Part shown: in pieces, positions 1 through 64,000 of the stretch
Layout of the letters: each line of letters starts with the position of its first letter
Numbering within the stretch: the stretch's first letter is position 1
Virus record (IMG/VR): IMGVR_UViG_3300008339_000033
Strand: one strand, 5' to 3'
Length of the DNA stretch: 64,000 nucleotides
Source: an uncultured virus (IMG/VR IMGVR_UViG_3300008339_000033)
Taxonomy: Duplodnaviria; Heunggongvirae; Uroviricota; Caudoviricetes
Notes under the pieces: model-generated
What the model saw: the letters and a program-made list of their open reading frames with translations, nothing else
Told to the model about the DNA's origin: nothing
Database searches by the model: none
Made by a program: the position numbers and the translations under genes

Positions 1-618
1 AACGAACTTAAATTGATAGTTTGAGTGTTCCATGATGCGTTTGATAGCATCAGGATTGATACGTTGTTTTTCAGCTAGACCTGAGTTGGATAGTTTAGGT
101 GAGCAGTTGATTTGATGTAAATATTTCCATAGCATATCATCAATATAAACTGTACCATTAGTTTCTATTTCATTATATTCAGTTATATCGATATCTGATC
201 TTGTCCAAGTATTTAAGAAATTACTAATGGCTTCTTGGTGTCCTTTAATTGTAGGTTCACCACCAGTCCAAATAATGTGGATAGTACCATTTTTAACATC
301 CTCATAAATGCCTTGTTCTTTCCATTGATCGATTAGATATTGGAAGTCTTTTTCTTCACCTCTCCATAACCATTGAGATGTACTATCGCAGGTCCATGTG
401 GCTTTACCTTCTAGCTCTAAATCACCTTTGAATATCTCCCCATCTTCTAATGATTTATCTTTCATTAGTTGATTGGCAAACTTACGAGACATACCGCAGG
501 TTAAGTTACAGATTCCTAAGCGAACAAAGTATGAAGGAATACCCGTAGATATTCCCTCACCTTGTACACTATAAAAGTCTGAGCTTATTAATAGTTTATT
601 TGGATTAATTGCGCTCAT
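1..618 (-). CDS. queE: 7-carboxy-7-deazaguanine synthase QueE (radical SAM); runs off the left edge and is missing from the ORF track
   Basis: Manual translation from ATG 618: MSAINPNKLLISSDFYSVQGEGISTGIPSYFVRLGICNLTC...WTCDS...IIWTGGEPT...IETNGT...NCSPKLSNSG. These are typical QueE motifs. The start overlaps the queD stop (TAATG). Confidence 0.92.
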   Translation of the reverse strand, partial: MSAINPNKLLISSDFYSVQGEGISTGIPSYFVRLGICNLTCGMSRKFANQLMKDKSLEDGEIFKGDLELEGKATWTCDSTSQWLWRGEEKDFQYLIDQWKEQGIYEDVKNGTIHIIWTGGEPTIKGHQEAISNFLNTWTRSDIDITEYNEIETNGTVYIDDMLWKYLHQINCSPKLSNSGLAEKQRINPDAIKRIMEHSNYQFKFV

Positions 619-1310
619 TAGAATACTAATTCAGGAGTTACTGTTTTTGGTTTAAAGTATGATTCTAAAAAACTTTTAGGGTAAAGTAAAACTTGACCTT
701 TATATGTTTTAGTTTGAACTTCACGTACATTTATAGATACTTTAAGTTTAGTTGCTACTTCAGCAACCTTTTTACCTAGTTCACTACCTGCAGGACGTCC
801 TAAATAATCATACAGTGATAACATTTCTTCTTTTTTTGTTGTATTTTGAGTTTCCATATAACTTGCTGAGTTTCTATCGTGTTCGTAAACTTCTACTTTT
901 ATGGCTCGTACACGGCCTTTTGTTTCTTCTTTTAAAAATCTATTAATTTGTCTATAAAGATATTCTGCAAAACGTTCACATCCTGTAGCAGGAAGTACTC
1001 GTAATTGAATAATACCATCTTTATCCATTTGCACAAATTTATCTAGATATGGATCATCTGATGCTACAATTGTGGTATGATCAAGTAGATATGTAAAGAA
1101 ATCTTTAGGTGATTTACCTCCAATTTTATGTTTAGCACGCTTCATACCTCCAAAATCCCATACCCAGTTACGTTCATCTAGATCTCCTTCGAACCATACT
1201 CTAAAAGATACAGCATATCCATGAAGATATTTACAATGAGTACTATCTGCTTTCCATTGACGAAAACATGTACTGAATCCATCAAATAATTTGGTTGATT
1301 GGAATTTCAT
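618..1310 (-). CDS. queD: 6-carboxytetrahydropterin synthase QueD with an extra ~75 aa C-terminal domain
   Basis: HCKYLHGY, WDFG, LDH, ERFAEY and VEVYEH..NSASY motifs; lies between queE and queC. Confidence 0.9.
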   Translation of the reverse strand: MKFQSTKLFDGFSTCFRQWKADSTHCKYLHGYAVSFRVWFEGDLDERNWVWDFGGMKRAKHKIGGKSPKDFFTYLLDHTTIVASDDPYLDKFVQMDKDGIIQLRVLPATGCERFAEYLYRQINRFLKEETKGRVRAIKVEVYEHDRNSASYMETQNTTKKEEMLSLYDYLGRPAGSELGKKVAEVATKLKVSINVREVQTKTYKGQVLLYPKSFLESYFKPKTVTPELVF

Positions 1311-1311
1311 A

Positions 1312-1590
1312 TTAGGAATTTCTTTGTTTTACGATATCAACAAATTCATCTAATGTTCTCCATTGAACTAGTTGATGATCAGCATCCATATCCTCAGGTT
1401 GATCTCGTACAACTTCTGCCAAAAGCATTTCGCCATTAGATGATTTACCAATTGCTACGAATCCAAAACCTTCACAAATGGTATTAACCATTGAATCAGG
1501 TTCAAGATTAGCAAATTCTTCCAAAATGTCGAAATCCCAAGGGAGTTCAGAATCAAATGCTTCGCAGTACTGTCTTGAAAATTCTGCCAT
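1312..1590 (-). CDS. hypothetical acidic protein
   Basis: 92 aa ORF tightly packed in the operon. Confidence 0.7.
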   Translation of the reverse strand: MAEFSRQYCEAFDSELPWDFDILEEFANLEPDSMVNTICEGFGFVAIGKSSNGEMLLAEVVRDQPEDMDADHQLVQWRTLDEFVDIVKQRNS

Positions 1591-1603
1591 AATTTTTAGT
1601 TGT

Positions 1604-1849
1604 TTAGTTTATAAAATTGATTATTTCGTTTAACGTTTTAACTCCTGTAAATCTACGAATCTCTTGTTGATTATCCCCGACTAATACTACTGTAGGAATA
1701 TTTCTTACTCCAAATCTTTGAACCATTTCTGGTGATGAATCAACATCAATTTTGTTAATATTGATATGTTGTCCTACTTGTTCCATAATTGGACCTAGTG
1801 TTCTACATGGTCCACACCATCCTGCTGAAAAATATAATAATTGTTTCAT
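1604..1849 (-). CDS. trxA: thioredoxin
   Basis: WCGPC active site; cis-Pro motif in VRNIPT. Confidence 0.92.
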   Translation of the reverse strand: MKQLLYFSAGWCGPCRTLGPIMEQVGQHININKIDVDSSPEMVQRFGVRNIPTVVLVGDNQQEIRRFTGVKTLNEIINFIN

Positions 1850-1854
1850 TATGT

Positions 1855-2319
1855 TTAGTTTTTTATTTTTAAATAATCTTCTATGGTAATTTTAGTATTT
1901 CTTTCCAAATAATGAAATTCTCTATGACAATTTGAGCAGAGAGGAATACATTTTTCAATTTCTTTAAAAGTATCTTCTATAGATTTATATTGCCAAGCAT
2001 TACCTATTGCTATAGATTTGGTGGTAGGATCAATATGATGAAAATCTAAAAGATAATATCTAGTTTCTTTACATTTAGAACAGCATAATGTTTGTTTATA
2101 TTCATTTACTGTTTCTTTATATTTTCGTTTAAATTCTTTTTGATATTCTCTCCATTGATCCTTATTCTTATTATAATTAGCTTTAGTAGTTTCTCTTACA
2201 CATGCTTTACAATAATATTCCCACCCATCTTTTTTACTTTTTCTATGATGCCAAAATTCTTCAGTTAATGGTTTATCACTATTACACTTAGTACAATGTT
2301 TTATCTCCATAATTGTCAT
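1855..2319 (-). mobile_element. free-standing HNH homing endonuclease (start 2319 or 2310)
   Basis: N-terminal CxxC...CxxC; CSKC...LDFHHID...LCSNCHREFH. Inserted in the que cluster with its own late-type promoter. Confidence 0.82.
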
Positions 2320-2362
2320 TTATAATAAATATGTGACAATCCCTTAGAAATAATGGTCACTA

Positions 2363-3172
2363 CTATTTATTTTTCCATTTTTCTAAAATACTTTTAACAT
2401 AAGTTTTAACAACATCCCAACTTACTTCACCATTTTCATCTTCATATTGAATAGGGTCAGGATGACCTAGTTGAATAAATGCTTCGATACGTTCTACTGA
2501 AGATGCTGATTTATAGTCACTATTACCTGATGGGTATGGTTTATAACTTGTGTTAGTACGCCGGTATATTTCATTAAAATCTAATTCCAATTCTTGACAT
2601 ATTTCATACCCAGCTTCTAAGATAGAAGCTTTATCAATAAGTAAATAAGGAGTATAATAATTTACTTTCTCAGAACCCCAATTACCTAATTTAAATGCTT
2701 CTAAATCTGCATCTCTAAATTCAGGTCTACAGTCGGGGTAAACACTTTCGTCTCCTTTATGTATTCCCATTGCAACATCTACAAAGCAATTATGTTTTTC
2801 AGCAATAGATAAAGCAATAGCTTGAGTAATTGAACTAAAAATTTTATTGCGATTAGGTACTACTGTTGCTTTCATATTATCATCAGCATAGTGACCTTCA
2901 GGTACTTCATCACCTCCAGTTACTAATGTTGAATTTAATAATTGTGATAAACCATCTAGTTTAATTACTTGATATGTAATATCATTTTCAAAACCTTGAG
3001 ATGTCAAATAATCTATTAAAGATTGAGCTCGTTCTAACTCAACTTTATGTTTTTGACCATAGTCAAATGATACACACGTTACTTGATAATCATAATTTAA
3101 TAGATGTAGCAATAAAGTGCTACTATCCATTCCACCTGAGAGTGATAGTACTGCTTGTTTCTTCATAGTCAT
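2363..3172 (-). CDS. queC: 7-cyano-7-deazaguanine synthase QueC
   Basis: SLSGGMDSST PP-loop, SFDYGQKH, TVVPNRN, YPDCRPEF. Confidence 0.95.
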   Translation of the reverse strand: MTMKKQAVLSLSGGMDSSTLLLHLLNYDYQVTCVSFDYGQKHKVELERAQSLIDYLTSQGFENDITYQVIKLDGLSQLLNSTLVTGGDEVPEGHYADDNMKATVVPNRNKIFSSITQAIALSIAEKHNCFVDVAMGIHKGDESVYPDCRPEFRDADLEAFKLGNWGSEKVNYYTPYLLIDKASILEAGYEICQELELDFNEIYRRTNTSYKPYPSGNSDYKSASSVERIEAFIQLGHPDPIQYEDENGEVSWDVVKTYVKSILEKWKNK

Positions 3173-3363
3173 TGTTTAATCAATTTATATTCATCAAGAT
3201 ACGATTTTTTTGCAAAGAATCCAAGATTAATTAAATCTTCCTGTGTAATAAAATCTCTATTATCCCATATTGTTTTTAGTATCTCAGCCAATTCAGTGTC
3301 ATAAGGACGATTAAATTCTGCTCGGGCTTTATTTCCTAAATAAATTGTTTTAACAGTATGCAT
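3169..3363 (-). CDS. hypothetical protein
   Basis: 64 aa; start and stop overlap both neighbours. Confidence 0.6.
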   Translation of the reverse strand: MHTVKTIYLGNKARAEFNRPYDTELAEILKTIWDNRDFITQEDLINLGFFAKKSYLDEYKLIKQ

Positions 3364-4187
3364 TATAAGTTATTTAAGGTTTTAAAATAGAGTACATTTT
3401 GGTTTAAAAGATCAAGATTAATTAGAGATAAATCTATTTCCATAACATCATCAATTCTAGTTACTGGTTTAGTTTCTAATCCAAATTTAGTATATTCTAG
3501 TCCTTCAATTGAAGCCATGATAGGATTAGAAGTATCGATAGTACTAATAATATTTCTAATTTCTTTTTCATAAAACGAAAATTCTTGAGGTAATTGACAT
3601 CCTAATAAATGAATATTATCGTGTTCATCTAAAAATCCTAATTCAAATAACCAAGTTATAAATTCAATCCTTCCTAACATAGTTCTAACATGAGTATTTC
3701 TTTCACTATGAGGAGTACTATAATTAACCATATCTTTATACCAAGAAGCACCATAAGAGAAAGCAATCTTTTTGTATCCTAAATGGTTTTTATAAATAGA
3801 AAAACACTCTAATGCTTCTTCTTTACTATTACCTTGTACTACAGGAATAAAAACTGTATCAGGAAATTGTTCTTGATATTGAGACCAAGCTTTAGCTGAT
3901 ACTAATGATTGATTTTTATCTTGCCAGTAATCTGGGATAAAGAATTCTTGTGGTTTTAATTCTTCTAGCCAATATAATAATCGGTCTTTTGAATAGGGAG
4001 TTCCTAACTCGTGTAGTGAATTATCCATCATAATATGAATACCTTCATCTCTACATTTCAGAAAAAAATTTTTATATTCCTCATACTTATCCATTAAGTG
4101 AGGTAAGCAATATTGATAATCGTTGTATTGTCTGCTATGTTCTAGCAAACACAGGGGTACTTCATGTGATGATTTAATTTTCTTCAT
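3363..4187 (-). CDS. dpdA: TGT-fold DNA transglycosylase, DpdA-like (inserts 7-deazaguanine into DNA)
   Basis: IMMDNS (first catalytic Asp), FIPD, FIPVVQG, IHLLG, STIDTSNP (second Asp); next to queC/D/E. Confidence 0.75.
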   Translation of the reverse strand: MKKIKSSHEVPLCLLEHSRQYNDYQYCLPHLMDKYEEYKNFFLKCRDEGIHIMMDNSLHELGTPYSKDRLLYWLEELKPQEFFIPDYWQDKNQSLVSAKAWSQYQEQFPDTVFIPVVQGNSKEEALECFSIYKNHLGYKKIAFSYGASWYKDMVNYSTPHSERNTHVRTMLGRIEFITWLFELGFLDEHDNIHLLGCQLPQEFSFYEKEIRNIISTIDTSNPIMASIEGLEYTKFGLETKPVTRIDDVMEIDLSLINLDLLNQNVLYFKTLNNL

Positions 4188-4191
4188 ATTA

Positions 4192-4692
4192 TTATTTATT
4201 ATTTAACCATTTTGGATATTCACTAAACATTTCTTCTATTGTACCTTCAAATGTATCAATAAAATAATCAGTATCATACTTATTTCCACCAAAACTTCTC
4301 CTTAATTCTTTTTTTATATCGTCTATACGAGCGGCTTCATCCAACTGCGCATCTTCGTATAATTTTTTCAAACGGCGATTATATGACGTTATAATGTCGC
4401 GTTCTTGTTGGTATAAGCTGTCACGGCCACCAGTATGTTGTTCTCTAAGTTTTAAAACATCCTCCATCATCCAATAATATTCATATTGAATTTGTTTCCA
4501 ATATGGAGAATAATCAAAATCTCCATTTTTCATTTTATCTCTATATGAGGTAGAAACAGGGAGATTTTTATGTGTAGGATACCTACGCCACCAAATATAA
4601 ACATTTGAGTTCCTGTTTGTTGGTTTTAAAGGAACTTTAACTGTAATAGTTTGGTTAAACTCAGTTTTTAGGGCTTCTATAACCTTATTCAT
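4192..4692 (-). CDS. hypothetical protein
   Basis: 166 aa ORF directly after an early-type promoter. Confidence 0.7.
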   Translation of the reverse strand: MNKVIEALKTEFNQTITVKVPLKPTNRNSNVYIWWRRYPTHKNLPVSTSYRDKMKNGDFDYSPYWKQIQYEYYWMMEDVLKLREQHTGGRDSLYQQERDIITSYNRRLKKLYEDAQLDEAARIDDIKKELRRSFGGNKYDTDYFIDTFEGTIEEMFSEYPKWLNNK

Positions 4693-4696
4693 GATG

Positions 4697-4729
4697 TAAA
4701 GATAATAACTTGTTTTTATTAAAACCAGC
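4697..4729 (-). promoter_or_regulatory. host-type (Bacteroidota sigma70-like) promoter for the dpdA/que operon
   Basis: TATCTTTA -7 box at 4697-4704; weak -33 element. Confidence 0.55.
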
Positions 4730-5368
4730 TTAAGTATTTTTCCAGTTCATTTTTTGCTCATGTTCTCCAAAATAACCATTATTGTCTAGTAAAGTCATTT
4801 GGTGAAATCCTGCAAACTTAATATTATTTTTATATAACCATTCTGTTAAACCAAATGGACCTATAGGTTCTGTTTTATGTATTTTTAATTCCTGAGTATG
4901 TGTATAGATTTCTCCATCATACTTTAGGTCTGTTCTATTTTTACAGAAATTAATACATGATCCTAGTATATTAGGTTTACTTATTATAAAGGGGTCATCC
5001 ATTAATTCTACTAATTTACCATTTATTTGAATAGGATTATTATCTAAAATAGTTAGTATTAAATCATGATGCCCAAATTCAAAATCATTTAGTATTTTGA
5101 TAAAAGGTATTTTCCATTTTATATCAAAATCAGTATAAATTCCCCCAAACTTATGTAGAACTAAATATTTTAATAAATTACATCTACAAGCAAATGTTAA
5201 AGTTGACCAATATTCTAATAACTCGTATTCCTTTAATAAATCAAAACAGTCTTGATTTTTCCAAATTTGAAATTGAAAACTTGGATTTAAAGCAACACAT
5301 TTTCGAAAATTGTTCAAATAAGGGATAGGTACTTCATCAGTACCTACCCAAATATAATGAACTATCAT
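4730..5368 (-). CDS. glycosyltransferase, GT32/DXD (Och1/TcdA-like) family
   Basis: IVHYIWVG, LKYLVLHKFGGIYTDFD, GPFGLT. Confidence 0.85.
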   Translation of the reverse strand: MIVHYIWVGTDEVPIPYLNNFRKCVALNPSFQFQIWKNQDCFDLLKEYELLEYWSTLTFACRCNLLKYLVLHKFGGIYTDFDIKWKIPFIKILNDFEFGHHDLILTILDNNPIQINGKLVELMDDPFIISKPNILGSCINFCKNRTDLKYDGEIYTHTQELKIHKTEPIGPFGLTEWLYKNNIKFAGFHQMTLLDNNGYFGEHEQKMNWKNT

Positions 5369-5376
5369 AAAACTTA

Positions 5377-5727
5377 TTATGAATGTTCTCTTAGTTTATC
5401 CATTAATTGTTCAATTTCGCCTTTATCTAAACCAAAATTATCTTTTATTGTTTCTATATCTTCTTTAGAAACAATACATTGTTCTGGGGTCCAGTTTTCT
5501 GAAAGAGCAGTAGTATAAAGTGCATAGAAAAAATAAAAATTATTTAAAGGACTAAAATGAACATCTCCATTTGGATTTACATCAACATTCCAATAATCAC
5601 ATAACTCTACTAATTGATAAAATTTTTTATATTCATCAGAGTTAACAATATAATTTATTGGTCTATTAATCTTAATCTCTTTTTGTAGTTCTTCTTTAAT
5701 GATTTTTTGAAGTTCAGATTTTTTCAT
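5377..5727 (-). CDS. hypothetical protein with N-terminal KKSELQKIIKEE motif (possible head protein)
   Basis: Motif shared with other ORFs in the window; late-type promoter variant at 5738-5746. Confidence 0.65.
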   Translation of the reverse strand: MKKSELQKIIKEELQKEIKINRPINYIVNSDEYKKFYQLVELCDYWNVDVNPNGDVHFSPLNNFYFFYALYTTALSENWTPEQCIVSKEDIETIKDNFGLDKGEIEQLMDKLREHS

Positions 5728-5745
5728 ACTATTTTATCATAAATA

Positions 5746-7470
5746 CTAACTTTCACATGCGACACAATCAGCCAATCTATCTAAATTATCCCCTCTTAAT
5801 ACACTTTCAGTACGTAAATAATATAGAGTTTTGATTCCTAAATTATGTGCTTCTTTATGTACTTGTGAAATCCATTTTGGTGTATCATTGGGATCAAAGC
5901 ATAAATTCAATGAAATAGCTTGATCAACATATTTTTGTCTAATAGCATTTTGACGAACTATTTCTAACTGATTAATTTCTTTAAATGTTTTAAAAATTTC
6001 TTTTTCTTCATCACTTAAAATATAATCAGGTAACCCGTACACTGAACCTTGATCTTTTAATATTTGACTCCAAACACTTTCAATATTATAACCTTTTTCT
6101 TCCAATAATTTTTCTAAAATAGGGTTTTTCTTAATGAATACCCCTTTTGCTGTTTTTAAATTATAAACATTAGCTGGAATAGGTTCAATTGAAGGCGAAA
6201 CACCACCTGAAATATGAGCATTTGATACTGTTGGGGCAATTGCTAAATGGTGAGTATGTCTTAAACCAGTACCTTTACACCATTCAGGTTCTCCATATTG
6301 TTCTGCTTGAGCACGAGATGCTTTAAGTGCTTCAGTATGGATAAATTCTGAGATGATTCTAGTTTGGGCACTTGCTTGAATACCTACAAATGGTAAGCCT
6401 TTTGATTGTAGGTAAGTATGCCATCCTAAAACACCAATTCCAATTGCTCTTCCTTTAATAGCAGAACGAACTGTGTTTTCCATGAATTTAATATTTTTAG
6501 CTCTGTCAATAAATTCTTGTAATACACCTTCCAAAAACCAACATGTTAGTTCAGGTAATGTCATTCCATTTTCAAACTTATAATCTTTCCATTCATCCCA
6601 ACGAGCCAAATTTAATGAAGATAAACAGCAAATAAATGAGTGTAATTCATCTGTGTAAAGTGAAATTTCACTACAAATATTAGTCATTGAAACTTTTAAA
6701 TTGTTTTTCTTATATGCTTCAGGATTGTTATTATTTACATTATCCTCAAACATAATATAAGGTTCACCTGTTTCAAGACGAGTTTTAAGTATTTCACCCC
6801 AAAGTCGTAAAGCTTTAGGATCTTTATCTTCTAATTTTTGCATAAATTCATCATCAATTACTACACACTGATGTAGATTTAAACATTGACGATTTACATC
6901 TCCTTTAGGACGACGAATCATTAAAAATTCTTCAATGTCTTGGTGATTGATATTTAAATTTACGGATGCTGCTCCTCTACGTACTGAACCTTGGTTAGTA
7001 GCAATAATTGTAGAATCATAAATTTTAGCCCATGGAACTACCCCTTCACTTATACCATTATCTTTAATAGATTTACCTCTACCTCTAATACGAGATAATC
7101 CAATACCAACACCACCACCTTGAGATGATAAACGCATTAATTCTGAATTAGCATCAGCAATACCTTCAATACTATCTCCAACATCAATCCCGAAGCATGA
7201 GATAGGCATTCCACGTTCAGTACCTAGATTTGATAGTACTGGAGATGCTAGACATAGCCAGTTTTTAACCATTGCTTCAAAGAAAAATGGTTGTAAATCT
7301 TTACGTCTTAAACGACGTGCTGCTGCTTTACTTACTCGATTGAAAGCTCTAAACATATCTTCATCAGGGAGTAAATACCCTTTTGAAACCATAGAGATTC
7401 CTATTTCATCTAGCCATTCAGGGTAATTCTTACCCTTGACCCATTTACTTGTGTCTATTTGTATACTCAT
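5746..7470 (-). CDS. nrdA: ribonucleotide reductase class Ia alpha subunit (likely start MSIQ at 7470)
   Basis: PISCF, TNICSEI, ICCLSSLN, IAPTVS, TLYYLR, C-terminal CVACES. Confidence 0.95.
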   Translation of the reverse strand: MSIQIDTSKWVKGKNYPEWLDEIGISMVSKGYLLPDEDMFRAFNRVSKAAARRLRRKDLQPFFFEAMVKNWLCLASPVLSNLGTERGMPISCFGIDVGDSIEGIADANSELMRLSSQGGGVGIGLSRIRGRGKSIKDNGISEGVVPWAKIYDSTIIATNQGSVRRGAASVNLNINHQDIEEFLMIRRPKGDVNRQCLNLHQCVVIDDEFMQKLEDKDPKALRLWGEILKTRLETGEPYIMFEDNVNNNNPEAYKKNNLKVSMTNICSEISLYTDELHSFICCLSSLNLARWDEWKDYKFENGMTLPELTCWFLEGVLQEFIDRAKNIKFMENTVRSAIKGRAIGIGVLGWHTYLQSKGLPFVGIQASAQTRIISEFIHTEALKASRAQAEQYGEPEWCKGTGLRHTHHLAIAPTVSNAHISGGVSPSIEPIPANVYNLKTAKGVFIKKNPILEKLLEEKGYNIESVWSQILKDQGSVYGLPDYILSDEEKEIFKTFKEINQLEIVRQNAIRQKYVDQAISLNLCFDPNDTPKWISQVHKEAHNLGIKTLYYLRTESVLRGDNLDRLADCVACES

Positions 7471-7484
7471 AATGTTTAAATGTT

Positions 7485-8435
7485 TTATAAATCTGTCCAA
7501 TCTGCTGTTGATTTAGAGTAACTTGTTACTCTCCCAGCAAAGAAATCTTGATGTGTTTTACCACTTGTTAAATGACCAAACCATTCCATTTGTTTTAATA
7601 AATTGGGATCAATATCATTATACAAAGGATTTAGTCCTAACTCAACCATTTTTTCATTAGCTCTTGCTTTAATGAAATTTTTTAACTGTTCTTTAGTTAA
7701 ACCCTCAATATTACCCATTTCAAAAGCTTTATCAATAAAATCAAATTCTAGTTTTACTGATAGCTCACAGGCTTCATTGACTGATTTAATTAATTTCCAA
7801 GCATTTAATTCTGGTTTTTCTTCTAATAACTTTTTAAATAACCAGCAACCTGCTTTTGAATGTAAACTTTCATCTCTTACAGACCATTCAACTATTTGAC
7901 CCATACCTTTCATTAAATTTCTAAGCTGAAATGACATTAAAATAGCAAATGAGGAAAATAGGTTTACTCCTTCTGTAAATGCTGAAAATACTGCTAATGA
8001 AATTGCTTTTTCTTCTAGTGTGTTTCCTGGGGTACTGATTAGTCGTTCTATTTTATTTTTAGAAACTTCATCTTCCATAAAGGCTTCAAAATTATCTAAT
8101 CCTAAAGCCTCATTTAATAAGGAATATGCTTCTGCATGGATAGATTCAAATGAACCAAAAGTAACAGCCATGTGTTGAATTTCTGGTTTAGGAAACCAAT
8201 GACTAACTTTAGAGCTCCAATAATCTTCTACATAGGTTTCAGTTTGAGCAAATGCTCTTAAAATATTACCTATTAGATTCTTTTCAGACTCATTTAATTT
8301 AAGTTTCCAATCATTTATATCTGATGCTAGTGGGACTTCTTCAGGTAACCAATGTACTCTTTGTTGATCTTTTAAAAAATTATATACTTCAGTATATTCA
8401 AATGGTTTGTAAAAGTATCTAGGTTCAGTTATCAT
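7485..8435 (-). CDS. nrdB: ribonucleotide reductase beta subunit
   Basis: HWLPEEV, ESIHAEAY, EGVNLFSSF, RDESLH, DFFAGRVTSY. Confidence 0.95.
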   Translation of the reverse strand: MITEPRYFYKPFEYTEVYNFLKDQQRVHWLPEEVPLASDINDWKLKLNESEKNLIGNILRAFAQTETYVEDYWSSKVSHWFPKPEIQHMAVTFGSFESIHAEAYSLLNEALGLDNFEAFMEDEVSKNKIERLISTPGNTLEEKAISLAVFSAFTEGVNLFSSFAILMSFQLRNLMKGMGQIVEWSVRDESLHSKAGCWLFKKLLEEKPELNAWKLIKSVNEACELSVKLEFDFIDKAFEMGNIEGLTKEQLKNFIKARANEKMVELGLNPLYNDIDPNLLKQMEWFGHLTSGKTHQDFFAGRVTSYSKSTADWTDL

Positions 8436-8451
8436 GTTAATAAATATTATT

Positions 8452-9840
8452 TTATCCGTTTTTACCTTCTAATTCAAAAAATTTCTTTCTCAAAGCATAT
8501 TTTTCGTCTTCATCAACATTACCATATCCACTACTGTTGTTAGCCTTTTGACTTTCCATCATCTCCATTTCCTCACTAATATTATCCATGATTTCTATTT
8601 TACCAATAGAAGTATCAATTTTAGAACTAAACGTCATACCATCAGGACCAAACCTGTTTTTCATAAAATGCCATCGACCTGTACCATTTAATTTGTCTTT
8701 ACGTTTTCTTGAAAGTGATAATGAAATATCTCCAATCATAATTTTATCATAAGAACCAGCAATTTTATCTGCTTCTAATACATCATCTTTAGCTCCTGCT
8801 CGGTTAATTTGAGAAGGTGAAATAATTGGAATTTTTAATTCTTTAGCTAAACCTTTAGCATCAGTAAATACATCATCAATTTCATCCTTACGTTCTTTTC
8901 GAGGTTTTCGAGTTTTTAGCAAATCAAGATAATCAATGAAAATAGCATCTGGGGTGAAATCATATAGAGATTTAAGTTTTTTCAAGTGTTGCTCAATAGT
9001 ATCTAATGAGGCTCTTCTTGGTGAATATTCCTTAATAATAATAGTTCCAGGAAGTGAATTAATTACTTCTTCTACTTTATCCCTATGATTAGATAATCTA
9101 TCTACTGGAATTTTAGTTAAATTAGCGTCAAAACGTTTACCTACATAAGATTCACCTAATTCTAAGGCATAGTAAACTATATTATAACCTAATGAGGCAG
9201 CATGAGCAGCCATATCCACGATAGCCCAAGATTTACCTCCTCCAGGATTACCAAAAATTAATACTAAGTCTCCTTTTCCATAACCGCCTTGAGTAACCTC
9301 ATTAAATTTAGGCCATGGAAATGGTATAGGAGCCCTATCTTCGTCTCGATATCTAGTTTCAATATCTTTTGTGTATTCGTGTCCGATTGTTTTGTCTTGT
9401 CCTGAACGTAATGCATTATCAATTAAGGTTCTAATAGAGTCATAATCTCCAAGTTTTAATAAGTCTACTGAGGATAATAAGGCTCCTTTTAAATTTTGAT
9501 TTTTACAGAATTTAGAGAATTCTTTTTGTACATATTCTAAATCTTTAGCTTCAGTTGATGCTTCATATGCTTCTTTTAATTGTTCTTTAATAGAAACTTT
9601 CAATACATCATTATCTAATTTTTTTAGCTCAATCTTTAATACCTCTATTGTAGGGGTAGTATGATATTTGTGGTAATATGATAGTATTTCTTTTAGAACC
9701 CACTTATGTGCTTGGTTACTAAAATGTTCTTCATCTAAAACATCATGTACATTATTTAAAAATTCTTTATTTGTTAATAAAGAAGCAATTACTTTAACCT
9801 GGAAATTAATTCCATAGCTTTCTAGAGATGATAGGGTCAT
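8452..9840 (-). CDS. replicative DnaB/gp41-like helicase
   Basis: GNPGGGKS Walker A, IFIDYLDLL, SPSQINR, KNRFG. Confidence 0.9.
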   Translation of the reverse strand: MTLSSLESYGINFQVKVIASLLTNKEFLNNVHDVLDEEHFSNQAHKWVLKEILSYYHKYHTTPTIEVLKIELKKLDNDVLKVSIKEQLKEAYEASTEAKDLEYVQKEFSKFCKNQNLKGALLSSVDLLKLGDYDSIRTLIDNALRSGQDKTIGHEYTKDIETRYRDEDRAPIPFPWPKFNEVTQGGYGKGDLVLIFGNPGGGKSWAIVDMAAHAASLGYNIVYYALELGESYVGKRFDANLTKIPVDRLSNHRDKVEEVINSLPGTIIIKEYSPRRASLDTIEQHLKKLKSLYDFTPDAIFIDYLDLLKTRKPRKERKDEIDDVFTDAKGLAKELKIPIISPSQINRAGAKDDVLEADKIAGSYDKIMIGDISLSLSRKRKDKLNGTGRWHFMKNRFGPDGMTFSSKIDTSIGKIEIMDNISEEMEMMESQKANNSSGYGNVDEDEKYALRKKFFELEGKNG

Positions 9841-9844
9841 GTTT

Positions 9845-10888
9845 TTATTTTTTAATTGAATTTAAAATTCTAAATGTGTCTTTTAACCAAAGTTCAACTC
9901 CTTTTATAATAATAGCTAAATCATCTTGATTAGCTAAATGTAGAAATTCTTTAGTTTTCAATTCAGGGATGGGACTATCAACTGTTTCAATAATAAACTC
10001 TTTTTCATTATCATCTATCAACGGGTTTTTAAGATCCATTAATCTATAAAAATTCTTTACATTCTCAAAGTCATGTAATACCCTTGAGTAAATTTTATTA
10101 TCTTTTAGTTTAGTTTCACAGATATTAAATATATCGTCTAATGAAAGAATAGTTTGTCCTACCTCAGGAAATTTTTCTATCAGTGTTTTTGGTCCTAAAT
10201 CTTTTACTCCAGGAATTTTATCTGAGGTATCTCCTACTAATGTTTTATAAATAATAAAGTTTTCAGCTAATACTCCAAATTTTTCCCTAATTAATGCTTT
10301 ATTATAAAATACTTTTTCACCAGTTTTATAAACTGTAATATTATCATCTATTAACTGGAAAAAATCTTTATCATTAGAAGCAATAAAAACCTGAGAATTA
10401 TATTGGGTTGAAAGGTGAGTGGCTAAAAATGCTATAATATCATCAGCCTCTACTTTACTTATTGATAAAGTTTTAACAGGTAAACATTGAAGATAATTTA
10501 TTAGCCTAGATATTTGGTCTACTTGAGCATCTACTTCAGTTGACTTATCTTCAAAAATATCCCAATTGGTGATTTTATTTACATTTCGTCCAGATTTGTA
10601 TTCGGGGAGTAAGTTCTTCCTGTTTGTGGAAGAACCTACCCCATCAAATACTACATAAACTGAAGTGGGTTTGGTGTGGTTAATTAGGCTTCCTAATGAT
10701 CTTAAAAAGCCTCCTAACCCACCAATATGGGCGTTATTTTGATTAACGTAATTTAAAACTGCAAAGTTTCTTAAAAATAAATTTAAACCATCAACTAATA
10801 ATACTCTATCATTTTTACTGAAGGATGTTTCTTTTTCGTGTTCTAAACTTACCTCTTCTAGCAGTTTTAAATATTCTTTCTTTCCCAT
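9845..10888 (-). CDS. 5'-3' exonuclease / T4 RNase H-like flap endonuclease
   Basis: LLVDGLN, VVFDG, YKSGR, EADDII, SNDKDF, GDTSDKIPGV. Confidence 0.92.
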   Translation of the reverse strand: MGKKEYLKLLEEVSLEHEKETSFSKNDRVLLVDGLNLFLRNFAVLNYVNQNNAHIGGLGGFLRSLGSLINHTKPTSVYVVFDGVGSSTNRKNLLPEYKSGRNVNKITNWDIFEDKSTEVDAQVDQISRLINYLQCLPVKTLSISKVEADDIIAFLATHLSTQYNSQVFIASNDKDFFQLIDDNITVYKTGEKVFYNKALIREKFGVLAENFIIYKTLVGDTSDKIPGVKDLGPKTLIEKFPEVGQTILSLDDIFNICETKLKDNKIYSRVLHDFENVKNFYRLMDLKNPLIDDNEKEFIIETVDSPIPELKTKEFLHLANQDDLAIIIKGVELWLKDTFRILNSIKK

Positions 10889-10889
10889 A

Positions 10890-11966
10890 TTAATCTTCAG
10901 ATGTATCTACTTCTCCATTAGCTTCATCTTCAGTAACAATCTTGAAATTGGTACCTCCTAAAATCTTAGCCCATTCATCAGCATGTTCTTTTTTATACTT
11001 ATCTACTGATAGAGGTGTATCTTTAATAAAACCATGTGCTGTCATAATAATAGAACCTCTAGTAGAAATCCCATTGATGTGATTTTTATCTACTGAAACT
11101 TTAGTTCGTTTAGCAAACTCAACATCTTTTTTATCTTTAACAGCCTTGATTTTATTTGTACCTGCATTAGCAATATTACCAAAAGTAACAATTAGTGAGG
11201 CATCAAAAAACATCGTATTTCCTCCTTTATTTTTCATTTTAGGTTGTTCCATAGGAAGCGAAGGTTTTTCAACCCATACTTTATTTACACAAACAAATGT
11301 ATTTGTATAAGGAGAATTTTCTTTACGTGAAAGTACAATCTTTTGATTTACAAAATTACCAAACTGTTGAGACATAGCACCAGCATTCCACTCATTACTA
11401 TTTGATGATTTTTCAATACTCATTTTGCAAGGAATAGAACCTACTGAATCCCATAAAAATAATAGATCATAAGGTAAATTGCCTTTAGCTTGTTCATCCA
11501 AAAGATCTAAAATAAATGCAGCAACATCTTCTACAGATTGTAAAGAACTTCTATCAGCATAGATAAAAAATCCTTCATAATTTTGTATTTCACCTGTAGC
11601 TGGATCAATAACTTCGTTCACATCAAAACCCATAGTTTTAAGATGTCCAAAATCAAATTTCATCTCAGTTACTATTAGTACTGGAAGGATTCCTGCTTTT
11701 TGAGCATTAACTGCTGCTTCAATAAGTGCAGTAGTTTTACCTGTATCAGAGTGTCCTCGGAGTAATGTAATATGACCCATAGGAATACCTGGAAGCGAGA
11801 TAATATCTGATAAAGCTTCCGAAACTGGTATCCATTTCTGTTCTTTGAACTTAACATTTGAATTTAGAAGTTTCTTATCTTTAAACTTATTTAGGTCAAA
11901 CCCTTTTTTAAGTTCAGAGGAAACAGCCTCATTCAAAGAAGTTGACTTCTTTGTTATTGTTGTCAT
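10890..11966 (-). CDS. RecA/UvsX-like recombinase
   Basis: GIPMGHITLLRGHSDTGKTT, LWDSVG, KGGNTMFF. Confidence 0.85.
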   Translation of the reverse strand: MTTITKKSTSLNEAVSSELKKGFDLNKFKDKKLLNSNVKFKEQKWIPVSEALSDIISLPGIPMGHITLLRGHSDTGKTTALIEAAVNAQKAGILPVLIVTEMKFDFGHLKTMGFDVNEVIDPATGEIQNYEGFFIYADRSSLQSVEDVAAFILDLLDEQAKGNLPYDLLFLWDSVGSIPCKMSIEKSSNSNEWNAGAMSQQFGNFVNQKIVLSRKENSPYTNTFVCVNKVWVEKPSLPMEQPKMKNKGGNTMFFDASLIVTFGNIANAGTNKIKAVKDKKDVEFAKRTKVSVDKNHINGISTRGSIIMTAHGFIKDTPLSVDKYKKEHADEWAKILGGTNFKIVTEDEANGEVDTSED

Positions 11967-11982
11967 AAAATTTAGTTTTTAA

Positions 11983-12819
11983 TTATTCCTCGGAAAATAA
12001 AGCATCAAACTTTTCTGAAGTCTTTGCTTTTTTACCACCCATTTTCTTTTCAGTTACTTTAGCGGTAATACTTTCTGATTCTTCTTTCCAAGGTGCTTCA
12101 CTTGGGGTTTCAGCTTCTTCTGTATCCTCAATAACTTCTCCATTTTCATCTTCTGGGTTTAGCCAGTTTTGAAGAGTAGTTTTGATTTCTTCATAAGAAT
12201 GTTTCTTGTTGATTTCCAAAATATTAGGTTGTTCTGTTAACCAAAGTTCAGCTTGTTTAGCATCATCACTAAGAGGAGTAGTTTTTGGTTTTACTCGGAT
12301 AGTACATTTGATGCCTTTACGTCCAGCAATATCAGCTTCAACAGCCTCTACATTAAAATCACGACCCTCAGTAACATCAGTATAATCACCATAATCTTCA
12401 TCTTCAGCAATACCTAATAGTTGCATGTAAATTTCTTTACCAAACTCCCAAAGACGAACACCCATATCTTCTTCACCACGTACAATTACTGGTGCAAAAA
12501 TACGCATTTTTGGATCAAGCTTTTTAGCTAGGGACCAATTTTCTTTATCTGATGTTGAGCGAAGTTTTTTAGTAAACTCTACAATAGGGTCTGATTCATC
12601 CCAATTAGTAAGAGCAAAAATAGGATACTTAGCGAACCCATAGTGAACATAAACTTCTTTAAAAGGATTAGCTTTATCGGATTTAGAAGGTACGATACGA
12701 ACCTGGTGTTTACCTACTTTTGGTTTCCAAAAGATTTTTGAATAATCAACTTTTTCTTTTTTTGCCCCTGGTTTTTGCTGTAGAGACTCCAGCCTGTTTT
12801 TGATTTTACTTAAATCCAT
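11983..12819 (-). CDS. single-stranded DNA-binding protein (gp32-like)
   Basis: FWKPK..VRIVP, LWEFGK, DVTEGRD; acidic tail ending FDALFSEE. Confidence 0.82.
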   Translation of the reverse strand: MDLSKIKNRLESLQQKPGAKKEKVDYSKIFWKPKVGKHQVRIVPSKSDKANPFKEVYVHYGFAKYPIFALTNWDESDPIVEFTKKLRSTSDKENWSLAKKLDPKMRIFAPVIVRGEEDMGVRLWEFGKEIYMQLLGIAEDEDYGDYTDVTEGRDFNVEAVEADIAGRKGIKCTIRVKPKTTPLSDDAKQAELWLTEQPNILEINKKHSYEEIKTTLQNWLNPEDENGEVIEDTEEAETPSEAPWKEESESITAKVTEKKMGGKKAKTSEKFDALFSEE

Positions 12820-12871
12820 AAAATTTGTTTTTAAAACGGTTAATAAATGTGGTTAATTCTAAATCGTGGCG

Positions 12872-12903
12872 ATAATATAATGAAAAGGCCTTAAAATTCC
12901 AAC
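12872..12903 (-). promoter_or_regulatory. host-type promoter for the replication operon
   Basis: GTTG-N20-TATATTAT. Confidence 0.65.
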
Positions 12904-12916
12904 CTGAATGATTAAC

Positions 12917-13303
12917 TTATAATTCAATTATTTTGTATAATTTGGTGTTAAGTGATTTAAATTCGTTTTGTTGAGTTAATAATATGCAATTTTTATAATG
13001 ATTCCAATTAACTCTAAAGGAAGGATCTACTATACCCCCATTGAGTCTTTTTATCAGTTCATTTAATGCATTTATGGTATATAATGTATTAGTGTCTTTT
13101 TTTCTATGTACTGAAATAGTATTAGGAGGTAAACTACCAATGTTACCACTGTCTGTATTATAGGTAATTACATATTCATCAGTAGATTTTACATAAAGTA
13201 TAAATAATTTATCGTAGTTTATAACATAATCAGTAGATATAGTTTCTATCAGATCTTCTAAATTATCTATTTGAGTAAATGAAGCAAATAATTTGTTATT
13301 CAT
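12917..13303 (-). CDS. hypothetical phage protein
   Basis: 128 aa, HRKKDTNTLYTINALN; late motif at 13324-13331. Confidence 0.75.
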   Translation of the reverse strand: MNNKLFASFTQIDNLEDLIETISTDYVINYDKLFILYVKSTDEYVITYNTDSGNIGSLPPNTISVHRKKDTNTLYTINALNELIKRLNGGIVDPSFRVNWNHYKNCILLTQQNEFKSLNTKLYKIIEL

Positions 13304-13342
13304 TTTTAAAGAGTCGATTTTGTTATAAATATCAACTCTTTT

Positions 13343-14629
13343 TTATGAAAAAGTGTAGTCGGATCCTTTATTTATTTTTATAGTGAGTTTTTTTCTTTCA
13401 AATATTTTTTGAATCTCTAATAATAAATCTTTTTCTTTTCTATCTACATCAAATAAAAAACTATCATAAACATATAAAATAAGTTTAGTTTTTTTACCTA
13501 CCAATAACTTATGTATTTCTAATAGAATTTCAATATTGTTGGCTGTTTCATAGTGTTGTAGTAAATAGTTAAATAATTTTTGAGGATTCATATCATTTAA
13601 CTTATCCCTATAAAATCTATAATTAGAAACAGGACATTCAATAAATCCACCATAATTAAAATCATCCCACAACTTATCTATAAATGTGCTTATTTTCTTA
13701 AAAAACTCGATATGACTGTATTCTTGTTTTATACCGCCATATAAATTTTTAAAAATGATTTCCTTAGCATCATCATACGAAACATCATAAGTTTTAGAAA
13801 ATTCATTATAAACGTTATCTTCAAAATTAAAATCTATTAATTGAGCAGCCAATGTAGGATGATAGGCTGAAATATCAAACTCAACCAATAAATCATTTGA
13901 AGGAACAAAACTTTCTCTAACTTTATTGTCTTTAGGTAATGCAGCAAAATTTATACCATTAAATGAATTTGAAGGTCGTTTGGTTGTAGTGTATAAATTA
14001 TATTCTGTAAAAATCTTATTTTCTAATATAGAGTATTCTGGGTGGGGTAGATCAAAATGATCATAAAATGAAGATGGGCTTAAAGTTAATCCATTTCTTT
14101 CTATACCTAAAAAGGCTAATGGGGCTTTAGTATTTAAAAATTCTAATTCTTTAGGATAATTTAAAGGCAAATACTTTTGAATTAACTTAAATAAATCCTC
14201 ACAATATTCATAATGTTTAGTTATAGGAATTATTCTATTTAAATCAGATATATCAGAATGTTTTGAATAAAAATAATTATAAACTAAATTATCAGGATAC
14301 TTAAACCCATCAGGCATTAAATAAGTTAAATCATATAAGTTTTTATAGGGCAGATGATATAGTTTTTGTTTTTTATTAATCACATATATTTCATCTATAT
14401 CCTTTAATAGCGCGTCTATTAGCATTTTATTAAGCGAGAATCCCTCGTTGTGGCACACGCACAACATATAACCCTTCTCATCTATAAACGGTTTAATAAA
14501 GATAAGACTTATTTCGCTTAAAGAAGGATGATAATAATGATGGTAAGGAACAATCTCTAAAAATACCTTTTTAAATTTTTTTTCCTTTAATTCTTCAAAC
14601 TGTTCATCAGTTTCTATTAACCAGTACAT
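13343..14629 (-). CDS. compact family A DNA polymerase
   Basis: TTTKRPS, NFAALP, motif A EFDISAYH, motif B AKEIIFKNLYG, NYLLQ, motif C YVYDSF. Confidence 0.8.
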   Translation of the reverse strand: MYWLIETDEQFEELKEKKFKKVFLEIVPYHHYYHPSLSEISLIFIKPFIDEKGYMLCVCHNEGFSLNKMLIDALLKDIDEIYVINKKQKLYHLPYKNLYDLTYLMPDGFKYPDNLVYNYFYSKHSDISDLNRIIPITKHYEYCEDLFKLIQKYLPLNYPKELEFLNTKAPLAFLGIERNGLTLSPSSFYDHFDLPHPEYSILENKIFTEYNLYTTTKRPSNSFNGINFAALPKDNKVRESFVPSNDLLVEFDISAYHPTLAAQLIDFNFEDNVYNEFSKTYDVSYDDAKEIIFKNLYGGIKQEYSHIEFFKKISTFIDKLWDDFNYGGFIECPVSNYRFYRDKLNDMNPQKLFNYLLQHYETANNIEILLEIHKLLVGKKTKLILYVYDSFLFDVDRKEKDLLLEIQKIFERKKLTIKINKGSDYTFS

Positions 14630-14633
14630 GAGG

Positions 14634-14665
14634 TAAAGATAATAAAAATATTATATTTAACCAAA
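14634..14665 (-). promoter_or_regulatory. host-type promoter for the polymerase gene
   Basis: TTTG-N20-TATCTTTA. Confidence 0.75.
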
Positions 14666-14678
14666 TTTAATTATTTTT

Positions 14679-16037
14679 TTAAATAAATCTGTTTATATAT
14701 TCTAAATAAGTATTTTCAGAATCGTATGCAAATGAACCACTTTTAACATTAGCAAGACTACTAACAACACCAAATTTTTCAGCTGGTTGACCAGGTGCAC
14801 TAAACCAACCTCTAATAGGAGTACGTGATTGTGCTGTTATAGGATATAATGTGGGGTCTTTAGCAGTTTTATAAGGTATACCACCATCAACCCCTCCATC
14901 TGAGTTATCTAGGTTAGTAGTAGCTAAAATCAAAGGAGATTCTGGAATGCTAGATAAAAAACTATTATTTATAACTAAATTATTTATTTGATTTAAATAA
15001 GTAAAAGTAGGAGTATATCTTTGTATAAATCTATCAGGGGGTCCTGGGTTTGCGGTAAGATTTGGAGTTCCTGTAACAGTTCCAGGATATGTAGTAGTTA
15101 AATCATTATTTGGACCTCCTAAAAATTCACCATTTTCTAAATCTAAATTAGTTACATTAAAAGAAAATGGTAATATAGAAGTACCGTTATATATTGTAGG
15201 ATTAGGTAAATCTAATTCGGTATCATTTAAAGTAGTTTCTAATACTGATTCACCATTATATGTTGTAGGATTAGGTAAGTCTAATTCAGTAGAATTTAAT
15301 GAAAAATATAATAAAGGCTCACCTAATGAAGTCTGACCTAATATATCATTATAAGTTACAGGATTAGAAAAATCCAATTCTGTAAAATCTAAAATATTGT
15401 TATTATTTAATAAAAATTCTTCAGAATTAAGATAAGCTGTAGGATTTGATGAATCATAAATAGTATAATCTAAAATATTATTACTATTTAAATAAAATGT
15501 TGGAGAATCAACATAAGATATAGGATTAGGTGAATCTAATTCTGTAAAATCTAAAACACCATCAATACTTAAAAACCCAGCCCCACTATAAACTGAGATA
15601 TTTAGTGGATCTAAATAAGTAAAATCTAAAACATTGACAGTACTTAAAAGTCCAGCTCCAATATAAACTGAGGGGTTGGGTAAATCATAATTGGTTGCTT
15701 CTAGGGAATTATATAATATAGAAATACCATCATATGTTGAAGGATTTGGTAAATCTAATTCGGTTTGTTCTAAAGTATATTCTAATGGGGCCCCACCATA
15801 TGTTGCTATACCTCCTAAATCTAAAACAGTTTGATCTAAAGAATTAGCTAATACAGAATTATTACTAAAAATTGAACTTTCTAAATCTAAAACAGTTTGG
15901 CCTAAAGAATTAGCTAATGTCAGATTATTATTTGTTGGGGGTGTTCCTAAACCTAAATCAGTTTGACTAAGTAAATTAACTAATTGTGATTCTCCATTAA
16001 GATAATTTTCTTGAGAAGGATTAAAAATATAAGCCAT
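14679..16037 (-). CDS. acidic repeat protein (LxxTxLDxxNPxxYxG repeats), probably virion-associated
   Basis: More than 10 imperfect 23-30 aa repeats; last gene of the baseplate block. Confidence 0.7.
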   Translation of the reverse strand: MAYIFNPSQENYLNGESQLVNLLSQTDLGLGTPPTNNNLTLANSLGQTVLDLESSIFSNNSVLANSLDQTVLDLGGIATYGGAPLEYTLEQTELDLPNPSTYDGISILYNSLEATNYDLPNPSVYIGAGLLSTVNVLDFTYLDPLNISVYSGAGFLSIDGVLDFTELDSPNPISYVDSPTFYLNSNNILDYTIYDSSNPTAYLNSEEFLLNNNNILDFTELDFSNPVTYNDILGQTSLGEPLLYFSLNSTELDLPNPTTYNGESVLETTLNDTELDLPNPTIYNGTSILPFSFNVTNLDLENGEFLGGPNNDLTTTYPGTVTGTPNLTANPGPPDRFIQRYTPTFTYLNQINNLVINNSFLSSIPESPLILATTNLDNSDGGVDGGIPYKTAKDPTLYPITAQSRTPIRGWFSAPGQPAEKFGVVSSLANVKSGSFAYDSENTYLEYINRFI

Positions 16038-16043
16038 ATTTTA

Positions 16044-16724
16044 TTATAAATATTGGGCAAATTTAAGATAATCTTTTTTTAAATAATTATCAAATTGGGG
16101 TAGTTTATTTTTTTTCATAGTTAATTCAACTATGTTTTTATTAGTATTATAAACAGATTGTTCACTACCAGTTAATTTCCAATTAATTTGAAAAGGAACA
16201 TAAAGATACCAATCAATATCAGGATCTTTATTTGAGAGTTTATCAAAAATTTCTTTTGATATTTCTATATAAATAAATTCATTTGCCTTTTTACAAAAAT
16301 ATCTTACAAAAGTTCCATTTTTATAATCTTCTTCGGTAGGTTTGTTAAAAGCAAAATAAGGAATAGCAATTTGTTTTTCTAATTCTTCTTCAGGATAATC
16401 TTTTGCATTTAAATATTCACGAAGAATAGAAAAATTATTATATTTAAATATTTCTTCATCTGAATAGGCATTAATTGGACCTTCAGGATCAATATAAGGA
16501 TATATTGTTGAATAAGATTTGGATAAAGTAGCCTGGTTAATTGATGTTGGAGGATTTAATATTAATTTTTGTACAATTGAATCTTGTGGTGTTTTTCCTG
16601 TAAAATATTCACCTTTAGAGGTTTCCCAATAATACCCTATATAATCATCTCCAGTAGATTCAATAATAAATTTTCCTCCATCAGTATATAAATTTGTTTT
16701 TATTTGAGATTTAGGATAATACAT
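16044..16724 (-). CDS. hypothetical baseplate-region protein
   Basis: 226 aa; follows the hub gene. Confidence 0.65.
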   Translation of the reverse strand: MYYPKSQIKTNLYTDGGKFIIESTGDDYIGYYWETSKGEYFTGKTPQDSIVQKLILNPPTSINQATLSKSYSTIYPYIDPEGPINAYSDEEIFKYNNFSILREYLNAKDYPEEELEKQIAIPYFAFNKPTEEDYKNGTFVRYFCKKANEFIYIEISKEIFDKLSNKDPDIDWYLYVPFQINWKLTGSEQSVYNTNKNIVELTMKKNKLPQFDNYLKKDYLKFAQYL

Positions 16725-16766
16725 TGTTATAGTGAATTTATTTTTTAATTAAATTAACTTGTTCTT

Positions 16767-19700
16767 CTAATTTGCATTAAGTCTAAAATTACTAATTTTA
16801 CCACCTTTACTTATAATAGCTGAATCAAATGCTGAGGCTTGAGCCCATGTTGCAGGATATAAATTTCCATTTCGAGGACCATTATTACCTACTGATATTA
16901 ACATACTAACTACTTCTAATGTAGGTACTAAATCTACTTTACCCCCAAAAACAGACCCATGGCTGTATATCCCAGGTTTAGTTCTCCAAAGTCCATTTCC
17001 AATTTCATCTACTTCATACCATATACTTCTCCAAGTTTTTTCACCTTCCCATATAAAAGGAATTTTATAACTGTACATTAGTTTTAAAAGAAGACCTCTT
17101 AAACTTGCCATTTGTAAACCAGTATAAGTAAATCCATATTTATAAGTTCTATAAGTTGTTGGGTTAAGATTCCAATCTACTATATTTGATATACCATTAC
17201 CAATACCAATACCACTTACACCATCAAATCCTAATTGATATTTTTGTCCTCGTTGTCCTTTAGATATATTTTTTCCTGATGCATCAAACCAATCACCACC
17301 TCGTTCAAAAGCTTGACCTGGGTTTATTACTTCAATACCAATACCATGTACGTTTGGGTCAGGACTGAACTTTGAACCTTGGGTTATATATTTAAAACGT
17401 TCATCAGCTAATCTTTCAACATGTCCATCACCATCTAAAACAAAGGGAGCACTAGGAACCCATCCTTTTGTGCTACGAAGACTTGTACCATTTGATAAAC
17501 AATGTGGGTTCCAACAAGCTTCTACAACATGTAAACCTTTATCTCCAGCCCAATTAGTACCTTGAATATAAGTAGCAGTATGATGTAAATATATACGAGA
17601 TTTTGGAAAAATTTTAGGTTTTGCTATAGTTAAATTACTACCCCAACTACCTTGATCAGTTGCACTAGAAAGTTGGTATTTATCTACACACCAACCTGAA
17701 GGTTCTGATTTTACATATACATGATCTGTTCTAGTTCTTTGATTTGAAGGACATCCTGTTGCTGGATCTGCAGAACCAACCCCAGTAAAAGCTGCATCTT
17801 TATATGAACCCCCTGATGATGATGCTTTCTTTTGCTTTTTCTTTTTCTTTGCTGCAGGTGCTGCTGCTGTATTATCAGCACTTTTTCCTACAATTACTGA
17901 ATCAATTTTTGTTTCCCAAAGATTATTTTTAACAGTATGGGTAATTCCTTTAATTAAAATCTCTACAGCATCAGGATAATTAGAAGGAAGAAACTCAGTG
18001 TTAAGATTAAATTTTTGAAAAATTTTCATTCCTGATAATCCATCCATAGTTAAAGATACATTAATAGGAATAAATCCTGAACCTGCTGAAACAGTTGAAT
18101 TTGATTTATATTCATTAGCTTTTCCTTTATTAATGAAATAAACCAAATTAGATAAAATACTTTTATTAGCTTCCCATACTTCAGGTTGCCAAACTATATT
18201 AGAAGAATCTCCTCCTCCTACAACATATTGGAAAAATGTACCTGAAGCCCCTATTAGTGAATCAGGAGTATCATCTGGATTAGTACTTGACTCATTTCCA
18301 TCGGTTACAATTTCTGCAAATCTAGTAAATAATCCTCTATTTAATCTTGAAAAAGCTGTTGTGTCTTCTCCAACAGATTTTTTATTAGCTGCAGCTCCAA
18401 TAGAAATAATTGTAGCAAAATCTGGAGGAATGGTTGTTTGGAAGTCTAATTGTTTAACCATAGAACCTTCCCCTATAAAAGTAATAGGATTTCCTTGTGA
18501 ATCTTGTCCTGAAAGTGCTTTAAACCCAGAAACATTGAATGTAGTTGTTGGTCTTACTGTTGCTCCTACTGTTTGTAATACAGTATCTCTATAAGGATAA
18601 GGATTTTTATCAATAATTTTTAATTCATTGTTTTCTTGATCTACAAAAACTTCTAATGTATTTGAACTGCCTAAAGCTCTTGATATTTCATTTAATACTT
18701 CATTTAAAAACTGTTTTAATGATACCCTGTTTGTTTTTTCATCTACAAGATCATTTATTTTTTCTAATAAAAAGTCAAAATTTACATAAACATTCATTAA
18801 ATCTCCATAATATGATGTTGTTCCTGAGGAGAATAAGAAAGGATCAAGATCTTTAAAAAACTCATAAGTAAAACTACTATCAACATTAGTTGCTCCAGGA
18901 AATAATGCTTGAGGGTTAATAGTATCAGTTCTAGAAACTATGCATACTCTAGGATCTGCACTAATTGTTAATTCATTTACTGGAATTAGATTTTTTCCTC
19001 GCTCATAATTTATTTTTAATGATGGATCTCCATTAAATCTTAATACATAACTTGATTGAATTTCAGCTAATAATCTGTTGAATTTTACATAATATTGAGA
19101 TGTAGCAGAACCTTGAAATTTTAATCTAGCAAAGGTTTTTTCACCAACACTTATTCCTGTTATTGGAGTACCTACTTCTGACCAAACATATCCTGTTGCA
19201 CCAATTATTTTTTTAGCAACTGTATAATACAATGCTCCTATAGCATTTTGATCTCTATAAAGATCTATAGGGTCTGGGGTTGTTTTGTTAGCATCTATAG
19301 GGGCAGGTTCATTTAAGAGTTTTTGAGAGTTCATTTTTAACCCTTCAATAATATCTCCTACACTTCTTAAATTAAGAGTAATATCAAAAGTACCATCAGG
19401 AGAATAACTCCAATTAAAATTTATAACTTTTCCAAATAAAGCATCATAATTTCCATTACTTTCTTTTTTTACTGTTTTTATAGCACTTAACATATCACTT
19501 ATATATTTTGCCGCAGGATCAAAAAAGAATTCTTGCAAGGTATTATCACCTCCATCTGTAAATATATTAAATTTATTATCTACATAAACAACATTCCCCC
19601 ATTCTAAAAGCATATAATACCCTAAACGCAAATAAAGAGCCTCTATTATTTCTAATTGTTCTGAATTATATGCTTTAATTTTTACAACAGCTGATGTTGT

Positions 19701-20141
19701 ATATCCATCACCATCGGTTTTTACTTCTATGGAACTTATACCCATCATAGGTCTAAAACCTAGTGTTTTTCCTCCGGTTCCATAAGCTCCTTCTGAACTA
19801 ATTCCATATCTTAATTCATTATAAGTTGATGAATCTCGAGGTGCTACTGTACCTGCTTCAACTCCTGGATCAGTAAATACTACGGGTGAAGTACCAGCAA
19901 ATAATACATATTTTTTAGCTAATTCAAGTCCTTTTAAACCTAGTGAATTTACAAATTTATAATTACTATTACCTTTAAATTCAACTGAAGACATTAACCT
20001 AACATAAGCTACTTTAGAATTTTTATAAATAGTTCCAGCTAAATTAGAGTCACTAGAATTAAAATTTCTTCCTAAAAAATCTTGTCTAACTTTAACTTGT
20101 TCATCTACATAAGTTTCAAAACTTTCACCTAATATATTCAT
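16767..20141 (-). CDS. baseplate hub-like protein with C-terminal N-acetylmuramoyl-L-alanine amidase domain
   Basis: Hub-like LRLGYYMLLEWG and LFGKVINFNWS; amidase Zn motifs IYLHHTA, GIGIEV, IYSHG..KVD. Confidence 0.72.
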   Translation of the reverse strand: MNILGESFETYVDEQVKVRQDFLGRNFNSSDSNLAGTIYKNSKVAYVRLMSSVEFKGNSNYKFVNSLGLKGLELAKKYVLFAGTSPVVFTDPGVEAGTVAPRDSSTYNELRYGISSEGAYGTGGKTLGFRPMMGISSIEVKTDGDGYTTSAVVKIKAYNSEQLEIIEALYLRLGYYMLLEWGNVVYVDNKFNIFTDGGDNTLQEFFFDPAAKYISDMLSAIKTVKKESNGNYDALFGKVINFNWSYSPDGTFDITLNLRSVGDIIEGLKMNSQKLLNEPAPIDANKTTPDPIDLYRDQNAIGALYYTVAKKIIGATGYVWSEVGTPITGISVGEKTFARLKFQGSATSQYYVKFNRLLAEIQSSYVLRFNGDPSLKINYERGKNLIPVNELTISADPRVCIVSRTDTINPQALFPGATNVDSSFTYEFFKDLDPFLFSSGTTSYYGDLMNVYVNFDFLLEKINDLVDEKTNRVSLKQFLNEVLNEISRALGSSNTLEVFVDQENNELKIIDKNPYPYRDTVLQTVGATVRPTTTFNVSGFKALSGQDSQGNPITFIGEGSMVKQLDFQTTIPPDFATIISIGAAANKKSVGEDTTAFSRLNRGLFTRFAEIVTDGNESSTNPDDTPDSLIGASGTFFQYVVGGGDSSNIVWQPEVWEANKSILSNLVYFINKGKANEYKSNSTVSAGSGFIPINVSLTMDGLSGMKIFQKFNLNTEFLPSNYPDAVEILIKGITHTVKNNLWETKIDSVIVGKSADNTAAAPAAKKKKKQKKASSSGGSYKDAAFTGVGSADPATGCPSNQRTRTDHVYVKSEPSGWCVDKYQLSSATDQGSWGSNLTIAKPKIFPKSRIYLHHTATYIQGTNWAGDKGLHVVEACWNPHCLSNGTSLRSTKGWVPSAPFVLDGDGHVERLADERFKYITQGSKFSPDPNVHGIGIEVINPGQAFERGGDWFDASGKNISKGQRGQKYQLGFDGVSGIGIGNGISNIVDWNLNPTTYRTYKYGFTYTGLQMASLRGLLLKLMYSYKIPFIWEGEKTWRSIWYEVDEIGNGLWRTKPGIYSHGSVFGGKVDLVPTLEVVSMLISVGNNGPRNGNLYPATWAQASAFDSAIISKGGKISNFRLNAN

Positions 20142-20443
20142 ATAACATTATTTAAACTATTAAAACTTGATAAAATTCTTGATGGATTAACAGGAATTCT
20201 TATTTGGATTCCTTCTGGGATTATTAATGAATTTTGGGGTATTGAAGGATTAGCAGAAGATATTATCCACCAATATGATTGATTTCCATAATATCGTTGA
20301 GCTAAAAGATCAAATCTATCTCCCTGGGTTGTATAGACATATGTGTCGTTTTCATTCAAAGGAATTTCAGGGTATATAACAGTTTGGTATAACTGTTTTC
20401 CATTTATCTTTTTCTTAGGTACATTTATATATCTATTAGACAT
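20138..20443 (-). CDS. LysM-like baseplate wedge protein (gp53-like)
   Basis: GDRFDLLAQRYYGNQSYWWIISSAN...GIQIRIP. Confidence 0.82.
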   Translation of the reverse strand: MSNRYINVPKKKINGKQLYQTVIYPEIPLNENDTYVYTTQGDRFDLLAQRYYGNQSYWWIISSANPSIPQNSLIIPEGIQIRIPVNPSRILSSFNSLNNVI

Positions 20444-20462
20444 GTTAAAAAAATATTAACCA

Positions 20463-22679
20463 TTAGGGAGTATCTCCCAATATATCATTTATTATTTGTT
20501 GTTGATTTTGAGGAGGAGCACTATTATCTGGAGGATCAGGAACAGTACCTGGGTCTGGAGGGAGCCCTCCTCCATTATTTTGATTGTTTAAATCAAGAGT
20601 TGGGATATCATCGCCTTGTTCGACATTAACAGTTATATTAAATGTTTTATTTTGATCAATATATTGTTCATATAAATTATATTCATTTTTATCTTCTATA
20701 TTATCAAGATTATAATCAGTATTTAAATCATCCTCTAAAATATTATTAACTTTAATAGATTGTAATTTTGGCACAAAATTATGAATAGGAATAAAATTAA
20801 ACCCAGATACTTTAATCATATGAGGTAATTCATATTCGGTATCCCAAGTTGCATTAGAATCATTCATTTCATAACTAAATCCTGTTATAATACCTAGTTG
20901 TTGAATAAAATAACCTCCTATACTTAACACAACAAAATTTCCTCTCATATATCCTGTTTCACTATAATTTGGGGCGCATGCTGAGGCTAAATAGTTTAAT
21001 TTATTATATAATGATTTTAATTCAATTTGTGATTGTGCATATACTGTCCAAGATAATGAGACTTTTCTATCAAAACCAGTGTAATTATAAAATTTTTCAC
21101 CTCTTCCTAAATATCTATAATCTTGCCATTCTGTACTATAAGTATCAGAAATTTGATCTAGATATGCTCTAAATTGGATATAATTTATAGCCACATTATT
21201 TAATGAAACATCTTCTGAACCAAGAGAAAAAACATCTGTTAATAATTGATAATCTATTATACCTATTCTAAAAGGTATTAAATCAGGAAGAGTTGAAGTA
21301 TTATTACTGATAGATATACCAGGATTTGTTTTATATATAGGATAAAGATTTAATTTATCATAAGAATTTATACCTGCAGTATTTCCTAAATTATTACCAA
21401 CAAAAGTCCCATAAACCTTCTTATCTAAAGGATTTCCAGGATCTCCTAAAAGATATCTTGATTCTATAGTAGATTTAAGTTGTGAATTATATGGGTTATA
21501 TTCTCCATCTTGAATAACAGACTCATTATTATTTAAAGGTTTTATTATTTCATTTATCTTTTGTCTAAAATCACGTTGTCTAAGATTAGGAATATAACCT
21601 TTATATGATCTTTCATTAAAGTAATTATCATTACCCCTAACAGTAACAATATTACTATCTGTTGATCCAGCTTCCATTAATTGATTATATCCTAAAGTAT
21701 AATAATTTATTTCAGGATTTGTAATATCGTTAACTAAATTAGTTTTTACAGAAGGATTATCTAAACGAATTCTAGTTCTTCCTATTCCTAAAATAGAATT
21801 AGGTCCTCCAGGATAATTAAACAAAATATCAGGATCAGTGCCTATATAATCCAATGATATATTACTTGGATTATCATTTAGAAATTTTTTACCATATAGT
21901 CTAATTAAACGATTATCTGTTTGAATTTCTGTATTTTTTACTACATCAGAATATTTTCTTAAATCTCCAGGACCACCACCAATTAATCCTTGTTTATTAA
22001 GATGTAAACCTAAAGGACCTCCTATAACTTGAGCTAATGTATTTATTGGATTATAAATACCTTCATTATAAATAAGAGGATTTAAATTAGCAGGATTTAA
22101 GAATCCACCTATTACAGTGTTTGATGAAATTGTTCTAGTTGATTGAGAAGGAAGAGCAGATTTAGAAAGTATATTTTGTTTTAAAATAAAAAGATTTCCT
22201 TCAGTAGATTTAAAAAATTTAGTTATTCTTTCAAAATCATTTGTTACAGCTTTTGGTAATAAACCTCCTCCTCTAATAAGCCAATCAGGTCCTCCTGTTC
22301 CAGCAGCAGCTGGTTTTAAAGAAACACTAGTTCCAGAAAAATCAAATAAACTTTTATTTAATGTTCCATCTTCTATACCTCCAACAATAATTCTTGCTGT
22401 ATTTAATATACCAGAATATAATAAAATTGGTCCAACAATTGGTGCAAGACCATCAGCAATTGCACCAATTGCCGAGAGACCTGCTTTACCTAAAACTTCA
22501 AAATTTGATGGATCAGGATTGTATGAAATATTAAAATTAAGATCATTTGTAGTATTTAACTGTTCATTAGTTGCAGGGATAGCTGTTTGAATATAAGGTT
22601 GATCAGAAGATCCACCCCCTGACTCATCATGTCCAAATTTTAAAGATTTAAGATTGGTTGTAAGATTTATTAAAGCCAT
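20463..22679 (-). CDS. baseplate / tail-tube initiator-like protein
   Basis: C-terminal FRAYLDQISDTYSTEW...YLGRGEKFYNYTGFDRKVSL; lies between tape measure and LysM wedge genes. Confidence 0.6.
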   Translation of the reverse strand: MALINLTTNLKSLKFGHDESGGGSSDQPYIQTAIPATNEQLNTTNDLNFNISYNPDPSNFEVLGKAGLSAIGAIADGLAPIVGPILLYSGILNTARIIVGGIEDGTLNKSLFDFSGTSVSLKPAAAGTGGPDWLIRGGGLLPKAVTNDFERITKFFKSTEGNLFILKQNILSKSALPSQSTRTISSNTVIGGFLNPANLNPLIYNEGIYNPINTLAQVIGGPLGLHLNKQGLIGGGPGDLRKYSDVVKNTEIQTDNRLIRLYGKKFLNDNPSNISLDYIGTDPDILFNYPGGPNSILGIGRTRIRLDNPSVKTNLVNDITNPEINYYTLGYNQLMEAGSTDSNIVTVRGNDNYFNERSYKGYIPNLRQRDFRQKINEIIKPLNNNESVIQDGEYNPYNSQLKSTIESRYLLGDPGNPLDKKVYGTFVGNNLGNTAGINSYDKLNLYPIYKTNPGISISNNTSTLPDLIPFRIGIIDYQLLTDVFSLGSEDVSLNNVAINYIQFRAYLDQISDTYSTEWQDYRYLGRGEKFYNYTGFDRKVSLSWTVYAQSQIELKSLYNKLNYLASACAPNYSETGYMRGNFVVLSIGGYFIQQLGIITGFSYEMNDSNATWDTEYELPHMIKVSGFNFIPIHNFVPKLQSIKVNNILEDDLNTDYNLDNIEDKNEYNLYEQYIDQNKTFNITVNVEQGDDIPTLDLNNQNNGGGLPPDPGTVPDPPDNSAPPQNQQQIINDILGDTP

Positions 22680-22752
22680 TTATTTTTAAGGAATTTTATT
22701 TTCCTTTTTTGCCTTTTTATTTTATATTTTTTTATTTAATCTAGTGGGGTAT

Positions 22753-22956
22753 TTATTGAACAATTGGGCTCCTGATATGTCCCCCCTTTTTCTTACCGCC
22801 TGCTTTTACAGCTAATGGAGAAGGAATATTTCCATTATCAGTATCAACTGTTCGTTGAACAATTGGGCTCCTGATATGTCCCCCCTTTTTCTTACCGCCT
22901 GCTTTTTCAGTTAATGGAGTATCTTTATTTAAAAATTTGTCTTCTAAACTAGCCAT
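22753..22956 (-). CDS. small basic protein with an internal duplication
   Basis: KAGGKKKGGHIRSPIVQ occurs twice; late motif at 22975-22982. Confidence 0.65.
   Translation of the reverse strand: MASLEDKFLNKDTPLTEKAGGKKKGGHIRSPIVQRTVDTDNGNIPSPLAVKAGGKKKGGHIRSPIVQ
22756..22919. repeat. direct repeat, 52 bp identical core, 99 bp period
   Basis: 22756-22807 = 22855-22906, extending about 13 bp further with 2 mismatches. Confidence 0.95.
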
Positions 22957-22974
22957 GATTTATATGTTTTTTAT

Positions 22975-22982
22975 TATAAATA
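22975..22982 (-). promoter_or_regulatory. late-type promoter motif TATTTATA
   Basis: 18 nt upstream of ATG 22956. Confidence 0.65.
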
Positions 22983-22991
22983 TTAATTTTT

Positions 22992-25586
22992 TTATTTTAG
23001 TATTTCAGTACTTAAACCTTCATTTAATTTTACCCCACTTATTGATATTACTGGGTTATAATTTTTATTAGCTATAGTATTGTTTAACATGTCTAATTTA
23101 TTTAACATATTTTCTAATATTTTTAATGAATTAGTTCCTAAGTATGCTTCACCAGTATCTACTTTTGCAAGCCCTCCTTTTAATACTACACCTCCATTAG
23201 CTAATTCTTCTATATTTACTCCTTGAGCTTGTTGTACTATTCCTTCAGGATAAGCACCTGGATTACCTAATATATCTTGGATTAATTGTTTATTATCTGT
23301 TGACATAGGGGTTCTACTGTTGTCAGGATCTCTACCTGAGGCATGAAATATCGCTCTAGCATTAGCTATATCATCAATATCCATTCCTGGGATGAATACT
23401 CCTGATCCCCCAAATGCATTAGCTGTTCCACTAATTGCTCCCATAGATACAGTATCTAATATTTGCATTCCTGAACCACCTAAAGATTCAAGATATCCTC
23501 CAATTCCTGTATTTGTAGTTCTTTTATCTGAAAGAAAATCATATTGATCTTTTAAAGTTTGAGCTACAGCAACACCAGCTGCTAAACGTCCTGCTGCTCT
23601 ACCAAAACCACCCATTTTACCTCCACCACCAGGTCCACCAGGTCCCGGACCACCCCCCGGTCCGCCAGGCATTTGATTAACAACAAATACTTTTTGAATT
23701 CCAGTAACCATTCTTGTAACACCATGAAATAAAGTCATGATAGCAGCCCCCATTCCTATAGTCCCTGCTACTGGAAGAATATATTTTATTCCTGGGATTT
23801 TAGTTATATTAGAAAGCATATCAAGAACTGTTTGAGACATTTTTCCTAAAGGTCCTTCAACTAAAGATACAAACTGGCCTTTAATTTTTTTTATAGTATT
23901 TTCAAATTTTTCCTGGTTATCCAGTTCCATTTTAGCTACATCAAAATTCTTATTTCTTAAAGTTAGCTTTTCTAATTCTGCTGCTTTTTCATATTCTCCA
24001 TTTTCTCTATAAGCCTTCATTTGTTTTTCTAATTCAATTCTTGAAGCCTTATCTAAATTATTCAATTGTTCTTTTTTAATTAAAGTATCTACTAATTCAT
24101 CTGATGTCATTCCTATAGCTTTAGCTAAGGCATTTTGTTGAATAACATTTAAGTTTTGGAAATCATTTAAACTTCCAACATTTCTCATTAATTCTTCCGC
24201 AGCTCCTGCTGAATCCCCCATTAAAGCTAAATATCTAGCTTTTTCTAAATTTAAATCCCGGCCTGTTAATAATTCTGCTTCTAATTCTGCAGTTATAGAT
24301 TCCTCAAAATTTAATAAACTATTTGAAGCTTTTTTAGCATCTTGTAAAGTTAATCCTAATTTTTGTGTTTGGATTACTGCTTTTGCTATTAGATCAGGAC
24401 TACCTTTGTATTGGGCAAATAATTGACCATTTACTTTAGCTACTTCTTGAATAATTTTTTTATTATTTAATAATCTTGGGGTTTGTTTTCCTATAGCATT
24501 AACTATACCAACTGCATCTTGTCCTGTTAATTGAGCTAATTGTTCAAATCGAGCTGCTTCTTCATTATTTAAACCTAATCTAGTTGTTAAATCTATATTA
24601 TTTTTTAATACCTGATCTGAAAACATAACAGATGTTCCAAAAGCATCATTAAGACTTAAAAAAGCAGTTTTTAAATTTTCTTGATTAAGAAGAATATCTG
24701 AGGTGTTTCCTGCAATTTTAGAAAAGTTTTCATTTAAAATATGAGATTCTTCAGTTATTAAACCTAAAGATTTAGATATTTCTCTGGTTCTTTTATTAAA
24801 TTCGTTTGCGATATCTATAACGAATTTAAAAGCTGCAATTATTAAACTTAATTGTACTAAAGGATCTTTTAAAGCTGTTGCCACACCACTAAATATTCCT
24901 TTAATACCAGTTCCTAATACTAAAAATGAATTTCCAGATTTTGCAGCTTCACGAAGATCAGCATTCATCTGTTTAAAATATTTACTGTCAATTCCTATTT
25001 TAGCAAGTGTTTTTTGGATTCCATTAAAAAATGCCCCAGTTACTCCTAATGTTTTTTCAATATTTTTTTCTGTTTCATATAATTCCTCAGCTAATTCATT
25101 TAATCTAGTTAAATAACCTGTTCTTTGATCTAAAGCTTTAGTCAACTCTTGTTGCATCTGGAGATTTAATCCAGTTACTCTAGCTTGGGATAATTCATAT
25201 TTTAAAATTTCTATTTCGGCTTTAACCTTTTTTGAAATAGATTTTAATTCAACAGAATCTAAAGTTCCTCCTTCTTTTTTATGGTAATTTAATTTTCTAG
25301 CTAATGAATCTAATTCATCATAACTATCTACTATCTTATCAGCAGCTGATTGGGTAGCCCCTAAACCATCAACTAATTTTTCAACAGATCTAGCAATATT
25401 ACCAAAAATTCCTTCTAAAATTCTAACTTCATAAGTTAAATCATTAACAAGTTTAGCGGCTTTACTTATATTACCCCCTAAATTATTAATTTCTGCATTT
25501 ACATCAGCAAAGCCTGTACCTCCTAGATCTTTAATTCTTTGATCTAAATCTCTAATTTGTCTTTCTAAATCTGCAAAAGTAGCCAT
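22992..25586 (-). CDS. tape measure protein
   Basis: Long helical Ala/Leu-rich protein with hydrophobic segments; follows the tail chaperone; LLNFEESITAELEAELLTG. Confidence 0.8.
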   Translation of the reverse strand: MATFADLERQIRDLDQRIKDLGGTGFADVNAEINNLGGNISKAAKLVNDLTYEVRILEGIFGNIARSVEKLVDGLGATQSAADKIVDSYDELDSLARKLNYHKKEGGTLDSVELKSISKKVKAEIEILKYELSQARVTGLNLQMQQELTKALDQRTGYLTRLNELAEELYETEKNIEKTLGVTGAFFNGIQKTLAKIGIDSKYFKQMNADLREAAKSGNSFLVLGTGIKGIFSGVATALKDPLVQLSLIIAAFKFVIDIANEFNKRTREISKSLGLITEESHILNENFSKIAGNTSDILLNQENLKTAFLSLNDAFGTSVMFSDQVLKNNIDLTTRLGLNNEEAARFEQLAQLTGQDAVGIVNAIGKQTPRLLNNKKIIQEVAKVNGQLFAQYKGSPDLIAKAVIQTQKLGLTLQDAKKASNSLLNFEESITAELEAELLTGRDLNLEKARYLALMGDSAGAAEELMRNVGSLNDFQNLNVIQQNALAKAIGMTSDELVDTLIKKEQLNNLDKASRIELEKQMKAYRENGEYEKAAELEKLTLRNKNFDVAKMELDNQEKFENTIKKIKGQFVSLVEGPLGKMSQTVLDMLSNITKIPGIKYILPVAGTIGMGAAIMTLFHGVTRMVTGIQKVFVVNQMPGGPGGGPGPGGPGGGGKMGGFGRAAGRLAAGVAVAQTLKDQYDFLSDKRTTNTGIGGYLESLGGSGMQILDTVSMGAISGTANAFGGSGVFIPGMDIDDIANARAIFHASGRDPDNSRTPMSTDNKQLIQDILGNPGAYPEGIVQQAQGVNIEELANGGVVLKGGLAKVDTGEAYLGTNSLKILENMLNKLDMLNNTIANKNYNPVISISGVKLNEGLSTEILK

Positions 25587-25602
25587 TAACTATATGTTTT
25601 AT

Positions 25603-25610
25603 TATAAATA
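25603..25610 (-). promoter_or_regulatory. late-type promoter motif TATTTATA (tape measure)
   Basis: 16 nt upstream of ATG. Confidence 0.65.
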
Positions 25611-25620
25611 CAAAAAGGTA

Positions 25621-25905
25621 TCACTTTTTTGATACCTTTGTTGTATATGTTGGTTTTTCTTTAGGGATGATGTTATCTGCTTTAGCCTGTTTTAAAACAG
25701 ATATTGATTTATTTACTACATCTTCGGTGTCGTCCTTAGAATACTTCGTTTTATAATGTTGATATATTTTATTATAAGTGAATTTTCTTAACCAAATGGG
25801 CATGTTATAAACTGTTTCAAAATTATAACCTCCCTGTCCCCAAAAAACTATTTCATGTATTTCGGAAAATAAAAAATCTCTATACTCAGGCGTCAGGCCA
25901 AAAAA
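25621..25905 (-). CDS. second tail-chaperone reading frame (probably a frameshift extension of 25886-26647)
   Basis: Frame is open from the U7 run: FFGLTPEYRDFLFSEIHEIVFWGQGGYNFETVYNMPIWLRKF...; first ATG only at 25803. Confidence 0.7.
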   Translation of the reverse strand, partial: FFGLTPEYRDFLFSEIHEIVFWGQGGYNFETVYNMPIWLRKFTYNKIYQHYKTKYSKDDTEDVVNKSISVLKQAKADNIIPKEKPTYTTKVSKK

Positions 25906-26647
25906 AGTTAAGAGTAATTGGTACGTTGATGTCCTCCTCTACACCGCTTTCGAATTGATAAGTATATTTTAAGTCTATTCCTGGGGATATTGTAGCTACA
26001 TATTCTCTAAATGCTTTGGCATCTCGAGCTAATAAACCATTGTTAATAAAATTATTTATAGTTTCTGGTGAACTATCTCCATTAACTGAGATTATCATGT
26101 GTCTAAGTCTAGTAACTAGTTCAAAATTATCTTTAGGATTAATTTTCTTTAATCCTTTGATTTCTTTATCTATATTTTGTTCATCTTTATTAGTTAATAA
26201 CTTAAATGTTATTTTATTATTTGTATTAGGAAGTTTAAAACTAAATTCATTTCTTCCTGGTGAAACTAAATTATCAACAACAAGAGATTTTTCTTTTAGT
26301 TGAGTTAAATCTACAGTAACTTTCTCTGTAGAACTATTAGCATAAGAATAATAACTAAAAGTATAGTCTTTTCCATATCCTAAAATTCTAGCAGATAACA
26401 TTAAAAGATCTTTATCACCTATCAAAAGATCATCATAATTGAATTTAGTCACCACCATTGATTGGAGTAATTTATCAATTACTATCCCCTGTTCAATATA
26501 GTTTCTGTTAGTTAAAATATCTTCTTCCCTAGCAGTCATGTATTTCATTTCTACTTTTCCGGATGCTAAAGGAGAATCTGGTGGGTAAAGTAAACCCTTA
26601 GAGGGTAATTCAATTATTTCCGTTGGGAAATTAAAATTTGATTCCAT
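25886..26647 (-). CDS. tail/baseplate assembly chaperone (gp26-like)
   Basis: IELPSKGLLY, MTAREEDIL, ARILGYG, ends NFFWPDA; lies between tube and tape measure genes. Confidence 0.75.
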   Translation of the reverse strand: MESNFNFPTEIIELPSKGLLYPPDSPLASGKVEMKYMTAREEDILTNRNYIEQGIVIDKLLQSMVVTKFNYDDLLIGDKDLLMLSARILGYGKDYTFSYYSYANSSTEKVTVDLTQLKEKSLVVDNLVSPGRNEFSFKLPNTNNKITFKLLTNKDEQNIDKEIKGLKKINPKDNFELVTRLRHMIISVNGDSSPETINNFINNGLLARDAKAFREYVATISPGIDLKYTYQFESGVEEDINVPITLNFFWPDA

Positions 26648-26685
26648 TTAATATAACTTTTTTAAATTAAAGATTGTTATTTTAT

Positions 26686-26693
26686 TATAAATA
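26686..26693 (-). promoter_or_regulatory. late-type promoter motif TATTTATA (chaperone)
   Basis: Immediately after a terminator. Confidence 0.65.
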
Positions 26694-26706
26694 TCATAAA
26701 AAAAAT

Positions 26707-26736
26707 AAAAAAAGGCTCGGGACATCCAAGCCTTTT
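26707..26736 (-). terminator. intrinsic terminator after the tail tube gene
   Basis: AGGCTTGG/CCGAGCCT stem followed by a U tract. Confidence 0.8.
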
Positions 26737-26753
26737 AAAATTTTTTAAATTTA

Positions 26754-27242
26754 TTAGAAGTTTAGTACACAGTAATCAGGTTGAACTGTCATAGTAATAC
26801 TCTGAGCAGCAGATTCATTATCATAGCTATATTCACCAAAGTTAGCTTCAGTGATTAAAGCTCCTTTAATAATCCATTCAGAAACAATATCTCCTACAGG
26901 ACCTAATACGTTAAAAGTAAGATCTCTTTTATAGAAGTCCGAATACCCATCTCTACCTGTTACAGATTCATGATGTAAACGTACCCATTCCATTACTGCT
27001 TGAGCACCAGATGGTGTAATAGGATCAAATAGTGTAAAAGTAATTGTACCCCATTTAGATTTACCCTTAACAAATCTTTGAATGTTTATATGGTTAAGAG
27101 CAATTGATTCTTGAGTTAATGTAATAGCACTTACTCCTTTAATTATATATGAAGGAATACCTCCAATATACATAACAAATCTGTTTTGCTGTTTGGGTTC
27201 AAATGGAGTAAAAAATATTTCGTTTGGATTTAAAATTGCCAT
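26754..27242 (-). CDS. tail tube protein (gp19-like)
   Basis: FEPKQQNRF, GKSKWGTITFTLFDPI, YKRDLTFNVLGPVGD...W. Confidence 0.9.
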   Translation of the reverse strand: MAILNPNEIFFTPFEPKQQNRFVMYIGGIPSYIIKGVSAITLTQESIALNHINIQRFVKGKSKWGTITFTLFDPITPSGAQAVMEWVRLHHESVTGRDGYSDFYKRDLTFNVLGPVGDIVSEWIIKGALITEANFGEYSYDNESAAQSITMTVQPDYCVLNF

Positions 27243-27262
27243 GTCTTTTTATTATTTTTTAT

Positions 27263-27270
27263 TATAAATA
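27263..27270 (-). promoter_or_regulatory. late-type promoter motif TATTTATA (tube)
   Basis: After a terminator, 20 nt before ATG. Confidence 0.7.
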
Positions 27271-27280
27271 TCAATTTTTT

Positions 27281-27312
27281 AAAAAAGGGGTGGGTTATTA
27301 ATCCACCCCTTT
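27281..27312 (-). terminator. intrinsic terminator after the sheath gene
   Basis: AAAGGGGTGG...CCACCCCTTT hairpin followed by a U tract. Confidence 0.85.
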
Positions 27313-27319
27313 AAAAATT

Positions 27320-29389
27320 TTAATCAAAAGTTACTCCAGTTGGTGTGATGTTGAATGTTAAGTAAATAAATTCAGCTGTTTTAGTTGGTTGTAAATAAAT
27401 TTGACCAACTAACTGATTTCTATCTATCACATCTGGTGTATTGTTTGAATCATCCATTACTATTCTAAAAGCATATAATCCTTGACGTTGTTGAACACTT
27501 GCTAAATATGGATCAACTTGAGATAAGAAACTATTTCTTGTAGCTATAGTATTTTGTTCAAACACTAATGTATTAGCTACTTGAGAAATATATGATTTAA
27601 GAGCAATTAATAAACGACGAACATTTACTCTATCAAGTGCTGAGGCTTTTAATTGTAAGGTTTTCTGACCATATACCACAATACCTTGTCCTGGGAATGT
27701 TGCAATTGGATTTACTTTATTTTGGTATAAGTTATCACGAGTTGATTGAGATAATTTTTGTTCAACTCTAATTACAGTTGATAAACCACCTCTATTAATG
27801 CCTGCAGGAGCAAACCAAGGTTCAGCAATGTAGTCATTATTTGAATACACACCAGCAATCATAGTTGAAGCAGGTACCCAAACATTTTTACCTGTTGCTG
27901 GGTCAACTATTTGACACCATGGCCAATAAGCAGCAGCATATGATGTATCTCTAGATGATGCTTGTGAAATAACTTCTTGAGCAGTTGAAGCATATCCAAC
28001 TAAATCTACTACATATATATTATCTCCTCTTTCTTGAGTATTATTTATAATTGTAGATATTTTGGAAGTATGAGTTGTGAATTCATCTATTAATCCTGGG
28101 GTGAATAATATGTTGAATCTATAATCATCTTGATTTGATAATAGATTAATCATATTAGTATAATTAGCTGCTACTAATCCTTGAGAATTATTTTCTTCAA
28201 TTTCATTCCAAAATTTAGTCCCTGCTTTTACATCACCCGTAGCTCCAGTAAATGAACCACTTTGAGCAATAGGAAGTGAAGCTGTATATTGAGATTTAAA
28301 TTGTCCATTATTGTCAAAATAATTTGGAGTTAATTGATTAACTGATTTAACTCTTATATATCTACTTCCATTTGGATAGGAACCACTTAATTCAATTTGA
28401 TTAGTTGAAGGATTGTAATTATAAATATAATCACCTATTACTTTAGAAATATAATTAGAAGTAAAAGGATCTAATGATACAGTAAAAGTTTCTAATACTG
28501 TTGGGGAATTAGTAACATCATCTCCTTGTCTAATTAATATTGTAAATTGACCTGAAGAAGATACTGGGTTAATGATTTGCCATCTTATGTTATTAACTGA
28601 GCCGCTTACTAAAGCACCAGCACTATCTTCACTTCCTGAGCTATTCATAATAACTCCTTCAGAGATAGTTTCTAATACAAATGATGGTTGATTTGTTCCT
28701 CCTGTAAACGATACTGTAGTACTTCCTGAAATAAATGAATATGTATTTCCTGTTAATCCGTTTACTCCAGTAGTTGAGTTAAATAAAATTCCTGTAGAAG
28801 CAGAAACACTTGAGGTAATGTATTGTAAAGAAGTATTATAAGGAGATACAGAAGCACTAGCATTAAATGCGGCAACTACAGCTGTTGTTGTGTTTGCAGC
28901 AGATGAACCAGATGATACATAAATTGCAGTACTAGTATTAGTTGGTAATGAACTTCCTGTTACAGTAAATGTAATTCCTCTAACACTAAATGATGCTGAA
29001 CCAACTGAAGCAGCACCGGTATGAAGATAAGTAAATTCTGCATTAGCTGATGCTGTAGTAGCTAAAATATTACTATTAATAGTAGTAGAAATTGCAGGAG
29101 AATATGAACCAGAAACTACTCTTGCTACTAATAATGATAAGCCATTATTATTAAAATAATTATAAGCGGCAATAGAAGTAAAATAAGAATACGTATCACT
29201 TCCGCTTAATAATACATCCCCAAATTTACTAACATAGTCACTATAAGAAGTTACTATAGTAGGTAATTCAACAGGTCCTTTAACTGTAGGTCCGATAATA
29301 GCGGCTCCTACAGTTACTGGTTGTTGTCTGATAAAAGACTGGTCGTTTTCTATTGCTAAAACACCAGGTGATAATAAAACGTTAGCCAT
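27320..29389 (-). CDS. contractile tail sheath protein (gp18-like)
   Basis: LLSPGV..END, AIIGPTVKGP, PWFAPAGINRG, GQKTLQ, RVNVRRL, QPTKTAEFI. Confidence 0.95.
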   Translation of the reverse strand: MANVLLSPGVLAIENDQSFIRQQPVTVGAAIIGPTVKGPVELPTIVTSYSDYVSKFGDVLLSGSDTYSYFTSIAAYNYFNNNGLSLLVARVVSGSYSPAISTTINSNILATTASANAEFTYLHTGAASVGSASFSVRGITFTVTGSSLPTNTSTAIYVSSGSSAANTTTAVVAAFNASASVSPYNTSLQYITSSVSASTGILFNSTTGVNGLTGNTYSFISGSTTVSFTGGTNQPSFVLETISEGVIMNSSGSEDSAGALVSGSVNNIRWQIINPVSSSGQFTILIRQGDDVTNSPTVLETFTVSLDPFTSNYISKVIGDYIYNYNPSTNQIELSGSYPNGSRYIRVKSVNQLTPNYFDNNGQFKSQYTASLPIAQSGSFTGATGDVKAGTKFWNEIEENNSQGLVAANYTNMINLLSNQDDYRFNILFTPGLIDEFTTHTSKISTIINNTQERGDNIYVVDLVGYASTAQEVISQASSRDTSYAAAYWPWCQIVDPATGKNVWVPASTMIAGVYSNNDYIAEPWFAPAGINRGGLSTVIRVEQKLSQSTRDNLYQNKVNPIATFPGQGIVVYGQKTLQLKASALDRVNVRRLLIALKSYISQVANTLVFEQNTIATRNSFLSQVDPYLASVQQRQGLYAFRIVMDDSNNTPDVIDRNQLVGQIYLQPTKTAEFIYLTFNITPTGVTFD

Positions 29390-29416
29390 ATTTTATTTAA
29401 TTTTTTTAAGTTTTGT

Positions 29417-29424
29417 TATAAATA
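29417..29424 (-). promoter_or_regulatory. late-type promoter motif TATTTATA (sheath)
   Basis: 27 nt before ATG. Confidence 0.7.
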
Positions 29425-29446
29425 TGGCAACCCTTTGCGAAAAACT

Positions 29447-29698
29447 TTATTGAGAAGATATAAACTCGCCTTTAGCTAAATCTATAGAACCTTCACCATA
29501 TTTTTCTTGTAATGTTTTTGCTAAATTTATCTCAGTTTGTTTTAAATTAAGTATTTGTTTTTTTAAACTTTCTTTTTCTAATTCAATTTGATGAAATTGA
29601 AATTCACATTGTCCGAATTTAATAATTAATTCAGAACGTTTTTGTTCTAAATTTTTTAATTGAGAGATCTCTTCTTGTGTTAAAACTTTTGTTGTCAT
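29447..29698 (-). CDS. small coiled-coil protein (possible fibre chaperone)
   Basis: Heptad pattern; ends EKYGEGSIDLAKGEF. Confidence 0.65.
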   Translation of the reverse strand: MTTKVLTQEEISQLKNLEQKRSELIIKFGQCEFQFHQIELEKESLKKQILNLKQTEINLAKTLQEKYGEGSIDLAKGEFISSQ

Positions 29699-29711
29699 AA
29701 ATTTTTATTTG

Positions 29712-31346
29712 TTAATTAAATGATGATGAACGCCAAGCGGTTCCATTATAAATATATAAAAGATTTGTAGAAGGGTTAAAATACATAGAACCTGTTTTAG
29801 GAGAGGATGGGTTGTTTGTATTGGTTGGTATCATAATAGAGCCTGATAAATTAGTATCTACATCTACTGTAAAACCATCTTTTCTAGTAGTATTATTACC
29901 TATACCAACTATGAATGAAGAACTAACATTACCTTGAACATTATAAGAACCAAATACTGTTTGGCTTGAGCCCGAGGCTATTGTGTTAAATCCCCCAGCA
30001 TGTGAATAATCTCCTAATGCTATTGTTCCAGTTCCTTCGGCGTGTGAATAATCTCCTATTGCTTGAGTACCAAATCCTTCAGCATGTGAACCATCTCCTG
30101 TTGTTGCAGAGCCTTTTCCTTCAGCATGTGAGTAAGCTCCATTTGTTGTAGTAGCTTCTCCTTCGGCATGTGAACGAAGACCTATTGCTAAAGTACTGTA
30201 TCCTTCAGCATGTGAATAATCTCCTCTTGCTTCTGTACCAGTTCCTTCAGCATGTGAATAATCTCCTCTTGCTTCTGTACCAGTTCCTTCAGCATGTGAA
30301 TTAATACCCGTTGCTAAAGTATTATATCCTTCGGCATGTGAATAATTACCAAATGATATTGTATTTTCTCCTTCAGCGTGTGAAAATGCTCCTATTGCTA
30401 TTGTAGCAGATCCTTCAGCATGAGACCAATCTGCTAATGTTACTGTATTACCTCCTTCAGCATGTGAATAGGATCCTAATGTAAGACTAGTATTTCCTTC
30501 AGCATGTGAATAAGCTGCAGATGATATTGTTTGATCACCTGTCCAATTTTTTACTCCATATATTAAATCACCTACATAAGCTGTAGTTGTATTAATTAAA
30601 GAAGTATATAATTCAATTATTGTTTCTGTAGTATAATATGATTGACTTATTTTAAATGATGTTATTCCATAATTATTATCAAATAGGGCATCATATACTA
30701 ACAATTGATTATTTGTAATAAACTCACCACTAACATCTCCATAAGCCGCAGATAATGTTACTATGCCACTTGATATTGATGCTGAGTATGCGGTGTTTGT
30801 GCCTGTGAGAGAGGATCTTCCTTCGGCATGTGAATAATCTCCTAAAGTTAATGTTAATCCTCCTTCTGCATGTGAGTAAGAGCCTGAAGCTATTGTACTA
30901 TTTCCTTCAGTATGAGAATAATTTCCAAAAGCTACTGTTGATGATCCTTCAGCATGTGACCAATGTCCTTTAGCTTGAGCATCATTTCCTTCAGCATGTG
31001 ATGCATCTCCTATTGCATCTGTATCTGCTCCTTGAGCAAAAGAATATTGACCTGATGCTACAACATTTGTATCTCCAAATTGTAAAGATTGACTAGCTGC
31101 TATAAATGTAAAACTAACATCTCCACCAAATGCTCCTCCATTATTGAATTGAACTTGTGTATTTGAACCACCTGGTGTTCCACTACCACCTCCACCTACT
31201 GCGGTTGAAGTAGTATAACTAATGACACCTGAAGCAGAATTATAAACTAATATATTAGTTAATGATGATGCTGTGGGTAAATTATTTAATAATAAAGAAG
31301 CTGTTGAACTTCCACTAATTATAATATCTGATGTTATTAATCCCAT
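29712..31346 (-). CDS. tail fibre/adhesin with YadA-head-like 14 aa (G..SHAEG) repeats (likely start MGLITS at 31346)
   Basis: About 19 SHAEG-type repeats in two blocks; C-terminal GSMYFNPSTN..YIYNGTAW. Confidence 0.8.
   Translation of the reverse strand: MGLITSDIIISGSSTASLLLNNLPTASSLTNILVYNSASGVISYTTSTAVGGGGSGTPGGSNTQVQFNNGGAFGGDVSFTFIAASQSLQFGDTNVVASGQYSFAQGADTDAIGDASHAEGNDAQAKGHWSHAEGSSTVAFGNYSHTEGNSTIASGSYSHAEGGLTLTLGDYSHAEGRSSLTGTNTAYSASISSGIVTLSAAYGDVSGEFITNNQLLVYDALFDNNYGITSFKISQSYYTTETIIELYTSLINTTTAYVGDLIYGVKNWTGDQTISSAAYSHAEGNTSLTLGSYSHAEGGNTVTLADWSHAEGSATIAIGAFSHAEGENTISFGNYSHAEGYNTLATGINSHAEGTGTEARGDYSHAEGTGTEARGDYSHAEGYSTLAIGLRSHAEGEATTTNGAYSHAEGKGSATTGDGSHAEGFGTQAIGDYSHAEGTGTIALGDYSHAGGFNTIASGSSQTVFGSYNVQGNVSSSFIVGIGNNTTRKDGFTVDVDTNLSGSIMIPTNTNNPSSPKTGSMYFNPSTNLLYIYNGTAWRSSSFN
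30201..30301. repeat. perfect 42 bp tandem repeat (about 2.4 copies)
   Basis: tccttcagcatgtgaataatctcctcttgcttctgtaccagt at 30201 and 30243, partial copy at 30285. Confidence 0.95.
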
Positions 31347-31365
31347 TTTTTCATTTATTTTTTTA

Positions 31366-33030
31366 TTATGGTGTAACAGTTGTTCCTCCTGAATATGAGG
31401 TTCCATTCCATTTTTGGATAACTAAATTTGCACCTGATGGAGCTATTCTCCAACTACCTACTGATCCACTAGCTCCTAAATATATAGCACAGTCATTTGA
31501 TGTATTAGTAGATCCACTAGTTATTGTTAAACTTCCTGAAGTTACAATACTTCCTGAATTTGATAATATACCAGAAGGTACATCTAATGTCATTTTTTTA
31601 GTAGTTGAACCTAAAGTAAAACCACTATCATAATGCCATTCAAATGAACTAGCTGCAGAAGTATTAAGAATTGAATTAATATATTTTATTGGTCTGTTTA
31701 CATCTCCTGTAGAAATAGGATATACTGAAAAATTAGTACCTCCTGCAAAATAAGTATTAATAGTACTACTTTTTGGTAATGTTACTATTGCTGCTCTTGA
31801 ACCAGTAATTCCATTTCCTGCATCAACTTGAAAAGTAGTATATGCTGAGGATCCATTGTTTGTATTAACAATATCTGCTGATTGAAGACTATTTTGATTA
31901 GCAGTAATATTTAATGAACCAGTTATTATAGCTGAACCTGTTACTATTAATGAACCTGTTAATCTTGCAGTATTGTTTGTATAATTAAATGTAAAATTAC
32001 CTGAACCGCTAAAAGCTGATCCACTATTAAATTGGATTTGAGTATCTGAACCACCAGGTGTAGTTGATGGTCCACCACCAGATCCAGTTGCAACTGTTAA
32101 GCTAAATTGATTACCATTGCCTTTTGTGAATGTAATTGTATTCGAGCTTACAGAAGCTGTTAAAAGAGCTGTAAGAGCATAAGAAGATGTCGTTGCAAAA
32201 GATGCTGTTCCTAATAATGAACCAGTAGCAATTAAATTTTCTAATGTTAATTGTCCGTTTATATTATTATAAGAACTACTAACTACCCCACCAAAAAGAC
32301 CACCTCCTGCATTGTATTGAAGACTATTTATGGGGGCAGATGATGCCCCAGATCCTGTTTTAGCTAATAAAGCTATAACTCCTGGTGTTGCATAACTTAC
32401 CTCTAGGGTAGCTATATTTGAAGAAGATATATTGATATATGAAGCACTGATTGCTTGAGAGGCTGATTGAGCCCATGAAGAAGTTCCTAATAATGAACCT
32501 GTAAATGATCCAGTAAATGAACCTGTTGCTCTTAATCCAAATGAAGAACTATAAACTAAATCAGGTACCCCTCCAAAAGCACTTCCACTATTATATTGAA
32601 TTTCTGTTGGATTACCACCAGGTGTTGTTGGGCTTCCGCCACCTCCACCAGAACCTGTAGTATGGACTACACCAGTTGTAGTATCAACTACTAAAAATTT
32701 AGTTCCTGATGATTTATCAATTAATGAACCTGTTATAATAACATTACTACCTGAAACTACTAAAGCGTAATTTGAAGGATTTCCCATTTTAATTTGATTA
32801 TCGGAAAATACTTCTAATATAGATAAACCAGATATATTATTTACAGAAAATAATGAACCTGATAAGTTGTCCATTATTTTTAGAATTGAACCTGTAGTAC
32901 CTACAAAATTTACTGAACCTGAAGGTTCAACTAATAAAACTATAGGGTTAGCTGCACTACCACTAAATTGCATTAATGATTGGCTAGGGATTATAAATAT
33001 ATCGTTGTTAGTATTCGATTGTAATGACAT
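31366..33030 (-). CDS. Ser/Gly/Thr-rich tail fibre-like protein
   Basis: Repeated TPGGxxTxIQxNxGxAFxG and TGSLxxTGS modules. Confidence 0.7.
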   Translation of the reverse strand: MSLQSNTNNDIFIIPSQSLMQFSGSAANPIVLLVEPSGSVNFVGTTGSILKIMDNLSGSLFSVNNISGLSILEVFSDNQIKMGNPSNYALVVSGSNVIITGSLIDKSSGTKFLVVDTTTGVVHTTGSGGGGGSPTTPGGNPTEIQYNSGSAFGGVPDLVYSSSFGLRATGSFTGSFTGSLLGTSSWAQSASQAISASYINISSSNIATLEVSYATPGVIALLAKTGSGASSAPINSLQYNAGGGLFGGVVSSSYNNINGQLTLENLIATGSLLGTASFATTSSYALTALLTASVSSNTITFTKGNGNQFSLTVATGSGGGPSTTPGGSDTQIQFNSGSAFSGSGNFTFNYTNNTARLTGSLIVTGSAIITGSLNITANQNSLQSADIVNTNNGSSAYTTFQVDAGNGITGSRAAIVTLPKSSTINTYFAGGTNFSVYPISTGDVNRPIKYINSILNTSAASSFEWHYDSGFTLGSTTKKMTLDVPSGILSNSGSIVTSGSLTITSGSTNTSNDCAIYLGASGSVGSWRIAPSGANLVIQKWNGTSYSGGTTVTP

Positions 33031-33043
33031 ATTATTATTTTGT

Positions 33044-33051
33044 TATAAATA
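33044..33051 (-). promoter_or_regulatory. late-type promoter motif TATTTATA
   Basis: 13 nt before ATG 33030. Confidence 0.65.
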
Positions 33052-34209
33052 TTATAAGGTTTGCCAAGGTCTAAATCTGTATCGATGAGCAAAATAATTT
33101 TGTTCTACTTCTTGTGGGGTTAATGCTCTGTTATAGACTTGAAATAAATAAAAATAGGCATCTGATTGGTATGCAGTTCCTAAAGCAGATGCTGGAGTAG
33201 GTCCATTTATTGATCCTTCTAATTGTCTATCAGTAGCACCAACCCAAGCACCTAAAGATAGTGCTGAATTACTTCCTAGATAATTTCCAGTAGTGCTAGC
33301 TCCTGAAACTGTATCCCCAACTGTTTTATATCCATTTACATAAAGTTTAACTCTTCCATTATTTGCAGGTTGAGTATAATCAAATGTTATACATACATTT
33401 ATGGGTTCTTTATCAGGAATAGTATATTGAGTATTAGTAATAATAATAGGTCTTCTTGTTGTTCCTCCTATAGATTGAGGATTTTCACTAAATTCAGCTC
33501 TTATATAATATGGATTAGTAGTAACATTGGGTAAAGGAGTATCAGTAGTTTTATCCCATGCTGAAGGGAAAAATAAACCTATATAAAAATGTCTGTTTTC
33601 TCCTAAATTACTACCTATCCATCCTGGTCCTGATTCTACTATAATATTATCAGCATATTTAGCTACTAACATTGGAAAATTTCTACGAGGAAACCAATCT
33701 CTACTAGTAAGACCACTAGATATACTTTGGGCTATTTGTTTAGAATAATCTATTTCAAACCACAAGTTTATAGTAAAAGTAGGAGAAGTTCCTGTAGCTA
33801 TATTTCCTCCTCCTCCTTGTGTGGTTCCTTTAATTGAACCTGTTCCTACAAATACATTATCTAATATTTTTCCAAAATTAACGAATGAACTACTCATAGG
33901 AGTATTTAAATCAGTTCCAGGGATTACATAACTTGAACTAGCTTTTATATGAATTCTTCCTTGATCTATAGAATCCCATGAAGGAACTACTGCTACTGAA
34001 CCAGATAAACTACCACTATAATTATTTTTAGTTAAATCATACCATATATCTCCTGAGCCTGGATAGCTTAAAGGATTAGCAGCATCTACATATAATACTA
34101 AACCATCGGAAACTTGTTTAGGTCCATATGCTACTGATCCTGAGTGATTACTAAATAGACCACCAGAGGTAATTAAAACACTACCTGAGGCTGATGAAAC
34201 TATAGACAT
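33052..34209 (-). CDS. virion protein with LamG/concanavalin-like domain
   Basis: DGLVLYVDAANPLSYPGSG..WYDL; KLYVNG; QVYNRALTPQEVEQNY. Confidence 0.8.
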   Translation of the reverse strand: MSIVSSASGSVLITSGGLFSNHSGSVAYGPKQVSDGLVLYVDAANPLSYPGSGDIWYDLTKNNYSGSLSGSVAVVPSWDSIDQGRIHIKASSSYVIPGTDLNTPMSSSFVNFGKILDNVFVGTGSIKGTTQGGGGNIATGTSPTFTINLWFEIDYSKQIAQSISSGLTSRDWFPRRNFPMLVAKYADNIIVESGPGWIGSNLGENRHFYIGLFFPSAWDKTTDTPLPNVTTNPYYIRAEFSENPQSIGGTTRRPIIITNTQYTIPDKEPINVCITFDYTQPANNGRVKLYVNGYKTVGDTVSGASTTGNYLGSNSALSLGAWVGATDRQLEGSINGPTPASALGTAYQSDAYFYLFQVYNRALTPQEVEQNYFAHRYRFRPWQTL

Positions 34210-36726
34210 TTATAATATTGTTTTTAATTTTGGAACATCTTTTCTTTCAGCAAATATTTGATAATGGAAATTAGGAGTTAATGTATTTGATCCTATAATA
34301 ACTTTATTATCTATGATATCTAATATATGAAGATTTTGATATTCTCCAACACTAGTTAAATTAACTGTTATTGTATCTTGATCTATTAACCAACTCCATT
34401 CCTCAGGTAATTCAATTATGTGAGAATTTGATTTACCTCTTACAAACACACTATGTTCTGGTCCTTCGGTTACACCATATTGTAGATATTTACCTTCTTG
34501 TGTTTTATGGGGTACAATAAATGATTTTGTTGTAGCACCGAATGAACCTGATACTTCTAATGTATATTCAGGAGTAATTTTATTTATACCTAATCTATTA
34601 GTACTAATATCCCAAAATACTCCTATCTGATTACTTGCTGAAACAGGATATAATGATTGAGAGGTACTTCCTGAATAAAAAGATAAATATCCTGTAGGTC
34701 CTGGATTGATATAACTTGGTATATTAATAGAGGCTGTTACTGGATCTGCTGAGTAGGTAACTGATACTCCAGATCCTGTAAATTCTATCATTCTGGAACT
34801 GGTTATATTAGAACCGGATTTAACTTTTACTCGTTGATATTCATCACTAGATGTATAATATAATTGTCCTGTAGTTGGATTATATGTTATTATATTTGAG
34901 ATTGATGATGTTGTGGCCAATCCTGTGAAAAACACAGAACTGGTTGTATATAACGATGAAGAAAATACTGCCCCAGAAGACGATAATATATAAGTTCCTC
35001 CTGAGTTGCTAACTATTAAACTTCCTGTTAATTGTACTTGATTTGAGGAAGATATAAAATTAAATGTTGTTGCACCAGCAGGTGATGAACCACTATTATA
35101 TTGAATATTTCCATTAACTCCTGCAGTGCCTGGTATATGGATAGATGCTGTGTTTGTATTTACTTGAGTTGGAACAACTCCACTTCCTGAAAATAAAAAC
35201 GATGAAGCGGTTGGAACTAATGAATTATTAGAGGTACTTTGAACTGAAGGTAAACCTGAAGGAGAAGATATAGTAATAGTTGCTGTTCCTGAAGAGGTAG
35301 CAACTGTTGCTCCTACAAAATTAATAGTTGTATTTGAACCTTTATTAGCTCCATTATCTTGAATTATTACACCACTGGTTGCTGGGATAAAAATACTTGC
35401 TGTATTTCCAACTACTGAAACTGTAGATACTCCTGAACCTGAGAAATTTAATAGTTTAACTATATTTGAGGAGTCAACAGCACCATCTTTAGCTACTTTC
35501 ATTGTTCCATCAATAGTAGCAACATTTCCTGCCACACTAACATCTAAATTATCAGCAAAATTTAATGTAAATGCTGAACCTTCACCACTTCCTCCATCTT
35601 GGATTTGAACCCCTCCTAAAATACTACTAGAAACTGATATAGTTGCAACTCCTCCTACTACACTAGCAGTAATAAAATCAGTAAAATTTAAAGTAACTGC
35701 TTGATTGGTAACACCCCCATCATCTTGAACTCCAACAGTACCATTTATTCTAATATTAGGAGTATAATTTATATAATCAATTTCAATATTAGAATTTCCA
35801 GTTAAAGGAACATATGAAGCGGTAAGTGCTCTAGAAGCAGTACTTGCAAAAGAAGCTGTTCCAAATAATGATCCACTGAATGAGCCAGTAAATGAACCTG
35901 TTGCTATTGTATTAAATAAAGTTGTTTGTCCACCTGATACTATTAAACTTCCAGTAATTGTTTGATTTCCATTAAATTGATTAGAGGATGTAGTGGCAAA
36001 TGCCCCAGTTTGTGCAACTAACAAATATGGAGACAACATTGAAGATGTTTGAGCTATAAGTAGATATCCACTTAAATCTGGGGGTGTTAATGCACTAGTA
36101 CTTTGGGTGTAAAATAATTGTCCTGTAGTGTTGTCATAGGTTAAAATATAACCACCACCTACTCCTTGTGTTAAACCTGGAAGATTTGTTGAACCCGTAA
36201 CAGTTAAATTACCTGAGATGATCTGGTTTCCTCTAAAAATATTAGAAGCAGTTGTAGCAAATGCCCCAGTTTGAGCTATCAATAGATAAGGAGCTAACAT
36301 CGAAGATGTTTGAGCTATCAATAGATAAGGCCCCAACATTGATGCTGTTTGATTTACTAATAAGTAATTTCCTAATAATCCTGCGCTTGAAGTAGTATAA
36401 ATTTTGCCAGTTGATGAATCGTATGTTACAAAATTAGTTGCTGTAGCAGAAGTACCTAAACTATCTATTATTAATTCAGCTGAGCTTCCTGAAAGTAAAA
36501 ATGTATTATTATTAAATTGTTTTCCATTTACAACTAATTTATATACAGGAGATGGATTGATAGTATTAATACCAACATTTCTAGAGGCACTAACATATAA
36601 AATTCCTAACCCTGCATTAATATCATAACCAGTAGTCCCGCTTAAACCATCAATAATTCTATAAACGTGTTCATCATAAATTATCTGACCATCGACAATA
36701 CCACCAGAAGGAATATAATTTGGCAT
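34210..36726 (-). CDS. long tail fibre-like protein with C-terminal chaperone-like domain
   Basis: VGINT..P..KLVVNG repeats; C-terminal TKSFIVPH...GVTEGPEHSVFVRG...IFAERKD. Confidence 0.72.
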   Translation of the reverse strand: MPNYIPSGGIVDGQIIYDEHVYRIIDGLSGTTGYDINAGLGILYVSASRNVGINTINPSPVYKLVVNGKQFNNNTFLLSGSSAELIIDSLGTSATATNFVTYDSSTGKIYTTSSAGLLGNYLLVNQTASMLGPYLLIAQTSSMLAPYLLIAQTGAFATTASNIFRGNQIISGNLTVTGSTNLPGLTQGVGGGYILTYDNTTGQLFYTQSTSALTPPDLSGYLLIAQTSSMLSPYLLVAQTGAFATTSSNQFNGNQTITGSLIVSGGQTTLFNTIATGSFTGSFSGSLFGTASFASTASRALTASYVPLTGNSNIEIDYINYTPNIRINGTVGVQDDGGVTNQAVTLNFTDFITASVVGGVATISVSSSILGGVQIQDGGSGEGSAFTLNFADNLDVSVAGNVATIDGTMKVAKDGAVDSSNIVKLLNFSGSGVSTVSVVGNTASIFIPATSGVIIQDNGANKGSNTTINFVGATVATSSGTATITISSPSGLPSVQSTSNNSLVPTASSFLFSGSGVVPTQVNTNTASIHIPGTAGVNGNIQYNSGSSPAGATTFNFISSSNQVQLTGSLIVSNSGGTYILSSSGAVFSSSLYTTSSVFFTGLATTSSISNIITYNPTTGQLYYTSSDEYQRVKVKSGSNITSSRMIEFTGSGVSVTYSADPVTASINIPSYINPGPTGYLSFYSGSTSQSLYPVSASNQIGVFWDISTNRLGINKITPEYTLEVSGSFGATTKSFIVPHKTQEGKYLQYGVTEGPEHSVFVRGKSNSHIIELPEEWSWLIDQDTITVNLTSVGEYQNLHILDIIDNKVIIGSNTLTPNFHYQIFAERKDVPKLKTIL

Positions 36727-36742
36727 ATTTTTATTTTTTTAT

Positions 36743-36750
36743 TATAAATA
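36743..36750 (-). promoter_or_regulatory. late-type promoter motif TATTTATA
   Basis: 16 nt before ATG 36726. Confidence 0.65.
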
Positions 36751-37617
36751 TTAAGATTTAATGTTTTTAATATCAGAAACCACTTCTGTTGTAAAAGTTA
36801 ATTTAGATCTATTAGAGAATTTTTTAATAGAATTCAAATCTTTTTGTATTACATCAGGAATTAAATACCCAGCTAATTTAAAAGTAAAAGTACATTTAAC
36901 TATCCTATCTTCAGTTTCTGAAACTTCTATAGTATCAGTAAATGAATCTATTGTAACCTTAAATTTAAAACGTTCAGGCTCACCCCAATAAGAATCTGAT
37001 GCGTATTGCATCATTTCTATTAATTTATTCATCTGTTCTACATAATATGTAAACATTACACATTCATATGTTGCTGTAACAAAATCAGGAACAACAACAG
37101 CATAATATGTTTCTTCAGGAATAGTATTATTTAAAATAGAAAAATTATCATAATAATTTTTAGGAGAATATTTTTTTACTGAAACACCATAATTAATGGG
37201 ATTATTAGCATCTAATTTATTTGTAACTGTTCTATTTTTATCTAAAGATGTTCTTTTAAATACTATTAAAGGACTCATTCCTTTACCTTTTAAATCTCTA
37301 TAATACCCATCTTTTTGATATGATTTCCATTTTTCAGGGGAGCCATAAATTATAGGTACAGGAATTCTTTGTTCATTTTGTAAAACAGAAGGTTTTATAA
37401 TATTTTCAAAATAATAAAATACAGCTTCATCTAAATCTTGTATATTGATACTAAAAGGTTTTGTTGTATCTCCTTTAAATGAAGTTTGTAAAGCTCTATT
37501 ATTTTTGTCAGGTACAGAATCATTAGGATTCCCTGATTCTTTATCATAAGCAGTATGTTGACCTATTGATATTTCTTTTTGAGTTTTAGGAATAGGTTTA
37601 CGTCCTTGTTGTGCCAT
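36751..37617 (-). CDS. tail terminator / sheath stabiliser (gp15-like)
   Basis: IPVPIIYGSPEKWK; follows the neck genes. Confidence 0.65.
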   Translation of the reverse strand: MAQQGRKPIPKTQKEISIGQHTAYDKESGNPNDSVPDKNNRALQTSFKGDTTKPFSINIQDLDEAVFYYFENIIKPSVLQNEQRIPVPIIYGSPEKWKSYQKDGYYRDLKGKGMSPLIVFKRTSLDKNRTVTNKLDANNPINYGVSVKKYSPKNYYDNFSILNNTIPEETYYAVVVPDFVTATYECVMFTYYVEQMNKLIEMMQYASDSYWGEPERFKFKVTIDSFTDTIEVSETEDRIVKCTFTFKLAGYLIPDVIQKDLNSIKKFSNRSKLTFTTEVVSDIKNIKS

Positions 37618-38126
37618 TATAATCTAGTTTTATCAATATTATATTTATCAGCAGGAACATAATGAGTTTTACATATAATAGATACATCCCAACCAAAATT
37701 AGATAATCCTGGGTTTAATGGGTTTGTTTCATTTGGGAAATCGGGATCTTTACCTACAAATAATTGATTATTAATTATAGTATCTACTTCAAAATAACCT
37801 TCTTGATACATAATAACATCACCAATTTCAGGGAGTACATTTGCTATTTTTAGATCATCTAATAGGAAAGCAAAATTAGCCCCCCAAATTAAATCAACAC
37901 CAAACCCATTAGTTGGATAAGATTGATCATTTCTTTCAACTAAACAATTAAGTAATACTGGAGGGTTAAAATATTTATTTTGAGCAGCTTCCCCATAAAT
38001 ATTAGTTTTAGTTTTTTCTAAAATATATTTATAATATGCTGCTTGTTGAGTAATGATATCTCCCATTAACTCTCGGTTAATATATCTAAATACAGAAATA
38101 TCTCTAGATGAGCCAAATAATGCCAT
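37617..38126 (-). CDS. neck / head-closure protein (gp14-like)
   Basis: TNIYGEA..KYF, PEIGDVI..YFEV. Confidence 0.7.
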   Translation of the reverse strand: MALFGSSRDISVFRYINRELMGDIITQQAAYYKYILEKTKTNIYGEAAQNKYFNPPVLLNCLVERNDQSYPTNGFGVDLIWGANFAFLLDDLKIANVLPEIGDVIMYQEGYFEVDTIINNQLFVGKDPDFPNETNPLNPGLSNFGWDVSIICKTHYVPADKYNIDKTRL

Positions 38127-38127
38127 A

Positions 38128-39285
38128 TTATCCTATATATATTGTTAATGGTACTTTATTTAATTCTTGAATTCTAAAGTCACTTTCATCTTTTCTTCTT
38201 TCCAATAATGCTTTATTAGAAGTCTCATCAAGATAAGTTCTTAATCTTTCAATTAAAGCTGTTCTTTCATTAGCTGCGGCTGAAATTAAATCAGCAGCAT
38301 TTAACCTAACTTCACTATTAGGAATGGGTACATTATCGTATTTACCTCTAACATATCCTAACATTTCTTTACATAATGCTAAAGTATATTCAAAAATCCA
38401 CGATCTACCAACTGAATTTATTTGGGTATAAGTAGGATTAGTATAAGGTACATTAGATACATTAGTTATACCACTTCCACTTCCAGGATATGTAATTGAA
38501 TTTAATAATCTATCTTCAGTTTTAATATATCTAAACCAAAGATTATGATGATTTCGTGGAATAGGAAATATTTTTAATCGATTATTTATAATTTCAAATG
38601 TATAATTAGATAATCGGATTTGCTCACTCATTTCTAATTGTTGTAAAACCTGCATATCATAATTTACAGGTGACATTAGAAAATTCAATGCTGGGCTAAA
38701 ACTACCAAATCCAAATGAATTAATAGCATTAGCAGCTCCAAATCCTGAACCTAATCCAGCATAAGGATCATAAAATCTAGTTAATGCAGGAGGTGCTTGA
38801 TAAAATACTTGTTTTATTTCTATAGGACTAGTAATACTTTGCGAAACAGCCCATTCATTTAAATCATATTCTTGAACTCCTGGTTGTAAATGTAATGAAC
38901 CTGAATACCATGTTACATTTCCACCAACACCAGCCTCTGCTCCATATTGTTCAGATATTTTAATTACATTGGCTAAATTAGGAGTAATTAATGCATTATT
39001 TAATGAAACTATATCTTCTGTGGGGGTACCATCTAAGGTCAAAATATTATCCCTAACTTTATAGGCATATAATTCATTACCATAAGTAGTAACAGCCATT
39101 TCAAAAGCTGTATAAAAATTTATATTCTGTAGTTCAACTTCCATTATAGGATATCCTAAACGTTGAGCACAGAATTTAGCTACTTTATCTGCATCTAATT
39201 GAAATTGGAGATCAGTATCATAAAATCCAAAAGGAGTATCTCCTATAGAAAATGAACTAGATCCAGGCCAAATAGGTTTGTTCAT
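38128..39285 (-). CDS. neck / head-tail adaptor protein (gp13-like)
   Basis: RLGYPIMEVEL, WIFEYTLALCKEMLGYVRGKY, C-terminal PLTIYIG. Confidence 0.85.
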   Translation of the reverse strand: MNKPIWPGSSSFSIGDTPFGFYDTDLQFQLDADKVAKFCAQRLGYPIMEVELQNINFYTAFEMAVTTYGNELYAYKVRDNILTLDGTPTEDIVSLNNALITPNLANVIKISEQYGAEAGVGGNVTWYSGSLHLQPGVQEYDLNEWAVSQSITSPIEIKQVFYQAPPALTRFYDPYAGLGSGFGAANAINSFGFGSFSPALNFLMSPVNYDMQVLQQLEMSEQIRLSNYTFEIINNRLKIFPIPRNHHNLWFRYIKTEDRLLNSITYPGSGSGITNVSNVPYTNPTYTQINSVGRSWIFEYTLALCKEMLGYVRGKYDNVPIPNSEVRLNAADLISAAANERTALIERLRTYLDETSNKALLERRKDESDFRIQELNKVPLTIYIG

Positions 39286-39297
39286 GGCGGTTTTTGT

Positions 39298-39305
39298 TAT
39301 AAATA
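39298..39305 (-). promoter_or_regulatory. late-type promoter motif TATTTATA (neck)
   Basis: After a terminator, 12 nt before ATG. Confidence 0.65.
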
Positions 39306-39307
39306 TG

Positions 39308-39341
39308 AAAAAAAGAAGGCTCGTCTAATTGACGAGCCCTT
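39308..39341 (-). terminator. intrinsic terminator
   Basis: GGCTCGTC/GACGAGCC stem followed by a U tract. Confidence 0.8.
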
Positions 39342-39358
39342 ATATAAATATATATTTT

Positions 39359-39685
39359 TTAAACTAATGAACCTGATCTCCAAGCTCCTCCTAACCAAAC
39401 AAACATTTTATAACCGCCAGAACCACTTCCAAACAAAAATTGACCTTCTGAGCCATTAAATGTAGGAGCAATCCCTGATAATGAAGCTGTTGGAGTTAAT
39501 AAAGCCCCAAAAACATTATTTATAGTTAATAATCCTGAAATATCAGTAGATCCTGTAATTATTAAAGATCCTGAGGTGGTGAAAGAACCAGTTACAGCAT
39601 GTGAACCAGTAAAATATTCAAAATTAGCATCTAATTCTTGAATTGTTAATGCTGAACCTTTGGTTTGTCTGTATGTTAGTGCCAT
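39359..39685 (-). CDS. small fibre/decoration-like virion protein
   Basis: N-terminal LTYRQTKGSALTIQELDANF motif typical of phage fibre N-termini. Confidence 0.65.
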   Translation of the reverse strand: MALTYRQTKGSALTIQELDANFEYFTGSHAVTGSFTTSGSLIITGSTDISGLLTINNVFGALLTPTASLSGIAPTFNGSEGQFLFGSGSGGYKMFVWLGGAWRSGSLV

Positions 39686-39710
39686 TTTTTTGTTATAAAT
39701 ATTAAAGGGT

Positions 39711-40196
39711 TTATGAAGATGCTACTACATATTCAAGTTGAATGTTAGAACCAGATGCTTTTGCTTTTACAGTATCATAATAATAAAAATTAGAATAATA
39801 TGTTTCATCAACATAATTTTCAACTACATAATCATTAGTTGATGAAGCATTAAATTCAGCATTACTTAACATTAATGATTTTTTAGAATCTAATTGAAAA
39901 ATTGAACTTTCATTACCTGTAGAAATCAAGTATATTTCAGCTGATCCAGTAGAAGATAAATTAGTAATTCTTATATATTTTACTTGATCCTTTACAAAAG
40001 ATCCTGCAGTTTGTTGTTCTTCACTATCTACAAATTTTAAAATTTCAATCCCTGAACCACTAAAAGTTGTTGATATAGTATCAACTCTTTTTACCATTTG
40101 ATTAACGCCCGATATTGTAACAGTATTTAAAGATGTTTCAATATTTTTATTAGGTAAAGTAATTTGTTCTGAGATGATAATTTTTAAATCAGACAT
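39711..40196 (-). CDS. hypothetical (beta-rich) virion protein
   Basis: 161 aa; late promoter variant at 40208-40216. Confidence 0.65.
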   Translation of the reverse strand: MSDLKIIISEQITLPNKNIETSLNTVTISGVNQMVKRVDTISTTFSGSGIEILKFVDSEEQQTAGSFVKDQVKYIRITNLSSTGSAEIYLISTGNESSIFQLDSKKSLMLSNAEFNASSTNDYVVENYVDETYYSNFYYYDTVKAKASGSNIQLEYVVASS

Positions 40197-40224
40197 GGTG
40201 TTTTTATAATAAATATGATAAGAA

Positions 40225-40911
40225 TTAGTCTCTATATTCCATATAGACTTTTAAAATTTCTTCTACTATTTCATGGCGATGATTAGTTTTAAGAGTCATT
40301 ACTTTAACTCCTTTAACCCGCTCTTCTAATCGTAAAAAGAAATCAATACCTGAATCTTTTCTAACTTTTAAGTCAATTTGGGCTATATCTCCACAGAATA
40401 CCATTTTACCACCTCTACCTAAACGACCTAACATCATTTCAGTTTGCTGGTGAGTAATATTTTGACATTCATCTACAATTACAAATGAATTAGGAAATGT
40501 TCTACCTCTCATAAATGCAAAAGGTACTATCTCAATTTCACCTTCAGCTACCATTTTATCTATTCTATCTTTATCATAAAGTAAATAAAGATTAGCATAA
40601 ATAGGAGCTAACCAAGGATCCATTTTTTCCTTTAAATCACCTGGTAAAAAACCAATTTCTTCTTTTGCTACTGTAGGACGAGTAATAATAATTTTCTCTA
40701 TATCCTTTTTAAAAAACATATCTAGTGCAGATTGACAGGCAACTAATGTTTTACCTGAACCTGCCATACCTTTTAATAAAACTATCGGGTTTGAATATAT
40801 TAACTGTTTGGCTTCTTTTTGTTCATCGTTTAAAGTAAGCTTAAACTTAATTTCACCTTTAGGTTTTCTTTTTTCTTTGAAGATCTCGTCTTCATGGTGA
40901 TTACTAGCCAT
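40225..40911 (-). CDS. phoH: PhoH-family ATPase
   Basis: GMAGSGKT, ITRP, IGFLPG, FMRGRTF, DECQN, GDIAQID. Confidence 0.95.
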   Translation of the reverse strand: MASNHHEDEIFKEKRKPKGEIKFKLTLNDEQKEAKQLIYSNPIVLLKGMAGSGKTLVACQSALDMFFKKDIEKIIITRPTVAKEEIGFLPGDLKEKMDPWLAPIYANLYLLYDKDRIDKMVAEGEIEIVPFAFMRGRTFPNSFVIVDECQNITHQQTEMMLGRLGRGGKMVFCGDIAQIDLKVRKDSGIDFFLRLEERVKGVKVMTLKTNHRHEIVEEILKVYMEYRD

Positions 40912-40921
40912 AATGTTTTAT

Positions 40922-40929
40922 TATAAATA
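40922..40929 (-). promoter_or_regulatory. late-type promoter motif TATTTATA (phoH)
   Basis: 10 nt before ATG. Confidence 0.65.
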
Positions 40930-41655
40930 TTAATCTCTTGTTGAAATTTTTACCAATTTATCAATTCCTGCTTCAACATGCATATGTTCAGGTAAACATA
41001 ATTCAAAATCAAAACGTGAATCTAAAGGCAATACTAAATCTGTTTGAGAACCCCATCTGATAAGAGAAAATCTACTATTTTGAGTAAATAATTCATTTTG
41101 ATCTGTAGTAAAAGGAACTATAACATCTACATCCTCGTCTGCAATTTGTATCATATAATAAGAATAATCTAAAGATGGAGAATATACTTTATTCCACATT
41201 CTTTCATTATTTTTTACATAAGGAATAACATGCTTTGGATTTATAACTCCATTTAATAGATTTTTTTCAACAGCCAACATAGGTTTATTACTTGATTCAA
41301 TTGAATCTAATTGTTTATATTGTAATACACCTGTATATGGGATTCTATTAATATGAACATCATAAAATGACATGAATATACCAATTACAAGAGATGGTTT
41401 ATTATAACTTTTATCACCCATTAATTCTTGTAATGAATAGTTCATACCCTTTACCTCAACCATAGCTTTTGAAGGATCCTCTACTATTTTTTGATATAAA
41501 ACCACACCATCTGCTGGAGCGTAGAAATGTTGATTATCTATATAAGTGGGGCGCATAGGATCCCTAAAGAAAAATGTATTTCCTAATTCTACTAGGGATA
41601 ATTTTTCTAATTCGGCTACATCAGTATCCAACCATTCTTCTATTGTTTTTGCCAT
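40930..41655 (-). CDS. phosphatidylserine-decarboxylase-family pyruvoyl enzyme lacking a membrane anchor
   Basis: FFRDP, APADGVV, IFMSFYDVHINRIP, NER, IQIA, and the IRWGSQTD self-cleavage site. Confidence 0.82.
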   Translation of the reverse strand: MAKTIEEWLDTDVAELEKLSLVELGNTFFFRDPMRPTYIDNQHFYAPADGVVLYQKIVEDPSKAMVEVKGMNYSLQELMGDKSYNKPSLVIGIFMSFYDVHINRIPYTGVLQYKQLDSIESSNKPMLAVEKNLLNGVINPKHVIPYVKNNERMWNKVYSPSLDYSYYMIQIADEDVDVIVPFTTDQNELFTQNSRFSLIRWGSQTDLVLPLDSRFDFELCLPEHMHVEAGIDKLVKISTRD

Positions 41656-41656
41656 C

Positions 41657-42571
41657 TTATACTAACTGTTTGTAATAATCAACATAATTTAAATGCATAA
41701 CCATACAGCTCAATAAAGCTCCTGATTTCATATATTCTGATAGGTTAAAGAATACTGGTTCCATTCCTTCTTTAGCACATATTGCTTCTAATGAATTAAT
41801 CTTATGTTTTTCATAAGCATAATCCTCATGAGTTTTACTTAATTCAGAAATATTAGAAGCACATAAAATTAAATTACCAAAACGAACTGAATTAGTAATA
41901 CCACCCAAGGCATCATCTTCATCTATGTCTATAACTTGAGTATATTTTTCTATATCGCGGATCTCTTCAGGATCAAACATCGACGTGCAAATCATAGTTT
42001 TTTCTTTACTGAGTGGAAAAATTGAACAGTCCAAATGATATAAATAATCATCAACCATTTCAACATCAATAATATTCATACCAAATTGTTCCCGCATCCA
42101 CTCATATGTTTTATGATCGGTACGGATACCTGAACCACCAATATAATTATTACCTCCAATAAATTTAAGATCAGCCTCTCCTTCCCATTTATAAGGACAT
42201 AAATGAGTATCATAATTCATTAATTTGAAAAATGCCTCTCCAATTTTTTCTTCTCCTATTCTAGGTTCTGAGGTGTAATTAGATAAAACTATATTATTTG
42301 AATCTTTAATATGAGGTAAATAAATACCTAAATTAGCCACATATACTTGATCTTGAAAATCACCAAGAGATGGAAGTAAATATACTAACCCATCTCCTGA
42401 TAGGAAATTATAAAGATCCATAAATTGTTTATAAGCTTTTTTTCTATTTACTTGTAGATCATCTGGTGATAATTCTTTCATCCAAATGTTATTAGGATTC
42501 TTAGTATCCAAAGTAAATGGGAAATTCATTACATAACTTGGGATGTTTAATTGTGATGGGGTTTCTTTCAT
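41657..42571 (-). CDS. amidinotransferase / guanidino-modifying (pentein) enzyme, arginine-dihydrolase/DDAH-like (start 42571 or 42583)
   Basis: DQVYVANLG, WEGEAD, GIRT, LYHLDC, SEYMKSGALLSC (catalytic Cys). Confidence 0.85.
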   Translation of the reverse strand: MKETPSQLNIPSYVMNFPFTLDTKNPNNIWMKELSPDDLQVNRKKAYKQFMDLYNFLSGDGLVYLLPSLGDFQDQVYVANLGIYLPHIKDSNNIVLSNYTSEPRIGEEKIGEAFFKLMNYDTHLCPYKWEGEADLKFIGGNNYIGGSGIRTDHKTYEWMREQFGMNIIDVEMVDDYLYHLDCSIFPLSKEKTMICTSMFDPEEIRDIEKYTQVIDIDEDDALGGITNSVRFGNLILCASNISELSKTHEDYAYEKHKINSLEAICAKEGMEPVFFNLSEYMKSGALLSCMVMHLNYVDYYKQLV

Positions 42572-42591
42572 ATTTGTTAACATTGATTTAA

Positions 42592-42600
42592 CATAAATAT
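42592..42600 (-). promoter_or_regulatory. late-type promoter (ATATTTATG) for the amidinotransferase/decarboxylase pair
   Basis: Variant of the recurrent motif, just downstream of the capsid terminator. Confidence 0.6.
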
Positions 42601-42640
42601 AATAAAACCTACTAAAAACCACAAGTTAAATAAAAAGAAA

Positions 42641-42668
42641 AACAAAAAGGGCCGCAAATTGCGGCCCT
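42641..42668 (-). terminator. intrinsic terminator after the major capsid gene
   Basis: AGGGCCGC/GCGGCCCT stem followed by a U tract. Confidence 0.88.
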
Positions 42669-42690
42669 CTGTTTTTATATGTTATGTAGA

Positions 42691-44307
42691 TTAAAGAGTA
42701 TTTAATCCAGATACATAAATTTTCCCATAAAACTCGGGACGTAACATCTTCTTAGCGTAACGAGTCAAGAGACCTTTTCTTGGTGTAAAGGTATCAGGAT
42801 CGTACACTAATGGAGTCATTACGAGTGGTACATAAGGAGCAAATACAGCACCTGCTTCTAAGAACTGGCTACCTCTGAAACCTAATAAAATAGTGTTTTC
42901 AGTCATGTATGGGTTCTTGTAAACATTGTATCTACCATTCAATGAACCAGCTTTCTGAACACCAAACGCATATTGCATTTGAGCAGCATCACCATTGTTA
43001 TTAGCAGCGAATCCTGGAATTGATTCAAGGATAGTTGCTACTGTAGGAGAGCATACTAAGAAGTTTGCACCACCACGAAGTGTTAATTGGTGAATTTTGT
43101 TGCTAAGTTTCTGAATCTTAGTACCAAGAGTTTGGAACCAACCACCTTGAGTATTATAGAATCCTAAAGTAGCTGCAGGAGTTGCTGATGCACCAGTAAT
43201 AACAGTGTTATTAATTGCTGACCAATATTCAGTACCAGCTGCTGCATCTTGAATCAACATATCAAGAATTTCGAGGTCAATTTCCATAGAAATATACTCG
43301 CTCATGATGTTAGTTAATTCAGCTTCAGCATCGATATTTTGGTAAGCACTTAAATCTTGTGCATATTCAGGTGTCCAAACTGCCTTTAATTTACGTGTTT
43401 TAGCCACAATTGCTTGTGATTGCATTTTTACGTTAATTTCTGGGATTGCAATTGGGTTATTTTGACCATTCAACTGAGTGTTACCATCTTCAAAGTCGCC
43501 TCTCTTATTATCGGCTGTGGCTAATGAATGAGAAACAACAAATGTTAATGTTCCACCACCTACTTGTGAACCAGTTACTACAAATGTTACTGAAGTTCCG
43601 CTTGTAGTTGTGAAAGCTGGTAAATAAGTTAAAGCAACACTTGATGAATATGGAACAAAACTTCTAGCTGCTTCAAAATCTGTAGTAGTTGGTAAAGAAA
43701 CTGTAATAGTTTTCCATTGACCTGCTACAGCTGAAGCTGAGTAATCAGAATCAAAATTAAAAGTTGTACCCCAGTTAGCTGAACTAGTAGTTGAAGTAGC
43801 TGTAGATGCTGTGTTATTTACTGAGTAACCAAATCTACCAGCACCATAAAGACCACCATCAGTAGTGTTAGTAGCGAATGGATAGGTAGAGTTAACTGTT
43901 GAAGTACCACCGTACATTGAACCATTTTGAGTAAATGGAGCTTTGTTAGTACCGTATTGAAAATCTAGGAAGAATACTAGTCCAGAAGGTAAGTTCATTG
44001 GTTGAACTGAAACGAATTCTTTCGCTACAATTTGACCAAATACCTTACGTACTAATGGAAGAGCAATACCAGCCCAGTTCTCACCTTGTCCTACTGTAAA
44101 AGTGTTATTTGTAGTAGAAGTAGTTGAGTTTTCAGTTACTAATTGTTTTGCTTGATTTTCAAGCAACATTGCCATGTTGTTTCTGTCGGCTTCTGTTAAA
44201 CCTTCCAATAAACCGGTTTTAGACCATTTAGAGGCCAATCTACCGGCATCACTTTGAAGTGATTTCCAAGGGTTAGCAGATTCCAATAATGATTGAATTG
44301 AGTTCAT
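42691..44307 (-). CDS. major capsid protein (gp23-like)
   Basis: LLENQ, LPLVRK, VSVQPMNLPSGLVFFL, AKTRKLKAVWTPE, APYVPL, FTPRKGLLTRY. Confidence 0.97.
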   Translation of the reverse strand: MNSIQSLLESANPWKSLQSDAGRLASKWSKTGLLEGLTEADRNNMAMLLENQAKQLVTENSTTSTTNNTFTVGQGENWAGIALPLVRKVFGQIVAKEFVSVQPMNLPSGLVFFLDFQYGTNKAPFTQNGSMYGGTSTVNSTYPFATNTTDGGLYGAGRFGYSVNNTASTATSTTSSANWGTTFNFDSDYSASAVAGQWKTITVSLPTTTDFEAARSFVPYSSSVALTYLPAFTTTSGTSVTFVVTGSQVGGGTLTFVVSHSLATADNKRGDFEDGNTQLNGQNNPIAIPEINVKMQSQAIVAKTRKLKAVWTPEYAQDLSAYQNIDAEAELTNIMSEYISMEIDLEILDMLIQDAAAGTEYWSAINNTVITGASATPAATLGFYNTQGGWFQTLGTKIQKLSNKIHQLTLRGGANFLVCSPTVATILESIPGFAANNNGDAAQMQYAFGVQKAGSLNGRYNVYKNPYMTENTILLGFRGSQFLEAGAVFAPYVPLVMTPLVYDPDTFTPRKGLLTRYAKKMLRPEFYGKIYVSGLNTL

Positions 44308-44338
44308 ATTATTTTAAATCTTTTTTTAGGGTTAATAA

Positions 44339-45319
44339 TTATTTTAATCCAGCTAATTTTTGCATTCTTGAGAATACATCATTAACTTCGATTATTGGTT
44401 GTTTTGTCTCTGGTTTTGAAATAACTTTAGAAGCTGAACCTAATGATTCTTTAATAGATGATTTGGTTTTGTTAGTATTTACCATTAAAGATTCATAAAC
44501 TAGTTTTACTTCTTTTACATTTAATGCTTTATCAAAAGCACTTAAAACTTTAACTTTTTCAGACTCAGTCAATGATTTAGCTTTGAAAATCTTGTTGGTA
44601 TAAAGAAGTTTTGCATTCAAAAGATTAATTTCGTTAAGTTCGCTTTTTAATGTTTTAATAACATCATATGCTTCTTTTAACTTTTCATCTTCTTCATCTT
44701 TTTTAGGAGCTGATTTTTTCTTATCTCTCATTGCTTGCATTTTCATCTTCATTGATTTTTCTTTTGCTGCTTCAGCTAAAAGTTCATCAATGCTGATTTC
44801 TTCTGCACCTCCCATTTCTTCTTCACCACCCATTTCTGGTTGGCCACCTTCTAATTCTCCAGAAGCTACCATATCTTGAATTACATCTTCAATAAATTTG
44901 GTAAGATCTCCTTCTGACATGTCTTCGATGTTAAACTCTTCTTCAGTTTCCATTTCTTCGCCTTCTTCATCACCTTCGGCTTCGTAAAGTTCTTCTAAAT
45001 CTTCACCTTCTTCCATTGGTTCTGAATCTTTGTCTAATTCGGCTAGAAGTTCTTCTAAATCGAGTTCTCCTTCTTCCATTGATTCTTCGCCTTCTTCCAT
45101 TTTCATATCGTCACCTTCATACATTTTTTCTTCATCCATGTACATGTTTTCTTCCATTTCATCCGCTTCATCTAATGCAGCGATTCTAGTGGCTAAGGTT
45201 TCTTTTAAAAATGGAGTAAAAGCTTCTTCTAAAGCAACTTTAGCTTGAGCTAATGCGGTTTCTTTTACTGCTTTGGCATCAGCGATAGCTTCTTTAAGCA
45301 GGTCTCTGTTTGATTCCAT
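44339..45319 (-). CDS. prohead scaffold/core protein (gp22-like)
   Basis: Very acidic coiled coil directly upstream of the capsid gene; LNEINLLNAKLLY. Confidence 0.82.
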   Translation of the reverse strand: MESNRDLLKEAIADAKAVKETALAQAKVALEEAFTPFLKETLATRIAALDEADEMEENMYMDEEKMYEGDDMKMEEGEESMEEGELDLEELLAELDKDSEPMEEGEDLEELYEAEGDEEGEEMETEEEFNIEDMSEGDLTKFIEDVIQDMVASGELEGGQPEMGGEEEMGGAEEISIDELLAEAAKEKSMKMKMQAMRDKKKSAPKKDEEDEKLKEAYDVIKTLKSELNEINLLNAKLLYTNKIFKAKSLTESEKVKVLSAFDKALNVKEVKLVYESLMVNTNKTKSSIKESLGSASKVISKPETKQPIIEVNDVFSRMQKLAGLK

Positions 45320-45458
45320 AAAATTTAATCCTCAAAATTTTTTGTTGGGAAATATACTTATTAGTCAAGTATAATAAAAATAGATAGTTATCGATGCTAT
45401 ATCAGTAAAATAGCATATTCGGGCATACATACCGCAAAAATTTTCAAAAAATCGATAT

Positions 45459-45486
45459 AAAAAAAGAAAGGCGCATTTCTGCGCCT
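45459..45486 (-). terminator. intrinsic terminator after the protease gene
   Basis: AGGCGCA-GAAA-TGCGCCT followed by a U tract. Confidence 0.8.
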
Positions 45487-45516
45487 CGATCCTAAAAGAC
45501 TATTTTAGGAGGGGTT

Positions 45517-46161
45517 CTAATATAATGGGCATGTGCCATTAGCACATAAAATTTCGGTAATTAATTTATTTACTTTATTATATGGGTTTATATCGGTAGA
45601 TTTACCTTCGGCTAATTGAACTGTTTTCATCCAAGATCCTGGATTTGATGGGTTTGATACTGCGTCCCATGTTAATAAATCAAAATCATCTTGAACTTCC
45701 ATTACTTCTCCTACTTGTTCCAATGAACCCATACCACGAGAAGAAATTCCAAATAATAGTTTATTTTTTATATAGGCTCCTAAAATTCTTCCTGATACTG
45801 TACCATATTCACCTGGATCAGAAAATACTTCTAATATTCCTTTTACATGATCACCATCCCACCATATTTTTCTGATTGCATGAGAGCCATTTTTTAAATT
45901 GATGATTTGGCTATCAGGATGGTCTAATTCTCCCACTGTTTCAGTGGTACCCATATTAATTTTTTGCTGGAATTTATTTAATTCTCTTTCCCAAAGTTCT
46001 TTTTTATAATAACGACCATTACCATTTTTTACCTCTACAGTGGCTAATACCCCTTCAACAAATATGTTTTTATTTGAAGATATATTACCTAATCCTTCTA
46101 TTAATTTAATAGGAGGAGTAGTATAAGTGAATGGTTTGGTTTCTATTAATAATTCTTTCAT
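45517..46161 (-). CDS. prohead protease (gp21-like)
   Basis: KNGNGRYY, GELDHP, GISSRGMGS, WDAVSNPS. Confidence 0.93.
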   Translation of the reverse strand: MKELLIETKPFTYTTPPIKLIEGLGNISSNKNIFVEGVLATVEVKNGNGRYYKKELWERELNKFQQKINMGTTETVGELDHPDSQIINLKNGSHAIRKIWWDGDHVKGILEVFSDPGEYGTVSGRILGAYIKNKLLFGISSRGMGSLEQVGEVMEVQDDFDLLTWDAVSNPSNPGSWMKTVQLAEGKSTDINPYNKVNKLITEILCANGTCPLY

Positions 46162-46167
46162 GAATAT

Positions 46168-46986
46168 CTATTTATTACTAAATTGTTTTTGATAAGCATT
46201 ATCACCAATTGCGTTTCTATGGAGTTGATTAATCTCATCCCAACCATCATCATTTACATATATTTTATCTTTAGTACCATCATCATAAGTTATATTATAT
46301 GATGTATCACCATTTTGGGTATATGTTCTAACTGTTTTTCCATTAATCTCAATAGAACCTTCATTTAATTCTTCTTTAATAATTTTAGAAATATGTTCAC
46401 GAAGTTTAGATTCTTTTACAATTTTGGGAGCTACTTCAACACCTGCGGCTTTATATTTACCTTTTACTTCTTTAGTAGGAGTTGATTCTTTATAACCTAT
46501 ACCTTTAATACCAAATTGGCTGTTTTTAGTATAATACATGATATCTTTAGCTAAATTTTTAGCTACGATAGCCTTTAATTCTTCAACTGTTTTTTCAGAA
46601 TTTTTAGGATCTTTCATCTCAACATAGTAACCTGTAAGAAATTGAGGTCCAAAAACATTATCAATATTTTTAGGATCTTTATAATCAAAACCTCTAGTTT
46701 CCATATCAACTATTTCTTTAGTTGGTTTAGATTCTATAGCTTTAGCTTCATTAATATTTTCATCAAAAATTTTAAACCAATCTGGTTTTTGATCTGATTG
46801 AGTTACTAAACCACCAATAAATCTTTCAGTTAAAATAGATTTATTTTTTAAAATTTTAGTAGCATCATTAAATGAAGTGTATTGATTTACATATTGAGGA
46901 AATATACGTCTTGCAGATTTCATAAAGAAATCTTTATCACCTTTTCCTTCTAAAATTAAATTATATTGTTCTTGTAGTGTTTTCAT
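46168..46986 (-). CDS. putative head/core protein
   Basis: In the head operon; several L/I-x-E sites and an SKIIKEELNE motif. Confidence 0.65.
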   Translation of the reverse strand: MKTLQEQYNLILEGKGDKDFFMKSARRIFPQYVNQYTSFNDATKILKNKSILTERFIGGLVTQSDQKPDWFKIFDENINEAKAIESKPTKEIVDMETRGFDYKDPKNIDNVFGPQFLTGYYVEMKDPKNSEKTVEELKAIVAKNLAKDIMYYTKNSQFGIKGIGYKESTPTKEVKGKYKAAGVEVAPKIVKESKLREHISKIIKEELNEGSIEINGKTVRTYTQNGDTSYNITYDDGTKDKIYVNDDGWDEINQLHRNAIGDNAYQKQFSNK

Positions 46987-46989
46987 TTG

Positions 46990-47499
46990 TTAGTCTTTAA
47001 ATAAGGTTATTAAATCATCTAAGTAAGATTCAGCTATATCTGTACCAAACAATACTTGAAATTCTTTATTTCTTTCATAGAAATTTATAGTTTGTTGTTT
47101 AGCACTTTTAATTAAAGGAACTAATTCATTAATTTTATTTTCAATATTATCAAATCCTAAAATTCTATTAGAAATAAATTTCTTTAATTTTTTGTCTTCA
47201 ATGCCTAATGAATTAATGTAAGTTTCTAAATCAAATTTATCTTCATTTAGTTTACTTTTCCATAAATCCTTATGGTCTATTCCTTTAGCTTTTTTATGTA
47301 GTGCCTTAGCATTTACAGGTTTGAATCCTAACTTATAATAGTAAATATTTTGAGCACCTTTAGCTTTTTTATTTGGATTAAAAGCATTAGGAGTAGCATA
47401 ATTAGCTCCTACACCAGGAGTAAAAGAAGCGCCACCACCAGTGGTGTTCATTTCTTTAATTTTTTTTCTAATTATTTCTCTAAGGTTAAGATTTTCCAT
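46990..47499 (-). CDS. putative head/core protein
   Basis: In the head operon; LREIIRKKIKE motif. Confidence 0.65.
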   Translation of the reverse strand: MENLNLREIIRKKIKEMNTTGGGASFTPGVGANYATPNAFNPNKKAKGAQNIYYYKLGFKPVNAKALHKKAKGIDHKDLWKSKLNEDKFDLETYINSLGIEDKKLKKFISNRILGFDNIENKINELVPLIKSAKQQTINFYERNKEFQVLFGTDIAESYLDDLITLFKD

Positions 47500-48340
47500 G
47501 GATTTTCTGTAATTCTTCTACTAATGAGCAATACTGAAGTAGATTTACTAAATCTTCATCTTTGATTTTATCTGATTCTTTTAATAAACTAGTAATTTCG
47601 TTTAATTTTATCTTTACTGATTCATCAGTAACTTTTTTAGTTAATGATAGTAAAGTTTTTTTAAACTCAAAAATCTTGGTATTATAAACTTCTTTTAATT
47701 TAACTATATTATCCGATGAATTAATAAATTCTTTTAGAATCAATTTCTGACCAGATGATAAATCCTTATATTTTTCGTTAAATTTTTCAAGTAAAATCTT
47801 ATATGTTAAAACCCGAACATCTTTATCGTAGCTTTTAAACTCAGAAATAACATCGTTTTCTACTTTTTGTTTATTGATAGTAGAAGCTGTTAAGTATTCT
47901 AATAAAGTGAGTTTATTATCTATAATTTGTTTTGGATTTTTGGTCTTATTTTCTGAGGTGTAAAGCTCAATTAAGTTATATAATGAGGCTTGAGCTTTGT
48001 AATTAGGAAGTTTAGTTTGAAATAATTCTTCTAAATTAAGAGTTTCTTTTATTTCTTTAACAAGATTATATTTTTGTCGTCTTAAAAGAGACTTATTTAA
48101 ACCTTTAGAAGTTTCTATAACCGTATTTAAAATAGACTCAGCTTTTGCTTCACTTATATTTCGATAGGAAAATAAAGTTTCATAAAGTTTATATTCTTTA
48201 CCTAATTCTGTTTTTACAAAATATTTTTTCAAAATAGGTAAAGCTTTAGAATCTTTTCCTGATAAAGAATCGGCTGTGATTTTCCTTACTAAAATCTCAA
48301 ATATAATTCCTGTGTTTCTAAGCTTATTGTGCTTTATCAT
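47486..48340 (-). CDS. head-assembly region protein
   Basis: IKHNKLRNTGIIFEILVR; directly follows the portal gene. Confidence 0.7.
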   Translation of the reverse strand: MIKHNKLRNTGIIFEILVRKITADSLSGKDSKALPILKKYFVKTELGKEYKLYETLFSYRNISEAKAESILNTVIETSKGLNKSLLRRQKYNLVKEIKETLNLEELFQTKLPNYKAQASLYNLIELYTSENKTKNPKQIIDNKLTLLEYLTASTINKQKVENDVISEFKSYDKDVRVLTYKILLEKFNEKYKDLSSGQKLILKEFINSSDNIVKLKEVYNTKIFEFKKTLLSLTKKVTDESVKIKLNEITSLLKESDKIKDEDLVNLLQYCSLVEELQKIHGKS

Positions 48341-48362
48341 TAGGATAAAAAGTTATTTTTGT

Positions 48363-48370
48363 TATAAATA
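48363..48370 (-). promoter_or_regulatory. late-type promoter motif TATTTATA
   Basis: 22 nt before ATG 48340. Confidence 0.65.
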
Positions 48371-48381
48371 TGTAAAAAAGA

Positions 48382-50271
48382 TTAATCTTCCCGTATATTG
48401 TCTTCATCTAGTAAAGAGCTGGCTTCTTGTTCTTCTCTAAAAAGATTTAACTTTTTATCCAACCCTTCAAGTAATGATTTACTTTGTTTATAGTGTGTTT
48501 TACTTTCTAAATTTAATCCACTTTTGCCCTTTCCGATATCAGGTTGATCATCTACTTTCATAGCTTTTACTCCTAATCTATCTTTACCTAAAGCATTATC
48601 TTGAGTATTAATATCAGATGCTTTTTCTACAGGTCGTCCTAAAGGAATATTTTCATTATACCCATCAGGTAAGTTATCAGGATTTGAACCCATTCTACCT
48701 TTACCATATAGGAATGCTAAATCATGTGGTGTACCGTAAGATTTACCAGATTCTAATGGATCATTTCCTTCGTTTAATATTTGATTAAATCTAAATGCAC
48801 GTTTTTGATCTTGTACAATTAAGTCTCTATATTCAGAATATTCATCTTCACTTAAATGGAATATATTATCATAAACCCAATCTGAAGGGAGTAACTTTTT
48901 ATCTAAAACATCACCTGCTAATGCTACTTTTTCTTTTAATAAAGCAATCCTTTCCTGATCATAAATAATAGATGGAGTTGTTAATGATAATTCAAAATTA
49001 GTTAAACTTTCATCTTTATATCCCTGAGTGTATAAATGGATTAATGCTATTTTATATAATTCAGATAAAGCAATTCTTTGAATTCTATCAATAGTACGAG
49101 CAAATCTAATATCTTCTGCTGCTAAAGTAGCTTTACCTGTTAAATCTTTATCATAACCCAAAAATGCTTTTGGTACTTTTAATGCAGCAAATAATTTATC
49201 TCTTAAATAAGCAACGTCTTGAATACCATCATAATCTAATCCTTTTGTAGTATCAATTCTAGTAGCACTATCATTACCTCTAACAGGAATGTAAAAATCT
49301 TCTAACATGTTTTGCATGTTATATTTTAAATTATACTCACCTGTTTGAGGATCCATAAGAGGAGTACGTTTCATAGTGGTAATAGTTTTTTGCATAAAAC
49401 CTTCTACCTCGTTTGGTGGAATACCTCCTACGTTAATATAAAATATACGTTTCTCAGGAGCTCTAGCTATTCTATGAATAAGCATAGCATCTTCCATTAA
49501 AGTATATTGTTTAAATATTTTTCTAGCTGGTTCCAAATATGATCTACCATAAGGTAAAAAATTCATATCTGTTAATAATCTAAAGTGAACTATTTCGTAA
49601 TTATCAAAAGTTACTCTATTAGATTCTTTATTTAAAGCTTGATTAGGTAAAGTATAATATCCTGAGGTTCCACTATAAAAACCTTCAGGTGAATAAATAA
49701 ATCTTACTGCAGCTGGATGTTCTCTATCATAATGCTCTTCTCGTGAAATGTGATAAGCAGCATATGGAATTACATTATAAACACCAAATTTTTCAGCAAT
49801 TTCTAATTTTAGGAAAAAGTCACCGTATTTACACATTTGGCGAATCCAACTCCATAAATTAAACTCAACATTTAATACATCATAAAATAAATTATAAAGA
49901 ATCTTTTGAATATCATCATTAGAACTTCTAATTTGTAATACTTCTCCTAAATCATTCTTTAATGTACATTCATCTGCTATAATATCTAAACTCGAAGCAA
50001 CGATAGCATCAGCATCCATCACATCATAGTCAGAATATATTTGAGGTCTTAAATATTGGTAATTTAAATTAAGTTGATTACCATATAAAGATGTAGCTGC
50101 GGGGGAGTAAATTCGATTGAATCTATCTATAAGAGAGTTAGTGACTACATCACCGGAGGTTTGAATGGAATCAGTATCCATTACTGTTAATTGATTACCC
50201 CCAGTGTTTCTTATAACAACATCGGTTGAAAATAATCTTTGTAATCTTGAAAATATACTTTTATCAGCCAT
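48382..50271 (-). CDS. portal protein (gp20-like)
   Basis: LMEDAMLIHRIARAPEKRIFYI, MLEDFYIPVRG, LFAALKVP. Confidence 0.95.
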   Translation of the reverse strand: MADKSIFSRLQRLFSTDVVIRNTGGNQLTVMDTDSIQTSGDVVTNSLIDRFNRIYSPAATSLYGNQLNLNYQYLRPQIYSDYDVMDADAIVASSLDIIADECTLKNDLGEVLQIRSSNDDIQKILYNLFYDVLNVEFNLWSWIRQMCKYGDFFLKLEIAEKFGVYNVIPYAAYHISREEHYDREHPAAVRFIYSPEGFYSGTSGYYTLPNQALNKESNRVTFDNYEIVHFRLLTDMNFLPYGRSYLEPARKIFKQYTLMEDAMLIHRIARAPEKRIFYINVGGIPPNEVEGFMQKTITTMKRTPLMDPQTGEYNLKYNMQNMLEDFYIPVRGNDSATRIDTTKGLDYDGIQDVAYLRDKLFAALKVPKAFLGYDKDLTGKATLAAEDIRFARTIDRIQRIALSELYKIALIHLYTQGYKDESLTNFELSLTTPSIIYDQERIALLKEKVALAGDVLDKKLLPSDWVYDNIFHLSEDEYSEYRDLIVQDQKRAFRFNQILNEGNDPLESGKSYGTPHDLAFLYGKGRMGSNPDNLPDGYNENIPLGRPVEKASDINTQDNALGKDRLGVKAMKVDDQPDIGKGKSGLNLESKTHYKQSKSLLEGLDKKLNLFREEQEASSLLDEDNIRED

Positions 50272-50293
50272 GACTATACGATAATGAATTTTT

Positions 50294-51877
50294 TTAAATT
50301 AACCAACTTAAGTTTTCCTTATTTCCATTTATATCCATTTGATAAGGATTAGGAACATTACCATTAGGAGTATAAAGACCTTTATTAGATACTCTACTAA
50401 CTCCTAAATTATTTAATGCTGCTCTAGCTAAGTCTTGATTTTGTGTTTTAAATTTTAAAGAAGTATCTCTTAAATACATTCCAATAGCAAAAGACATCAC
50501 TAAATCATCATTATATCCTGATTGTGCTTCTGCTCTACCATTTTTCCAAACGAATACCTTCATTTCTTCTACTAATCGTTTAGATTGAATAATAACGGCT
50601 CTATCACCAACATATTCTCTGAATTTATTAATTACTAATGGTCTTGATCTTAAAGACATAGTAAACCCAGGCACTTGACTTGTTGGATCTTGATAATAAC
50701 CTTGAGAATAAGATTCAGCATTAAAACTTTCATTTTTAGGAGAATAATAAAAATTTCTATATCCTTTTTCTAAAATAGTTTCAACTGTTGACCATCCTAT
50801 GTTTGAATTTTCAACAGCTAGTAATGCCTCATTATATTCAGTTGCTATTGATATTAATAATAAGGCAAATTCTTTAGGAGCCAATTGACCTTTATATTCA
50901 GCTACTTGTGTGTTTGTTTCTATATCAAAAACATGAAATGCTGAAAAGTCTTTACTATCTCCTCTAGCAACGTCAGCCGTTACCATATAATTTCTAGAAT
51001 AATCAACAGGTTCCCAAATCCATAAGTTTTGTTCAGTACCCCTTTTTTCTAATGGTTCTTTCAAATATGTGTTTTCATAAAACTCAATTAATTCAGGATA
51101 AAATACTACATCTCCTGATGTTGAGAAATTACAGTCACATTCTTGAGCTGCTAATCTAGGATCTCCTAAATCTTCATCTTGTTTTCGTCTCCAAGCATCA
51201 TCTCGTTCTGGGTGTACAAACCAAGGTAATTTAATTGGTAAGAAGTTATTTTCTTTATTTTCAGCTTTTACCCATGTTTGGTGAAACCAATTACCTGTAC
51301 CATATGGAGTAGATAATACTATAGCACCACCACCAGTGGCTAATGTTTGTTGAGCTGAGGCCCAAATCTCACCAATTCCTTCAATAAATGCTGCCTCGTC
51401 TATAATTAATAGTGATACTGCTTCTGATCGACCTGAATCTGCTGCTGCTGAAACTGCTTTAATTTGGGAACCATTAGATAATCTTAAACTTAATTTATTA
51501 TCTTCTTCTGCTTTTATTTTTAACCAGGAAGGTAAATTACTATACATAAATTTTACCTTGGTTACCATGTTTTTAGCAGTTTCAGTTTTGGTTGCTATAC
51601 ATAATACATTTCGGTCTTTGTTAAATAACATTAACCAAAGTGAATAACCTGCTGTTAATGTTGATATACCTAATTGTCTTGACTTTAAAACTATTGAATT
51701 AGGATTATCTTTCCATAACTTTAATACTTTATCCTGAAATGGATAGAGGCCAAACATTATTCGGCCTCGGGTAGGATGCTGTATATAACAGTATTTACGC
51801 ATAAAATGTCCAGGGTCATTGGCACATTGTAAATACTCTTGTTTAATTATTTCTTTATAATTGGGTTCAGAACTCAT
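50294..51877 (-). CDS. terminase large subunit (gp17-like)
   Basis: KSRQLGIST, LIIDEAAF, STPYG, ADVARG, AVENS, DDLVMS. Confidence 0.95.
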   Translation of the reverse strand: MSSEPNYKEIIKQEYLQCANDPGHFMRKYCYIQHPTRGRIMFGLYPFQDKVLKLWKDNPNSIVLKSRQLGISTLTAGYSLWLMLFNKDRNVLCIATKTETAKNMVTKVKFMYSNLPSWLKIKAEEDNKLSLRLSNGSQIKAVSAAADSGRSEAVSLLIIDEAAFIEGIGEIWASAQQTLATGGGAIVLSTPYGTGNWFHQTWVKAENKENNFLPIKLPWFVHPERDDAWRRKQDEDLGDPRLAAQECDCNFSTSGDVVFYPELIEFYENTYLKEPLEKRGTEQNLWIWEPVDYSRNYMVTADVARGDSKDFSAFHVFDIETNTQVAEYKGQLAPKEFALLLISIATEYNEALLAVENSNIGWSTVETILEKGYRNFYYSPKNESFNAESYSQGYYQDPTSQVPGFTMSLRSRPLVINKFREYVGDRAVIIQSKRLVEEMKVFVWKNGRAEAQSGYNDDLVMSFAIGMYLRDTSLKFKTQNQDLARAALNNLGVSRVSNKGLYTPNGNVPNPYQMDINGNKENLSWLI

Positions 51878-52290
51878 AAAATTAATAATATAGAAATAAT
51901 AAGTAACCCAATACTAGTACCAATTAAAACATTCTTTACATTTTTGGTAGTAGTTAATTTAGAATCTAAGGTTTTTATTTTTTCTGTTTTTAAAGAATCT
52001 ACTTGTTGATAAGTATTTATCTGTTTAATATATGATTCTTCTTTTTTTCCCATTAATGAAATAGCATCATTTAAATAATAGATTTTTTTATTTAAACTAG
52101 CTGTATCTTCTTTAATTAATTCTAATTCATCAGCACATAAATCACCACTTTCTAGATCAAATATTATCTGTTTAGATACTGATAAAGGAAGACATATTAC
52201 TGTATCATTATTTATTGTTGTAACGGTTTGTGAAATAAGCGGAGACACCATTAGAGCTAAACTTATTAATAAGAGATATGTTTTTTTCAT
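51874..52290 (-). CDS. secreted coiled-coil protein with C-terminal TM helix (spanin-like partner)
   Basis: Signal peptide ending at Q, two Cys, coiled coil, hydrophobic C-terminus; overlaps the upstream gene by 83 bp. Confidence 0.55.
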   Translation of the reverse strand: MKKTYLLLISLALMVSPLISQTVTTINNDTVICLPLSVSKQIIFDLESGDLCADELELIKEDTASLNKKIYYLNDAISLMGKKEESYIKQINTYQQVDSLKTEKIKTLDSKLTTTKNVKNVLIGTSIGLLIISILLIL

Positions 52291-52546
52291 ATTGTTTACG
52301 TAAATTAATTAATTTTTTCTGATTATCTTGTAATACTGAATCTATTGTGGTTAATGAATCTTGGATTTGTATTAATTTAAAATTTAATGAATCTATTTTT
52401 TTAGATTCTAATTTAATTTCAATAGCTAAACTATCAATTTTTTTATCAGTAGTATTCTCTACTTTTGGTATAAAAGGGTTCCAAGTAATAAAAATTCCTA
52501 ATAAAACTACCAATATAACTAAAAATATTTTATCCTGCGTTTTCAT
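52208..52546 (-). CDS. i-spanin (Rz)-like protein
   Basis: N-terminal TM helix followed by a long coiled coil. Confidence 0.55.
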   Translation of the reverse strand: MKTQDKIFLVILVVLLGIFITWNPFIPKVENTTDKKIDSLAIEIKLESKKIDSLNFKLIQIQDSLTTIDSVLQDNQKKLINLRKQYEKNISLINKFSSNGVSAYFTNRYNNK

Positions 52547-53063
52547 CTGAACCTTGTGATTTTAATTGTTTTTCTAATGATCTAACTTTTTTTGCTAAAA
52601 AAGCTAATTCTTTATTAGCTAATTTTAATTTTTGGTTTTTATTTGGTTCTAATTCTGTAAGATTTAGTTCATTAGTAGTAGCTCTTATTCTTTGACCAGG
52701 GGCAGCAGTTTTTAGTGCTTTTACAACAGCTGATTTTTGTTGAATTTTAGGATCTTGTTGAACTGAAGTTTCTTCTTCATTACTAGATGTAGCTATAATA
52801 TCTATTGTTCCTTCAGATAAAGTTTCAATAATAACTTCTTTAATATATTCTTTAAACTTAGATTTAGTCATTTTATTAGATTCATCTAAATTAAAACCTA
52901 CATTAGCACCAGGAGAAGTTTTAACAAATGATTTATAATGATTATATAATCTAATAACCTTTACAAGATCATCTTTTATTGATTCTAGTTCTTTCATTTG
53001 ATCAGAATCCTCACCAAATTTTTTAACCAAATAAGATTTTAAATTTCCGTAATAATCTTTCAT
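52530..53063 (-). CDS. hypothetical protein (possible head protein)
   Basis: Internal KSKFKEYIKEVIIETLSE motif; late motif at 53078-53085. Confidence 0.65.
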   Translation of the reverse strand: MKDYYGNLKSYLVKKFGEDSDQMKELESIKDDLVKVIRLYNHYKSFVKTSPGANVGFNLDESNKMTKSKFKEYIKEVIIETLSEGTIDIIATSSNEEETSVQQDPKIQQKSAVVKALKTAAPGQRIRATTNELNLTELEPNKNQKLKLANKELAFLAKKVRSLEKQLKSQGSDENAG

Positions 53064-53097
53064 ATAAAGTATTTTGTTATAAATATATTAAAAGGAT

Positions 53098-53122
53098 AAA
53101 AAAAGCCCACTTATGTGGGCTT
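53098..53122 (-). terminator. intrinsic terminator
   Basis: AAGCCCAC/GTGGGCTT stem followed by a U tract. Confidence 0.8.
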
Positions 53123-53141
53123 AACTAATAAATATATAAAC

Positions 53142-53672
53142 TTAAATAAAATTTACTGGTAATTTTAATTTAATAGAATTAATACGTTCTTCAGTTGTAC
53201 CTGAAATGGTATAATATGTATTTTGATTAATATCCAGTATTTCTCTTATTATATAATCAATATAATTTCTATATTCAACGTCTATGGTACGAACACCATT
53301 ATCCTCGATTTCAAGACCATCAGGCGCTATATAAAATATATAATCGTATTTTTCAATAAAATTACGAGCATAATTGGTAAAATTAATTTTATCAATAAAA
53401 CTTATAGATTTAGCCGCTTGAGTAAAAGCCATAACATCAATAACAGTTCTATCTGTTATAATATTAGGTTTCATAAGCTCAGAACAACGTTCAGCCAAAA
53501 ATATAGTTTGACCTTCAATAGTACTATCTGTATTTAATGGAATACCTAAATCACGTAAATATTTACTGCGTTCAGTAGCAAACTCATAGTCTTTAAATTC
53601 AGGTAACTGTTTGAGAGCATTTACCAATGTAGTTTTACCTACAGACATTGTACCACAAAATCCTATCTTCAT
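53142..53672 (-). CDS. P-loop NadR/AAA_28-like nucleotide kinase/ATPase
   Basis: GTMSVGKTT, ITDRTVID, EDNGVR. Confidence 0.8.
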   Translation of the reverse strand: MKIGFCGTMSVGKTTLVNALKQLPEFKDYEFATERSKYLRDLGIPLNTDSTIEGQTIFLAERCSELMKPNIITDRTVIDVMAFTQAAKSISFIDKINFTNYARNFIEKYDYIFYIAPDGLEIEDNGVRTIDVEYRNYIDYIIREILDINQNTYYTISGTTEERINSIKLKLPVNFI

Positions 53673-53687
53673 AATTTTTTATTTAAT

Positions 53688-53927
53688 TTAAAAACGAGCC
53701 TTTGCAGAACCACCCTTATACCAAGGAAGTCCTTCTCTTGATTTTAAACGATCTTTAAACTGTTTTTCAGTGTACCTAATTCCATAAAGATACCATTCTT
53801 TAGTACCATCAGGATTAATCAATGCGGGTCCATCCCAATTATGGATTTTTCCATCCCAAATATACATTTGAGTACCATCGGGTTTAGTGGTTTTTTTAGA
53901 TTGGGGAAAGGGGGTTTTTTGTTCCAT
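53688..53927 (-). CDS. hypothetical protein (HNWDGPA motif)
   Basis: 79 aa, GKIHNWDGPALI..EWYLYG. Confidence 0.7.
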   Translation of the reverse strand: MEQKTPFPQSKKTTKPDGTQMYIWDGKIHNWDGPALINPDGTKEWYLYGIRYTEKQFKDRLKSREGLPWYKGGSAKARF

Positions 53928-53932
53928 AGTTT

Positions 53933-54112
53933 TTAGTATAGTTCAGGGTGAAAAGTATAAATTTTTCCAGTTTGTACTTCTTCAAGATATATTACTTGTT
54001 CGTCTGTCCACTCAATAGTATCAATATCTCTCATATCTTGGAGAATAAAGTTTTTGTTGTTAGTGGTTACAATCTCTGATGAACCATCTAAAAATGTTAC
54101 GTAGAATTGCAT
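53933..54112 (-). CDS. 59 aa hypothetical protein (below the ORF-track cutoff)
   Basis: MQFYVTFLDGSSEIV...FHPELY*; directly after a host-type promoter and fills the gap. Confidence 0.65.
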   Translation of the reverse strand: MQFYVTFLDGSSEIVTTNNKNFILQDMRDIDTIEWTDEQVIYLEEVQTGKIYTFHPELY

Positions 54113-54136
54113 GTTTTTGTGGTTTTAATTATGACG

Positions 54137-54168
54137 TAAAGATACGAATGGCCTCTTGCGAGGCCAAA
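54137..54168 (-). promoter_or_regulatory. host-type promoter with a hairpin in the spacer
   Basis: TTTG-N20-TATCTTTA; TGGCCTC-GCAA-GAGGCCA hairpin at 54149-54166. Confidence 0.75.
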
Positions 54169-54199
54169 CGTTTATATTACTTTAATATGACTTTTTTTC

Positions 54200-54439
54200 T
54201 TAAGCAACTGTTTCAGATACTTTTTTACGGCGAAAAGACATATAATACATAACATCTGCAACTTCATCAGTAATCCTACGACGACCTGCAATCATGTTTG
54301 AAATATGAGACGTTGAATACCCAGTACGTTCTGAAATGGTATTAATGTCTCCTTGACGAGTACGAGCTTTGTAAAATTGCAAAATTGCTGTACGGTTCAT
54401 TCTGCGCTTGAGCGACTTTCTACGATTTGTGTTTCTCAT
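54200..54439 (-). CDS. small basic HTH DNA-binding protein
   Basis: INTISERTGYSTSHISNMIAGRR helix-turn-helix. Confidence 0.75.
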   Translation of the reverse strand: MRNTNRRKSLKRRMNRTAILQFYKARTRQGDINTISERTGYSTSHISNMIAGRRRITDEVADVMYYMSFRRKKVSETVA

Positions 54440-54461
54440 AACATTTATTTTTTAATTTATA

Positions 54462-54493
54462 TAAAGATACGAATGATTTTTTTATAAACCAAC
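54462..54493 (-). promoter_or_regulatory. host-type promoter
   Basis: GTTG-N20-TATCTTTA. Confidence 0.72.
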
Positions 54494-54494
54494 C

Positions 54495-55823
54495 TTAATT
54501 TAAAAGACTTTCTGCTACATAGATTCCTTGCGCACCTGATACTGTAATACCACGAGCACTTAAAGCATCACCTACAAAATGTACATTTGGATATTCAGTT
54601 AGTGCTAGATTTGTATAATCAACTAATGGTTCAGGAGATAAATATTTTACCTCAGGTATATACATTCCCCAATCATCACCAAATTGAAATACCTCGTTCA
54701 TTTGGTCAATAAAGTTAAGAATATAATCTGCGTATTCACTAAATGCGTCTGTAAACCATGATAATTCAGCAATTTGATAACTATCAACAATATTACTTTC
54801 AGATGTTAATGATGGTTTACGTGTTAAATTAGGTGAATAGTATAAACCGCTTTTTTTAGTTACTGGTAGATCCATTTGACATTTTTTAACTACATCTCTA
54901 CACCATTCAAATGGATTTTCAATACCTTTGATTTCCATCAGAATACCAAAATTGGTCATATCGTTTCTAAATTCTTCACCTTTTTTAGCATGACCGTTGT
55001 AACTAATATCTCCATATGTTTCCTCTACTGCCACATAAGCTGCATTATTGTTAGTGCAGAATGAGCGTAATGATATATTATCAAACTTTTGATATAGTTT
55101 AAAATCATAACTAACATCAATTAATTTTTGAAAATATTTTTGTGGTGCTTCAAAACGTACACCTATTTGTACCGATTTTGGTTCAGTTGGTAGTTTATAA
55201 TCGTCTGCTAGTTGTTTACCAAAGTCAATACCTGATTTACCTACCGCAAAGATTAGTTCATCATAAGTAAGACTTTTTACTTTACCCAATTTTATAGGAA
55301 TATTTGAGTATCCTAAAGTATTTTTATTAAAATTAATACTAATAACTTCTGTTTCCCAACTAAATTTAACACCTTTATCAACTAAATAGTCATACCAACG
55401 TTTTCCTATTTCGTGTAGATAATCTGTACCTATATGATATACGGGAAATAAACGGAGACCGAAGTGAGGTTTGATGAAGTCGGGTTCTGCTTGGGGGTTA
55501 GAATACATAATTTTAGAGGGATCAGGATGAAAACGCTTCCACATTTCAATAGCCTGATCCATTAATTCATATGCTTTGTCTTCACCACAATATTTACTTA
55601 ATTGGCCACCAATTGCAGTATGATATGTTAATTTGCCATCAGAGAATCCTCCAGCTCCTGCGAAACCTGTCATAACTTCCTCAGGTTTACGAGTATAAGG
55701 ATCTTTACCTTTATCAATTATTGTAATAAGTTCACCTGGGTAGTTATTATCTACTAATTTTAGGGCAGCACTAATTCCAGCTACTCCACTTCCTACAATT
55801 ATAATTTTATTTGTATTTTTCAT
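54495..55823 (-). CDS. FAD-dependent oxidoreductase (likely start MKNT at 55823)
   Basis: IVGSGVAG, GFAGAGGFSDGKL, HIGTD, IGVRFE, RSFC, YNGH, VGDALSARGI. Confidence 0.88.
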   Translation of the reverse strand: MKNTNKIIIVGSGVAGISAALKLVDNNYPGELITIIDKGKDPYTRKPEEVMTGFAGAGGFSDGKLTYHTAIGGQLSKYCGEDKAYELMDQAIEMWKRFHPDPSKIMYSNPQAEPDFIKPHFGLRLFPVYHIGTDYLHEIGKRWYDYLVDKGVKFSWETEVISINFNKNTLGYSNIPIKLGKVKSLTYDELIFAVGKSGIDFGKQLADDYKLPTEPKSVQIGVRFEAPQKYFQKLIDVSYDFKLYQKFDNISLRSFCTNNNAAYVAVEETYGDISYNGHAKKGEEFRNDMTNFGILMEIKGIENPFEWCRDVVKKCQMDLPVTKKSGLYYSPNLTRKPSLTSESNIVDSYQIAELSWFTDAFSEYADYILNFIDQMNEVFQFGDDWGMYIPEVKYLSPEPLVDYTNLALTEYPNVHFVGDALSARGITVSGAQGIYVAESLLN

Positions 55824-55824
55824 A

Positions 55825-56442
55825 TTATTTATATTTCCATTTAAATCCAAAGGCAGTTTTTTGTCTTCCTAATATACAATCCTTTATTTGAGACATCAAG
55901 TTACTTGTTTTGCCTGTTTGTTCTTTTATCCATAAAGCTGCTTGACCTTTACTTTCCCATTCTTTAATAATATTACCATTTAAATCACATTGTAAAACAG
56001 GTTTAGCTTGTTTACGTTTAGCTATACCCATATTTTTTGTATGTTCTTCTGTAAAGGGTTTTGGTTTTCCTTTATTACTTTTACTTATTTTAGTTTTAAC
56101 TTCATCTGTATAATACTGAGAGTGGTTTCTTTCTTTTAATGTTTTACTTATTTTTTCCCCAGAACCTGGTCTTGGTTTTCTCATTTTTTGTTTTTGTTCT
56201 TCAGTATAGCTTGAAGGACCACCCCCACCATTATTTTTATTTTCTAATTTGAATCCCCAACATTTAAACTGCTCTATCCAATAACTTTCCCAAAATTTCC
56301 AATCTTCAACTTCATCAATTATTTCTAATTTAATATTAGTTCCATATGTATTATAATGTTTGTGTTTACGTCTGATTGGATTTTTAGCCTTTCCAACATA
56401 AAATGGAACACCATCTCTTTCTAATATATAAATTTTAGTCAT
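55825..56442 (-). mobile_element. free-standing GIY-YIG-like homing endonuclease with NUMOD3/NUMOD1 domains
   Basis: KIYIL...FYVGK...R..H...ESYWI...LENKN; TEEQKQKM repeats; C-terminal KPVLQCDLNG..IKEWES..A...KTAFGFKWKY. Confidence 0.82.
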
Positions 56443-56486
56443 ATTATTTTATTATACATATTCTAAAATTCCGTCAGACCATCCCC

Positions 56487-56518
56487 CTAATATACGATTT
56501 TTTATTTAATATTCCAAA
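56487..56518 (-). promoter_or_regulatory. host-type promoter
   Basis: TTTG-N20-TATATTAG. Confidence 0.7.
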
Positions 56519-56520
56519 TT

Positions 56521-56548
56521 AAAAGTGGCACCCTTTTAGGGGTGCCAC
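56521..56548 (-). terminator. intrinsic terminator
   Basis: GTGGCACCC/GGGTGCCAC stem followed by TTTT. Confidence 0.85.
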
Positions 56549-56602
56549 AGCTACCATAATTTATCTCTTGTTAGAGCGACCAGCTATGAATTGGTCTGTA
56601 TG

Positions 56603-59347
56603 TTATTTTTTAAGTCCTGCAATTTTTTGCATACGCAAAAATTCTTCAGATTTATTTTCTTTTAAATTATATTTGAAATTTGTTGTACCTGTAGAAGATG
56701 TGGTTCCTGAGGGTTTATTTTGAGGTGTTGTGGATGGGTTTTCTAAATTTTTATCTTTATTATATTCAGTAAATGCATCTCTTATAGCATTTTTTAATTT
56801 ATTTGAATCTTTTTTTAAATTAGGTCCTAAAAAAGGAATTATTTCTCTTAATATTATTTGAATAGCACCTTCAGGTGTTTTTATATAACCAAATAAGGTT
56901 TTTAAATATCCATCTTTTACAATACTATTAACAACATTTTGAGTATCTTTATTATCAATTTCTTGGATTCTATTTCTTAAACCTGTAAAAACAGATTGAA
57001 TTTTTATATTATCTTGTTTTAAATCTTTATCAAGAGTATTAAAAATAGCTAATACTAATTCTTTAAATTCATCTTGAGTATCAATTTTAGACATATAATT
57101 TTTTAAACTTGTCCTTTGGGATATAGTGTCACCTATTTTATTAACAGCTGGTAAAGTTTTATTTTTATCTTGAAGTTTATCAAAATAACTTTTTTTAGTT
57201 TCACCTTTTCCTAAAAATACATAATTTCCTCCAGGTTGAGGATTAAATCCTATATCTTTAAGATCATTTTTTTCTTCATCAGATAATTCATCAGTATTTA
57301 ATATACTTAAAGTATTATCTGCTTCAGAAGCATACATACTACCTAATAAAGCTAATAGTTGAACTTTTTTATTTTTTACATCATCATCTGATACCCCAAA
57401 TTCATTAAATATATCATCAATCAGTGCTTCATTTAAGTAAAGTAATGTTTGATTTTTTATTTCTTGAAGTTTTTGAATTTGAGCTTGTGTGTCTTTACCT
57501 GGACGAGTTGATATTGCTTTGGCTCTAGGTTTTAATGTTACTCCTAAAATTCCTGAATATTTTTTGGTTAAACTATCAGGTGATTTTCTTAGGGTTATAA
57601 TTAATTTAGCTAATTTTTTAGCTTTATCTGATGTTTGATTACCTTTATAATCACCTTTAATAATATTATTTAAAGTAGTATCACTAAGATTAATAATATT
57701 TTTTTCACCTAATTCAGAATAAATATTAAGTTCAGGACTAGTACGAGATAATACAAATCCTATTTGACCATTTCTATTAAATTTAGAAATATTTTCTACA
57801 TCCTGTTTTATTTTACTAGGTTCAGGTGGAGGTATGTCAAGAATAATAGGTTTAGTTTCTTCTTCATCAGATTTAGGTTCATCAGATTTAGGTTTTTCTG
57901 GTTTTGGTTTTTCTCTAGGAGTTAAATCAGGAGCTAAAAATTGATAATAAAGTAATTTTATTGGATCTCCTTGTTCAGAAGTTTCAATATCACTTTTTAT
58001 TTTTTGAAATGAAGATTGGGTTTCTAAATTATCTTGAGCTTTTTGTATTTTTTGATCATCAATACCATCAGTAGTATTAACTTTCTTATATTTTATATTT
58101 ACATCAAAATCTTCACCATATGTTTTTTTAATGAGTTTTTCTATTTTTTCACCAGCCGCTTTAGCTACTTTTTCAGATGAATCTAAACGTTTAGCATTTA
58201 AATCTCCTCCATCACCAGCTACATTACTATCATCTCCTTGATTATGAGATACAGAAGAACCATAATCTATTTCTAAATCAATTTTAGATAATTTTTGACC
58301 TTTATTATCTTTAAATTTATTATTTAAGTCTTCTATTGTTTTTTTAACTAATTCATCTGATGCTTTATTTACATCATCTTCAGATAAATCTCCTTCACCA
58401 GTATCATATGTTTGAGCAGTAGTCGCATTACTATCATCATCTGAAAAATCGATACCTTGAGTATCAACATTATTATTTTCAAGATTTTTTACTACTTGAT
58501 CAGAATCTACAGTAATATCAACATCACCCCCAGAAATTGGTTTAATAACTTCATCAGCATTTTGATCAAAATCTGAATCTTGGGATAAATCTAATACTCC
58601 TTGAATATCTTTATCAGCTAAAGCTCCACTAGGACCATATTCTCCTTCTACTGCTATATCGGCTGCTAAAGCTATAGTAGGAGCTGCTACTCCTTGTAAT
58701 ACAGAGGCCGCAGCTAAAATAGGCATAAAAGTTTTAAAACCTTTAAGTAATCCTGGGAATTTTTTTCTTAGAAATTTTAAAACTCCTCCTTCTTGCGAAT
58801 TGTCTGTGTATTTTTTATTTCTTAATGAAACTATAGTAGGAGGAATTGATGCATCTTCAAGAGAATACCCTGACAATACTGTGTATGCTACTCCTGGTTG
58901 GAGACCTTGTTTCTTTTTTGATTTTTCATCAGCATTGATAAGTATTCCTTCATATTCAGCATCTGGAAGAGAATCTCCATCCCATTTAAATATATCTCCT
59001 GGTTCTAATTGATTTAATTGAGATAATTCAGTAAATGAACCTTTATCTGCTTCTGATAAAGGTTTATTAGGTGTAATAATACTTTGAAAAGCTCTTAAAA
59101 AATCTTTAGAACTTTTAAAAACTTTTAATTTATTTAATTCTTTAAAAACTTCTTTAGGAGAATAACCAGCTTGTTTTATATCATCAAGAACATTTTTTAT
59201 AAATTCTTTAGATTCAGGTTGAAGTTTTTGATAATTTTGTTGAATTTTATTATCTCCAGCAAATTCTAATAATATATCATTAGATTTAAATTCAATTCCT
59301 GCTAATTGTTGCATACGCAGAAATTCACCATTTAAAGACTTCTCCAT
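56603..59347 (-). CDS. large putative internal virion (ejection-type) protein
   Basis: RMQxxAG motif at both ends, one hydrophobic segment, acidic central region; late variant ATATGTATA at 59362-59370. Confidence 0.65.
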   Translation of the reverse strand: MEKSLNGEFLRMQQLAGIEFKSNDILLEFAGDNKIQQNYQKLQPESKEFIKNVLDDIKQAGYSPKEVFKELNKLKVFKSSKDFLRAFQSIITPNKPLSEADKGSFTELSQLNQLEPGDIFKWDGDSLPDAEYEGILINADEKSKKKQGLQPGVAYTVLSGYSLEDASIPPTIVSLRNKKYTDNSQEGGVLKFLRKKFPGLLKGFKTFMPILAAASVLQGVAAPTIALAADIAVEGEYGPSGALADKDIQGVLDLSQDSDFDQNADEVIKPISGGDVDITVDSDQVVKNLENNNVDTQGIDFSDDDSNATTAQTYDTGEGDLSEDDVNKASDELVKKTIEDLNNKFKDNKGQKLSKIDLEIDYGSSVSHNQGDDSNVAGDGGDLNAKRLDSSEKVAKAAGEKIEKLIKKTYGEDFDVNIKYKKVNTTDGIDDQKIQKAQDNLETQSSFQKIKSDIETSEQGDPIKLLYYQFLAPDLTPREKPKPEKPKSDEPKSDEEETKPIILDIPPPEPSKIKQDVENISKFNRNGQIGFVLSRTSPELNIYSELGEKNIINLSDTTLNNIIKGDYKGNQTSDKAKKLAKLIITLRKSPDSLTKKYSGILGVTLKPRAKAISTRPGKDTQAQIQKLQEIKNQTLLYLNEALIDDIFNEFGVSDDDVKNKKVQLLALLGSMYASEADNTLSILNTDELSDEEKNDLKDIGFNPQPGGNYVFLGKGETKKSYFDKLQDKNKTLPAVNKIGDTISQRTSLKNYMSKIDTQDEFKELVLAIFNTLDKDLKQDNIKIQSVFTGLRNRIQEIDNKDTQNVVNSIVKDGYLKTLFGYIKTPEGAIQIILREIIPFLGPNLKKDSNKLKNAIRDAFTEYNKDKNLENPSTTPQNKPSGTTSSTGTTNFKYNLKENKSEEFLRMQKIAGLKK

Positions 59348-59369
59348 TATACTATTTTATTTATACATA

Positions 59370-59843
59370 TTAACAAATCCATAAAGGTTTTTTGTCGGGT
59401 ATTTTTTTCCACCCTAAACCCTTAACAGCTATTTTATCGTTAATATAAAAGTTTCTATATCCTTCAATTACATCTGATTTTCTAAACTCCTCAGGCATAC
59501 ATTGAGGTGGTGGGGTAAAACCATTATCAGGTAAATTAGGTTTATTATATTGTAACCAAACTAATATTTTTTTAGTGGCATGTTCTTTACCATATCGTAA
59601 CTCAAATTCATTACATATTTCTAAGCCATGCTGTACCAACCAATCATAATGTTGTATTGATTCACGTACCCATTTTGTTGAAGGGTGATTAACATGAGCA
59701 CGTTTATATGGGGCAGATGAACCAATTTCCCAATGTGCTGTACAACACATTTGTGCTGATTCAATTTGCATTTTACGAATATGATCGTCTGCTAGTTGTT
59801 GTGCGGCCTTAATAGGGTCAGCATCAATATAAAATATGTTCAT
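59370..59843 (-). CDS. pyrimidine-dimer DNA glycosylase / DenV-like protein (likely start MNIF at 59843)
   Basis: MNIFYID.DP..AAQ...D.H..KM..ESAQM, YKRAHVNHPST.W, PPQCMP, YRNFY. Confidence 0.8.
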   Translation of the reverse strand: MNIFYIDADPIKAAQQLADDHIRKMQIESAQMCCTAHWEIGSSAPYKRAHVNHPSTKWVRESIQHYDWLVQHGLEICNEFELRYGKEHATKKILVWLQYNKPNLPDNGFTPPPQCMPEEFRKSDVIEGYRNFYINDKIAVKGLGWKKIPDKKPLWIC

Positions 59844-59855
59844 ATGTTTTTTTGG

Positions 59856-59887
59856 TAAATATACGAACAAATTTTTTGAATCCCAAA
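59856..59887 (-). promoter_or_regulatory. host-type promoter
   Basis: TTTG-N20-TATATTTA. Confidence 0.75.
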
Positions 59888-59889
59888 TT

Positions 59890-60078
59890 TTAACCCATAG
59901 AATCTTGAATCATTTCAATCTTTGAAACTATAGATTCAAGTTCAGATCTCATTTCTGGGTGTTGTTTCTGTATTGCTCTTATATCTAAAATTAGATCTGA
60001 TAGTTGGTCTAATGGACTTTCTGTTAGTCTTTTTTTAAGAGCCTCTTTAATTAGTTTGGTGATAAGTTGATTTTTCAT
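59890..60078 (-). CDS. small hypothetical protein with KLIKEAL..LTE motif
   Basis: 62 aa; translationally coupled (TAATG). Confidence 0.65.
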   Translation of the reverse strand: MKNQLITKLIKEALKKRLTESPLDQLSDLILDIRAIQKQHPEMRSELESIVSKIEMIQDSMG

Positions 60079-60218
60079 TAGCCTTGTCCTACTGATAATT
60101 TTATATAATTTTTGGAGCTTTTCAAACCAGAACTTCTTTTTTTGGAATGAACTCCTTTTCTTCTAACTTTTGGTTTTTCTATTCTTTTAGGTGTGGATTG
60201 TGTTTTTGCTTTTGCCAT
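60078..60218 (-). CDS. 46 aa highly basic protein (missing from the ORF track)
   Basis: MAKAKTQSTPKRIEKPKVRRKGVHSKKRSSGLKSSKNYIKLSVGQG*; fills the gap, and its stop overlaps the next ATG. Confidence 0.75.
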   Translation of the reverse strand: MAKAKTQSTPKRIEKPKVRRKGVHSKKRSSGLKSSKNYIKLSVGQG

Positions 60219-60219
60219 T

Positions 60220-60486
60220 TTAGTATTCTTCTATTTTTAATTTTAAATTAGTAGTTCCTTTTATAACTCGATGCCATTCTAATGCAGGTATAACTATTTG
60301 ATCTCCAGGATTTAATTGTTTTGGTAAAGAATCTTCTTGTTGATAAGACCAACCTATACCTTCTAAAATTGTTATTTGCCTTGTTTTAAGATCTCTATGC
60401 CACATAAGTTCAATAGGATCTATATTTTCGTCAAATATACGAATTTTAGTATCTTCAGATATTATATTATCTTGGTATGGTTTCAT
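60220..60486 (-). CDS. small cupin-fold protein (likely start MKPY at 60486)
   Basis: WHRD...ILEG.GW...LNPGDQIVIPALEWHRV. Confidence 0.7.
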   Translation of the reverse strand: MKPYQDNIISEDTKIRIFDENIDPIELMWHRDLKTRQITILEGIGWSYQQEDSLPKQLNPGDQIVIPALEWHRVIKGTTNLKLKIEEY

Positions 60487-60893
60487 TTTATAGGACCTCC
60501 AACAACCCAAGCATCACAAGTTCGAGCTGAGGCGCATTTGAATTTAAGCATTCTACAGTATCCTAATTTTCCAGCTTCAATAACATCAAATGGATCTTCT
60601 GTACCTTCATCATCTCCTATCCCTTTAGCAATACAATCTAATGTTTTAGTTGTAACATCAAATGCGGCACAATTACCACATAAAGATTTTTTTGCTTCTT
60701 CTACATTATCCAATTGCCACATTTCTGCTTTTTTAGCCCAAAACTTTTGATTTGGTTCATTTGGATTTAAAGGTCCATAACCATATTCATCAATAGCTTT
60801 TTGTCTATTTTGCAGATTCAATTCTATGTTTTGAGTTGGAGCAGGACATTTATCCAATTCAGCTTCACTTAGTATGTTAATTAGTTTTATCAT
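60483..60893 (-). CDS. Cys-rich protein with N-terminal IKLxxILxE motif
   Basis: CGNC...GYC...CASARTCDAW. Confidence 0.7.
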   Translation of the reverse strand: MIKLINILSEAELDKCPAPTQNIELNLQNRQKAIDEYGYGPLNPNEPNQKFWAKKAEMWQLDNVEEAKKSLCGNCAAFDVTTKTLDCIAKGIGDDEGTEDPFDVIEAGKLGYCRMLKFKCASARTCDAWVVGGPIK

Positions 60894-61660
60894 TTTGTTT
60901 TACCCCATTTTTTACCTTTACCAGGTGTTTTACATTGAGCGGGTGTAGGACGACATGAAGGATATTTAGCACGTTTTTCACCTTTTTGTCTACCACAAGG
61001 TTTACATTTACCATTGCGGCATGTATTACAATCTACCCATCCACCTGTTTTACCAGGAGCACCTTTGCGTTTAAACCAGGTGCGCAGAGTTTCTTTTTGT
61101 GCTTCGGTTAATTCTTCTGTAACTATTTTTTTATAACTATTTTTAATATTATTTATTCTTTTTAGCCATTCTTCTTTATAATTAATACCATTTGGAGCGG
61201 GTTTATCTGTTACAAATTGCTCAATTCTTGGTTCAATATAAATTAAAAAACCTCTTATTATACCTAATATAGATGAGAGCAGTTTTGGGTTGCTGGGAAT
61301 ATTATTGATATTATCTTTAAGAAAATCAAAATAATTTTTACCATTTATTATTGGTTTTCTTAATTGTTGCATCATAAGAGTAAGTTCTTTAGTTGCATTT
61401 TCATCTTTTCCCATTTTAGTAATTTGACTAAAATTAAGAGATATAAGTGTGCTAAAATCTACTAAAAAATCTTTAACCTCAGCAGGAGTAGATGCTTCTT
61501 TTAAATCTTTCCAGATTTTACCTTTACGACACCTAACGATAGCACCTGATTTATAAGCAGAAGGTTTATCAAATTTGCGATCTGCAATACGTTTACAACG
61601 ATCAGCTTTCTTTTTTTCTTCTAAAAGAATTTCATTTAATATATCAATAAGTTTTACCAT
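60890..61660 (-). CDS. modular basic protein with N-terminal VKLIDILNE motif
   Basis: Basic Cys-containing modules at both ends. Confidence 0.7.
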   Translation of the reverse strand: MVKLIDILNEILLEEKKKADRCKRIADRKFDKPSAYKSGAIVRCRKGKIWKDLKEASTPAEVKDFLVDFSTLISLNFSQITKMGKDENATKELTLMMQQLRKPIINGKNYFDFLKDNINNIPSNPKLLSSILGIIRGFLIYIEPRIEQFVTDKPAPNGINYKEEWLKRINNIKNSYKKIVTEELTEAQKETLRTWFKRKGAPGKTGGWVDCNTCRNGKCKPCGRQKGEKRAKYPSCRPTPAQCKTPGKGKKWGKTK

Positions 61661-64000
61661 GATTTCTTTTGAGTAAAGAATTGAGTTAAATCTTTAGAAA
61701 TTGTTTCTTTTAAATCACTTTCAACCATTTTTAAATCATTCATACCATATACTCTTTGGTAAGATCTTTCTACATCAGCATATCCACCTTCAATACTATT
61801 ATTATTTAATGTACTTTTTCCGGATAAGGTTTTAACTATTTTACCTTTATCATCAGATAATACCCATTTAGGATATAAAGTAGATCTTTCTTTATCAACA
61901 GGTAATAATGCATATGTGTTTGAACCATCTTTTATAATAAAAGGTAATCCCCATATTAATGTAGCATATTCTGTATTTTGATCGTATTTTTCAGCTAATG
62001 TCATAATAGCTTTTCTTTCAGAATCGGATAAAGCAGTCCATTGAGAATATAACATTGGTCTAGGATCAATTTGCTGTTCAGGCATATCTGATAAATTTTC
62101 TAACTGTTCATCATCAATGTTAGTATTGGCTTCATATTCCCAAGAATCAAATAATTTAGAATAAATTTCAAATAATTGCTTTAATTTAGGATCTTTAATA
62201 TACTTGGATGCTTCTTTTGGTAAAAAGTCAAGATTTTTAATTTGTTTATTTACATAATCTGAGGTTACTTTTTCACCAAAGTATTTATCTAAATATTCAT
62301 ATGTTAAATATCCATCAAATGTATCAGCATACTTTTGTTTAGCGGCATCATCCAAATATTTTACATAAGGTAATGGAATTGGGTCTGCAGAATAATTAGT
62401 ATGTCTAAATCTGAAAACTGCATATCGTTTTGCTAATGCTTCATTATCCTTTAAGGCAGAATATGAGAATTTTTGTCCACTATCGATAGCAACATTAGCT
62501 AATGTGGTTGATCTACCTTCTAAATTAATTTTATATTTAGGTAAGATAGCTAAAATATCAGGAGTAATTGCATTTTTAGAGGCTTTACCTTGAATATAGA
62601 GAATTTTTTCATCTTGAGTTAATTCTTTAAATTCATCTAAAGTTAAGTTTTTACCCGAAGCAAATTTTCTACCTCTTTCAACTGGTGATAAAGCAATTGG
62701 TTTAAAGTAATCTTTTAAATCTTTAATTTTAGCCCATGTATCAGGAGGTACTATTTTTTCTATACCTTCCCAACCATTAGCACGTATATCACCTCTATTA
62801 TTAGCTCCTGTAACAATATATGTTTTACCATCTGCTGTTACTTGAATTACAAAAGCATGCCATTGATCATCAAAGCTTCCTTTAGGACCAGATGATGGTT
62901 TATTTCTATCAAATACAAAATAGAATGTAGGTGATTGATCACCAAATCTATAATAATCATAATTTGTGTTTCCTATTTGAGTAACACACCACCCGTATTT
63001 TTTCGTACCTTTTTCTACTGGATTGTAAGAAATACATTTATGTACATCATCTCCTTTATAGATTTCTATTCCGTTTTTATCATAGATTTTATCAGCATCT
63101 GTAGATACTGTATTTTCTTCTCCTTCTACTGATTTTCCTGCTGCAGGAAATAATGCATCCATCATTTGTTCAAATGGTTCCCATGTCCAATTTCTAGGGT
63201 CTAGGTATGCATTGTTAATCATTAAACGTTTAGGAACAAATTGATCTATATCTTCTTTTGATATGGTACTTCCTTCTTGTCCAGCAAATTTTAAATCATC
63301 TTTTTTGGTCATGAAGCGAGCTACATAAGATTGAGCTGTATTTCTATCAATTCCTTCTTTTTCAACAAACTTTTTTATTGCTTCTTTTTTAGCTTTTTCT
63401 GGGTTTTCAGGGATTGAGGCAATTAATTTAATCATATCCTCAAATGAGTATTGGTTAATATCTAAGTATTTGTTACTCTTTTTTAATTCATCTGGTAGAA
63501 CAACTATATCTAATTTTTGTGCTAATGAACCTTTAATTTGATCAAAACGTTGAATCAATTGTTTTGCAGCATTTTGATCATATCCTTTTTCATCTTTCCA
63601 ACGATCAAGAGTAGCATTAATTACTTTATCACTATATTCATTTAATTGATCAGGTTCAGCATTATCATTAATTTTTAATGCTTGTAAAATTTGTTCTTTG
63701 GTAGCATTTCCATCAGCAAATATCTTACTGTCATCTATATTTTTTTCATCAGGATCAGGTAATCTTAAAGCTTTTCCTGATTTAAAATACTTACTATAAA
63801 TATATAGTTGACCAGCTTGTGGATTTTCTGTTTGAGTTTGAGCTATTAATATAGGTTCTCCTTTGTAATAAGATAATACAAAAGTAGATCTCATACTTCT
63901 AACATAATCACCATCACCTTTTATCCATCCTACCCAAGTTTCTTTAGGTTCAATTCCTAATTTATTAAAAACACTTAAAACTCTTTGTCTAGTTCTATTA
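61654..64000 (-). CDS. large hypothetical (possible internal virion) protein, 5' end beyond the window
   Basis: Frame stays open from 63894 to the window edge (NRTRQRVLSVF...); contains GWCV...YYRF...FYFVFD. Confidence 0.7.
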   Translation of the reverse strand, partial: NRTRQRVLSVFNKLGIEPKETWVGWIKGDGDYVRSMRSTFVLSYYKGEPILIAQTQTENPQAGQLYIYSKYFKSGKALRLPDPDEKNIDDSKIFADGNATKEQILQALKINDNAEPDQLNEYSDKVINATLDRWKDEKGYDQNAAKQLIQRFDQIKGSLAQKLDIVVLPDELKKSNKYLDINQYSFEDMIKLIASIPENPEKAKKEAIKKFVEKEGIDRNTAQSYVARFMTKKDDLKFAGQEGSTISKEDIDQFVPKRLMINNAYLDPRNWTWEPFEQMMDALFPAAGKSVEGEENTVSTDADKIYDKNGIEIYKGDDVHKCISYNPVEKGTKKYGWCVTQIGNTNYDYYRFGDQSPTFYFVFDRNKPSSGPKGSFDDQWHAFVIQVTADGKTYIVTGANNRGDIRANGWEGIEKIVPPDTWAKIKDLKDYFKPIALSPVERGRKFASGKNLTLDEFKELTQDEKILYIQGKASKNAITPDILAILPKYKINLEGRSTTLANVAIDSGQKFSYSALKDNEALAKRYAVFRFRHTNYSADPIPLPYVKYLDDAAKQKYADTFDGYLTYEYLDKYFGEKVTSDYVNKQIKNLDFLPKEASKYIKDPKLKQLFEIYSKLFDSWEYEANTNIDDEQLENLSDMPEQQIDPRPMLYSQWTALSDSERKAIMTLAEKYDQNTEYATLIWGLPFIIKDGSNTYALLPVDKERSTLYPKWVLSDDKGKIVKTLSGKSTLNNNSIEGGYADVERSYQRVYGMNDLKMVESDLKETISKDLTQFFTQKKSW

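Follow-up and report, generated by a model that had tools for sequence, protein, structure and literature searches.

A phage gene pair encoding an ArgZ/AgrE-like pentein hydrolase and a predicted soluble PSD-fold proenzyme: a possible route from arginine to putrescine

The DNA analysed here (the window, 64,000 nt in full) comes from a freshwater T4-like phage. On its minus strand, between the genes for a gp23-type major capsid protein and a PhoH-like ATPase, lie two closely spaced genes, here called gene 1 and gene 2. The features of the locus, in 5' to 3' order on that strand, are as follows:

42691-44307, minus strand: gp23-type major capsid protein gene (Gp23, 262 bits), the conserved upstream neighbour
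42670-42646, minus strand: terminator-like hairpin and T run directly 3' of the gp23 stop, the 5' boundary of the unit
42622 (GTG) and 42583 (ATG), minus strand: other in-frame starts of gene 1, less likely
42593-42600, minus strand: ATATTTAT copy 1, candidate late-promoter element, 29 nt upstream of the gene 1 ATG (42571)
41657-42571, minus strand: gene 1, ArgZ/AgrE-like pentein hydrolase of 304 aa, as judged by ORF, profile and predicted structure
40930-41655, minus strand: gene 2, predicted soluble PSD-fold pyruvoyl-decarboxylase proenzyme of 241 aa
40923-40930, minus strand: ATATTTAT copy 2, overlapping the gene 2 stop by 1 base, 19 nt before the phoH ATG
40225-40911, minus strand: phoH-like ATPase gene (PhoH, 214.6 bits), the conserved downstream neighbour

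The gene 1 reading frame is open from the GTG at 42622; we take 41657-42571 as the likely gene because its homologues are typically 304 aa long and because of the spacing of ATATTTAT to the ATG at 42571. A single base separates the gene 1 stop (TAA) from the gene 2 ATG, in agreement with the initial annotation, which had placed the two genes 1 nt apart; the peptides that it quoted (DQVYVANLG, WEGEAD, YHLD, EYMKSGALLSC, MAKTIEEWLDTDVAELEKL and FFRDP) are all found in the translations, as is RWGSQ. As judged by its distribution, ATATTTAT is a candidate late-promoter element: within the window the coding strand carries 27 copies and the opposite strand 4, and 18 of the 27 are located no more than 60 nt upstream of starts, mostly of structural genes; in the 128-kb genome the counts by strand are 51 versus 13 (~24 expected), the structural module being densest. 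The hairpin behind gp23 has an 11-pair stem with 7 G-C pairs, a loop of 3 and a T-rich tail, and is one of 7 terminator-like sites in the 6.5 kb scanned (2.8 expected). The scan found no such site between gene 2 and phoH, the next one on the minus strand past gene 2 being located at 39340-39316, and the unit is therefore bounded only on its 5' side, probably continuing through phoH and two small ORFs. Thus, of the bracketed unit proposed earlier, the 5' side stands, with the capsid terminator and ATATTTAT in place, but the 3' side is open.

Gene 1 encodes a single-domain protein, with no fused C-terminal ornithine-metabolising domain, and its family comprises 1,997 clusters at 90% identity. 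The protein scores 26.4 bits against Pfam DDAH_eukar (cut-off 23); against the NCBIfam models DDAH-Mtb (82.2 bits, cut-off 300) and Arg_dihydro NF052232 (66.8 bits, curated cut-off 450) it falls far short, bifunc_ArgZ NF052231 yields 62 bits versus a cut-off of 1025, and the Pfam agmatine-deiminase family (PF04371) gives no match at E <= 0.1. The AF2 model (pLDDT 91.9) is best matched by ArgZ/AgrE (Z 34.4, rmsd 1.8 Å over 264 residues, 24% identity), followed by AstB, which is also a dihydrolase (Z 27.7), DDAH (26.7), ADI (25.8), the amidinotransferases (~24) and, as the most distant pentein group, the agmatine deiminases (~20.7). When a profile built from the three phage clades was compared with the PDB, only ArgZ/AgrE fell below E = 0.2 (E 3e-22). 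The resemblance to ArgZ/AgrE claimed in the initial annotation is thereby borne out, as this is the closest group both in sequence and in predicted structure. The conserved residues of gene 1 are encoded as follows:

42350-42352, minus strand: D74
42332-42334, minus strand: N80
42260-42262, minus strand: R104
42182-42184, minus strand: E130
42122-42124, minus strand: R150
42035-42037, minus strand: H179
42029-42031, minus strand: D181
41705-41707, minus strand: C289

All of these are invariant in 17/17 phage and bacterial homologues apart from R104, which is kept in 16/17, and the H179-L-D181 motif is likewise present in all 17. In the alignment N80 pairs with Asn71 of ArgZ and C289 with Cys264, and the variants N71S and C264S are named in the titles of ArgZ PDB entries. 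According to PMC11659421, ADI and DDAH bind the substrate carboxylate through two Arg and the amine through one Asp, place a second Asp on the guanidino group, and differ in carrying H-x-D (ADI) or H-x-K (DDAH). Carried over by alignment from these enzymes, D74 would hold the amine, and R104 and R150 the carboxylate, of an amino acid substrate, while His179 would have an acidic partner. From the predicted fold taken together with these residues we infer that gene 1 encodes a stand-alone arginine dihydrolase of the ArgZ/AgrE type. ArgZ (Synechocystis Sll1336) and the N-terminal domain of AgrE (Anabaena Alr4995; PDB 6JUY-6JV1 and 6LRF-6LRH) have the same pentein fold, and their Cys, His, Asn71 equivalent and amino-acid-binding Asp and Arg are conserved in gene 1. 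The gene 1 protein, however, is only ~24% identical to them, stands alone, is accompanied by a separate decarboxylase gene instead of a C-terminal ornithine-using domain, and belongs to a family found in phages and scattered non-cyanobacterial bacteria. AgrE offers a parallel to the pair in that its dihydrolase domain is fused to an ornithine-using one; the title of PDB 6LRG names ornithine and NAD+.

Two other assignments of gene 1 were considered and rejected: DDAH, given the H-x-D in place of H-x-K, the lower Z score and the DDAH-Mtb result, and agmatine deiminase, given the missing Pfam match and the greatest structural distance of any pentein group. A different route to the same end product would have the pentein stop at citrulline, with gene 2 converting citrulline into N-carbamoylputrescine and a host amidohydrolase releasing putrescine. 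The ADI-type H-x-D and the amino-acid-binding residues would suit such a deiminase, and the hosts of the three phage groups discussed below use N-carbamoylputrescine amidohydrolase. Nevertheless, we consider this route distinctly improbable, since the model is much nearer to the dihydrolases (both ArgZ/AgrE and AstB) than to ADI, and since ADI and DDAH have their second guanidino-binding Asp where the pentein has Asn80, precisely the exchange seen at Asn71 of ArgZ.

Gene 2, the proposed partner of this putative arginine dihydrolase, scores 85.9 bits against Pfam PS_Dcarbxylase (PF02666; cut-off 22), while its best NCBIfam phosphatidylserine decarboxylase (PSD) model reaches 68.5 bits, far under the curated cut-off of 225. 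Of the structures listed, its model (pLDDT 90.8) comes closest to E. coli PSD, with a Foldseek E of 1e-6, Z 11.2 and rmsd 4.4 Å over 170 aligned residues, and to PsiD, which ties with it (Z 10.3, rmsd 4.4 Å, 171 aligned). The residues relevant to processing are encoded as follows:

41509-41511, minus strand: D49
41359-41361, minus strand: D99
41353-41355, minus strand: H101
41050-41052 and 41047-41049, minus strand: G202 and S203, the predicted self-cleavage site

D49, D99, H101 and S203 align with D90/D142-H144-S254, the autocleavage set of E. coli PSD (PMC7952604). Among 57 members of the gene 2 family, which consists of ~240-aa proteins, D49 and D99 are each conserved in 47, H101 in 56 and G202-S203 in 55. 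The fold and the D/D-H-S set are common to gene 2, E. coli Psd (PDB 6L06, 7CNW) and the short PRK05305/Asd type, as are the FFR, PADG, VHxNR and GS motifs of the bacterial PSDs. Where gene 2 departs from these enzymes is in the absence of a transmembrane or amphipathic N-terminus and in the presence of family-specific inserts and acidic residues. E. coli PSD has three membrane helices (PMC7952604), and most of them have no counterpart here, since the gene 2 model aligns only from E. coli residue 40 on. In the first 40 residues the maximal 19-residue Kyte-Doolittle score is no higher than 0.55 in 57/57 family members, whereas the same measure gives 2.6 for the canonical short PSD encoded in a Saprospiraceae genome that also carries the pair. 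The acidic residues E130 (53/57) and D173 (55/57) are specific to the family, being absent from three canonical PSDs, and would suit a cationic side chain. Gene 2 is thus predicted, from sequence and model, to be a soluble PSD-fold proenzyme with its processing residues intact, as the initial annotation had it, and the loss of the anchor extends to the whole family.

Gene 2 could yet be a true PSD that boosts phosphatidylethanolamine synthesis during infection, with gene 1 an unrelated arginine-catabolic enzyme. The PS_Dcarbxylase score well over the cut-off and the intact processing residues would be expected of such an enzyme, and database annotations of Fletcherviruses name the gene as PSD. 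We regard this as the most remote of the readings considered: the entire family lacks the membrane-binding N-terminus used by both PSD types, and it forms its own clade on a long branch off the canonical PSDs (SH-aLRT 99, quick tree). Furthermore, a separate canonical PSD is kept in 3/4 pair-carrying bacteria (144-172 bits versus 75-94 for the paired copy), and the tight linkage to the pentein would be left without explanation.

Enzymes of the PSD fold that act on free amino acids provide the precedent for a decarboxylase of a basic amino acid. The Psilocybe L-tryptophan decarboxylase PsiD (PDB 8X4Q, 8ZIA) has the fold and a free amino acid substrate in common with the proposed activity of gene 2, but it is fungal, much larger and only ~12% identical, takes an aromatic substrate and is matched weakly by profile (E 0.007). 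Closer in chemistry is Ao-ADC1 of Aspergillus oryzae (PDB 9JER, 9JF5, 9JFN), described in PMC12904898 as a pyruvoyl enzyme of the PSD fold that decarboxylates arginine and lacks PSD activity. It would resemble gene 2 as a soluble PF02666 enzyme that self-cleaves at Gly-Ser and takes a free basic amino acid as its substrate, and it makes the earlier statement that no PSD-fold ornithine or arginine decarboxylase is known outdated. The differences are its length (483 aa versus 241 aa), its N-terminal helical region, its GGST cleavage site (WGSQ in gene 2), the derivation of gene 2 from the short bacterial PSD type, and the substrate, arginine as against the ornithine proposed here. Ao-ADC1 gave no sequence match to gene 2, and its entries are absent among the structural matches listed for the gene 2 model. 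No other PSD-fold enzyme is so far known to work on a basic amino acid, and Ao-ADC1 takes arginine, which speaks against ornithine as the substrate.

Conserved linkage of the two genes had been set beforehand as a check on the pairing, and they prove to be linked or to co-occur in three distant phage groups as well as in bacteria. In related viral contigs the pair is adjacent in 78/80, both misses being cut by the contig end, with phoH downstream in 78/80 and gp23 upstream in 75/80. Phage records with gene 1 (46) and with gene 2 (45) fall into the same two groups. Bacteroides phage DAC19 carries the two genes adjacent to each other, among ligase, helicase, dUTPase-like and GMP-reductase-like genes, and tblastn positions place them side by side in 2 further records of Bacteroides phages, the remaining ones listed for the two genes. 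In the Campylobacter Fletcherviruses the genes co-occur unlinked: in NCTC12673 the gp41 helicase and gp45 clamp genes flank the pentein gene, with the PSD-like gene 43 kb away, behind GroES. The late position in the head-gene module is accordingly specific to the clade of this phage, and the proposed expression late for DNA packaging fits the location behind the capsid gene here but not the placement in NCTC12673 and DAC19. Longer proteins included no pentein-PSD fusion, no PADLOC matches were obtained, and no other polyamine gene was found in the 128-kb contig among the ORFs scanned (all but two boundary-straddling ORFs and, outside the window, those under ~90 aa). We found no published description of a pentein and PSD-fold pair. 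Two members of these gene families contain inteins. Some are called as fusions with an Acb1 (anti-CBASS) or ADP-ribosyltransferase domain, perhaps through read-through gene calls.

The genes could also serve nucleotide, DNA or glycan modification, for example by supplying an amine or amidino group to a modified base or trimming it there. Altered guanine seems to be a trait of each of the three phage groups: Fletcherviruses put dI in place of dG (PMC13091555), this phage has FolE, QueD-like and QueC-like genes, and the DAC19 pair sits between dUTPase-like genes and adjoins the GMP-reductase-like gene. No modification system is common to the three groups, however. The GMP-reductase-like gene occurs in no Campylobacter phage among 41 matching records and is absent from the present genome, and PMC10516641 assigns the 7-deazaguanine pathway to other proteins, with neither gene mentioned. 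The bacterial carriers lack DNA-modification neighbours, and the conserved pentein residues would fit a free amino acid. The base-hypermodification alternative raised in the initial annotation thus finds no support in these comparisons, and we judge a modification role very unlikely.

Few bacteria have the pair, and its distribution among them is patchy. It is adjacent in 4/8 loci analysed, drawn from 3 phyla, whereas 3/8 have the pentein without a PSD-like gene within 8 kb; one locus (L091) has a decayed PSD-like gene beside a pentein carrying R104G, and one genome (G656) has a distant PSD-like gene (29% identity) without the pentein. Other Bacteroidota genomes yielded the pair in 0/400, and the class of the Streptomyces carrier a match, a distant one, in 1/400 other genomes. 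A MatE exporter gene lies beside 3/4 of the pair-carrying loci and a PotD/PotF-like binding protein gene beside 1/4, and one bacterial PSD-like copy is fused to GNAT acetyltransferase domains. The Streptomyces locus has a duplicated PSD-like gene with GNAT domains together with genes for a sugar aminotransferase-glycosyltransferase and a NodU-like carbamoyltransferase.

Agmatine is one of the guanidinium-type cations that MATE transporters move, and both Bacteroidota and Campylobacter make putrescine through agmatine. The bacterial neighbourhoods could accordingly suit a reversed order of reactions, in which gene 2 converts arginine to agmatine in the manner of Ao-ADC1, a PSD-fold arginine decarboxylase without PSD activity (PMC12904898), and the pentein acts on agmatine to give N-carbamoylputrescine or directly putrescine. 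We think this order unlikely, as agmatine has no carboxylate and the pentein retains D74, R104 and R150 for the amine and carboxylate of an amino acid (roles taken from PMC11659421), and as the agmatine deiminases are structurally the farthest group (Z ~20.7 versus 34.4) with no Pfam match.

A specialised amine, either exported or acetylated, could explain the MatE neighbour and the GNAT fusion equally well. Here the product would be not bulk polyamine but a specialised amine or guanidino compound acting as a signal, antimetabolite or counter-defence molecule, with the pentein working on a substrate other than arginine, maybe as a hydrolase or an amidinotransferase. The patchy bacterial occurrence, the exporters, the Streptomyces neighbours and the called fusions with Acb1 or ADP-ribosyltransferase domains would all be in keeping with this, and NnhA is an example of a pentein enzyme with an unusual substrate (PMC11659421). 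On the other hand, no variation is seen in the ArgZ-like active site or in the residues for binding arginine, PADLOC gave no matches, the fusions may be read-through gene calls, and the very wide spread in lytic T4-like phages (the 1,997 gene 1 clusters) suggests a general need. A specialised product is, in our estimate, rather unlikely, though worth keeping in mind.

Replication, translation and DNA condensation in phages all depend on polyamines. We propose, with a probability of about 45%, that the pair turns arginine into ornithine and ornithine into putrescine, the simplest chemistry that fits. Gene 1 Cys289 would attack the guanidino carbon of free L-arginine, held by its alpha-amine on Asp74 and its alpha-carboxylate on Arg104 and Arg150, with water activated by His179 and its acidic partner. 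With an Asn where deiminases have their second guanidino-binding Asp, as in ArgZ, the reaction would continue to ornithine, CO2 and 2 NH3; the mechanistic role of Asn71, and with it that of its equivalent N80, is here presumed. Gene 2 would cleave itself between Gly202 and Ser203 by means of His101 and either Asp49 or Asp99, Ser203 becoming the pyruvoyl group, and the processed enzyme would convert ornithine to putrescine in the cytosol, given that it has no membrane anchor. Transcription from the motif common to the structural genes, behind the capsid terminator, would raise the diamine supply during DNA replication and packaging.

Other viruses supply putrescine or agmatine with enzymes of their own: pelagiphages encode AdoMetDC-derived pyruvoyl ODC/ADC, and PBCV-1 an ADC-AIH-NCPAH-HSS set (PMC9992855, PMC10407285). 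The likeness to the pair lies in a pyruvoyl-dependent auxiliary metabolic function; the difference is that their decarboxylases have the AdoMetDC fold and gene 2 the PSD fold. No arginase was reported in phages in the survey of phage polyamine genes (PMC9992855/PMC10407285), and the main texts of both papers contain none of the words 'phosphatidylserine', 'dihydrolase', 'Campylobacter' and 'Bacteroid(es)'.

Taken singly, ArgZ, PSD-fold amino-acid decarboxylases (PsiD and Ao-ADC1) and phage polyamine genes are nothing new. What would be new, and what we put forward tentatively, at somewhat less than even odds, is that gene 2 is the first ornithine decarboxylase of the PSD family and forms with the ArgZ-type dihydrolase a PLP-free and urea-free arginine-to-putrescine route that phages would have spread widely. 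Its carriers would be abundant aquatic T4-like phages of Bacteroidota, gut Bacteroides phages and Campylobacter Fletcherviruses, along with a few bacteria that couple it to an exporter. Virus-encoded polyamine enzymes are an active field, and since cultivable carriers exist, the question is directly testable. If true, the enzyme folds known to make putrescine would be joined by a fourth, and the pair would open a new path round both the agmatine and the arginase pathways and provide the first function of an ArgZ-type dihydrolase beyond cyanobacterial nitrogen recycling. It would also give a function to genes now annotated as 'amidinotransferase', 'DDAH' or 'phosphatidylserine decarboxylase' in therapeutic-candidate Campylobacter phages, Bacteroides phages and thousands of environmental phage contigs.

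The stretch belongs to a single virus contig of 128,411 bp (G+C 29.6%), on which the minus strand carries nearly all genes, and the gene content (gp23 capsid, portal, terminase, sheath, tube and baseplate genes) is that of a T4-like myovirus. Its proteins contain SprB-repeat, CHU_C/T9SS and PKD domains, which point to Bacteroidota as the host. Seventeen DNA runs from 12 studies contain 21–50% of the words sampled from window 40200-44400 and, as they are labelled as lake water, freshwater, drinking water, aquatic, estuary, sediment and 'fungus' metagenomes, the lineage seems to be a freshwater one. Elsewhere on the contig are genes for homologues of GroEL and GroES (L086:3010-4964 and L083:5694-5990), as well as a sugar-modification cluster that is unusual for a phage (L085:5002-19578 together with L084:18597-19013), containing glycosyltransferases (GT2, GT11, GT1), FkbM-type methyltransferases, a UDP-glucose dehydrogenase, an epimerase/dehydratase, an NAD-synthase-family protein and an MGS-like protein.

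The two genes studied here lie between gp23 and phoH with 1 nt between the ORFs, the layout that the initial annotation had described, and all the peptide motifs it quoted occur in the translations:

42691-44307, gp23 gene, upstream neighbour of the pair
42670-42646, strong terminator-like hairpin just after gp23
29 nt before the pentein ATG, ATATTTAT octamer
41657-42571, minus strand, gene 1, pentein ORF, 304 aa; open from 42622, likely ATG at 42571
40930-41655, minus strand, gene 2, phosphatidylserine-decarboxylase (PSD)-like gene, 241 aa
19 nt before the phoH ATG, second copy of the ATATTTAT octamer
40225-40911, phoH gene, downstream neighbour of the pair

We place the start of gene 1 at ATG 42571 because the resulting length fits that typical of its homologues. 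The pair had been proposed to be a late unit bracketed on both sides. The 5' side, with its hairpin and octamer, is as proposed, whereas nothing terminator-like was found between gene 2 and phoH, and the unit is therefore bounded at its 5' side only. The window holds 27 copies of the octamer on the coding strand versus four on the opposite strand, with 18 of the 27 located no more than 60 nt upstream of a start, mainly of structural genes; for the entire contig the numbers are 51 versus 13, with ~24 expected, and the structural module is the densest. A function as a late-promoter element is plausible. Three freshwater metatranscriptome runs yielded contigs that are 90–99% like parts of gp23 and phoH and none at ≥90% likeness over the pair; these contigs are those of relatives and hence silent on transcription of the pair.

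Gene 1 scores 26.4 bits against Pfam DDAH_eukar and, far below the cut-offs, 82 and 67 against the NCBIfam models DDAH-Mtb and Arg_dihydro. By sequence, ArgZ and AgrE are its only solved relatives (E 8e-12), and a profile built from three clades again retrieved only these two among solved structures (E 3e-22), which agrees with the likeness first noticed. The AF2 model (pLDDT 91.9) superposes on ArgZ/AgrE with Z 34.4 and an rmsd of 1.8 Å over 264 residues, followed by AstB (Z 27.7), DDAH (26.7), NnhA (26.1), ADI (25.8), amidinotransferases (~24) and agmatine deiminases (~20.7). The two nearest groups, ArgZ/AgrE and AstB, are both dihydrolases; a route via citrulline/N-carbamoylputrescine strikes us as improbable. 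D74, N80, E130, R150, H179, D181 and C289 are invariant in all 17 homologues compared (nine phage-type, eight bacterial), and R104 is kept in 16. As described for ADI and DDAH in PMC11659421, two arginines hold the substrate carboxylate and an aspartate the amine, with a second Asp on the guanidino group; two positions beyond the catalytic His, ADI has Asp and DDAH has Lys. Since the binding residues are conserved in the gene 1 protein, it looks like an ArgZ-like hydrolase built for free, unmethylated arginine. The 'second Asp' position is occupied by Asn80, which aligns with ArgZ Asn71; PDB titles for ArgZ name an N71S intermediate-trapping variant and a C264S variant. Unlike ArgZ/AgrE, the gene 1 protein has no ornithine-using C-terminal domain.

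Gene 2 reaches 85.9 bits against Pfam PS_Dcarbxylase, and its nearest NCBIfam models are short PRK05305/Asd-type PSDs, with scores far below the cut-offs. A search of 1.84 billion representatives returned 629 relatives at E ≤ 0.001 and 214 at E ≤ 1e-10, mostly of ~240 aa. The PSD motifs, reported as intact in this one gene, are conserved across a 57-member alignment: the core comprises F29, R31, P47, D49, G50, F94, H101 (56/57), N150, R152 and G202-S203 (55/57). D49, D99, H101 and S203 align with D90/D142-H144-S254, described in PMC7952604 as the autocleavage set of E. coli PSD. The AF2 model (pLDDT 90.8) matches E. coli PSD (Foldseek E 1e-6; Z 11.2, rmsd 4.4 Å, 170 residues aligned) and PsiD (Z 10.3). 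Two PSD-like members (P0125 and P0254) contain inteins with LAGLIDADG endonuclease domains near decarboxylase residue 95-135, and two others are called as fusions, P0133 (390 aa) with an Acb1 anti-CBASS domain and P0127 (1,114 aa) with a VapB-like plus ADP-ribosyltransferase region; these fusions are either real or artefacts of read-through gene calling.

The shared core and fold could be taken to mean that gene 2 is a true lipid PSD, a reading to which we give the least credence of all. The hydropathy maximum of the first 40 residues is ≤0.55 in all 57 family members, none of which has a hydrophobic N-terminus, so that the lack of membrane helices pointed out for this gene is family-wide; in contrast, the short canonical PSD that one carrier bacterium encodes has two hydrophobic segments reaching up to 2.6. 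The model aligns to E. coli PSD from residue 40 onward only, and most of the three membrane-binding helices of that enzyme (PMC7952604) therefore have no counterpart in gene 2. The family-specific acidic residues E130 (53/57) and D173 (55/57), whose equivalents are missing from the three canonical PSDs compared, would fit a substrate with a cationic side chain. A long branch parts the family from canonical PSDs (quick tree, SH-aLRT 99), and three of four carrier bacteria encode a separate canonical PSD (144–172 bits versus 75–94 for the paired copy). We predict, from sequence and model, that the gene 2 protein is a cytosolic pyruvoyl decarboxylase distinct from the housekeeping PSD.

The pair is real and widespread in phages, and its assignment at fold level is well supported. 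Among the best 80 of 191 viral contigs encoding a gene 2 relative, a pentein gene lies directly upstream in 78, and in the other two the contig ends 9 and 61 nt away from the gene 2 relative; gp23 is upstream in 75 and phoH downstream in 78. These 80 contigs are 66–100% identical to the window protein and thus represent one clade. In one contig (L006) a 757-nt insert separates the pentein gene from the PSD-like one (1903-2661). Beyond this clade, 50,697 phage records hold gene 1 relatives in 46 (40 Campylobacter, 6 Bacteroides) and gene 2 relatives in 45 (39 Campylobacter, 6 Bacteroides), all with <60% identity, and at least 34 Campylobacter records have both. The conserved adjacency that had been anticipated extends, with the order unchanged, to Bacteroides phage DAC19; in Fletchervirus NCTC12673 the two relatives are 43 kb apart. 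In the latter phage a GroES gene is immediately upstream of the PSD-like gene. Single distant queries matched no distant viral loci and the DAC19 protein matched one, so the diversity of contexts rests on three phage groups and bacteria. A fusion search among longer proteins gave two matches, neither with a pentein domain, and neither protein was matched by PADLOC.

In the other clades the genes sit among replication and nucleotide-metabolism genes. Within L001 5253-11849, the pair of DAC19 is flanked by:

dUTPase gene
second dUTPase/dCTP-deaminase-like gene
GMP-reductase-like gene (NCBIfam E 4e-25)
genes for two unknown proteins, 348 and 506 aa

These neighbours hint that purine nucleotide pools are altered. 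The GMP-reductase-like gene has relatives in 41 phage records, and Campylobacter phages are not among them. The suggested role of the product in DNA packaging has two bases, the position of the pair in the clade of this phage and the ATATTTAT motif, but is not matched by the location in the other clades. A second suggestion, that the pair takes part in modifying nucleotides or DNA, could draw on 7-deazaguanine genes of this phage:

618-1310, QueD-like (PTPS) gene
2363-3172, QueC-like gene
3363-4187, phrog_19058 gene
L086:10254-10979 (same contig, outside the window), GTP cyclohydrolase I (FolE) gene

As the QueD-like, QueC-like and FolE genes belong to the 7-deazaguanine pathway, the phage DNA probably contains modified guanine; scans of the contig identified neither QueE nor DpdA. 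However, comparison of these genes with the dI genome of Fletchervirus and the GMP-reductase-like neighbour in DAC19 revealed no modification system common to the phage groups, and we consider this role very unlikely. DpdL, a protein of the 7-deazaguanine pathway, is not a PSD but a paralogue of QueD.

In bacteria the family is rare. A scan of 185,579 species genomes gave 12 loci, of which two weak partial matches were dropped, two were short phage-like contigs and eight were kept. The pair is adjacent in four of the eight (Verrucomicrobiales, Gaiellaceae, Streptomyces and Saprospiraceae), the Verrucomicrobiales and Streptomyces versions being 50% identical to those of the phage, and the pentein stands alone in three, including two Rhodospirillales MAGs (L094 and L096) in which it follows an adenylate/guanylate-cyclase-TPR protein and precedes a conserved 110-aa ORF. 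In the Sulfurifustis MAG locus (L091 6847-8912) the PSD-like gene is in fragments (51 matching residues, two short ORFs) and the pentein beside it carries an Arg104-to-Gly change at a position that is otherwise conserved; the two genes look to have decayed together. None of 400 other genomes sampled from the phylum of the Saprospiraceae carrier has the family, and one of 400 from the class of the Streptomyces carrier matched, with a distant copy lacking the pentein. A specialised amine, exported or acetylated, would be in keeping with the MatE exporter at three of the four pair loci and with Streptomyces locus L092 (2302-14582), where one of two divergently oriented PSD-like copies is fused to two GNAT acetyltransferase domains, next to the pentein, a glycosyltransferase/DegT-aminotransferase fusion and a NodU-like carbamoyltransferase. 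This locus suggests a natural-product-type cluster; a PotD/PotF-like binding protein is found at one of the four pair loci. For the pair as a whole we regard such a product as rather unlikely.

The initial annotation knew of no PSD-fold decarboxylase for ornithine or arginine; this is outdated, as PMC12904898 describes Ao-ADC1 of Aspergillus oryzae as such an enzyme for arginine, with solved structures. Decarboxylation of arginine first, in the manner of Ao-ADC1, has this precedent and is, in our view, unlikely. Ao-ADC1 (9JER) is not among the Foldseek and VIA matches listed for the gene 2 model and is absent at E ≤ 10 from the profile search; the two proteins may still be kin. Polyamine genes are well known from viruses (PMC9992855, PMC10407285), and the main texts of these two papers contain neither 'phosphatidylserine' nor 'dihydrolase'. 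We found no description of the pair in the main-text literature searched on phage PSD/amidinotransferase, virus polyamines or PSD-like proteins, nor, in the literature searched, of an arginine dihydrolase paired with a pyruvoyl enzyme for making putrescine.

Gene 1 and gene 2 are a conserved functional pair. The simplest chemistry linking the two proteins is Arg -> Orn -> putrescine, to which we assign a probability of roughly 0.45: the gene 1 protein would convert arginine to ornithine, and the gene 2 protein would convert ornithine to putrescine. Such a route would have a parallel in AgrE, which joins the dihydrolase and an ornithine-using domain in one protein.
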